Of a stretch of DNA of 36,731 bases, positions 1-36,731 are shown piece by piece (the first letter of the stretch is position 1; every line of letters starts with the position of its first letter). Below the pieces are notes generated by a model. It worked only from the letters and a program-made list of their open reading frames with translations. It was not told the DNA's origin and did not search any database. The DNA comes from Candidatus Micrarchaeota archaeon (GTDB lineage Archaea > Micrarchaeota > Micrarchaeia > Anstonellales > Bilamarchaeaceae), in assembly GCA_016935455.1 (NCBI GenBank), contig JAFGQX010000055.1:1-36731 (forward strand), written 5' to 3'. The position numbers were made by a program, and so were the translations under genes.

Positions 1-927
1 ATGAAATGCGTAGGACGCCAAAAGGGGGAATGCAAGTGTTGCCTCGGCCCATATCATCTGCTCACTGCTTGAATCCACTTTTCCCCAGGAGTTTGCTTCT
101 TTAAGCGTGGAGCCTGAAAGCGCCCCGTCCCTTACATCCGCAACGGTTATCTGCACTGCGTATTTGTGCATTTTTGCTTCTTCTCCAAGAAGGTCAGCTG
201 CAACGACTATGTCCTGGGCAAAATTTTTCGGAACCCCGCCTCCGAGCATAAGAAGGCCGGTATCCCCGCATCTAATTTTAATATCCGTAAGCTCTCTGAA
301 ATCTTTGACCGAGTCAATACTCACATACCTGTCCGGATTTTTCTTCTGGTGGTATACAAGTCCGAATCCTGCAGAGCAGTCTGAAAATGCGGGAACAAAT
401 ATCGGAACGCCTTTTTCATATGCGGAGAGAACAACTGAGTTTTCCGCCTTTGAGCCCTTTTTCTTCAGATATTTTCCCATTTCAAGTATAAATTCCCTTG
501 AGGAATACTGTCCGGGTTCAAGGGAATCTGCAATCTCCGCAATAGTCATATCGCAGACTCTAAGTTCGTCTTCGTCTATGTATGTATCGTATATCCGGTC
601 TATGTGGAGTTCATAAAGTTCCTTGTCGTCCGAAAAGGGGTCTCCCTTATAATGCCTGAAACCAAGAGCCTCAAAAAAGTCCTGGTCAACAATCAGCGCG
701 CCGGTTGAAACAACTGCGTCCACAAGATTATTGTTTATTAATTCAGCAACAGCATCTTTCAGTCCTGCGCTGAATATCGAGCCTGCAAGGGTCAGGATAA
801 CTGCAGTTTCCCCGTCTTTCAGCATTTCCCCGTAAAGTTTTGCCCCTTCTGCAAGGTTTCTTGCCTGAAATGACATATTGGAATATGCCTCAATCACCGG
901 TACTGCATCAATCTTTTTTATATCCAC
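1..927 (-). CDS. dys: Deoxyhypusine synthase, 3' end cut by the window edge
   Basis: The minus-strand frame is open from position 1 up to an in-frame TAA at 982-984. It is absent from the ORF track because it runs off the window. My translation contains ...LMLGGGVPKNFAQD... and ...LKEANSWGKVD..., the SWGK active-site lysine motif of deoxyhypusine synthases. The start is uncertain: GTG at 927, ATG at 875, or a non-canonical ATA at 969 (see findings). Confidence 0.8.
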   Translation of the reverse strand, partial: MDIKKIDAVPVIEAYSNMSFQARNLAEGAKLYGEMLKDGETAVILTLAGSIFSAGLKDAVAELINNNLVDAVVSTGALIVDQDFFEALGFRHYKGDPFSDDKELYELHIDRIYDTYIDEDELRVCDMTIAEIADSLEPGQYSSREFILEMGKYLKKKGSKAENSVVLSAYEKGVPIFVPAFSDCSAGFGLVYHQKKNPDRYVSIDSVKDFRELTDIKIRCGDTGLLMLGGGVPKNFAQDIVVAADLLGEEAKMHKYAVQITVADVRDGALSGSTLKEANSWGKVDSSSEQMIWAEATLAFPLLASYAFH

Positions 928-1021
928 ATGCTTGATCTGGTCTGCCAGATAATCTTTTTTTGATGGTATAAAATCACCTGTTTAATTTTGTTATGGAAAA
1001 TTATATTTATTTTGTGATTAA

Positions 1022-1570
1022 TCAATATTCAATTTCTCCCCATGATGTTTTCAGTTTTTTGCCTCTGCATTCTATAACCAGCACGGGCGAGTTTTCTTCA
1101 ATTTCTCCTTCTTTCCCAACCGGAACAACATACACTGCCAGATTGTCCCCGTCGTTAACATACAGTTTCACATACTTCAGCTCCGGAAAATGTTTTTTCA
1201 TAGGAGAAAGGTCTTTGATGATTTTCTTTTCACCGTAAGCTATCGCAGCCGCATCCTTAGGAGTCATATAAGCGTTGTTAAGCACTGCAATAACCTGAAG
1301 TTTTGGCCTGTTTTCATTTCCAGGAACCTCAATGCTCGTGGAAAAATTAGGGCCGATAACTGTTTTGTCTTTCCAGTATTTTTTTTCATTTTCCTCTTCC
1401 AGCTCTTCCAAATCCTCCAGCGCGACCTTTATTTTTCCGGTTTTTTTCTTGGAAAGCAGAATGCCTGGAGCAAGCAGTGCCGGCAATGCGGCTACATATT
1501 TTATAAACTCTCTTCTTTCCGGACTGAATTTATCTTTTCTTTTTGTTCTTTTTTCCCTTGTAATCTTCAT
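1022..1570 (-). CDS. Hypothetical exported protein with a twin-arginine-like signal peptide
   Basis: 182-aa ORF. A basic N-terminus is followed by SPERREFIKYVAALPALLAPGILL, which matches the S/T-R-R-x-F-L-K Tat consensus plus a hydrophobic h-region. I recognise no family for the mature part. Confidence 0.65.
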   Translation of the reverse strand: MKITREKRTKRKDKFSPERREFIKYVAALPALLAPGILLSKKKTGKIKVALEDLEELEEENEKKYWKDKTVIGPNFSTSIEVPGNENRPKLQVIAVLNNAYMTPKDAAAIAYGEKKIIKDLSPMKKHFPELKYVKLYVNDGDNLAVYVVPVGKEGEIEENSPVLVIECRGKKLKTSWGEIEY

Positions 1571-1675
1571 TTTATCGGTTTATATCTGTTTATAAGTTAT
1601 TATAAATGTTCTTTTGTTTTTAAAATTGAAATATTAGATTTTTAAATCTGAATTGCCCTATAATTATGTGGTCAG

Positions 1676-2989
1676 ATGATTTCGCCTTTTGAGGAAAGAT
1701 ACAAAACAGAGATGAATGATGTTTTTCAGGAAAAAAACAAACTGGACAAATGGATGGATGTAGAAATTGCATTGGCAAAAGCTCATTATAAACTTGGAAA
1801 TATTTCGAAAGAGGATTATGAGAACATAAAAAACGCAAAGAATAAAGTGAAAGTTGAGAGGGTCAATGAGATAGAGGCGGAAATCCATCACGATTTGATG
1901 GCGCTTGTAAAAGCAATGGCCGAGCAGGCCGGCAGAAGCGGGGGTTTTGTCCACCTCGGCGCAACCTCCTATGACATAGAGGATACTGCAACTGCACTGT
2001 TATTCAGGGATGCAATGGACATAATTGAAAAAAGCGGAAAAGACCTTCTTAAAATTCTGAAAAAACTTGCGCTTGAGCATAAAAGAACAGTGTGCATTGG
2101 AAGAACCCACGGACAGCATGCCGTCCCTACAACTTACGGAATGAAATTTGCACTTTATTATCAGGAGTTAAAAAGAAACCTTAACCGGCTGAGTGAGAGC
2201 AGAAAAAGGATTTTAGTAGGGAAGATGAGCGGCGCGGTAGGGACTAAGGCCACATTTGGGAAGGATGCTGATAAAATGGGAGAATTAGTTATGAAAGAAC
2301 TTGGTCTGGGACAGGCAGAAGTAACTACCCAGGTAATTCAGAGAGACAGACATGCGGAGGTCCTGAGCGTTATTGTTTTAATCTCCTGCCTTATGGAAAA
2401 GATTGCAAAGGAAATAAGAAACCTTCAGAGAACCGAGATACTTGAAATCTCCGAACCTTTCAAAAAGAAGCAGGTTGGTTCCTCAACAATGCCCCACAAA
2501 AGAAATCCCCATAAAAGCGAGAGGGTATGCTCCCTTGCAAAACTTGTGCGTGCAAACATGGCTGTTGCCTATGAAAATATTGCTCTTGAACACGAAAGAG
2601 ACCTTACCAATTCTGCGAATGAAAGAGTCATATTCCCGCAGATATTCATAGCAACCCATTATATGATGAAGCAGACAGAGTACATTCTGTCCGGACTTGA
2701 GTTTTTCCCGGAGAATATCCTTGCCAACTTAAACAGGACAAAAGGGCTTATAATGGCGGAGCGGCTGATGATTGCCCTTTCAAATAAAGGGGTGTCCAGG
2801 CAGGAAGCACACGAACTGGTGAGGCTGTCTGCACAAAAAGCCTTCAAGGAAAAAAGAGAATTAAAAGAAGTAGTAAAAGAAACTGAATTTGCCGACAAGT
2901 TCTCAGCAAAAGAACTGGAAGATATTTTTAATCCTGAAACTTACATTGGAAACGCGGTAAAAATTGTGGAAGGGGCAGTCAAAGACTGA
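1676..2989 (+). CDS. purB: Adenylosuccinate lyase
   Basis: 437 aa. It has the fumarate-lyase superfamily signature GSSTMPHKRNP and a purB-type N-terminus ISPFEERY. Confidence 0.9.
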   Translation: MISPFEERYKTEMNDVFQEKNKLDKWMDVEIALAKAHYKLGNISKEDYENIKNAKNKVKVERVNEIEAEIHHDLMALVKAMAEQAGRSGGFVHLGATSYDIEDTATALLFRDAMDIIEKSGKDLLKILKKLALEHKRTVCIGRTHGQHAVPTTYGMKFALYYQELKRNLNRLSESRKRILVGKMSGAVGTKATFGKDADKMGELVMKELGLGQAEVTTQVIQRDRHAEVLSVIVLISCLMEKIAKEIRNLQRTEILEISEPFKKKQVGSSTMPHKRNPHKSERVCSLAKLVRANMAVAYENIALEHERDLTNSANERVIFPQIFIATHYMMKQTEYILSGLEFFPENILANLNRTKGLIMAERLMIALSNKGVSRQEAHELVRLSAQKAFKEKRELKEVVKETEFADKFSAKELEDIFNPETYIGNAVKIVEGAVKD

Positions 2990-2995
2990 CCTTTG

Positions 2996-3922
2996 CTATA
3001 TCTCGATTGTTGCCAATTTTTTCTCTTTTCCACCTATTCCTTTCTTTACTGGGACTTTTTTCAACTTTTCGCTCTTTTCACCCTTTAAGAATATTCCTTC
3101 AGCCACCAGTTTTCCCTGTTTTTTTAAGTTTGCATCTATCTGATTTTTTACTTTGTCGTTATAAACGTAAAAGTTTCCAGGATTTTTATCTGCCAGCTTG
3201 CTTTGTATCGGGTGTATTGCCGAAATCCAGTTAATGTTATATTTTTTCTCCAGTTTTGCCCAAATGTATTCAGTATCAAGATAGTTTGCTCCATTGTATT
3301 CTTTTATCCCTTTGTATATGACCCCTGCGATTTTTTTCAATTCTCCCTTTGATTTCTTTAGTATATAATCTTTCATTCCAGAATCGCTGAGTTTCAATTC
3401 TTTCTTTACTTTTTCCTTAACTCTTTTCTCAAAATTCGCCTCGCTTTCGCCCCATTCTCGGGAAACTTTCTTTTTTTCCTTAGCCCAAAATTTTTCCTCG
3501 AGTATTTTGTATGCCGCGTAATATGCCAGGTCAGATTTGGTTTTTATCCCCTCAGGACTGTCAGGCACTCCTTTTTTATGGGCTTTGGGAAATATGTGTG
3601 AAACTATCTTGAGATTTTCCGGTTTAATATTTTTTGTTTTTTTGATTACTTTTATAAGTTCATTTTCAAAATCCTTGGCAAGTTTAGGCCTAAACTTTTT
3701 CAGTAATCTCATTGCAGTTTCCACTCTTCTCAGCTGCTTTGAATTCAGGTTATTTGTAAGAATCATCTCCGCAAGTCTTTTATCATATTTATTTGTTTTT
3801 GCAAGTTTTTCCAGCTCAAGCATTTGTTCATTGCTTATAGCTTCGCTTTTGTCATTAGTCCACAGTACTTGTACTATGTCGGTTCTGAATTCAACTTCTT
3901 CTTCAGTATATTTTCTTGCCAT
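2996..3922 (-). CDS. Hypothetical Lys-rich protein, paralogous to the C-terminal module of the upstream 668-aa protein
   Basis: 308-aa ORF with no TM segment or signal peptide. It shares DLAYYAAYKIL...IKEYNGANYLDTEYIWAKLEKKY with DIAYYAAYQIM...IKTYKGATYFDLENIYAELSKKY in the 4007-6013 protein. Confidence 0.75.
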   Translation of the reverse strand: MARKYTEEEVEFRTDIVQVLWTNDKSEAISNEQMLELEKLAKTNKYDKRLAEMILTNNLNSKQLRRVETAMRLLKKFRPKLAKDFENELIKVIKKTKNIKPENLKIVSHIFPKAHKKGVPDSPEGIKTKSDLAYYAAYKILEEKFWAKEKKKVSREWGESEANFEKRVKEKVKKELKLSDSGMKDYILKKSKGELKKIAGVIYKGIKEYNGANYLDTEYIWAKLEKKYNINWISAIHPIQSKLADKNPGNFYVYNDKVKNQIDANLKKQGKLVAEGIFLKGEKSEKLKKVPVKKGIGGKEKKLATIEI

Positions 3923-4006
3923 ATTTAAATTTGAATTTATATATTTTTAAATATTCGTACGTCCGGATATACGTCCAAAATCTGTAATGAATCCGGACAG
4001 CAGACT

Positions 4007-6013
4007 CTAAATCTTAGCCTTTTTCTTTTCAGGTGCCTTTGCAAGTTCGTATTTCACAGGCAGGGTAACTTTGCATACTTTAAGGCTTTTTGTAAGTGCA
4101 ACAAGGTCATTTACATCACTTCCCACATGAGGCATTATTTTGGACCAGTCAACTTTAAGTGTAATCTTCTTTCCTTTTTCCACACTTATCGCATCGCTGT
4201 ATATCTTTGCAAGTTTGTTTTTATCTCCTTTGGGTGTCCGCCCTATTAGCTGGGTTACAAGAATACTTTTGAATGTTCCGGGATTGTTCTCTGCAAGTTT
4301 TTCCAGGGCTTTGCCGTACCCCGTTTTTACCAGTTCTTTTGCACCTGTAAATTTGATTTTCTTTAATCCTTTGATTGCTTTCCCCATTGCATCTGCCATC
4401 ATTTTTTCTCCAGCTTCAACGTTCTCGCCTATCTTTTCTTTAACATCCGGTGTGTATGAGTAAAACAGGGGGTCTCTTTCTTTAAGGGCCCACTGCACCT
4501 TTTGTATGGCGTCAATATCTACAACAGAGTATTTTTTTGATAATTCTGCGTATATATTTTCAAGATCAAAATATGTTGCTCCTTTGTAAGTTTTGATATT
4601 CTCAGCTATAATGCCCTGGATCTTTGAAATATCTTTCCTGCCCTTTTCCATTATATAAACTGCTTTTTCCGCATCGCTCATCTTTGTATCCGGTTTTAAT
4701 ATGTTCATCATTATTTGGTAAGCTGCATAATATGCAATGTCCTTTTTGTCTTTTACACCTTTAAGATTGACAGCAAGAATATCCTTAGATTTTATTCCCT
4801 TTGTGTAAACTGCAATCCAGGGATGCTTTACTTTCAATTTTGAGAGATATTTGTCAACCTCATCTACATCTCCGCCTTTTTCAAGTGCTTTGGCATGCAG
4901 TTCCTTTTTTAGTTTTTTGAAGTCTATTCCTATCCGTATGTCTCCTTTTTTCTTTTCAACCAGTGCGATTATCCCCGAATTAAGCGAGGTTATTTTTGAG
5001 ACAGCTGCAAGTGCTTCGTTTTTTTCGTATCCAAGATCAACGAGTATGTAATAAATCAGAGATTTTATTGCCTGCATTGTGGGCTGGGGATTGGTTATTC
5101 CGCCAAAGTGGAAATTTTTCAAAATAGAATAGACTGAAAGATTCTCTGTCTTTTCTTTTGAACTGGATATCCAGGGATGTTTTCTGTTTAGTTCTTTTCC
5201 AACAAATTCAACCAGTTCTTTTGTTGCTTCATCTTTTCCAAACTTGCTATAAAGATATTTTTCAATTCCTTCCCAGTCTATCTTTACCATTTTGTCTCCC
5301 TTGACAGGAAGAACAGTTATATATCCCCCCGCCAGTAATTTTTTCAGTGATTTTTTTATTCTTTTTTTGCTCGGCTTTTTCTCTTCTCCGAATTTAACCA
5401 GAAACAGATAATACAATGTCCAGTACAGTTTTTGTTTTACTGCAGTTTCCACAGTACCCATATACTCCTTTTCTCCGGGAATCACAGCTTCAATTGGATG
5501 AGAAAGCGCTCCTTTTTTTGCCTTTGCCACAGTTATTTTCTTCTTTAAAAGGCTGAACAGTTTGGGATTTTCCTCCTTTATTATTTCTATTGCTATCTGT
5601 CGGTAAGGGTCTGAAAAGTATTCTGCCAGCTCATCAGGAAGTTCTGAATATTCCCCCTTAATGAATAACTCCCCGCTTGCCGGATTAACTATCTCCACTT
5701 TTTTAATAAACTTGCTCATTTTTTCTATTTCTTCTGTCTTTTTTACAACCTCTTTGATAGCCTGATAAACCATTCCTTTGCTTTTAGCATAAGGCAGTAA
5801 TTCTGCAGAAGAGGCCCCGATTCCTTTTGTTATTAAGTCAACATATTCGTTTATAATTTTCTGGCTTGCTTTTCCTTTTTTCAGGGCTTTCTCAAATTCT
5901 TCGGAAAAATTTTCCTCCAAAATTATTTTTTTTAATTTTTCGTATTTCTTTTTAGGTATAAATCCATCAAAATGAGCAAGATTCAGCAGTATTCCTTCAA
6001 ATGTCTCGTCCAT
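4007..6013 (-). CDS. Hypothetical Lys-rich modular-repeat protein
   Basis: 668-aa ORF with no TM segment. It has at least three degenerate modules of about 90 aa (YY-containing helix ... V/I-x-I/V-D-W/F ... KHPWI). KHPWI occurs twice (NRKHPWISS, KVKHPWIAV). Confidence 0.8.
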   Translation of the reverse strand: MDETFEGILLNLAHFDGFIPKKKYEKLKKIILEENFSEEFEKALKKGKASQKIINEYVDLITKGIGASSAELLPYAKSKGMVYQAIKEVVKKTEEIEKMSKFIKKVEIVNPASGELFIKGEYSELPDELAEYFSDPYRQIAIEIIKEENPKLFSLLKKKITVAKAKKGALSHPIEAVIPGEKEYMGTVETAVKQKLYWTLYYLFLVKFGEEKKPSKKRIKKSLKKLLAGGYITVLPVKGDKMVKIDWEGIEKYLYSKFGKDEATKELVEFVGKELNRKHPWISSSKEKTENLSVYSILKNFHFGGITNPQPTMQAIKSLIYYILVDLGYEKNEALAAVSKITSLNSGIIALVEKKKGDIRIGIDFKKLKKELHAKALEKGGDVDEVDKYLSKLKVKHPWIAVYTKGIKSKDILAVNLKGVKDKKDIAYYAAYQIMMNILKPDTKMSDAEKAVYIMEKGRKDISKIQGIIAENIKTYKGATYFDLENIYAELSKKYSVVDIDAIQKVQWALKERDPLFYSYTPDVKEKIGENVEAGEKMMADAMGKAIKGLKKIKFTGAKELVKTGYGKALEKLAENNPGTFKSILVTQLIGRTPKGDKNKLAKIYSDAISVEKGKKITLKVDWSKIMPHVGSDVNDLVALTKSLKVCKVTLPVKYELAKAPEKKKAKI

Positions 6014-6150
6014 ACTTGATTTAATTCTTGTTTTTCTTTTTAAAACTTCCTTTTTTACTTTAATGCCGTTTGCAACTATAATTTAAACATATAATTCTCC
6101 CTCTGTAGATTCATTTATAAATGTTTGCAGACACATTACTCCTTCACTAA

Positions 6151-6160
6151 CTTTTATAAG
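6151..6160 (+). promoter_or_regulatory. Candidate TATA box for the r-protein superoperon
   Basis: The sequence cttttataag lies about 33-45 nt upstream of the candidate rpl3 starts (6193/6205), in the only sizeable intergenic gap before the operon. Confidence 0.35.
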
Positions 6161-6192
6161 TTGACGACCCTCCGATAAAATCAGAGGGCAAC

Positions 6193-7137
6193 GTGGTGTT
6201 AGTTATGGACATTAGAAAGCCTAAAAAAGGTTCTAGGGCATTCAGACCCAGGAAAAGAGCAGCGTCTCAGGTACCCAGAGTATTCTGGCCCCCGGTAGAA
6301 GAAAAAAGGATTCTCGGTTTTGCAGGTTATAAAGTGGGCATGACCCAGATTTCATTTGTTGACGATACTAATTCCCCTTCAAAAGGCCAGGAAGTAATAA
6401 CTGCAGCAACTGTTATTGAAGTCCCCCCGATGTTTGTTTACGGGATACGAGCATATATGTCAAAAAACAAATCCTGCGATTTTCTTGTTGACGATGACAA
6501 AGTAATAAAAGTACTGAAAATAAAGAAAAAGAAAGCTCAGAAAGAGATTGATTCTGCTTCAGCTGAAGACATCAGACTCCTGGTTTATGCGCTCCCCGGC
6601 AAAACTACCATTGGAAAAAAGCACATTGAAAAAATGGAGATTGCAGTGGGAGGAAAAGATTCCTCTGAAAAACTTGAATTTGCAAAATCACTTCTCGGGA
6701 AAGAACTCAAGGCAAGCGAAGTTTTCAAAGCAGGAGAGTATGTTGATATTATTGCAGTTACAAAAGGAAAGGGATGGCAGGGTCCTGTTAAAAGATTCGG
6801 GGTATCCCTCCAGAGAAGAAAGGCAACAGGCAAAAAAAGGCATGTGGGTACGCTCGGTCCGTTCCACCCAGGTTATCTTATGTATACTGCCCCGCAGGCA
6901 GGTCAGACCGGTTATCACAAAAGAACTGAACTTAACAAGAGGATATTCAGCATAGACGAGAATCTTGATGCCATAAATCCGAGCAGCGGTTTTCCTCAGT
7001 ATGGTTTTGTAAAAAACCAGTATATTCTTGTAAAAGGCTCCATTCCGGGACCTTCAAAAAGAATGGTCAGGCTGAGGGTATCAACGAGAGGAAAGGAGGT
7101 CAAAGAACCTGTTTTAAAGAACGTTTTTACTGAATGA
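6193..7137 (+). CDS. rpl3: 50S ribosomal protein L3
   Basis: SRAFRPRKRA...GFAGYKVGMTQ motifs and first position in the conserved operon. The start is GTG 6193 (GAGGG lies 4 nt upstream) or ATG 6205. Confidence 0.93.
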   Translation: MVLVMDIRKPKKGSRAFRPRKRAASQVPRVFWPPVEEKRILGFAGYKVGMTQISFVDDTNSPSKGQEVITAATVIEVPPMFVYGIRAYMSKNKSCDFLVDDDKVIKVLKIKKKKAQKEIDSASAEDIRLLVYALPGKTTIGKKHIEKMEIAVGGKDSSEKLEFAKSLLGKELKASEVFKAGEYVDIIAVTKGKGWQGPVKRFGVSLQRRKATGKKRHVGTLGPFHPGYLMYTAPQAGQTGYHKRTELNKRIFSIDENLDAINPSSGFPQYGFVKNQYILVKGSIPGPSKRMVRLRVSTRGKEVKEPVLKNVFTE

Positions 7138-7148
7138 TGGTGATACCT

Positions 7149-7937
7149 ATGAAAGCTAATGTTTATTCTGTTGAAGGAAAAAAACTCAAAACAATAGACC
7201 TTCCCCCCCAGTTTGATTCAAAATACCGTGAGGACCTGATAAGAAGGGCAGTTCTCAGCGATGAAAGCGCTGCATACCAGCCCAAAGGAAATTACCGGTT
7301 CGCAGGTATGGAAACTTCTGCCAAATACCGCGGAAGAAAAGAGGCTTACGGTTCTCTTAAAAACAAAGGACAGGCAATGCTTCCCAGAACAGTAGTTCCC
7401 GGAGGTGGAATGGGTGTTGTAAGAAGGATTCCTTCCTCAGTCAAGGGAAGAAGAGCCCATCCTCCAAAACCGGAAAAGAAAATAATTGAGCTCATAAACA
7501 AAAAAGAATATGCAAAAGCTCTGAGAAGCGCACTAGCATCCACTATGGACAAAGAGATGGTTGCAGAACTGTGCGGAAAGGAAATCGAGGTTCCTTTTAT
7601 TTTGGAAACCGGGTTTGAAAAGATTTCAAAAACTAAAGAAATCATAAAAGTGCTTGATGCCCTCAAAATCTCAGATTTGGTTGCAAAAGCAAAAAACAAA
7701 AGAAAGAAAAAAACTGGAGTAAGAAAGAAAAGAAAAAAGCAGATAACAAAATCCCCCAAATATATTATATTGGTGGTTTCAGAACAGTCAGCAGTAAAAG
7801 CGGCAAAGAACATTCCAGGCTTGAAATCAGTGCTGGTGAAGGATATGAAAGTAAACGACCTTGTGCCGGGAGCAAAGGCGGGAAGAGTTACAATATTCAC
7901 TGAAAATGCACTGAAGGAGATTTCAGAAAAGTGGTGA
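7149..7937 (+). CDS. rpl4: 50S ribosomal protein L4
   Basis: Operon position and an L4/L1e-like sequence. I chose ATG 7149 because GGTGA (7139-7143) lies 5 nt upstream; the ORF-track start 7134 has no SD spacing. It contains a basic KAKNKRKKKTGVRKKRKKQ insert. Confidence 0.9.
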   Translation: MKANVYSVEGKKLKTIDLPPQFDSKYREDLIRRAVLSDESAAYQPKGNYRFAGMETSAKYRGRKEAYGSLKNKGQAMLPRTVVPGGGMGVVRRIPSSVKGRRAHPPKPEKKIIELINKKEYAKALRSALASTMDKEMVAELCGKEIEVPFILETGFEKISKTKEIIKVLDALKISDLVAKAKNKRKKKTGVRKKRKKQITKSPKYIILVVSEQSAVKAAKNIPGLKSVLVKDMKVNDLVPGAKAGRVTIFTENALKEISEKW

Positions 7938-7942
7938 ATGAT

Positions 7943-8188
7943 ATGATAATCAAAGGCTCTATTGGAACAGAAAAATGGATTGGAAAAATAGAATTTGAAA
8001 ATACAATTGCATTCTTCGTTGACAAAAAAGCAACAAAAAAACAGATTAAAGATGAGATTATGAGGCTCTTTAATGCAAAGGCAGACGAGATAAGAACTCA
8101 TATACGCGGGAACCGAAAAATTGCCGTTGTAAAACTGGGCAAGGATGCCAAGGCTGAAGACATAGCCACAAAACTTAAAATGGTTTAG
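7943..8188 (+). CDS. rpl23: 50S ribosomal protein L23
   Basis: Operon position and an L23-like sequence. ATG 7943 lies 5 nt after GGTGA (7933-7937); the longest ORF starts at GTG 7931. Confidence 0.88.
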   Translation: MIIKGSIGTEKWIGKIEFENTIAFFVDKKATKKQIKDEIMRLFNAKADEIRTHIRGNRKIAVVKLGKDAKAEDIATKLKMV

Positions 8189-8197
8189 GTGATTTAG

Positions 8198-8929
8198 ATG
8201 GGAAAACCGCTTAAGCATCAAAGAAGAGGAAAAGGCTCTCCGAAATATCTCGCGCCAAAATCCAGATTCAAGGTAGACCTTAATTACAGGAACTATGATG
8301 ATATAGAAAAAACTGGAGTTTTAAGAGGAAAGGTTGTTGATTTTGTTGACGACCCCGGAAGAGACTCCCTCCTTATGAAAATAAAATATGATAATGATGA
8401 AGATGGTTATCTGCTTGCTCCGGAAGGAATCGCAGTAGGGGATATTATTGAGATAGGCGTTCAGGCAAAGGTTTTGAACGGTTCGGTTCTTCCCCTTTAC
8501 AGAATTCCCGACGGTGCGCCGATATTCAACCTTGAAAGGTCCCCCGGAGACGGAGGAAAAATGGTAAAAACCCCGGGTTCATACGCAACACTTATATCCA
8601 AGGAAGAAGACCAGGTTTATATTAAACTTCCGAGCAGAAGGACAGTCAAGCTTTCAAACGAATGCAGAGCACAGGTCGGTGTTATTTCAGGAGGAGGAAG
8701 AAAAGAAAAACCCCTTATGAAGGCAGGTGCAAGTTTCTACAAAAGAAAAGCAAGAAACAGAAGATGGCCAATAGTAAGAGGGGTGGCGGCTTCTGCTTAC
8801 AACCATCCTCACGGAGGAAAACAGCACCATGAAGGAAGACCGACAACAGTCAAGCGCGGAGATCCGCCAGGAAAGAAAGTCGGGCATGTAGCTGCAAGGT
8901 CCACAGGAAGAAAGAAAGGTAGAGGTTGA
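8198..8929 (+). CDS. rpl2: 50S ribosomal protein L2
   Basis: 243 aa with the NHPHGG motif and an AGGTGA Shine-Dalgarno upstream. Confidence 0.95.
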   Translation: MGKPLKHQRRGKGSPKYLAPKSRFKVDLNYRNYDDIEKTGVLRGKVVDFVDDPGRDSLLMKIKYDNDEDGYLLAPEGIAVGDIIEIGVQAKVLNGSVLPLYRIPDGAPIFNLERSPGDGGKMVKTPGSYATLISKEEDQVYIKLPSRRTVKLSNECRAQVGVISGGGRKEKPLMKAGASFYKRKARNRRWPIVRGVAASAYNHPHGGKQHHEGRPTTVKRGDPPGKKVGHVAARSTGRKKGRG

Positions 8930-8934
8930 TTTTT

Positions 8935-9336
8935 ATGAGAAAAGAATTATACAAAGGATTTGATGAAGAAAAAATTTCCGGCATGAGTCTTGACGATTTT
9001 GCAAAACTTGTAACTTCAAGAGAGAGAAGGACAATACTGAGGATGAAGGACAACCCCCAGTTCAAAAAACTTGTCCAGAAAGTAAGAAAATTATGCAAAG
9101 ACGGAAAAAAGCCTTCAAAAATGATAAGAACCCATTCAAGAGAGGCAGTGATAATTCCTGAGTGGCTCGGCCTTACTTTTGGAATTTATAACGGGAAGGA
9201 GTTCAAAAAAGTAACAATAACTCTCAGCCATCTTGGAAAAAGGCTTGGAGATTTTGCACACAGCACTGGAAGAGTTCTTCACTCCGGTCCGGGTGTGGGT
9301 GCAACAAGAGGAAGCAAATTTGTGCCGATTAAGTGA
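8935..9336 (+). CDS. rps19: 30S ribosomal protein S19
   Basis: The C-terminal ...GDFAHSTGRVLHSGPGVGATRGSKFVPIK is typical of S19/S15e. ATG 8935 lies 9 nt after GAGGT; the ORF-track start is TTG 8926. Confidence 0.9.
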   Translation: MRKELYKGFDEEKISGMSLDDFAKLVTSRERRTILRMKDNPQFKKLVQKVRKLCKDGKKPSKMIRTHSREAVIIPEWLGLTFGIYNGKEFKKVTITLSHLGKRLGDFAHSTGRVLHSGPGVGATRGSKFVPIK

Positions 9337-10031
9337 TGAGTATGAAAAGTTATTCATTTGATTTGAAAAATGAGGAAAACTATGCAAAAGCAAGGCTTGA
9401 AGGGGTAGATGCTTCTTTCAAGGATCTGTGCGAAGTGTGCGGAAGAGTCAGAGGGCTGAGAACTGAAACCGCAGTCAGCCTGCTGGAAAAATTCTCAACA
9501 GGAGAACTTCCGGTGCTTTACAAGAGCCATAACAAAAGACTCGGCCACAGAAGAGAGATAGGCGGAAAGAAGGGAAGATATCCTGAAAAATCAGCAAAGA
9601 TAGTTTTAAAACTCCTCAAAAGCGCAATTGCAAATGCAGAAGTAAAAGGCCTTCTTGGTCCTTTTATTATTGAGCATGCTTCGGCCAACAAGAAACACAC
9701 CTATCCGCGTCTTGCTTCAAAAGGAAGAAGGGCTAGGTCGGATTACGAGACTTCAAGAGTTGAGATAATTATAAAAGAGCTTGAATCCAAATCCAAAAAA
9801 CAGGCCGAAAAACCGAAGGAAACAAAGAAAGCGGAGGCAAAAAAAGAGGAAAAGAAACCAGAGACAAAAACAAAAGAGATAAAACCCGCAGCAAAAGAAG
9901 CTGAAAACGAGAAAAAGAAAACAGAGACTAAAACTCCGGAAGAGAAAGAAACAAAAAAGGAAATCAAAAAAGAAGAACCTGAGGCAAAAAAAGCCGAAGA
10001 AAAAAAATCCGCAGAGGTCAAGAAAAATTAA
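9336..10031 (+). CDS. rpl22: 50S ribosomal protein L22 with an 82-aa Lys/Glu-rich C-terminal extension
   Basis: L22 core to about residue 150 (...SRVEIIIKEL), then a KE-rich tail. The start is ambiguous: GTG 9333, ATG 9336 or ATG 9342. Confidence 0.9.
   Translation: MSMKSYSFDLKNEENYAKARLEGVDASFKDLCEVCGRVRGLRTETAVSLLEKFSTGELPVLYKSHNKRLGHRREIGGKKGRYPEKSAKIVLKLLKSAIANAEVKGLLGPFIIEHASANKKHTYPRLASKGRRARSDYETSRVEIIIKELESKSKKQAEKPKETKKAEAKKEEKKPETKTKEIKPAAKEAENEKKKTETKTPEEKETKKEIKKEEPEAKKAEEKKSAEVKKN
9783..10028 (+). repeat. Low-complexity AAG/GAA-rich region encoding the KE-rich tail of L22
   Basis: Encodes ...KETKKAEAKKEEKKPETKTKEIKP...KKAEEKKSAEVKKN. It shares a 50-nt module with the S3 tail. 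Confidence 0.8.
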
Positions 10032-10043
10032 TGGTGATTTTGA

Positions 10044-10865
10044 ATGGTTGACGAGAAAAAGTTTATTGAAGAACCTTTGAAAAAATACAGAATAATGGAT
10101 TTTCTTGAAAGAAAACTCAACAGAGCTTGGATAGCAGGAATAGATGTCCAGAGAACACCCCTTTCAACAAGAATCTCCCTTATGACTCTCAACCCCGGAA
10201 AAATAATCGGAAGAAGGGGAAAATCAATAAACGAACTTACAGAATCCTTAAGAGAGGAATTCGGCATTGAAAACCCGCAGATAAGCGTGGTGGAAGTAAC
10301 CAAACCTTATCTGGAGCCCAGAATAGTTGCCAAAAAAGCAACAAGATATATCGAAATGGGAAAGAAGGTGAGGTCTGTGATGCACTTCCTGCTCAGGGAA
10401 ATAATGGGCGCGGGTGCGATGGGCGCAGAAATTGTTGCTTCAGGAAAAATAGGGGCAAAAGGAGCCCGTGCAAAAACCCTTCGTGTTTCTGCAGGTTATA
10501 TCCCTAAAGCGGGAGAACCGATGCATTTTGTAAGCGAGGCCCACCTCAATGCGAACACCAAGTCAGGTATTATAGGTGTGCTGGTAAGAATTGTTCCTCC
10601 CGGGACAAAATTCCCGGATAAAGAAGTGACCGAAGCAGTTGCACTTCCCAAAGTTATTGAAAATGCAAGGCAGTTTGGAAGAAGACAGGAAACCCAAAGA
10701 CCATATTCCAGAGAAGGCGGAGCCAGACCTGCCGAAAAACCTAATGAAACAAAGAAAGCAGAAGTGAAAAAAGAAGAAAAAAAACCTGAGACAAAGGAAA
10801 CAAAAAAAGAAGAAAAAAAACCTGAGACAAAAAAAGCCGAAGAAAAGAAGGGTGGTAAAGAATGA
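10044..10865 (+). CDS. rps3: 30S ribosomal protein S3 with a ~43-aa Lys/Glu-rich C-terminal extension
   Basis: KH domain (GKIIGRRGKSINELTE). GGTGA (10033-10037) lies 6 nt upstream of the ATG. Confidence 0.95.
   Translation: MVDEKKFIEEPLKKYRIMDFLERKLNRAWIAGIDVQRTPLSTRISLMTLNPGKIIGRRGKSINELTESLREEFGIENPQISVVEVTKPYLEPRIVAKKATRYIEMGKKVRSVMHFLLREIMGAGAMGAEIVASGKIGAKGARAKTLRVSAGYIPKAGEPMHFVSEAHLNANTKSGIIGVLVRIVPPGTKFPDKEVTEAVALPKVIENARQFGRRQETQRPYSREGGARPAEKPNETKKAEVKKEEKKPETKETKKEEKKPETKKAEEKKGGKE
10734..10862 (+). repeat. Low-complexity region encoding the KE-rich tail of S3, with an internal KKEEKKPETK duplication
   Basis: Encodes EKPNETKKAEVKKEEKKPETKETKKEEKKPETKKAEEKKGGKE. Confidence 0.8.
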
Positions 10866-11053
10866 AAGGAACAAAAATCAATGACCTCAGAAAACTTTCC
10901 GAAAGCGAGCTTTCCAAAAAGCTTGAGGAGATGAACAATGCACTTCTTACAGAGAACACACCTTCAACAAAGACCAGGCCCCTGAAAAAGGCAGTAGCCC
11001 GTATTAAAACGATATTTACTGAAAGAAAAAAACAAGGAGGAGGGGTGAAGTAG
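10862..11053 (+). CDS. rpl29: 50S ribosomal protein L29
   Basis: 63 aa, LRKLSESELSKKLEEMNNAL. Its ATG overlaps the S3 stop (ATGA). Confidence 0.9.
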   Translation: MKGTKINDLRKLSESELSKKLEEMNNALLTENTPSTKTRPLKKAVARIKTIFTERKKQGGGVK

Positions 11054-11055
11054 TT

Positions 11056-11361
11056 TTGCCAGATATATGTCCAAAATGCGGTTTGTTAAAGGATCTTTGT
11101 GTCTGTGAGATTCTGGATAAAGAGGAAACAAGAAAAATAAAAGTTTATACTGAACGTGCAAAATTCAAAAAACTCGTTACAGTTGTGGAAGGCATTGACA
11201 AGTCAAGAATTAAAGAAACTCTTGCCGAGCTGAAGAGAAAGCTCGCATGCGGAGGAACAGTGAAGGACGACATGATTGTCCTGCAGGGAAACCACAAGAG
11301 AAGAATGTCGGATGCCCTTGTTAAAATGGGTTATCCAAAAGAAGTAATTGAAGTGACGTGA
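11056..11361 (+). CDS. Translation initiation factor aIF1 (SUI1 family), TTG start
   Basis: 101 aa with an N-terminal zinc ribbon (PDICPKCG...CVCE) and a SUI1 core (...LACGGTVKDDMIVLQGNHKRR...). TTG 11056 lies 7 nt after GGTGA (11044-11048). Confidence 0.9.
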   Translation: MPDICPKCGLLKDLCVCEILDKEETRKIKVYTERAKFKKLVTVVEGIDKSRIKETLAELKRKLACGGTVKDDMIVLQGNHKRRMSDALVKMGYPKEVIEVT

Positions 11362-11367
11362 ATCTGC

Positions 11368-11628
11368 ATGGAAAAGAAAGAGCTTTTGCTCGTGCCCTGG
11401 ATTGGATTTGAAATCCAGGTTATAAGAAGTTCTAACAGGCTCTTTATTGGCCTGAAAGGAAAGGTTGTTGATGAAACCAAAAACACGCTGGTTGTTGAAA
11501 CCGGCGGGGTAAGAAGAAGGATACCAAAAGGTGTCTGTGTTTTCCGGGTTTTTTCCGGAAAAAAAACATTTGATGTTGAAGGAAAAAAAATAATGTTCAA
11601 GCCTGAAGAAAAGGCGAAACACATATGA
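11368..11628 (+). CDS. rnp1: RNase P protein component 1 (Rpp29/Pop4)
   Basis: 86 aa, GLKGKVVDETKNTLVVET, in the conserved position between L29 and S17. Confidence 0.85.
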   Translation: MEKKELLLVPWIGFEIQVIRSSNRLFIGLKGKVVDETKNTLVVETGGVRRRIPKGVCVFRVFSGKKTFDVEGKKIMFKPEEKAKHI

Positions 11629-11640
11629 CAGGTGTATATG

Positions 11641-11934
11641 ATGGTGAAGGATAATGAAAAATCAAAACCGGAATACGGTTCAAGAGGCATGACTAAAGTG
11701 GGAACTGTAGTCAGCACAAAGGCAAAAAAAACTGTAGTAATTGAGATCGATAGTGTCAAATATTTCCAAAAATACAAAAGAAGGGCAAAATCCAAATCAA
11801 GAATTCCGGTTCATCTTCCGGAAAACATTTCCGTTGAAGTCGGAGATATCGTAAAAATCGGAGAAACCCGGAAAATAAGCAAAACAAAATCGTGGATAAT
11901 TACAGATGTAATCAAAAAAGGTGGAGAAAAATGA
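11641..11934 (+). CDS. rps17: 30S ribosomal protein S17
   Basis: S17-like sequence (GTVVSTKAKKTVVIEI...VGDIVKIGETRKISKTK). ATG 11641 lies 6 nt after AGGTG; alternative starts are 11632 and 11638. Confidence 0.9.
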   Translation: MVKDNEKSKPEYGSRGMTKVGTVVSTKAKKTVVIEIDSVKYFQKYKRRAKSKSRIPVHLPENISVEVGDIVKIGETRKISKTKSWIITDVIKKGGEK

Positions 11935-12329
11935 AAGGAATCGGCGCAAGAATAGTAAAAACCCTTACAACCAGCACACGCCTGGCATGCAGCGATAACA
12001 GCGGTGCAAAGGAACTGATGATAATTGGTGTTATAGGCGGAAAAGGCGTCCGCGGAAGATATCCAAAAGCAGGCATAGGCGATGTTGTAATTGCATCGGT
12101 AAAAAAGGGAAGGCCAGATATGGTCAAGAAAAAAGTTAGGGCTCTGATAATAAGGCAGAAAAAAGGATTCAAGAGACCGAACGGATGGACAATACTGTTT
12201 GAAGACAACGCTGCAGTTGTAGTAAACGACGACAATCTTCCCGTGGGAACGGAAATCAAAGGTGTTGTTGCAAGAGAAGTAAGTGAAAGATACCCTAAGG
12301 TTGCTGCGATAGCGCAGGGAATAATTTAA
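11931..12329 (+). CDS. rpl14: 50S ribosomal protein L14
   Basis: MKGIGARIVK...LACSDNSGAKEL. The ATG overlaps the S17 stop (ATGA). The ORF-track start 11892 would add a non-homologous extension. Confidence 0.93.
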   Translation: MKGIGARIVKTLTTSTRLACSDNSGAKELMIIGVIGGKGVRGRYPKAGIGDVVIASVKKGRPDMVKKKVRALIIRQKKGFKRPNGWTILFEDNAAVVVNDDNLPVGTEIKGVVAREVSERYPKVAAIAQGII

Positions 12330-12339
12330 TGGTGATAAG

Positions 12340-12822
12340 ATGAAGCCCGACAAAGAAAGACAGAAACTTTACAATTCTCCTGTTCATGCCAGAAAAAATC
12401 TTCTTCATGTTCATCTTTCAGAAGATTTAAGGAAAAAAACAGGAAAAAGAGCGATGCTTGTAAAAAAAGGAGACAAGGTAAAAATCATGCGCGGAAAAGA
12501 CAAGGGAAAGGAATTCAAGGTTGCAAAAGTGAGCTACGGCAAACTTGCAGTTTACCTTGAAGGTTTGAACAGAAAAAATCTCAGAGGAAAAGACGTGCTC
12601 ATTCCCTTCCATCCGTCCAATCTTATGCTGACTGAGTCTTCAGGTTCTAAAAAGGAAGCAAAAAAAGAAGAGAAGAAAGAAATCAGGGAAGCCCCTGTTG
12701 AAGAGAAAAAAATAGTAGAAGAAAAAACCGAAAAGAAAAAGCCTGAAGAGAAAAAGGAAAAGGAACCCGAAAAAGAAAAAAGTAAAAAGAAGGCCAAAAA
12801 GAGGTCTGTGAAAAAAAGGTGA
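12340..12822 (+). CDS. rpl24: 50S ribosomal protein L24 with a ~60-aa Lys/Glu-rich C-terminal extension
   Basis: KOW motif KGDKVKIMRGKDKGKEFKV, followed by the tail SGSKKEAKKEEKKEI...KSKKKAKKRSVKKR. Confidence 0.93.
   Translation: MKPDKERQKLYNSPVHARKNLLHVHLSEDLRKKTGKRAMLVKKGDKVKIMRGKDKGKEFKVAKVSYGKLAVYLEGLNRKNLRGKDVLIPFHPSNLMLTESSGSKKEAKKEEKKEIREAPVEEKKIVEEKTEKKKPEEKKEKEPEKEKSKKKAKKRSVKKR
12640..12819 (+). repeat. Low-complexity region encoding the KE-rich tail of L24
   Basis: AAG/GAA/AAA-rich run. It produces long spurious F/S-rich antisense ORFs. Confidence 0.75.
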
Positions 12823-12827
12823 ATTGA

Positions 12828-13544
12828 ATGGCAAAAAGAGGTGGAAATAAACACAAAAAAAGGATTGCTGCTTCAAAGTATATTCCCATTACCGACAAAA
12901 AGGAAAGCGTTTGGCTGGTTAGAACTGGTCCCGGACCGCATCCTTCCGGAAAATCAATCCCCTTGATAGTATTGTTAAGGGAAATTCTGGGCTTTGCCAA
13001 AACCAAAAAAGAAGCAAGATTTATTCTTAAAGGAAGGCAGGTTCAGATTGACGGGAGAATAAGAACGGAAGAAAAATTCCCGGTTGGATTTATGGACATT
13101 GTTTCATTCCCCAAGATAAGAAAATACTACAGAATCCTTGTAGACAAAAAGGGAAGGCTTGTGCCTGAAGAAATAGATGAAAAGCTGGCATCAAGCAAAA
13201 TTGGAAAAGTCATCGGCAAATACACTAAAAAGAAAGGAAAAATGATGATTATGCTTCATGACGGCAAGAACATAGAATCAGACAACAATGTAAATGTCGG
13301 GGACAGCCTGGTGATTTCAATCCCGGATTACAAAACAAATTCCCTTCTTAAACTTGGAAAGGGTTCAAGATGCCTTGTAAAGGACGGAAAACACGCAGGG
13401 ATTGTTGCGAATGTTGAAGAAATATTTACTGAACAGGCCGGGGGGCAGAAACAGGCAAGAATGAAAACTGACTCAGAGGAGTTCACCACAGTTGTAAAGC
13501 ATTTATGTGTGGTTGACGAAAGCATCAAAGGTGTTAGCAGATGA
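12828..13544 (+). CDS. rps4e: 30S ribosomal protein S4e
   Basis: 238 aa, HKKRIAASKYIPI...WLVRTGPGPH, an archaeal/eukaryotic-only family. Confidence 0.95.
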   Translation: MAKRGGNKHKKRIAASKYIPITDKKESVWLVRTGPGPHPSGKSIPLIVLLREILGFAKTKKEARFILKGRQVQIDGRIRTEEKFPVGFMDIVSFPKIRKYYRILVDKKGRLVPEEIDEKLASSKIGKVIGKYTKKKGKMMIMLHDGKNIESDNNVNVGDSLVISIPDYKTNSLLKLGKGSRCLVKDGKHAGIVANVEEIFTEQAGGQKQARMKTDSEEFTTVVKHLCVVDESIKGVSR

Positions 13545-14059
13545 ACGAAGAAAACAAGATGAGAGAACTCAGAATTGAAAAGGTTACAGTTAATATCGGC
13601 GTTGGTTCTGCAGGTGCAGAGTTGGAAAATGCAAAAGGCCTTATTGAAAAACTGACAGAAAGCAAGGCAGTAGAAACACTTTCAAAAAGAAGAAATCCAG
13701 TATTTAAACTCAGAAAAGACTTACCTATAGGGGTGAAGGTTACCCTGAGAGGAAAAAATGCATTCAGCTTCATTGAAAAATCCCTTACAGCAAACAAAAA
13801 GGTTCTCAAACTTTCCAACATAGACAAAGAAGGGAACATCGCATTCGGTGTAAAAGAATACATTGATTTTCCCGGAGCGAAATATGACCCCAATATAGGA
13901 ATGATGGGATTTGATGTCTGTGTTACAATCCAGAGAAAGGGCGGAAAAAGAACCTCCAAAAGAAGGATAAGAAAAACAAAGATGGGCAAGACCCACAGGA
14001 TAAAGCCTGAAGAAACCAGAATATTTATGGAAAACACCTTTAAGGTTAAATTTGAATAG
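13541..14059 (+). CDS. rpl5: 50S ribosomal protein L5
   Basis: 172 aa in the conserved operon position. Its start overlaps the S4e stop. Confidence 0.93.
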
Positions 14060-14069
14060 GTGGACGCTT

Positions 14070-14225
14070 ATGAAAGTTGATTCTGAAAATAAATTCAAAG
14101 GAAAAGGAAAACGCAAATGCAGGATATGCGGATGCCCGGAGGGGCTAATCAGAAAGTACGGCCTTTATGTATGCAGGAGATGCTTCAGAGAGGTCGGCGA
14201 AAAAATCGGATTCAGAAAGTACTGA
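14070..14225 (+). CDS. rps14: 30S ribosomal protein S14 (zinc-binding type)
   Basis: Not in the ORF track (51 aa). I translated it by hand: [51 protein letters not shown]. It has a CxxC...CxxC pattern, AGGTGG upstream, and fills the L5-S8 gap where S14 belongs. Confidence 0.9.
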
Positions 14226-14234
14226 GGTGCTGTT

Positions 14235-14624
14235 ATGAGTGTAGATCATCTTTCAAACGCGCTGAATTCAATCAAAGTCCACGAAATGGTCGGTAAAATG
14301 CAGTGCTTGGTGCCTGCGTCAAAACTTATTTCGCAGGTTCTTGAGATACTCAAGAGGGAAGGATACATAAAAGGTTTTGAAGAAATCCAGGGCAGAGGTT
14401 GCGAAAAAAAGTTTGCGGTTGAGCTTGACGGAAGAATAAACAACTGCGGTACAATAAAGCCGAGACTGCCTGTCAAGAAAACAGAATGGGCAAAAACAGA
14501 GCAGAAATACATCCCGGGAATAGGAATAGGGCTTTTGATTGTTTCCACTCCCGAAGGTTTAATAACCAATGCTGAAGCACAGGAAAAGAGAATCGGAGGA
14601 AGGCTGGTTGCATATGTATACTAA
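14235..14624 (+). CDS. rps8: 30S ribosomal protein S8
   Basis: 129 aa, DHLSNALNSIKVHE. Confidence 0.95.
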   Translation: MSVDHLSNALNSIKVHEMVGKMQCLVPASKLISQVLEILKREGYIKGFEEIQGRGCEKKFAVELDGRINNCGTIKPRLPVKKTEWAKTEQKYIPGIGIGLLIVSTPEGLITNAEAQEKRIGGRLVAYVY

Positions 14625-15123
14625 TAATACTGAGATTGAAATTCCGGAAGGCGTAACTGCAGTTCTCGAGAGCGAATCCGCAGTAAAAATATCCGGAAAA
14701 AACGGAGAACTGAAAAGAGATTTCGGACTGGGCGTAAAGCTCTCAGTGGAAGGCAGAAAAGTTTCAATCAGCACAAAAAAGAAGCCGATGCTGAATACAG
14801 TAAGGGCGCATCTGCTTAATATGTCCAAAGGCGTGGTTGACGGCTTTGAAAGGAAAATGAAAATCTGCTACGCGCACTTTCCTATGAATGTAAAGGTTCA
14901 GGGAAATCATCTTGTAATAGGCAACTTTATAGGTGAAAAAGCACCCAGAAAAGCAAAAATAGCGTCAGGAGTCAAAATAGATGTCAAGGGACAGGACCTT
15001 ACAATCTCAGGCCCTGACAAAGAGGCTGTAGGCCAGACGGTTTCAAGCATAACTGCGGCAACGAAGATAAAGAAAAAAGACAGCCGTATATTTCAGGACG
15101 GAATTTATCCGGTAAAAGGTTGA
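14614..15123 (+). CDS. rpl6: 50S ribosomal protein L6
   Basis: MYTNNTEIEIPEGV... The internal ATG at 14614 overlaps the S8 3' end by 11 nt. The ORF-track start 14569 would lie deep inside S8. Confidence 0.9.
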   Translation: MYTNNTEIEIPEGVTAVLESESAVKISGKNGELKRDFGLGVKLSVEGRKVSISTKKKPMLNTVRAHLLNMSKGVVDGFERKMKICYAHFPMNVKVQGNHLVIGNFIGEKAPRKAKIASGVKIDVKGQDLTISGPDKEAVGQTVSSITAATKIKKKDSRIFQDGIYPVKG

Positions 15124-15494
15124 TGATAATGTCCGATAAAAAGAAAAACAAAAATAAAAAACCCAAGCCTTCTTTCAAGTCTCCAAATGTGGGAAACAAA
15201 AAGAGGGTAAAGGACAGGTGGAGAAAACCCAGAGGCACAGACAATAAAAAGAGAGTAAGAAACAGCCAGTGCGGAGCTTCCCCTAAAGTCGGCTACAAAA
15301 ATGCAGAAAGTGTCAGAGGAATGCACCCGCTTGGACTGAAAGAAATTTTGGTAAGCAATGTAATCGAGCTTATGGACAGCGTTGACCAATTCAAGGAAGG
15401 TCTTGCGGTAAGGATTTCCGGTTCTGTCGGAAAAAGAAAGAAAGAAGAAATCCGGAAAAAATGCGAGGAACTCAAAATAAGGGTTCTTAATTAG
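15123..15494 (+). CDS. rpl32e: 50S ribosomal protein L32e
   Basis: RWRKPRGTDNKKR motif. The start is ATG 15123 or 15129; the track start is TTG 15120. Confidence 0.9.
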   Translation: MIMSDKKKNKNKKPKPSFKSPNVGNKKRVKDRWRKPRGTDNKKRVRNSQCGASPKVGYKNAESVRGMHPLGLKEILVSNVIELMDSVDQFKEGLAVRISGSVGKRKKEEIRKKCEELKIRVLN

Positions 15495-15502
15495 GTGATA
15501 AA

Positions 15503-15940
15503 ATGACTTCACTGGATACTATAAAGAGGCTTGCTTCCGATATCCTCGGTGTCGGAGTAAAAAGAGTAAAATTCAAAAAAGAACTCAGCGAGGATGAGAG
15601 AAGGCAGGTTGAAGAATCAATAACAAGGCAGAACGTAAGGGACCTTATTCAGGATAAAATAATTACCGCAAAAAGAGAAAAAGGCAGGGTTTCCAAACCC
15701 AAAAAGAAAAAAACAACAAAAGGAAGAAGAAAAGGGAAAAAACATTCCAAACTGAGTCAGAAAGAGAAATGGATGGAAAGAGTAAGGGCACAGAGAAAAT
15801 ATCTTGCAAAACTTGTTGCGGACGGAAAACTAGAAAGAGGGAACAGAAAAGATATTTACCTGAAAATAAAAGGAGGGCAGTTCAGAAGCATATCTGCACT
15901 GAACACTTACCTTAAAGACAACAAACTGGTAAAAGAGTGA
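15503..15940 (+). CDS. rpl19e: 50S ribosomal protein L19e
   Basis: LKRLASDILGVGVKRVKF, with AGGTGA upstream. Confidence 0.93.
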   Translation: MTSLDTIKRLASDILGVGVKRVKFKKELSEDERRQVEESITRQNVRDLIQDKIITAKREKGRVSKPKKKKTTKGRRKGKKHSKLSQKEKWMERVRAQRKYLAKLVADGKLERGNRKDIYLKIKGGQFRSISALNTYLKDNKLVKE

Positions 15941-15945
15941 TGTAA

Positions 15946-16440
15946 ATGAGCAGGGCAAAAACACCTACATATAAAGTTCCTTTCAGAAGAAGGAAAGAAG
16001 GAGCGACAAATTACAGAAAAAGGCTTGCGCTTGTGAAAAGCGGAAAGACAAGAATGGTTGTGAGAAAGACAAACAAGGGAATAATAGTCCAGTTTGTTAA
16101 TTTTGATTCAAAAGGAGATAAGACACTCATTACAGTATCAGGGGAAACACTCCGGAAGGAATTCAAGTGGCCTTCAAAAAGAAATTCCAGCACCGCATAT
16201 CTTGCAGGCCTGCTGGGAGGAAAAAAGGCTGCTGAAAAAGGAGTCAAGGAATTTGTTCTTGACCTGGGACTGCATGAAAGCACAAAAGGTTCAGTACTTT
16301 ATGCTGCTCTGAAAGGGGCTGCTGATTCAGGACTCTCCGCATCATTTGATGAAGGGATGGTTCCTATGGACAAGCTTGAGAACGTGAAAGAAGAGTACAG
16401 CAAACTCTTCGAAGAAGTAAAGAAGAAAATCCTTTCTTGA
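15946..16440 (+). CDS. rpl18: 50S ribosomal protein L18
   Basis: FRRRKEGATNYRKRLALVKSGKTRMVVRKTNK. Confidence 0.93.
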   Translation: MSRAKTPTYKVPFRRRKEGATNYRKRLALVKSGKTRMVVRKTNKGIIVQFVNFDSKGDKTLITVSGETLRKEFKWPSKRNSSTAYLAGLLGGKKAAEKGVKEFVLDLGLHESTKGSVLYAALKGAADSGLSASFDEGMVPMDKLENVKEEYSKLFEEVKKKILS

Positions 16441-16449
16441 GGTGTTTGA

Positions 16450-17064
16450 ATGGAAGGAGAATGGTCACCGAAAACAAAAATTGGAAAAAAAGTAAAAAGT
16501 CAGGAAATTACCGAACTTAAAGAGATTCTTGAGGCTGGAAAGCCGATTCTTGAGCCGGAAATAGTTGATGTGCTTCTTCCGGAGCTTAAATCCGACACTC
16601 TCTCAATATCAACAACGCAGAGAACCACGGATTCCGGAAGAAAAATGAAATTCAGGGCAATTGTTGTCGTAGGAGACGGCAGAGGTTATGTGGGAATAGG
16701 CTCGGGAAAAAGCGAAGAGATAAGGCCTGCCATAGGCTATGCCACAAGGGATGCAAAAAAGAATATTGTTCATGTAAAAATGGGATGCGGTTCATGGGAA
16801 TGCAGATGCGGAAATCCCCACTCAATTCCTCAGAGAGTAGAAGGAAAAATGGGGAGCACAAGCGTAGTTCTTTTCCCTGCACCCAAAGGAGTCGGGCTCG
16901 CAGCAAACGACGTGATTAAAAAAGTAATGAAGATGGCGGGTGTAAAAGACATATGGTCAAGCACACATGGAAACACTTCAAATATATACAATACGGCTCT
17001 TGCGACCCTGCATGCACTGAACAGTATGAATAATCTTAAGCCGTATCCGAAAAAAGGTGAATGA
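16450..17064 (+). CDS. rps5: 30S ribosomal protein S5
   Basis: 204 aa in the conserved position, with an S5 dsRBD-like core (FRAIVVVGDGRGYVGIGSGK). Confidence 0.93.
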   Translation: MEGEWSPKTKIGKKVKSQEITELKEILEAGKPILEPEIVDVLLPELKSDTLSISTTQRTTDSGRKMKFRAIVVVGDGRGYVGIGSGKSEEIRPAIGYATRDAKKNIVHVKMGCGSWECRCGNPHSIPQRVEGKMGSTSVVLFPAPKGVGLAANDVIKKVMKMAGVKDIWSSTHGNTSNIYNTALATLHALNSMNNLKPYPKKGE

Positions 17065-17066
17065 TA

Positions 17067-17498
17067 ATGAAAATTGCAGTAGTAAGAGTCAGAGGAATAA
17101 GGAAAATTAATCCAAAGATTAAAAAAACACTTGAACTTCTCAGTCTGAACACTCCCAACCATTGTGTAATTATTGAAGATACTCCCCAGAATATGGGGAT
17201 GGTCCAGGTTGCAAGGGATTACATAGCCTACGGGAAAATAAGCGAAGAAACACTCTACAAGCTTTTATGCAAAAGAGGGGAAAAAGAAGGAAAATCCGCA
17301 AAGGAAATCTACAAGGACGAAGAACTTAAAGAGATAAGCAGGAAAATCTCAGAAGGAGAAGATACAAAAAAATACTTTAATTCAGTATTCAGGCTTCACC
17401 CGCCCAGAAAAGGGCACAAGAATATAAAGGTCCATTATCCAAAAGGTTCACTCGGCAAATGGGATGATATGGACAGTTTAGTTAAGAGGATGATGTAA
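17067..17498 (+). CDS. rpl30: 50S ribosomal protein L30
   Basis: MKIAVVRVRGIRKINPKIKKTLELLSL. ATG 17067 lies 6 nt after GGTGA (17056-17060); the track start is 17061. Confidence 0.9.
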   Translation: MKIAVVRVRGIRKINPKIKKTLELLSLNTPNHCVIIEDTPQNMGMVQVARDYIAYGKISEETLYKLLCKRGEKEGKSAKEIYKDEELKEISRKISEGEDTKKYFNSVFRLHPPRKGHKNIKVHYPKGSLGKWDDMDSLVKRMM

Positions 17499-17510
17499 AG
17501 GTGAATGTTT

Positions 17511-17915
17511 ATGAGAACTCCAAAAAAAATAGGTAAATACAGAGGAACAAGAAGCTGCGGAAAAGGAAATGTCAAAAACAAAAGAGGCGCTGGAAACAGA
17601 GGCGGAAGAGGAATGGCCGGCCTCAAAAAGCACAAAAGAACATGGATGGTCAGATACGACCCGGACCATTTTGGAGCAAGCGGGTTCAAGAGAGACAAAA
17701 CCCATATAAACACTGTCAATCTTTATGAAATTGAAAATATGATTGCAGGCGAAAAACTGAAAAAAGAAGGGGAAAAGTTTATTTTTGAATTCAAGGGAAA
17801 GATTCTCGGAACAGGAGTTTTGACAAAACCAGTTAATATAAAAGCAGACAAGTGGACCAAGAAAGCAGAAGAAAAGATTAAAAAGATAGGGGGAGACATC
17901 ACTTCCAATAAATAA
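17511..17915 (+). CDS. rpl15: 50S ribosomal protein L15
   Basis: RGAGNRGGRGMAGLKKHK. ATG 17511 lies 6 nt after GGTGA (17500-17504); the track start is 17505. Confidence 0.9.
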   Translation: MRTPKKIGKYRGTRSCGKGNVKNKRGAGNRGGRGMAGLKKHKRTWMVRYDPDHFGASGFKRDKTHINTVNLYEIENMIAGEKLKKEGEKFIFEFKGKILGTGVLTKPVNIKADKWTKKAEEKIKKIGGDITSNK

Positions 17916-17938
17916 TTTTATCTTAGAAGGGGTTTTGA

Positions 17939-19321
17939 ATGATTTTAGATGCAATGCAGAAAGTGGCGCAGTTGCTGCCTGAAGTAAAAAGTCCAACAAG
18001 TCCTCCGCCCGTAAAGGAAAGGGCGATATGGACAGTTATTGCACTTGTTTTATTCTTTGTAATGTATAATATTACTGTTTTCGGCGCCACGATGCAGTCA
18101 TCTGCACTCGATTTCCTTCAGGTTATTACTGCAGCAAAAATTGGAAGCCTTTTAACAACTGGTATCGGGCCTCTTGTCCTTGCATCAATTTTTCTCCAGC
18201 TTTTTGCCGGAGCAAAGATAATAAATCTGGATATGTCCAATCCTGAAGACAAAAAGAAGTTCCATCAGGTCCAGAAGGTGCTGGCAATAATCATCGCACT
18301 ATTTGAAGCAACTCTTTTTGTAACCAACGGAACAATCCCGATTTCCCAGCAGTTTGGTATGATTCTCCCTCTCCTTGCAGTATTCCAGATTGCCTTTGGT
18401 TCAATAATACTTCTTTACCTTGACGAAATAATCTCAAAATACGGAATAGGAAGCGGTATCAGCCTCTTCATTGCTGCAGGTGTTTCTCTTTCAGTTATCG
18501 GAGGTCTTGCAGGTTTGATTGTAGAACCGGGCGGAGTTATTGACTCCCTTACTGGGGGCGGGGCTGAAGGTATTCCAAAAGCCATACTTGCACTTCTGCC
18601 GTTTGTGTTTTCAATTCTTGTATTTATAGGAGTAGTTTATGCGGAATCGGTAAAAGTTGAAATCCCGATAGCTTATGAAAGAGTAAGAGGCCTTGTACCG
18701 AAACTCCCCCTAAAGCTGATGTATGTTTCAAACATTCCTGTGATTTTTGCTTCTGCGCTGCTTATGAACATGAGGGCGATTACCCTTGCCCTGCAGAATA
18801 TTACATTTGATGTGGGCGGTTTTAACGTTGTTTTAATTCTTCAGGAATTCCTTTATCTGATAAGTCCCATATACGCAGGTGGAAGCGACACGTTAACACA
18901 CTTCAATTATATTATGACTGCAACCACACCCTACCTTGCAGTTCCCGAATACGTCCATGCATTTATATATGTATTATTTCTTTCACTGCTTTCAATAGTA
19001 TTTGGTATATTCTGGGCAGAAACCTCAAATATGGATGCAAAGAGTGTTGCAAAACAGCTTGGTTCTTCAGGAATGCAGGTTCCTGGATTCAGAAGAGACC
19101 CGCGTATGCTGGAAAGAATACTTGAGAAACACATATTTCCTCTTACTGTGCTGGGTTCATTCCTTGTAGGACTGCTTGCAGGTGTTGCCGACCTCACAGG
19201 TGCCCTTGGAACAGGTACGGGTATTCTTCTTACAGTTGGTATATTATACAGGATGTATGAGCAGTTAAAACAGATGAAGGTTACAGAGATGTACCCGAGC
19301 TTAGGAAGTTTTCTCTCTTAA
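17939..19321 (+). CDS. secY: Preprotein translocase subunit SecY
   Basis: 460 aa, multi-TM, in the conserved position after L15. Confidence 0.95.
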   Translation: MILDAMQKVAQLLPEVKSPTSPPPVKERAIWTVIALVLFFVMYNITVFGATMQSSALDFLQVITAAKIGSLLTTGIGPLVLASIFLQLFAGAKIINLDMSNPEDKKKFHQVQKVLAIIIALFEATLFVTNGTIPISQQFGMILPLLAVFQIAFGSIILLYLDEIISKYGIGSGISLFIAAGVSLSVIGGLAGLIVEPGGVIDSLTGGGAEGIPKAILALLPFVFSILVFIGVVYAESVKVEIPIAYERVRGLVPKLPLKLMYVSNIPVIFASALLMNMRAITLALQNITFDVGGFNVVLILQEFLYLISPIYAGGSDTLTHFNYIMTATTPYLAVPEYVHAFIYVLFLSLLSIVFGIFWAETSNMDAKSVAKQLGSSGMQVPGFRRDPRMLERILEKHIFPLTVLGSFLVGLLAGVADLTGALGTGTGILLTVGILYRMYEQLKQMKVTEMYPSLGSFLS

Positions 19322-20719
19322 TCTTCTTTTAATTTCTTCTGCAAGAATCCTTTCATAAAACCTAGTAAGCCTGCTTAAAAATAATTTGTATTTATTCATT
19401 GTTCCTTTAAATTCCTGTTCAAGGTGCCCTTCAAATTTTATCTCCCCAATATTTTCCATATCTATTCCATTTTCTCTAAGTTTTTTAAGTGTCGTTCCGT
19501 TTGTAAAACCAGCCACTTTTAATATGATTTCATGCGCGGGAACTTCACTTGGAAAAATACTTTCTGAGGTAGTTATTCTAAAACCTTTCAAAAAAGTTTT
19601 AAACTGTTCCAGAATCTGGCGGTTGGTATCGTTTGGAAGGCCTATTTCAAGCCAGCCCCTTAAAAAAAGAAGTTTTATTTCACCGTATACGTTTATCCAT
19701 CCGTAATTTGGGATTCCAAGCGCTCTTAATTTATCCATTTTTGTGATTACTTTATCCCTTGGCTGATGCACCACTATCGGATGTTTGGGTATAAGTGTTT
19801 CTATCGGCATTTCCCCAGTTATATCTATTCCTTCTTTTTTGAATTTGTTTGCTGCATGGTGATAAGCTTCATAACCGAAGACTACCGGGAATATCCAAAA
19901 AGTCCATTTTGCTATTGTTTCTATCGCCTTTATTCTTTTTTTCTTTTTAACGCCTTTCAGTGAATCTATATTTGAAAAATTATCCGCAATTTTTATTGCC
20001 ATGGCTCCCGGGTCCCCCGAATTGAAAATTCTGGGGTAATACACCTTGCACCTTTCGTCATGTATCTCTCTTGCCTTTTGAGGATTTGTTTTTTTCAGTT
20101 TTTTATACTCGTCATCTATTCGGTGATATCTCGGATTGTCAGCAAAAACCCACTGGTCTTTGTGTAGTTTTGGTTTTGTAAGAATATTAACTTTTTTTGC
20201 TACCCCATCCCCAAATTTTTCTCTTATCGTGCCTACGGTAACCTTTGTATCTTCAATAACATCGTGCAGAAGTGCGGCACAGATGTCATCTGTTCCAAAT
20301 CCTGATTTTGTAATCCTGTATGCAACATCCAGCGGATGCATAACATATGGGGTAATTCCGTCATCCCTGAACTGGAGGAGATGGCTCTGAAAAGCAAGGT
20401 TATACGCCCTGTGAATTTTTGCTTTTTCTTCTTTTATTTCATTTTTTATCTTTCTTGATTCTTCGGTATTTTTCCCCCTCAGTTTTCTTACTCTGTTTGC
20501 CCTGTGAATATGTATGACTTTAGTAATCCCTTTCTGCGGGTCTGCACCTGCTTTTAAACGGCTGGTTATTGGAACCTGGAGGTGGTTCTCCTTCATAACC
20601 TGAAATAACTCCAGCTGGATTCCATTCCTGCTTATGCCGTTTTTTTCACTCGTTTTAACAGTATTTCTCACAGCATTAAATAGGAATATAACCTTATTAA
20701 AGCCTTTCTCCACATCCAA
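19301..20719 (-). CDS. RelA/SpoT-type HD-domain (alarmone-hydrolase-like) protein with uncharacterised N- and C-terminal regions
   Basis: 472 aa. Central motifs are HPLDVAYRI...AALLHDVIEDT...FGDGVAKKVNILTK...IKIADNFSNIDSL, in the order of the RelA/SpoT hydrolase (HD_4) fold. I recognised no synthetase-domain motifs in the ~190-aa C-terminal part. It overlaps the secY 3' end by 21 nt (convergent). Confidence 0.75.
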   Translation of the reverse strand: MDVEKGFNKVIFLFNAVRNTVKTSEKNGISRNGIQLELFQVMKENHLQVPITSRLKAGADPQKGITKVIHIHRANRVRKLRGKNTEESRKIKNEIKEEKAKIHRAYNLAFQSHLLQFRDDGITPYVMHPLDVAYRITKSGFGTDDICAALLHDVIEDTKVTVGTIREKFGDGVAKKVNILTKPKLHKDQWVFADNPRYHRIDDEYKKLKKTNPQKAREIHDERCKVYYPRIFNSGDPGAMAIKIADNFSNIDSLKGVKKKKRIKAIETIAKWTFWIFPVVFGYEAYHHAANKFKKEGIDITGEMPIETLIPKHPIVVHQPRDKVITKMDKLRALGIPNYGWINVYGEIKLLFLRGWLEIGLPNDTNRQILEQFKTFLKGFRITTSESIFPSEVPAHEIILKVAGFTNGTTLKKLRENGIDMENIGEIKFEGHLEQEFKGTMNKYKLFLSRLTRFYERILAEEIKRRLREKTS

Positions 20720-20735
20720 CCCTTAGGTGAATTAA

Positions 20736-21284
20736 ATGATTATAGTCATGGGACTTCCAGGCGCAGGAAAAACAACCGTATTGACCAAGGCAGCCGAACA
20801 GAAATCAGAATACGAAATATTGAATTATGGAACATTAATGTTTGAAATAGCAAAAGAAAAATACGGCCTTGAAAACCGCGATGAAATAAGAAAACTTAAT
20901 GCAGAACAGCAGAAAGAGGTGCAGGCCCTTGTAGGAAAAAAACTTTCAGAAGAAAAAGGAAAAGTAATTCTGGACACACACTGTTCAGTTTTAAACCCTG
21001 ACAAAAATTTTTATCTTCCGGGCCTTCCATATTCTCTTCTAAAAGACCTTGATGTTAATATGCTCGTTCTTATTACCGGAGAAATAAATGAGCTTGCAGA
21101 AAGAAGAAAAAAAGACACCTCAAGAGTGAGGGCTGTGGACCCTGAAGAAATAAGGGAGCATGACCAGATTAACAGAATGTACCTTGCATCCTATTCAGCA
21201 CTTACCGGTGCACCCGCAAAAATAATAATAAACAGGAATGGAAAACTTGAAGACGCTGTAAAAGAGCTGGTTGGCGTTCTTTAA
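20736..21284 (+). CDS. adkA: Adenylate kinase, archaeal type
   Basis: 182 aa, P-loop GLPGAGKTT, AdkA-like YEILNYGTLMFEIAKE...NRDEIRKL. AGGTGA lies 5 nt upstream. Confidence 0.88.
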   Translation: MIIVMGLPGAGKTTVLTKAAEQKSEYEILNYGTLMFEIAKEKYGLENRDEIRKLNAEQQKEVQALVGKKLSEEKGKVILDTHCSVLNPDKNFYLPGLPYSLLKDLDVNMLVLITGEINELAERRKKDTSRVRAVDPEEIREHDQINRMYLASYSALTGAPAKIIINRNGKLEDAVKELVGVL

Positions 21285-22550
<1,266 letters not shown>

Positions 22551-22560
22551 TTAAATCACT

Positions 22561-23802
22561 TCAATAAACCGGGAAGTTTGAGCAGAGCTCCTTAATCTCT
22601 TCCCTAACCTTTTTCTTTACTTCCGCATCCTGAGGATTATCAATTACTCTCTTGATAAAGCCTGCAACTTCTTTCATCTCGCTTTCTTTCATTCCCCTTG
22701 TCGTAAGGCAGGGTGTTCCAATCCTTATTCCGCTTGTTATAAACGGACTTTTCGTGTCGTAAGGAATTGTATTTCTATTCAGGATTATTCCCGCCTCTTC
22801 GCATACAATCTGCGCTTCCTTTCCCGTTATCCCCTTGTCCGTAAGATTAATCAGTATGAGATGCGTATCTGTTCCTCCGGAAACAAGCCGGAATCCCAGT
22901 GCCATAAGCTCATCCGCAAGCGCCTTTGCATTTTTAATAATCTGTTCTGCATACTCTTTGAATTCAGGCTGAAGCGCCTCGTGGAATGCAACCGCTTTCC
23001 CGGCGATTACATGGTCCAGCGGACCTCCCTGAGTTCCCGGAAAAACCGCCTTGTCCACTTTTTTCCCCAATTCTTCATCTCTGCATGCAAGCGCCATTGC
23101 GCCTCTTGGCCCCCTGAGTGTTTTATGTGTTGTTGTGGTTATCACATCCGCATACGGTGAAACCGGTGGAAGCGCCCCGCCGGCAACCAGCCCTGCAAAA
23201 TGAGAGATATCTGCAAGAAGATATGCTCCGCATTCATCTGCAATTTCCCTGAATGATTTAAAATTTATCTGCCTTGGGTATGCAGTATAGCCGGCAATTA
23301 TTACCTTGGGTTTTTCTTCCAGGGCCCTTTTCTTCACCTCATCGTAGTCAAGCATCTCGGTTTCCTTGTCCACCGCATATGCAACAGGCTTGTACAGCTT
23401 TCCAGAAAAATTAACTGGTGAACCGTGTGTGAGATGTCCCCCCTGGGAAAGTTCCAGCCCCATAAACTTTTCCCCGAATTCCATAAGCGAAAAAAGAACC
23501 GAGAAATTAGCTATTGCCCCTGCGTGGCACTGGACATTTGCGTGGACAGTTCCGAATAGTTTTTTTGCTCTTTCAATAGCAAGCATTTCTATCTTGTCAA
23601 TATATTCATTTCCCGCATAATATCTCTTTCCCGGATATCCTTCCGAGTATTTATTGGTAAGCGGAGAACCGACAGCCTCCATTACCGCTTTGCTGGTGTA
23701 ATTTTCCGATGCAATAAGACCCAGTGTATCCCTTTGCCTCCCAATCTCATTTTGTATGTATCCATAAACTTCCCTATCCACTTCGCTTAAACTTTTACTC
23801 AT
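22561..23802 (-). CDS. glyA: Serine hydroxymethyltransferase
   Basis: 413 aa, SENYTS...[13 protein letters not shown] (PLP-lysine motif). Confidence 0.95.
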
Positions 23803-23901
23803 AGAATTCCCCGGTTTAAGTGTTATTGAGAGAAGTTTAAAAACGGTGTTGTCTTTTCCCAGCCCGCAAAACTTTATAAGCTTTGGAGGGTATTTCTGGG
23901 T

Positions 23902-25107
23902 ATGAATAAGAAATCTTCACACGAGGATGTTTACCGTTTTGGGAGAAATGAGAGAAAAACCAGAGTCATACCTCTTTTCATAATTATAGCCATACTTGCA
24001 GTTGGTGCACTTGTTTATTTTAATTATTTTTACCAGCCGGAAGAGGTGGTTGACACCTTCCAGAACGGACAGATAGTTGAGATTCAGGAGGAAGTTCAGG
24101 AGGTGGAGATAGTAAACACCTCAAGCGAACAGTACAAGCTCGGTGTTGCCGTTTCAACAAACGACCCTTCAATATGCGAGCAGCTTACAGAGCTGAAAGA
24201 AAATTGTTATGTTTCCCTTTCCCTTGAAAATGTCGAGGCATGCAAAAAAGTAGAAACCTACGAAAAGAAAAAAGAATGCATTGAATTTTGGGTTGAATCT
24301 ACAAATATCACTTCCCTGTGCGACAATCTCAAAGAAGAGGACAGAATGGAATGCGGCCTTCTTGTTGACCCCTGCTACGGCAAAAAAAGCAGTGAAAGAA
24401 AACTCTGCCTTGCCCTTGAGTATAATGATTATGCCTACTGCATAGAAGACGACTGCTTTTATGAATATGCAAAAGAAAAAGAAGATGAAACAGTATGCGA
24501 TGTTTTTGACGTCCCTGCAAAGCAGATGGCCTGCGAATCCCTTGTTAAAAAAGATGACGAATGCCAGTATCTTGTTTTTTCATACCAGAGAGACATGTGC
24601 TATGATATCTATGCGAGAAAGCTGGGAGGAGATTATTTTTGCACGCTCATAAACCCCGACAGCATTTATTCCTATTCATGCTTCAATGAATTTGCAATAA
24701 GAAAACAGAATATGCTTTTGTGTGAAAAACTTGAAACCCTTAATTACCGGTGGGACTGCCTTTCCAATTATGCACTTGAATATAATGATATAACTGCATG
24801 CGAAAGAATAGATGAATTTGCAAGATTCTCAAGAGAGGCATGCATCCTTCATATTGCACAGGAATATTCAAATCCAAGCTACTGTACAGTTACACAGGAT
24901 ATTTCAGTAAGGAACGGGTGTTATTCAAACATTATTCTGAAACCTGAAGGAGCAATACTCCCTGAGAACTGCAACAATGTTCTTGAAAAATCTTGGAAGG
25001 ATAAGTGCTATTCAGTATCTGCAAATGCAACAAAAGACATAACGGTGTGCGGGTACATATCTGATTTGGCAGTAAAAGAAATATGTAAAAAACAGTTTGA
25101 GGATTAG
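23902..25107 (+). CDS. Membrane-anchored cysteine-rich repeat protein (hypothetical)
   Basis: 401 aa. One N-terminal TM segment ([22 protein letters not shown]) is followed by about 26 Cys in roughly 11 tandem units of about 26 aa, C-x(10-12)-C-x(12-14). Confidence 0.8.
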
Positions 25108-25733
25108 CCCTCAAGCTGTTCAAAAAATTCAGGGCTGAACTTGAATTCGTCGTATGATTTTATTTTCCCCTGTTTGATCATGATCTCCCTTGTAAGAATA
25201 TAAAACACGAGGGCAAGTGATTTTTTACCCTTATTATTTGCGGGAATAATAAAATCTATCAGCCTTGTTTCATTGTCGCTGTCGCAGAGTGCAATAACCG
25301 GCACTCCCACCTTTGACGCTTCCTCAATTGCCTGTTTTTCACCCCTCGGGTCGCAGACAAAAATCATTTTGGGTTCTTTGAATTTTTTTGATGAAAGATT
25401 AGTCAGCGCGCCCGGAACAAACCTCCCTTCCATTAATTCTATGTCAGTGAGTTTTGCAAACTTTGACGCTGCATTTGATGAATAAACCCTTGAAGCCACT
25501 ATAAGGACTTCTCCAGGTTCATAACGGGAAAGAATTTCAGCGGCCTTTCTGAGCCTTTCATCAGTCTGCTGGATATCAAGGATGTAAAGCCCGTCAGCCC
25601 TTCTTTTAAATATAAATTTAGCCATGTCATGATTTCTTACTTTTGTTCCTATGTGGACTCCGGATTCAAGATACACATCCCTGCCGACAAGCAGTCCTTC
25701 ATCCTTTTCAACTTTTTCTTTTTCTTCAGACAT
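25104..25733 (-). CDS. rps2: 30S ribosomal protein S2
   Basis: GVHIGTKVRNHDMAKFIF...LYILDIQQTDERL. ATG 25733 lies 7 nt after GAGGT; the alternative ATG 25739 has too short a spacer. Confidence 0.92.
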   Translation of the reverse strand: MSEEKEKVEKDEGLLVGRDVYLESGVHIGTKVRNHDMAKFIFKRRADGLYILDIQQTDERLRKAAEILSRYEPGEVLIVASRVYSSNAASKFAKLTDIELMEGRFVPGALTNLSSKKFKEPKMIFVCDPRGEKQAIEEASKVGVPVIALCDSDNETRLIDFIIPANNKGKKSLALVFYILTREIMIKQGKIKSYDEFKFSPEFFEQLEG

Positions 25734-25753
25734 ACACATTACCTCACATATGA

Positions 25754-25898
25754 TGGGGCCGCCGAGATTTTCATTTCCTGGAAAAATCAGGATTTTGAAC
25801 TCAGATTACTGCCACCCCAAGGCAGCAGGATGACCAGGTTTTGCGCAAGGAACAGGCAGGATTCTAAACGCCAGTTCAAAGCTTTACCTTACGGCCCC
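25754..25898 (-). tRNA. tRNA-Pro (anticodon GGG) with two putative non-canonical introns (D-arm, ~45 nt; T-loop, ~26 nt)
   Basis: Hand fold of the minus strand. The acceptor stem GGGGCCG/CGGCCCC is a perfect 7 bp with discriminator A. The anticodon arm is CTGCC-TTGGGGT-GGCAG (U33, GGG, G37). The D-arm AGG(T)/(T)CCT with a CCTGG-containing loop is restored by removing ~25841-25885. The T-arm CTGAG-TTCAAAT-CTCGG is restored by removing ~25768-25793. The mature length would be 74 nt. CCA is not encoded. Confidence 0.7.
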
Positions 25899-25913
25899 AT
25901 TAATTTTATAACA

Positions 25914-26114
25914 TCACTCCTTTCTTTCGTATTTTGTAATCATCTCCGTCATATCTACATGCGAAATAAACATTCTTCTGCAGCAGTATTTGTCTATTCC
26001 AAGCTCGTCCAAAGCTTCTTTTTTCGATTTTCCTTCTTCAACCAGCTTGAGGTACTTTTCATAGTACTGGCCTATCACCGCACCGCAGCTGAAGCATCTT
26101 ACTGGGAATTCCAT
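25914..26114 (-). CDS. rpoN: DNA-directed RNA polymerase subunit N (Rpb10 homologue)
   Basis: 66 aa, MEFPVRCFSCGAVIG...YCCRRM. Confidence 0.93.
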   Translation of the reverse strand: MEFPVRCFSCGAVIGQYYEKYLKLVEEGKSKKEALDELGIDKYCCRRMFISHVDMTEMITKYERKE

Positions 26115-26118
26115 TGCA

Positions 26119-26769
26119 TCACCTGTACGATTTCTGGAATCTTGCCCTTGCTTTTGGGCCCCTGTATTTCTTAGGCTCTACTCTTCTTGAATCTTCAACA
26201 AGAAGCGACCTGTCTCTTTCCATATAAGCTTCTTTAAGGCTTTCGTCATCAAGGTATTCAACAAGAGCTTTTGCTATTGCAGTTCTTGCCGCCTGTGCCT
26301 GACCCATTACTCCTCCGCCGTTTACAGTGACGGAAATGTCAAGCTCGACTGCCTTTGCTCCAGCGATTTTAACCGGCTCCATAACGAGCTCTGATATGTA
26401 AACATTCTGTATTCCTAAAACACCGACACCGTTGACTCTTACGGTTCCTTTTCCTTTTTTCACCGTTGCTCTTGCGATTGATTTTTTTCTCTTTCCTCTT
26501 GAAATTGTAACATCCTTCTTTTTTCCGGTTTTCTTCTTCTTTTTGGCCGCTGTTTTTTTGGTTTCTTTCTTTTCCTCTTTAATCTCTTCTGCCTTGACTT
26601 CAGCCTTTTCCTCTTTCTTTTTAACCTCTTTTGCTTCCTTCTGCTCTTCCTTCTTAATCTCTTCCTTTTTTTCTTCCTCTACTTTTGTTTTGTCTGCTTT
26701 GCTTTCTGATTTTTTTGCAGATTTCCTTTTTGAAGTTTTTTTTGTTTTGGTTTTTTCAGCCATAATCAT
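26119..26769 (-). CDS. rps9: 30S ribosomal protein S9 with a ~86-aa Lys/Glu-rich N-terminal extension
   Basis: The S9 core runs from about residue 87 (VTISRGKRKKSIARATVKKGKG...KYRGPKARARFQKSYR). The preceding region is KE-rich low complexity. Confidence 0.92.
   Translation of the reverse strand: MIMAEKTKTKKTSKRKSAKKSESKADKTKVEEEKKEEIKKEEQKEAKEVKKKEEKAEVKAEEIKEEKKETKKTAAKKKKKTGKKKDVTISRGKRKKSIARATVKKGKGTVRVNGVGVLGIQNVYISELVMEPVKIAGAKAVELDISVTVNGGGVMGQAQAARTAIAKALVEYLDDESLKEAYMERDRSLLVEDSRRVEPKKYRGPKARARFQKSYR
26512..26769 (-). repeat. Low-complexity region encoding the KE-rich N-terminal extension of S9
   Basis: Encodes MIMAEKTKTKKTSKRKSAKK...KKEEKAEVKAEEIKEEKKETKKTAAKKKKKTGKKKD. Confidence 0.75.
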
Positions 26770-27185
26770 CCCTCATAACCCAGATGTTTGCATAATTCTT
26801 TTACAGTTATATATTTAGAGATATTCTTCGGCCTGCATTTTTCACAGACCTGAACGTTCCCTTCAATGTTTTCCGGCTTTCCGGAATAAACTTTGAGCAT
26901 TCTATACGCATTTCTTCCCTTTGCTTTTTTCCACGGAAGCATCCCTCGGACCATCCTTTTTACGAGAAGGTGGGGAACCCGCGGATACTTTGGAGATTTC
27001 TCAGGATTGGATTTGTTTTTAAGGGCTCTTTTGGTTTTGTATCGTTCCGAAGTGAACTTTTCATCTCCAGATACCAGCACCTTTTCGGCATTAATCAGGG
27101 CCACCTGTTCCCCTTTCATCAGTTCTTTGGATATTGTCGAAGCCAGCCTTCCGAAAACCATGTTTGTTCCGTCATAAATTATCAT
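26766..27185 (-). CDS. rpl13: 50S ribosomal protein L13
   Basis: 139 aa, IIYDGTNMVFGRLASTISKELMKGEQV. Confidence 0.93.
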   Translation of the reverse strand: MIIYDGTNMVFGRLASTISKELMKGEQVALINAEKVLVSGDEKFTSERYKTKRALKNKSNPEKSPKYPRVPHLLVKRMVRGMLPWKKAKGRNAYRMLKVYSGKPENIEGNVQVCEKCRPKNISKYITVKELCKHLGYEG

Positions 27186-27194
27186 TCAAACCAC

Positions 27195-27536
27195 CTAACA
27201 GACAAGAACCACATTTTTGGGCTCTATTTTCTGCTCCACCAGTTCTTCAATGGACATTACTTTTCCTCCGCATTCGCTGATTGTCTTCTTTGCCCTTCCG
27301 CTGAATGAAAAGGCTGCTATAGTTATCTTTTTGTCTAGATTTCCGTCACCCAGCACTTTTCCGGGAACAACTACAATTATCCCTTCCTTTGCATACCTGT
27401 TAATCTTGCTTAAATTAACCTCTACCTTTTTCCTTCTGGGTCTTTCAAGCAGTTCCGCAGTTCTTAACCAGACAGGTTTTTTTTCTTTCCTAAGTCTGTT
27501 GATTACATCAACAATATGCTGATTTTCTTTTTTCAT
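27195..27536 (-). CDS. rpl18e: 50S ribosomal protein L18e
   Basis: MKKENQHIVDVINRLRKE...ERPRRKKVEVNLSKINRYA. The internal ATG 27536 is preceded by GAGGCGGTGA. The track start 27563 would add 9 non-homologous residues. Confidence 0.88.
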   Translation of the reverse strand: MKKENQHIVDVINRLRKEKKPVWLRTAELLERPRRKKVEVNLSKINRYAKEGIIVVVPGKVLGDGNLDKKITIAAFSFSGRAKKTISECGGKVMSIEELVEQKIEPKNVVLVC

Positions 27537-27602
27537 ATTCACCGCCTCACGGCTCGCCCTCATCCGAGGACTTAAATGAGAATAGGAGTTATTAGTATCA
27601 AT

Positions 27603-27618
27603 ATATTTATAAATAAAA
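27603..27618 (-). promoter_or_regulatory. Candidate TATA box for the rpl18e-rpl13-rps9-rpoN-tRNA-rps2 operon
   Basis: The minus strand reads ttttatttataaatat, about 70 nt upstream of the rpl18e ATG, in the gap after the sufD-like stop. Confidence 0.35.
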
Positions 27619-27621
27619 GGG

Positions 27622-28194
27622 TCAGACTAGAAAACCTTCAATAATCATCCTTTCTGCATCTCTTTTTCCCATCCCCCTGCTCATAAGATAAAACACCTTT
27701 CCCTCGTTAATTCTTTCAATCCCTGCCGAGTGCCTGCCGGTTATGCCCGTTCCCTGAATCTCAAGTTCCGGCTGCATTTCTGCGTATGAGTTATCATTTA
27801 AAATAAGAACCTTCTCATCAAGACTGCCGTTTCCTGAAGAACCCTCTGCACCCGAGATTATTCCCTTAATCCCTGCAGCCGCTCCGTTATCCAGAACCGC
27901 CCTTGTTTTGACTGAAGAAATTGTCTTTTCTGCAAGATGCTCCACGTGGATTTCAGACCTAACCTTTTTTCCGTCCGCTTCTATAAACGATTTCAATTCT
28001 GCAGATGATTTTTTCCCTTCGAGGAATACCCAGACTGTTTCGCTGATATTTTTTCCGCGGACTGTCCTTTTAAGAACCGAGTTTTCTTTAAGTATGAATG
28101 CCAGTACTCCGCCCTTGTATTTATCTTCATTTATTTCTATGGTTTCTCCTTTTTCCAGATAGATGGCGTTTTTCCTTATTTCTTTCCGGTTCAT
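27622..28194 (-). CDS. sufD: Short SufD-like Fe-S assembly protein (SufBD family, C-terminal part only)
   Basis: 190 aa. The C-terminus GRHSAGIERINEGKVFYLMSRGMGKRDAERMIIEGFL parallels the SufB sequence HEASVGKISEESIFYLMSRGFSRDEAHRMLVIGF. It overlaps sufB by 4 nt. Confidence 0.75.
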   Translation of the reverse strand: MNRKEIRKNAIYLEKGETIEINEDKYKGGVLAFILKENSVLKRTVRGKNISETVWVFLEGKKSSAELKSFIEADGKKVRSEIHVEHLAEKTISSVKTRAVLDNGAAAGIKGIISGAEGSSGNGSLDEKVLILNDNSYAEMQPELEIQGTGITGRHSAGIERINEGKVFYLMSRGMGKRDAERMIIEGFLV

Positions 28195-29510
28195 TTTTCT
28201 CCGACCTCCATATCCAGAAGCTTGTTTATCTCCACTGCGTATTCAAAAGGAAGTTTTTTTATGAATTCCTCGGCAAAGCCGATTACCAGCATCCTGTGTG
28301 CCTCGTCCCTGCTGAAACCTCTGCTCATAAGATAAAAAATGGATTCTTCGCTTATTTTTCCCACCGAAGCTTCATGTGAGACAGATGCTTTTTTCCCTTT
28401 TGCTTTTATTTTGGGGTATGTATTTGAATGGGATTTTTCATCAAGCACTATTCCATCACATCTTACACTTGACACGATGCCTTCAGCATCTTTGGTTGCA
28501 TCAATTATTCCCCTGTAATTTGCTGTTCCGCCGTCTTTTGATATTGATTTTGATGTTATCGATGAATGTGTTTCTGGTGCCAGATGGAATATCTTTCCTC
28601 CCGTATCCTGAATCTGCCCTCCTCCGGCATATCCGATGCTGAGCATCTCGCACTTTGCACCTTTTCCGGAAAGCAGAACCGAGGGGTATTTCATATTTAC
28701 CTTTGAACCAATATTTCCGTCCATCCATTCAATGTATGCGTTTTCCTCTGCAAAAGCCCTTTTTGTTGCAAGATTGTAAACATTTGTAGACCAGTTTTGG
28801 ATGGTGGTATATCGTACTTTTGAGTTTTTAGATGCAAAAACCTCAACCACTGCAGCGTGAAGTGATGCTGTGGAATATGTGGGTGCAGAGCACCCTTCAA
28901 TATAATGCACCTCAGCACCTTCATCAGCAATTATCAGGGTTCTTTCAAACTGGCCCATATTCTGCGTATTCATCTTAAAATACGTCTGAAGGGGAGCTTC
29001 AACTTTTGTGTTTTTAGGAATGTATATGAATGTTCCCCCTGACCATACTGCAGTATTAAGAGCCGAGAATTTGTTGTCAGAAGGCGGAACAAGCTTTCCA
29101 AAATATTTTTTTACCATCTCGGGATATTTCTTAAGTGCTGAATCCATATCAGTGAATATTACCCCCTGTTTTTCCCATCTTTTTTTCAGCTGTTCATATA
29201 CTGCAGTGGATTCATAGTGTGCAAGAGAGCCCCCAAGAAGTTTTTTTTCAGCTTTTGGAATACCCAGTTCTTCAAACTGCTTTTTTATTTTCTCCGGAAC
29301 ATTTTTCCAGTCAGTCGCCTTCCTTTTTTCCCCTTTAATATAATATACTATCTCGCCGAAATCAAGTTCAGATAAATCCGGCCCCCATTCGGGAATTTTT
29401 TTTCCAATAAAAATATTGTATGCCCCCAGTCTTTTTTCCAGCATCCATTCCGGCTCATTTTTAATGGCGGATATCTCCCTGATCTTTTTTTTGCTGAGTC
29501 CTTTTTCCAT
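28191..29510 (-). CDS. sufB: Fe-S cluster assembly protein SufB
   Basis: 439 aa, SufBD family, adjacent to sufC/sufS. Confidence 0.9.
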   Translation of the reverse strand: MEKGLSKKKIREISAIKNEPEWMLEKRLGAYNIFIGKKIPEWGPDLSELDFGEIVYYIKGEKRKATDWKNVPEKIKKQFEELGIPKAEKKLLGGSLAHYESTAVYEQLKKRWEKQGVIFTDMDSALKKYPEMVKKYFGKLVPPSDNKFSALNTAVWSGGTFIYIPKNTKVEAPLQTYFKMNTQNMGQFERTLIIADEGAEVHYIEGCSAPTYSTASLHAAVVEVFASKNSKVRYTTIQNWSTNVYNLATKRAFAEENAYIEWMDGNIGSKVNMKYPSVLLSGKGAKCEMLSIGYAGGGQIQDTGGKIFHLAPETHSSITSKSISKDGGTANYRGIIDATKDAEGIVSSVRCDGIVLDEKSHSNTYPKIKAKGKKASVSHEASVGKISEESIFYLMSRGFSRDEAHRMLVIGFAEEFIKKLPFEYAVEINKLLDMEVGEK

Positions 29511-29566
29511 TGGTTATTTTGAGACAGGCATAATTATTTATTAACTTGCCACCAGACATTTTTCCG

Positions 29567-30277
29567 ATGATTTATCTCAAAATTGAGAACCTTTCTGCGG
29601 GTTTTCATAGTACTATACTGGATAATGTATCATTTGATATCAAAAAAGGAGAGTTCGTTTTGATATTGGGCCCGAACGGCTCAGGAAAAAGCACATTGTG
29701 CAGAGCACTTATGGGCGACCCCAGCCTTAAAACCAGCGGAAATATATTCTTAGAAGGCAGGAACATAACTAATTTAAGAACTGATGAACGTGCAAAACTC
29801 GGTATGTTCCTTTCTTTCCAGGACCCTCCGGCAATAGAAGGCGTTACCATACTTAAAATGCTGTACAAACTAAAAGGAGGAAAAAAAGACATAATCGTTG
29901 AGAAAAAAAGAATTCAAGAAAATGCTGAGAAAATAGGGCTGAAACAGGAATATGTCGGAAAAGATATCAATGTAAACTTTTCAGGAGGAGAAAAAAAGAG
30001 GGCAGAACTTCTTCAGCTTGCGGAGCTGAACCCCGAATTCATAATGCTTGACGAGCCGGATTCCGGAATGGATGCGGACGGCCTAAGAATGCTTGGAGAT
30101 CTCCTTGAAAAGTTAAAAGAAAAAGGAAAAACAATACTGCTTATCACCCACCAGAGTAAAATTTCCGAAATTATAACTCCGGATAAAGTAATTCTAATGA
30201 ATAACGGTTCAGTTTCTCAGGTTGGCGGCCCGGAGATTCTTGAAAAGATTCAGAAAAAAGGATACTCAGAGGATTAA
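29567..30277 (+). CDS. sufC: Fe-S cluster assembly ATPase SufC
   Basis: Walker A GPNGSGKST, ABC signature FSGGEKKR, Walker B IMLDEPDSG. ATG 29567 is preferred over the track's TTG 29546. Confidence 0.9.
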   Translation: MIYLKIENLSAGFHSTILDNVSFDIKKGEFVLILGPNGSGKSTLCRALMGDPSLKTSGNIFLEGRNITNLRTDERAKLGMFLSFQDPPAIEGVTILKMLYKLKGGKKDIIVEKKRIQENAEKIGLKQEYVGKDINVNFSGGEKKRAELLQLAELNPEFIMLDEPDSGMDADGLRMLGDLLEKLKEKGKTILLITHQSKISEIITPDKVILMNNGSVSQVGGPEILEKIQKKGYSED

Positions 30278-30278
30278 T

Positions 30279-31496
30279 ATGGATGTTGAAAAAATAAGGA
30301 ATGATTTTCCAATTCTGAAAAGAAAGATAAATGGAAAAAAACTAATCTATCTTGACAATGGTGCAACAAGCCAGAAACCCATTCAGGTTATAGATGCAGT
30401 ATCCAATTTTTACAAGAAAAACAATGCAAATATACACCGTGGAATCCACATTTTAAGCGAAGAATCTACCTTAATGTATGACGATTCCAGAAATAAGGTT
30501 TCCCGTTTTATTCATTCAAAAAATCCGGAAGAAATAATCTTTACGAGAAATGCAACCGAATCTATAAATTTAGTAATGTATTCGTGGGGGAAAGAGAACA
30601 TTTCCAGAGGAGACAAGATTGTAATCTCTGAAATGGAACACCATTCAAATCTGATACCTTGGGTTGTCCTTGCAAAAGAAAAAGGCGCCACCCTTGAATA
30701 TCTTGAACTGGATAAGGAAGGCTTAATTAAGGAAGGAGAGCTTGAAAAGATAAAAGGCGCAAAATTTGTTTCAGTTGTCCACGTTTCCAACGTTACTGGG
30801 GTAATTAACGATGTGGAGAAAATATGTAGGACTGCCAGTGAAGAAGGTGCGGTTTCCCTTGTTGACGCCTCCCAGAGCGCCCCGCATATGAAAGTCGATA
30901 TTCAAAGTATTGGGTGTGATTTTCTTGCATTCACCGGCCATAAAATGCTTGCCCCCACTGGAATAGGCGTTTTATACGGAAAAAAAGAAATCCTTGATTC
31001 TATGAATCCGTTTTTATTTGGGGGGGAAATGGTGGTTGAGGCGCACAAGTATGATATGAGATGGAATTCTGTTCCTTATAAATTTGAAGCCGGAACACCC
31101 AACATCTCAGGTGCAGTTGGTTTGGGTTCTGCAGTAGATTATCTGGAACAAATCGGAATGGAGAATATCAGGGCTCATGAAAAAAAGCTTGTTTCATATG
31201 CGCTTGAAAAACTTGGGGCTGTAAACGGCATTTCCATTATTGGCCCGCAGGATTCTTCAAGAAGAAGCGGAATCATCACATTTGAGGTGAAAGGAGTTCA
31301 TCCTCATGATGTTGCCTCCATTTTAAGTGAAGAGGGCATTTGCTTACGGTCGGGTTATCACTGCGCCCAGCCTTTGCACGAATCAATGGGTCTCCAGCCT
31401 ACTACACGGGCAAGTTTTTACATCTACAACACCGAGGAAGAGATTGACTTTCTTATTGAGAATCTAGTAAAAGTAAAGAAAATATTCGGTGTTTAA
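30279..31496 (+). CDS. sufS: Cysteine desulfurase SufS (class V aminotransferase)
   Basis: MDVEKIRNDFPILKRK...YLDNGATSQKP...FTGHKM (PLP lysine)...RSGYHCAQP. ATG 30279 lies 1 nt after the sufC stop. The track start 30222 would overlap sufC. Confidence 0.9.
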   Translation: MDVEKIRNDFPILKRKINGKKLIYLDNGATSQKPIQVIDAVSNFYKKNNANIHRGIHILSEESTLMYDDSRNKVSRFIHSKNPEEIIFTRNATESINLVMYSWGKENISRGDKIVISEMEHHSNLIPWVVLAKEKGATLEYLELDKEGLIKEGELEKIKGAKFVSVVHVSNVTGVINDVEKICRTASEEGAVSLVDASQSAPHMKVDIQSIGCDFLAFTGHKMLAPTGIGVLYGKKEILDSMNPFLFGGEMVVEAHKYDMRWNSVPYKFEAGTPNISGAVGLGSAVDYLEQIGMENIRAHEKKLVSYALEKLGAVNGISIIGPQDSSRRSGIITFEVKGVHPHDVASILSEEGICLRSGYHCAQPLHESMGLQPTTRASFYIYNTEEEIDFLIENLVKVKKIFGV

Positions 31497-31871
31497 ATGG
31501 ATGAGATTGCCAGAGAAAGAATTATAGAGCTTTATAAGAATCCCCTTAATTTTGGGACAATCCCGGATGCAGATTACACTGCAGAACTTAGAAACTCAGC
31601 CTGCGGAGACATAATTAGAATCTATCTCCAGGTAAAAAATAACAAAATAATTGATGCAAAATTTGAAGGCGAGGGTTGTGCCATAAGTATGGCTTCCGCA
31701 TCTCTTCTAACTGATTTTTTAAAAGGAAAAACACCGGAGGAAGTAAGAAATTTAGACAAAGACGACATTCAAAAAATTCTTGGAATGGACCTTTCCAGAA
31801 ACCCTTCAAGACTAAGATGTGCTCTTCTTCCCCTGGAAACTGCAAAAAAAGCACTGGCCGGCAGCAAATAA
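31497..31871 (+). CDS. sufU: SufU/IscU-type Fe-S scaffold or sulfur-transfer protein
   Basis: 124 aa with conserved Cys in ACGDII, GEGCAIS and RLRCALLP. Confidence 0.85.
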   Translation: MDEIARERIIELYKNPLNFGTIPDADYTAELRNSACGDIIRIYLQVKNNKIIDAKFEGEGCAISMASASLLTDFLKGKTPEEVRNLDKDDIQKILGMDLSRNPSRLRCALLPLETAKKALAGSK

Positions 31872-31887
31872 GCGAAAGCTGAACTAA

Positions 31888-31897
31888 TATTTATAAA
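31888..31897 (+). promoter_or_regulatory. Candidate TATA box for the ATPase-containing five-gene cluster
   Basis: The sequence tatttataaa lies about 35-40 nt upstream of ATG 31930, in the 58-nt gap after sufU. Confidence 0.35.
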
Positions 31898-31929
31898 GTA
31901 TAACGTATAACTCTTACCGTAGTGGTGCT

Positions 31930-32739
31930 ATGGTCGGACAGAGGAAATTGTATATGTATATCGCGATAGGAATCGCAGGCCTCGGCTTCCTTTTATCTAT
32001 GATTGGGGGAGGAGGGATTTTGTCTCTTTTGGGAGGTCTTTTTGCAGGGGCAGGGGCAGTGGCTTCAATAGCTTTGATGAAGTTCGGCTATGTTGTTATG
32101 CCTCTTATTACAAAACAGACAAAAACATCCGTTTATCTTGAAGAGCCATATGAGATACCGCCAAGCCAGGATGTGATTGTAAAAAAATCAGGAAACGAAT
32201 ATCTCGCATCCTCATTTTTAAGCATCAAGATATATGAATCTTCAACCGAAAAATCTCTTGAACAAAATATAGCATATAATGAGTATTTTGAAAGAGCAAT
32301 CTCCAATATGAAATATGTAACCAAAATATCCTATCTGGTTTATGTTGAGGACATCAGTGCAAAGAGGAAAGACCTGGAAACAAAAAGAGCTGAAGCCCAG
32401 CTGAGGCTTGCAAGGGAAAAAGAAAAACCTGATCCGGATGTCCTGAAAATAGACCGTTATGAAAGAGAAGTTGCGAAATATGACAATGAAATCAACAAAA
32501 TGGTGAGAGGCGAGAAACCAATGGGTGTTATTGCATATGCGATGACCACCGCCAAAGGAATAAGCAAGGAAGCTGCGATTGCAGAAGCAAAAGCGCAGGC
32601 AAAAGAACTCAGAACCCTTCTTGCAAATTCTTTGAACGTTGAAGTGGAACTCCTCACCGCCGACAGCATGCTTAAATGTTTTGAATGGGAAATGTTCTTC
32701 CCGTCCTCAAGAGAAGGAATCGAAGATTCGGTGGTCTAA
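31930..32739 (+). CDS. Hypothetical 2-TM membrane protein with a ~200-aa soluble coiled-coil-containing domain (cluster gene A)
   Basis: 269 aa. The TM segments are YMYIAIGIAGLGFLLSMIGGG and ILSLLGGLFAGAGAVASIALMKF. A charged helical segment reads KRKDLETKRAEAQLRLAREKEKPD. Its stop overlaps the next start (TAATG). Confidence 0.8.
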   Translation: MVGQRKLYMYIAIGIAGLGFLLSMIGGGGILSLLGGLFAGAGAVASIALMKFGYVVMPLITKQTKTSVYLEEPYEIPPSQDVIVKKSGNEYLASSFLSIKIYESSTEKSLEQNIAYNEYFERAISNMKYVTKISYLVYVEDISAKRKDLETKRAEAQLRLAREKEKPDPDVLKIDRYEREVAKYDNEINKMVRGEKPMGVIAYAMTTAKGISKEAAIAEAKAQAKELRTLLANSLNVEVELLTADSMLKCFEWEMFFPSSREGIEDSVV

Positions 32740-34313
32740 TGGGCGTTCTGGAAATTTCTAGGATATCCAACAAATCCCTTTCAAGAAGAAATCTTCTTGT
32801 TCATCCGGCCGAGCCTCCGATGGAAATTCTCTGCAGAGACCCGGCAAATTCAATATTTGTGGGAAAAACAAAAATGCTCCACGTCCCCTTTTTCTGGTCG
32901 TACGAAAATGTGACTAATCCGCACATTGCAGTTGTGGGTATTTCAGGTTCAGGTAAAAGCTACTTTATCAAAACATTCCTTATAAGGGCATCAATCACCT
33001 GGAACTCCAATGCAGTAATAATAGACTGGGCCGGGGAATACAAGGACTGGGTGAGAGATATAGGGGGAGAGATACTTGCTCTTGGAAAAGGCTCATACAT
33101 CAACCTTCTTGACCTTGGAGGAATGAAGCCTTACAACAGGATAAAGCAAGTTATGAGAACTCTTGAACTTCTTACAGACATAGGAAATTATCCCGAACAA
33201 AAAAGACTGACGGAAGAGGCAATAGAAAAAGCATACATTAGAGACAAATTCCAGATGGATGCAGTCGAGCAGAAAGACGAGCTTGGAAAACCGCTCAAAC
33301 CCCCGACACTCAAGAACGTAGTCAAAATACTTGAAGAAAAAGCTTCAATGGGGACCTATGAATTTCCTGCAGAACTTGAAAACGCAATCTACCGGCTTAA
33401 AAAATTCACCAAGCCCGGAGAGGATTACTTTGCAAGAAAAAGCACAATAGACCTTGAAAAACTTATTACCAGCGGGGTTGTTGATATTGACCTTTCCGGC
33501 CTTCCGGATGAAAGGGCAAGAGCACTCGGCGCCCTTACAATCCTTCAGTTTATAAAAGAAAAAATGAGAGCGACAGGATGGGCAAAAACAAAGGGACTCA
33601 GGCTCCTGGTTGTCCTTGACGAAGCGTGGAAGATATCCAAAGAGGAAAACAGCGATGCTGTGATGATTGTCAGGGAAGGACGAAAATATAATTTCGGAAT
33701 GATAATTGCAAGCCAGAACCCGACAGATATAAGCGAGGCGATATTTTCAAATGTCGGAACAACATTTATTCTCAAGGTTAAATTTGAAAAATACCTTGAT
33801 TATCTTCAGGGAACATTGAATTTCTCTGAATTTATGAGGCATGAAATTTCCACTCTTGGCGTCGGACAGACTGCGGTTAATATGGCATTCACCACGCCGA
33901 CACCCTACCCCTCAACATTCCTTATAGACAAAATAGTCGGGGAGGAGCCTTCGGTTGAATATTTCCTTCTATTGGAAAGTGTTCTGACCGACAAACAGAA
34001 AAAGGATGATACTATGGCCAAATCAATAGCTTTTGATAAGGGAGAATTTAGGAGGAAACTGATTGAATACGGGCTTTCAGAAGAAAATATAGTAAACATG
34101 CTCGGACTTTTTGACAGAAACAACCGGAGAATGGGCATCATTGCTTTTGTTCTTCTTCTTGAAAGGACAGGTCTTGAAAGAAAAAGAATAGCTGATTTCC
34201 TTCAGGAGATGGGGATTGAAGATTCAGTGATGATAAATATTTTTGTCAATGTAGACAAAAAGAGAAGCAAATTTGAAGGGCGGGATATTTCACAGCTTGT
34301 TCTGGAGGATTAA
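32739..34313 (+). CDS. FtsK-HerA superfamily P-loop ATPase, VirB4/TraC/HerA-like (cluster gene B)
   Basis: 524 aa from ATG 32739. Motifs are Walker A VVGISGSGKSYF, IIDWAGEY, Walker B RLLVVLDEAWK and VREGRKYNFGMIIASQNPTDI. It also has a ~110-aa C-terminal extension. The track start 32685 overlaps gene A. Confidence 0.8.
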   Translation: MGVLEISRISNKSLSRRNLLVHPAEPPMEILCRDPANSIFVGKTKMLHVPFFWSYENVTNPHIAVVGISGSGKSYFIKTFLIRASITWNSNAVIIDWAGEYKDWVRDIGGEILALGKGSYINLLDLGGMKPYNRIKQVMRTLELLTDIGNYPEQKRLTEEAIEKAYIRDKFQMDAVEQKDELGKPLKPPTLKNVVKILEEKASMGTYEFPAELENAIYRLKKFTKPGEDYFARKSTIDLEKLITSGVVDIDLSGLPDERARALGALTILQFIKEKMRATGWAKTKGLRLLVVLDEAWKISKEENSDAVMIVREGRKYNFGMIIASQNPTDISEAIFSNVGTTFILKVKFEKYLDYLQGTLNFSEFMRHEISTLGVGQTAVNMAFTTPTPYPSTFLIDKIVGEEPSVEYFLLLESVLTDKQKKDDTMAKSIAFDKGEFRRKLIEYGLSEENIVNMLGLFDRNNRRMGIIAFVLLLERTGLERKRIADFLQEMGIEDSVMINIFVNVDKKRSKFEGRDISQLVLED

Positions 34314-34314
34314 C

Positions 34315-34686
34315 ATGAAAGTCTGCATTGAATGTAAAAAAGAGCTTAAAAAAGAAGACCTTAAAAAGGCAGTAAAAGTTAAAGATGACAGAATAATAAA
34401 AACAATAAGAAGCATTAAAAAGAAGCTTAATATTGCTGCGAACAATGAACTTTACATATGCGCAGAATGCCTTCAGGAGCACAAGAGGAAGAGAAAGGAT
34501 TATGAAAAAAATATGGTTCTGATAATTGCTCTTTCAGTCCTGATATTTCTTGGTCTTGGTTTTCTTCCGATAATTGCAGCAGGACAGTTCAGGCTGTCTT
34601 CTTTCCTTGCAGGTCTTCTGGTGGGGGCAATACTTATAGTTCTGGCGGGAATACTCAAATACACTCCTGCTGCGGAGGGGACATGA
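34315..34686 (+). CDS. Hypothetical zinc-ribbon plus 2-TM membrane protein (cluster gene C)
   Basis: 123 aa from ATG 34315, with GGAGGA 5 nt upstream. It has CIEC...CAEC, then LIIALSVLIFLGLGFLPIIAAG and LAGLLVGAILIVLAGIL. Confidence 0.75.
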   Translation: MKVCIECKKELKKEDLKKAVKVKDDRIIKTIRSIKKKLNIAANNELYICAECLQEHKRKRKDYEKNMVLIIALSVLIFLGLGFLPIIAAGQFRLSSFLAGLLVGAILIVLAGILKYTPAAEGT

Positions 34687-35436
34687 ATGGTTGATATTCT
34701 GAAAGGAAGCAAAAAAAGCGAGGAAGTGCACAATCCTCTTGTGGATAGTTTTACAGTCAGCGGAAAACTAAAAAGTTCTTTCAAGGAAATTTCAAAAATC
34801 CTCAGTGCAGTTTCATTTCTTGAGGTTGCTCCGGAAAGCAATGCGATTAATGTTGCTTACGTGGAAAGCCGGGATATAAACGGAAAACCGTACACTTTTA
34901 CACTACTCAGGATAAAAAAGGAAGAAGCCAGTGTTGTTTATTCAATCCCACCAAACATTGCTCCGAATAAAAGAAAACTGGATGTGGTAAGGTATTTTAT
35001 AAATATACTTAACCTGATGGGAAAAAATTATCAGGTTGAAACAAGACTTGTTTTCAGCCTCATTGAAGATGCGGTTAAAGGCCTTGGAGAGCTTATTGAC
35101 AAGGAAAGCTCGAAGGTTTATATTGAATATGACACTATGAAAAAAGAGGTTGCCCAGCTCAGGTCAAAAGCCAGCTCGCTTAAAAACCAGAACGAAGAGC
35201 TCAAAAACAAGATATATGAGCTGAAAAACCAGAACGAAGAACTCACTTTGAAACTTTCAAAATTTGAAGCAATTTCCGATGAATCTTTGAAAACCCGCCT
35301 TGTTGAGTGGATAAGGGACCACAGCGGAAAGATAAACATCCCTGAGTTTTCAAAGGTTTACAATATAAGCGAGGGCAGGGTTGAAGATGTCCTTAATATG
35401 ATGGTTACTGAAGGTTATCTTAGTGCTGCAAGGTAA
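34687..35436 (+). CDS. Hypothetical coiled-coil protein with a C-terminal winged-helix-like domain (cluster gene D)
   Basis: 249 aa. The ATG directly abuts the upstream TGA. It has the heptad repeat LKNQNEELKNKIYELKNQNEELTLKL and the C-terminal INIPEFSKVYNISEGRVEDVLNMMVTEGYL. Confidence 0.75.
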   Translation: MVDILKGSKKSEEVHNPLVDSFTVSGKLKSSFKEISKILSAVSFLEVAPESNAINVAYVESRDINGKPYTFTLLRIKKEEASVVYSIPPNIAPNKRKLDVVRYFINILNLMGKNYQVETRLVFSLIEDAVKGLGELIDKESSKVYIEYDTMKKEVAQLRSKASSLKNQNEELKNKIYELKNQNEELTLKLSKFEAISDESLKTRLVEWIRDHSGKINIPEFSKVYNISEGRVEDVLNMMVTEGYLSAAR

Positions 35437-35441
35437 TTTTA

Positions 35442-36731
35442 ATGGCTGAAAAAAAGATTAAAAAGGTAGCAATAAAAAAAACAACGTATTCGTTTGACAT
35501 CAACCGCAGTTATGACTATGAGAAACAATTTAGAATTATTGAGAAAACCCCTCTGGATGAGATTAAAAAGAAAGCAAAAAGCCTTTTTGCACCTTCTGAA
35601 AAAAAACTGCATCCAGAGAAAGAAAAGGCAAAACCCGGCTTGAATCCCCTTCTTATTGGCGGAGTGCTTGCACTGTTGATTCTTTTGGGTACGGGACTTT
35701 TTATCTACTTCCAGCTGAACGCCATTTCTTCAGTTCCTGAAAAGACCGAATTTCCCTCTTCATTTTTTTCCGCATCTCTCCAGGACGGCGGGATGATATC
35801 TTACGGTTCGGAAGAACAGAATCTTCACGCGGGATATCTGGATATTGCATATTCTCTTGTTTCGGTTCAGGAGCCCACACTTACCTTAAGTGTTTACGGT
35901 GAAACACCGCCTTCGCAGGTTTATATACTTTCAAACCCCCGCGACTACACTCAGACAAATTCATTCGGTGATTTTAAGAGAACTCTCAAGGATATCCTTG
36001 AAACAAAGCAGATGGCTGCCAGCGATATAACTGTTGAGCAGCTGAAAACAGTCCAGAAAGGAAGCCTCGTAATAGTTCCGACAGGCAGGCTCCCCAAGCA
36101 GATGGCTGAAGACGGAGAACAGAATATAAGAAGAATTCTGGAAAGGGGCGCGCATATAATTTATATAGGGCAGGATTTTACCGAGGTTATTGATGAAAAC
36201 GGGATTGTACAGCAGACTCCCCAGACATCGCTTGATAAGATAGGCATAATATTCAAAAAAACTTCGCCAACCGCGCAGGGCATCGAACTTTTCCGCCCGG
36301 GTTATACTGCAGAAGGAAAGTCCTCCGATTATGAATCCTCCATTATACTCGGAGCGCTGAGCGTCATTAAGAATACAAACAGCAACGGTTATCTGGTAAT
36401 TATTCCCCAGACTCTTGACGGAGGATGGAGGGAAGACGGAGAAAAGGCAGGAACAGAAATATCAAAACTTGTTTTCCAGACTCCCTGGATTGTCCCCGAG
36501 AATATCCGCCAGTACCAGCTTGAAGAGTCAAATTCAAGCATTACAAAAACATTTTATACCGGCCCCTTTTCAGGCTCGGAAAAGTATATCCGTGCAGACA
36601 TTCTTGGTATTGACAGCGAAGGGTATTACACCGGAAAAGTAATATTCAAAAAAGTTTATCCGGATTCAAATGGAGAGCTTTATATCGATGAAGGGCCGGC
36701 GCTTATATCCTCATCAGTAAGCGGGGAGAAA
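35442..36731 (+). CDS. Hypothetical single-pass membrane protein with a large external domain, 3' end cut by the window (cluster gene E)
   Basis: Not in the ORF track because it runs off the window. The frame is open for 430 codons from ATG 35442. A basic N-terminus is followed by the TM segment LNPLLIGGVLALLILLGTGLFIYF and more than 340 aa beyond it. Confidence 0.75.
   Translation, partial: MAEKKIKKVAIKKTTYSFDINRSYDYEKQFRIIEKTPLDEIKKKAKSLFAPSEKKLHPEKEKAKPGLNPLLIGGVLALLILLGTGLFIYFQLNAISSVPEKTEFPSSFFSASLQDGGMISYGSEEQNLHAGYLDIAYSLVSVQEPTLTLSVYGETPPSQVYILSNPRDYTQTNSFGDFKRTLKDILETKQMAASDITVEQLKTVQKGSLVIVPTGRLPKQMAEDGEQNIRRILERGAHIIYIGQDFTEVIDENGIVQQTPQTSLDKIGIIFKKTSPTAQGIELFRPGYTAEGKSSDYESSIILGALSVIKNTNSNGYLVIIPQTLDGGWREDGEKAGTEISKLVFQTPWIVPENIRQYQLEESNSSITKTFYTGPFSGSEKYIRADILGIDSEGYYTGKVIFKKVYPDSNGELYIDEGPALISSSVSGEK

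What the first reader, a model, noticed from the sequence alone, without database searches (positions are those of the whole stretch)
31930..36731. Tightly coupled five-gene membrane/ATPase cluster: candidate uncharacterised translocation apparatus
Five same-strand genes follow a TATA-like element (31888-31897). Their junctions are nearly seamless: a TAATG overlap at 32737-32741, a 1-nt gap at 34314, TGA directly followed by ATG at 34684-34689, and a 5-nt gap at 35437-35441. This implies a single translationally coupled operon.

The parts are:
- A: a 2-TM protein with a soluble coiled-coil domain.
- B: a 524-aa P-loop ATPase with GISGSGKS, IIDWAGEY, LLVVLDEAW and REGRKYNFGMIIASQNPTDI. This motif order is the hallmark of VirB4/TraC/HerA-class pumping ATPases.
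- C: a CxxC...CxxC zinc ribbon fused to 2 TM segments.
- D: a coiled-coil protein ending in a wHTH-like domain.
- E: an N-in single-pass protein with a large external domain.

I see no pilin, PilB/GspE ATPase, VirD4 coupling protein, relaxase, NurA-type nuclease or integrase. The cluster therefore fits none of the named systems I recognise (T4SS, type IV pilus/archaellum, HerA-NurA, HerA-based defence). A membrane-embedded hexameric pump with a DNA-binding-like partner and a surface-exposed component would suit DNA or protein transfer across the envelope. That could matter for a host-dependent small archaeon. The functional reading is inference.
Basis: partly seen in the sequence, partly recalled or inferred. 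Interest (0 to 1): 0.78.

Follow-up and report, generated by a model that had tools for sequence, protein, structure and literature searches.

The report
Split-VirB4 secretion-like operon of Micrarchaeota
These five tightly packed genes are a phylum-wide conserved, undescribed relative of type IV secretion / archaeal DNA-exchange (Ced/Ted) machines in tiny symbiotic Micrarchaeota archaea, which makes it a concrete candidate for how these cells move DNA or other large molecules across their envelope.

Summary
The same A-B-C-D-E order recurs in every one of 80 Micrarchaeota species loci that is long enough to show it, in changing housekeeping surroundings.

It is a membrane ATPase apparatus, but it is not unrelated to named systems.
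- **A** is homologous to the membrane-anchored N-terminal region of fused thaumarchaeal ATPases. Those match the DNA-import ATPase CedB over both N-terminal and motor domains. So A+B is a VirB4/CedB-type ATPase split into two genes.
- **Paralogous and orthologous loci** in Micrarchaeota place VirB2-like pilins and a 5-6-TM membrane protein directly upstream of A-B-D.
- **C** (zinc ribbon plus 2 TM), **D** (novel α/β domain, 75-residue helix, winged helix) and **E** match no known family. E is about 850 aa when complete: two TM segments, an Ig-like surface stalk and a conserved cytoplasmic domain.

No pilin or VirB6-like gene lies in this window, and the substrate is unknown. Best reading: a domesticated, chromosomal, T4SS-derived translocon with new subunits. 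I could find no description of it in the searchable literature. I rate it a new variant of a known kind, interest about 0.66.

The parts
31890..31897 (+). TTTATAAA, an archaeal TATA-box-like element 33-40 nt upstream of the A start codon. It is the candidate operon promoter.
   Evidence: Read directly from the sequence. Function is inferred. TTTAWA occurs at a comparable distance upstream of A in 42 of 72 related loci, but this was not compared with chance.
31930..32739 (+). Gene A, 269 aa. It has two N-terminal TM helices (about residues 8-50, N-in/C-in) followed by a cytoplasmic domain. I interpret it as the detached membrane anchor plus VirB4/CedB-type N-terminal domain of the ATPase.
   Evidence: - No Pfam or NCBIfam family.
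- Hydrophobic segments found by hydropathy scan.
- The profile of 33 orthologues aligns over 230 columns with the N-terminal 240-290 residues of seven fused thaumarchaeal ATPases (hhalign 94.7%, E 6e-8).
- One of those, P0162, matches NCBIfam CedB from residue 102 to 641, model positions 75-587 of 590.
- Median identity to relatives is 57%.
32739..34313 (+). Gene B, 524 aa. It is a cytoplasmic FtsK-HerA-superfamily P-loop motor of VirB4/CedB-like affinity. It carries Walker A GISGSGKS, Walker B LLVVLDEAW and an REGRK...ASQ arginine-finger/sensor region. A roughly 125-residue helical C-terminal domain follows (residues about 398-524).
   Evidence: - Pfam: DUF87/HerA central 7.8e-14, AAA_10, TraG P-loop.
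- NCBIfam: CedB 75 bits, CedD 74, VirB4-like 67, HerA 52, all far below the curated cut-offs.
- PDB by sequence: HerA 4d2i and VirB4 4ag5.
- More than 1,100 homologues; the top 120 are 67-80% identical over the full length, and those a source names are from Micrarchaeota.
- The C-terminal domain profile gives only weak hits (Topo V (HhH)2 at 1.9e-4, EF-hand pairs).
34315..34686 (+). Gene C, 123 aa. It has a lysine-rich cytoplasmic CxxC...CxxC zinc ribbon followed by a 2-TM hairpin. It is specific to this 'system 1' version of the operon.
   Evidence: - Sequence and hydropathy.
- Cysteine conservation across relatives.
- Only sub-threshold family hits.
- Not related to the VirB2-like pilin family of related loci (hhalign 0.8%).
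- Median identity to relatives is 39%.
34687..35436 (+). Gene D, 249 aa, a soluble protein. It has a novel α/β domain (residues 18-117), a single 75-residue helix (119-193, a likely dimerising coiled coil) and a C-terminal three-helix winged-helix-like domain (198-242). It is a core partner of A-B, since a paralogue follows A'-B' in the second system.
   Evidence: - AlphaFold2 model, mean pLDDT 85.8.
- Foldseek against PDB gives no match at E<=1e-3.
- Weak winged-helix hits: Pfam EAP30/Vps36 at 8e-5 and PDB 2xvc (CdvB winged helix) at 0.003.
- D versus D': hhalign 100%, E 1.7e-40.
35442..36731 (+). Gene E, first 430 codons only; it runs off the window. Full-length orthologues are about 800-915 aa, laid out as follows:
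- a basic cytoplasmic tail and TM1;
- a surface region made of a β-sandwich, an α/β domain with an invariant PQTLDxGW motif, and 3-4 Ig/FN3/macroglobulin-like β-sandwiches;
- TM2;
- a conserved cytoplasmic α/β domain.
   Evidence: - Translation and full-length orthologues.
- AlphaFold2 model of orthologue P0322 (34% identical to the window fragment), pLDDT 78.6.
- Foldseek finds only generic Ig-like matches: α2-macroglobulin/complement MG domains, S-layer Sap/EA1, FN3 arrays.
- No Pfam family.
- It is the fastest-evolving member, with median identity 28%.

Best explanation
The five genes encode a chromosomally fixed, type-IV-secretion-derived (Ced/Ted-like) envelope translocation machine of Micrarchaeota.

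Proposed roles:
- **A and B** together make one VirB4/CedB-type motor. A supplies the 2-TM anchor and the N-terminal domain. B supplies the RecA-like ATPase, presumably a hexamer, plus a helical C-terminal domain.
- **D** is a dimeric cytoplasmic coiled-coil adaptor. Its winged-helix end recruits or senses the substrate (DNA or a protein partner).
- **C** (zinc ribbon plus TM hairpin) and **E** (two TM segments, long Ig-like surface stalk, conserved cytoplasmic domain) are the membrane and surface subunits of this version. They link contact outside the cell to the motor inside.

By analogy with Ced/Ted, the most likely job is ATP-driven transfer of DNA across the membrane at cell-cell contacts. 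A protein or other macromolecule is less likely.

What is shown: gene content, homology of A+B, conservation and predicted topology. What is inferred: oligomeric state, subunit contacts, direction of transport and substrate.
For: 1. **The motor is intact.** B has Walker A, Walker B and arginine-finger motifs. Its best curated matches are CedB, CedD and VirB4-like conjugation ATPases. tblastn against plasmids gives thousands of weak TraC/DUF87 hits, of which 4,659 of 5,000 lie on plasmids predicted to be conjugative.
2. **A is the missing N-terminal half.** Its profile aligns with the N-terminal TM-plus-domain region of fused ~880-aa ATPases (hhalign 94.7%, E 6e-8, 230 columns). Those proteins match CedB across NTD and motor (144 bits against 61 for HerA). 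They sit in Thaumarchaeota behind small 2-TM and 6-8-TM membrane proteins.
3. **Related loci have T4SS hallmarks.** The same Micrarchaeota genomes carry a paralogous locus: polytopic membrane protein, A', B', D'. In several lineages the polytopic protein and small pilin-like proteins directly precede A-B. Of 13 pilin-like proteins, 10 hit Pfam T4SS_pilin and 9 hit TrbC/VirB2. The only PDB hit is TrwL.
4. **Predicted topology fits (hydropathy scan; AF2 models for D and E only).** It places A's domain, C's zinc ribbon, D and E's most conserved domain on the cytoplasmic side with B. It places a ~500-residue Ig-like stalk outside.
5. **It is a core operon.** The order is conserved in every sufficiently long locus of 80 species, with changing housekeeping flanks and typical GC content. 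B is 62-80% identical across these 80 loci. Some orthologues host inteins at the P-loop and at Walker B.
6. **There is a precedent.** In Sulfolobales, CedB and CedD are TM + NTD + HerA/VirB4-like ATPases, their NTDs resemble the VirB4 NTD, and both are needed for DNA import (PMC11868833). Ced/Ted are described as domesticated T4SS (PMC9905601).
Against: - The ATPase domain alone does not discriminate. HerA, DndH and mad8 defence models and a phage family score about as well as CedB (68-76 bits). PDB HerA scores slightly above PDB VirB4. All curated cut-offs are missed by a wide margin.
- The link from A to the VirB4/CedB NTD is transitive. Concatenated A+B did not extend the CedB match into A, and I could not model A.
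- No VirB2-like or VirB6-like gene lies in the window or next to the operon in loci L001-L080, the orthologous loci retrieved with the window's own B.
- The polytopic protein of related loci has no family match.
- C, D and E have no counterpart in any described T4SS, Ced or Ted system.
- Nothing identifies the substrate. The DNA-binding hints are weak (D winged helix; B C-terminal domain against Topo V HhH at 1.9e-4).
- There are no expression or experimental data.
Confidence: 0.62

Rival explanations
1. It is the same T4SS-derived machine, but it is not a DNA mover. It would secrete or take up proteins, assemble a surface filament, or build the docking structure that connects Micrarchaeota to their hosts. 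E would act as adhesin or receptor.
For: - VirB4 motors also drive pilus biogenesis and protein secretion (established T4SS knowledge).
- E has a long Ig-like surface stalk, evolves fast and resembles S-layer/adhesin-like arrays.
- Pilin-like genes accompany related loci.
- VirB4-like domains in nanohaloarchaeal giant surface proteins have been proposed as effector-secretion devices (PMC10266531).
- Cryo-ET of a Micrarchaeota co-culture shows a 21-nm barrel-like docking structure and thin filaments of unknown genetic basis (bioRxiv 10.1101/2024.05.20.594898).
Against: - No signal-bearing substrate or effector gene is linked to the operon.
- No pilin gene lies in this version of the locus.
- The only experimentally studied archaeal relatives (Ced) move DNA (PMC11868833).
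- D's winged helix and the HhH-like hint in B lean weakly towards nucleic acid.
Confidence: 0.2
2. It is a membrane-anchored FtsK/HerA-like chromosome pump for segregation or cell division in a streamlined archaeon. D would act as a division-site coiled-coil adaptor.
For: - Very high conservation, a housekeeping neighbourhood, and inteins typical of essential ATPases.
- D resembles division coiled-coil proteins and the CdvB winged helix at weak scores.
- Iyer et al. 2004 proposed HerA as an archaeal FtsK analogue (reference cited within PMC4158269).
Against: - FtsK_SpoIIIE Pfam is below threshold and matches only the P-loop (17.7 against 24 bits).
- The coiled-coil hits are compositional.
- There are two paralogous systems per genome, linked in relatives to VirB2-like pilins and polytopic membrane proteins.
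- A ~500-residue extracellular stalk on E has no role in segregation.
Confidence: 0.1
3. It is a HerA-based anti-virus defence system or a DNA-repair HerA-NurA module.
For: B matches several PADLOC HerA, DndH and mad8 ATPase models (E 1e-20 to 1e-10). It also matches NCBIfam HerA models.
Against: - Only the ATPase matches. A, C, D and E hit no defence component beyond coiled-coil noise.
- No NurA, Mre11, Rad50, Sir2 or nuclease partner is present among the five products.
- B starts about 60 residues before the P-loop, so there is no room for a HAS-barrel.
- The five genes recur as a unit in every adequate locus of 80 species, unlike the patchy distribution usual for defence islands (general knowledge; the distribution of this operon across all Micrarchaeota was not measured).
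- Three of the five products are membrane proteins.
Confidence: 0.04
4. It is the transfer module of an integrated conjugative element or plasmid, not a host system.
For: The closest non-Micrarchaeota relatives are thaumarchaeal T4SS-like clusters of the kind described in integrative-conjugative elements (PMC6563490).
Against: - No integrase, relaxase, VirD4 or att-like flank is present.
- Flanks are different housekeeping genes in different lineages.
- GC content matches the surroundings.
- No plasmid or phage record has a close homologue; the best is 27% identical.
- Every adequate locus of 80 species keeps the same order.
Confidence: 0.03

Closest known systems
Ced system of Sulfolobales (CedA, CedA1, CedA2, CedB, plus CedD/CedE)
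   Same: - It is chromosomal rather than plasmid-borne and derived from a T4SS.
- Its motors CedB and CedD are TM + N-terminal domain + HerA/VirB4-like ATPase, and they occur as two paralogues per genome.
- CedB and CedD are the best NCBIfam matches of B and of the fused relatives that bridge A to B.
- Its function is DNA import (PMC11868833, PMC9905601).
   Different: - Here the anchor/NTD (A) and the motor (B) are separate genes.
- Scores are far below the equivalog cut-offs (75 against 700 bits).
- No CedA/VirB6-like channel or CedA1 pilin lies in this locus.
- C, D and E have no Ced counterpart.
- The B C-terminal helical domain does not align to the CedB model: the match ends at residue 345 of B and model position 536/590.
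- The lineage is DPANN, not Thermoproteota.
Ted system of Thermoproteales (TedA VirB6-like, TedB VirB4-like, TedC VirB2-like pilin)
   Same: It is a minimal archaeal pilin + polytopic channel + VirB4 set. That mirrors the pilin / polytopic / A / B arrangement found in ARMAN-type and 'system 2' Micrarchaeota loci (PMC9905601).
   Different: - The window's own version lacks the pilin and polytopic genes.
- It carries D (also present in system 2) and, in addition, C and E.
- I had no Ted sequences to compare directly.
VirB4/TraC ATPases of bacterial and archaeal conjugative T4SS (including thaumarchaeal integrative-conjugative elements)
   Same: - Same ATPase superfamily and motif order.
- VirB3-like small membrane partners and a VirB4 N-terminal domain precede the motor.
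- The fused thaumarchaeal relatives (L156, L157) sit behind 2-TM and 6-8-TM proteins.
- There are thousands of weak TraC hits on conjugative plasmids.
   Different: - Only 21-27% identity.
- No VirD4, relaxase, VirB8, VirB1 or integrase.
- Chromosomal, in an unchanged five-gene order (not demonstrably vertical — no gene-tree/species-tree comparison was made), and not mobile.
HerA (HerA-NurA repair helicase; HerA of defence systems)
   Same: The RecA-like core gives comparable HMM scores.
   Different: - No HAS-barrel N-terminal domain and no NurA, nuclease or Sir2 partner.
- It is membrane-anchored through A and accompanied by membrane proteins.
VirB4/TraG-like domains of nanohaloarchaeal giant surface ('SPEARE') proteins
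   Same: It is a DPANN symbiont that combines an Ig-like-repeat surface stalk, a TM segment and a VirB4-like cytoplasmic ATPase. Others have proposed that it mediates host interaction (PMC10266531).
   Different: There the stalk and ATPase are one giant polypeptide. Here they are separate proteins (E and A+B). No sequence comparison was made.

Membership tests
T4SS-derived archaeal exchange systems (Ced/Ted type) | VirB4/CedB-class motor ATPase with intact Walker A/B and arginine finger | tested here: inconclusive
   - The motifs are present.
- CedB, CedD and VirB4-like models are the top NCBIfam hits, but at 67-75 bits against cut-offs of 325-700.
- HerA and defence models score similarly.
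- Superfamily membership is certain. Clade membership rests on points outside the motor domain.
T4SS-derived archaeal exchange systems (Ced/Ted type) | Membrane-anchored VirB4-type N-terminal domain (or VirB3-like partner) joined to the motor | tested here: met
   - A (2 TM plus a domain) is homologous to the N-terminal region of fused ATPases (hhalign 94.7%, E 6e-8).
- The NTD and motor of those ATPases together match CedB.
- A and B overlap by one base.
- The link is indirect: the concatenated A+B match did not extend into A.
T4SS-derived archaeal exchange systems (Ced/Ted type) | VirB6/CedA/TedA-like polytopic membrane channel encoded with the motor | tested here: not met
   - No homologue of the polytopic family lies in the window or in loci L001-L080.
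- A 4-8-TM protein does precede A'/A in the paralogous and some orthologous loci. It has no Pfam or NCBIfam match.
T4SS-derived archaeal exchange systems (Ced/Ted type) | VirB2/CedA1/TedC-like pilin | tested here: not met
   - Absent from the window, and C is unrelated to it.
- Present in related Micrarchaeota loci: 10 of 13 members hit T4SS_pilin and 9 of 13 hit TrbC/VirB2, best E 1e-6.
T4SS-derived archaeal exchange systems (Ced/Ted type) | Mediates intercellular DNA transfer | not testable with these tools
   This needs genetics or biochemistry in a Micrarchaeota co-culture.
Conjugative plasmid/ICE T4SS | VirD4 coupling protein, relaxase, integrase or att flanks; location on a mobile element | tested here: not met
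   - None of these is among the five products.
- Flanks are variable housekeeping genes.
- No close plasmid or phage homologue exists.
HerA-NurA repair module | N-terminal HAS-barrel on HerA; adjacent NurA (and usually Mre11/Rad50) | tested here: not met
   - The P-loop of B starts at about residue 60, and HerA HMMs match only the core.
- No NurA, Mre11 or Rad50 hit occurs in A, C, D or E.
HerA-based anti-phage defence | HerA paired with an effector (Sir2, DUF4297 nuclease and the like), in a patchy defence-island context | tested here: not met
   PADLOC matches only the ATPase. The operon is present in every adequate locus of 80 species.
FtsK/SpoIIIE translocases | FtsK motor domain above threshold; gamma (KOPS-binding) winged helix; 4-TM N-terminus on the same chain | tested here: not met
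   Pfam FtsK_SpoIIIE scores 17.7 bits against a cut-off of 24, over residues 57-83 only. The C-terminal domain gives no FtsK-gamma hit.

The most novel reading that the evidence does not exclude
The A-E operon encodes the Micrarchaeota side of the host-symbiont conduit. In this reading a T4SS-derived importer uses E's surface stalk to form or dock the envelope structure seen by cryo-ET at host contact sites. The A+B motor, guided by D, then pulls host DNA or other macromolecules into the symbiont. It would be the first molecularly defined uptake machine for a DPANN archaeon. C, D and E would be entirely new T4SS subunits that replace the pilin and VirB6 channel.
Probability: 0.12. Interest if true: 0.9.

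Novelty: new variant of a known kind. Interest (0 to 1): 0.66.

Why it matters
DPANN archaea such as Micrarchaeota have reduced genomes and depend on physical contact with hosts. The proteins that move material across their envelopes are unknown.

This operon is among the best-conserved non-housekeeping gene sets in these genomes. Its motor is 62-80% identical across the 80 sampled species loci, and it has attracted inteins. It is tied by homology to the only archaeal machines shown to exchange DNA between cells.

It gives experimentalists a defined five-protein target in the available Micrarchaeota co-cultures, with a second, paralogous system as a built-in comparison. It extends the known range of T4SS-derived systems to DPANN. 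It also shows a new architecture: a VirB4 split into anchor and motor genes, joined by three unknown subunits. If it imports host DNA or proteins, it would bear directly on how genome-reduced symbionts survive.

Tried and rejected
- **Direct family assignment of A, C, D and E.** Pfam, NCBIfam, PADLOC and PHROGs gave nothing beyond coiled-coil or TM noise. Profile searches of A, D and E against PDB sequences gave nothing significant.
- **Extending the CedB match into A.** Concatenating A+B did not extend the match.
- **C as a divergent VirB2-like pilin.** Rejected (hhalign 0.8%). C's predicted topology is also the reverse of a pilin's, with its N-terminal zinc ribbon in the cytoplasm.
- **D's N-terminal domain.** Foldseek gave only marginal KA1/TBP-like resemblances (E >= 2.9e-3), so I make no fold claim.
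- **E fold search.** It returned only generic Ig/FN3/macroglobulin β-sandwich matches. The cytoplasmic domain could not be searched on its own.
- **Homologue search for E.** The word-indexed search found only the query itself. I recovered orthologues by exact look-up of translated loci instead.
- **The D-position protein in ARMAN-type loci.** It is not detectably homologous to D (hhalign 3-5%).
- **B's C-terminal domain.** Only weak helix-hairpin/EF-hand-like hits, so it is a hint and not a DNA-binding assignment.
- **Mobile-element and defence readings.** Considered and rejected on context and partner content.
- **RNA genes.** No tRNA or Rfam element occurs anywhere in the window.

Full report
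**1. Observation**

The region holds five + strand ORFs:

| Gene | Coordinates | Length |
|---|---|---|
| A | 31930-32739 | 269 aa |
| B | 32739-34313 | 524 aa |
| C | 34315-34686 | 123 aa |
| D | 34687-35436 | 249 aa |
| E | 35442 to the window end | 430 codons, open |

They are a one-base TAATG overlap, a 1-nt gap, TGA directly followed by ATG, and a 5-nt gap. Shine-Dalgarno-like GGTG/GGAGG motifs lie upstream of A to D. A TTTATAAA box sits at 31890-31897, 33-40 nt before the A start. The quoted ATPase motifs and the CxxC...CxxC pair are present. GC content matches the rest of the window. The start of B at 32739 is supported by homologues of 521-532 aa that cover the query from residue 1.

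**2. Organism and conservation**

B has more than 1,100 database relatives. The top 120 are 67-80% identical over the full length, and those that a source names are from Micrarchaeota. This phylum is now called Microcaldota.

A scan of one genome per species returned 189 loci, of which the 80 best were kept. tblastn with all five products finds A, B, C, D and E in that order in 69 of them. Ten of the other 11 are cut by contig ends. In the eleventh, L066, E was recovered as an ORF by blastp.

Median identity to the window falls in this order: B 68%, A 57%, D 45%, C 39%, E 28%. Median intergenic gaps across loci are 2, 6, 5 and 12 nt.

The flanks change between lineages. A PurB-like lyase often lies upstream. 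A glycosyltransferase and TFE lie downstream on the other strand. SufS is found upstream only in the three closest relatives. E is always the last gene. This is therefore a chromosomal core operon and not an island.

**3. What A+B is**

B matches Pfam DUF87/HerA-central, AAA_10 and TraG P-loop. Its best NCBIfam models are CedB (75 bits), CedD (74) and VirB4-like conjugation ATPases (67). HerA scores 52. All are far below the curated cut-offs. PDB sequence hits are HerA and VirB4.

PADLOC HerA, DndH and mad8 models and one PHROG family score about the same. The motor domain alone therefore does not place B.

An exhaustive representative search found ~880-aa proteins whose residues ~285-640 match B. 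These proteins have an N-terminal TM region plus a further domain. A profile of 33 A orthologues aligns with that N-terminal region over 230 columns (hhalign 94.7%, E 6e-8). One of these proteins, P0162, matches the CedB model from residue 102 to 641, model positions 75-587 of 590, at 144 bits against 61 for HerA.

Two of the fused relatives lie in Thaumarchaeota genomes, behind a small 2-TM protein, a 6-8-TM protein and another small 2-TM protein. That layout matches the VirB4/VirB6/VirB3 content reported for thaumarchaeal integrative-conjugative elements (PMC6563490).

In Sulfolobales, CedB and CedD have the same TM + NTD + ATPase plan. Their NTDs resemble the VirB4 NTD, and both are required for DNA import (PMC11868833). 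I conclude that A+B is a VirB4/CedB-type ATPase split into an anchor/NTD gene and a motor gene. The link from A to CedB is transitive, because concatenated A+B did not extend the CedB match into A.

**4. Related loci supply the missing T4SS hallmarks**

Searching with more distant B relatives showed that the same genomes carry a second, paralogous locus. Examples are chromosome OY970229.1 (L032 and L119) and contig JBAZFC010000001.1 (L031 and L112). The closest relative's MAG, STB_180, also has both (L001 and L130).

This 'system 2' consists of a polytopic membrane protein (median 5 TM), then A' (35-40% identical), B' (39-43%) and D' (about 26%). Housekeeping genes follow. The paralogy is clear: hhalign gives 100% for A against A' and for D against D' (E 1.7e-40).

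Other arrangements also occur:
- In five system-2 loci an ~80-aa protein with two hydrophobic helices precedes the polytopic gene.
- In several system-1 loci, such as L106, L116, L132 and L152, signal-peptide versions of that small protein precede A.
- In Fermentimicrarchaeum-type loci (L138, L141, L150), four or five tandem polytopic genes and two A copies precede B.
- In ARMAN-type Micrarchaeota the order is pilin-like, polytopic, A-like, a minimal 374-aa B, a 226-aa protein, and further on a second 735-aa ATPase.

Of 13 pilin-like proteins, 10 hit Pfam T4SS_pilin and 9 hit TrbC/VirB2 (best E 1e-6). The only PDB sequence hit is the R388 pilin TrwL.

The polytopic protein has no family match. 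Its VirB6-like role is inferred from position and topology only. Neither family has a homologue in the window or in loci L001-L080.

**5. The new subunits**

*C.* C is a lysine-rich zinc ribbon followed by a TM hairpin. It is unrelated to the pilin family.

*D.* The model is confident (pLDDT 85.8). It shows an α/β domain (residues 18-117), one 75-residue helix, and a three-helix winged-helix-like end. Foldseek finds nothing at E<=1e-3. Weak sequence hits of the C-terminus to ESCRT-II/EAP30 and the CdvB winged helix say only 'winged helix'.

*E.* E could not be extended by the homologue search. I used exact look-up of translated orthologues instead and modelled P0322, which is 842 aa and 34% identical to the window fragment (pLDDT 78.6). 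The model has these parts:
- a basic cytoplasmic tail;
- TM 66-91;
- outside, a β-sandwich, an α/β domain carrying the invariant PQTLDxGW motif, and three or four Ig/FN3/macroglobulin-like β-sandwiches;
- TM 599-621;
- a cytoplasmic α/β domain (625-842), which is the most conserved part of the protein.

Foldseek returns only generic Ig-like matches, and Pfam returns nothing.

*B's C-terminal domain.* A profile of residues 398-524 gives weak helix-hairpin-type hits (Topo V (HhH)2 at 1.9e-4, EF-hand pairs). This is a hint and not an assignment.

**6. Mechanism**

*Shown:*
- an intact motor;
- its detached membrane anchor/NTD;
- three co-inherited partners, whose predicted topology puts A's domain, C's zinc ribbon, D and E's conserved domain on B's side of the membrane and a ~500-residue stalk outside;
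- kinship with T4SS-derived archaeal systems.

*Inferred:*
- B forms a hexamer held at the membrane by A.
- The TM helices of C, E and A (six per set) form or gate the membrane path in this pilin-less, VirB6-less version, or the path is borrowed from system 2.
- D dimerises and brings in substrate or a regulator through its winged helix.
- E mediates contact with another cell.

By analogy with Ced/Ted the substrate is most likely DNA, but a protein, a filament or another cargo is not excluded. My confidence that this is a T4SS-derived translocation machine is about 0.6 for the DNA-type reading. A further 0.2 goes to the same machine with a non-DNA role.

**7. Rivals**

- *FtsK-like segregation pump.* Very high conservation and inteins favour it. 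The pilin and polytopic linkage, the two paralogous systems and E's surface stalk count against it. FtsK Pfam is sub-threshold.
- *Defence or HerA-NurA.* Only the ATPase matches, and no partners are present.
- *Mobile element.* There are no integrase, relaxase or VirD4 genes, the flanks are variable housekeeping genes, and no close plasmid or phage relatives exist.

**8. Novelty**

Searches of the available literature found several related items. They are Ced/Ted (PMC9905601, PMC11868833), thaumarchaeal ICEs (PMC6563490), VirB4-like domains in nanohaloarchaeal giant proteins (PMC10266531), a T4SS survey of Patescibacteria (PMC12102498) and archaeal 'dark matter' surveys (PMC4158269, PMC6393860). 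I found no description of this Micrarchaeota operon. The library is incomplete, so prior description cannot be excluded.

Cryo-ET of a Micrarchaeota co-culture reports contact-site structures with no assigned genes (bioRxiv 10.1101/2024.05.20.594898). Any link to this operon is speculation.

I classify the finding as a new variant of a known kind: a T4SS-derived system with a split VirB4 and three new subunits.

**9. Verdict**

Interest is 0.66.

Noticed in passing
Relatives of window 32739-34313 (proteins P0122, P0123): Some B orthologues carry large inteins with LAGLIDADG homing-endonuclease domains. One is inserted at the Walker B strand (P0122, 1026 aa) and one right after the P-loop lysine (P0123, 1196 aa). 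Pfam confirmed both (Intein_splicing at 1e-22 and 1e-13).
   Followed up: yes
L082-L137 (for example L119 on OY970229.1, L112 on JBAZFC010000001.1, L130 in MAG STB_180): The same Micrarchaeota genomes hold a second, paralogous system: polytopic membrane protein, A', B', D', sometimes preceded by an ~80-aa VirB2-like pilin. PurD, a secreted transglutaminase-like protein and lipid-synthesis genes follow. Two paralogous motors per genome recall CedB/CedD.
   Followed up: partly
L138, L141, L150 (CP058998.1, Ca. Fermentimicrarchaeum limneticum complete genome): In this lineage four or five tandem paralogues of the polytopic membrane protein and two tandem copies of A precede B-C-D-E.
   Followed up: no
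L153-L155 (ARMAN-type Micrarchaeota): Here B is a minimal 374-aa form that lacks the ~120-150-residue middle insertion. It sits in the order pilin, polytopic protein, A-like, B, then a 226-aa protein. A second 735-741-aa HerA/CedD-like ATPase lies a few genes downstream. The 226-aa protein occupies D's position but is not detectably homologous to D.
   Followed up: partly
L063, L067, L075, L076, L138, L141, L147, L149-L152: In these loci the B match spans ~1,830-1,900 nt instead of ~1,570. In several of them (L067, L076, L138, L149-L152) it reads as a ~510-aa ORF plus a ~100-aa ORF. This suggests an insertion (a mini-intein?) or a frameshift near the C-terminal domain.
   Followed up: no
Window 35442-36731 (E), motif at about 36402-36425; orthologue P0322 residues 320-327: The extracellular α/β domain of E carries an invariant PQTLDxGW motif and other invariant residues. 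These stand out in an otherwise fast-evolving surface region and hint at a binding or catalytic site. The best single-domain Foldseek resemblance was to the α/β domain of a GH42 β-galactosidase.
   Followed up: no
Window 29546-31871: By eye, the three genes directly upstream look like an Fe-S cluster set: a SufC-like ABC ATPase, a SufS-like cysteine desulfurase and an IscU/NifU-like scaffold. tblastn finds SufS next to the operon only in the three closest relatives (L001-L003), so the adjacency is recent.
   Followed up: partly
Window 1-36731: No tRNA gene and no Rfam family at gathering threshold occurs anywhere in the 36.7-kb window.
   Followed up: yes
Record titles of L001, L013, L023, L038, L062: Several MAGs carrying the operon are titled 'Candidatus ainarchaeum sp.', a name absent from the NCBI taxonomy copy. 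It may be a garbled 'Iainarchaeum', which belongs to a different DPANN phylum. Their B proteins interleave with Micrarchaeota by identity, so the label is doubtful.
   Followed up: partly
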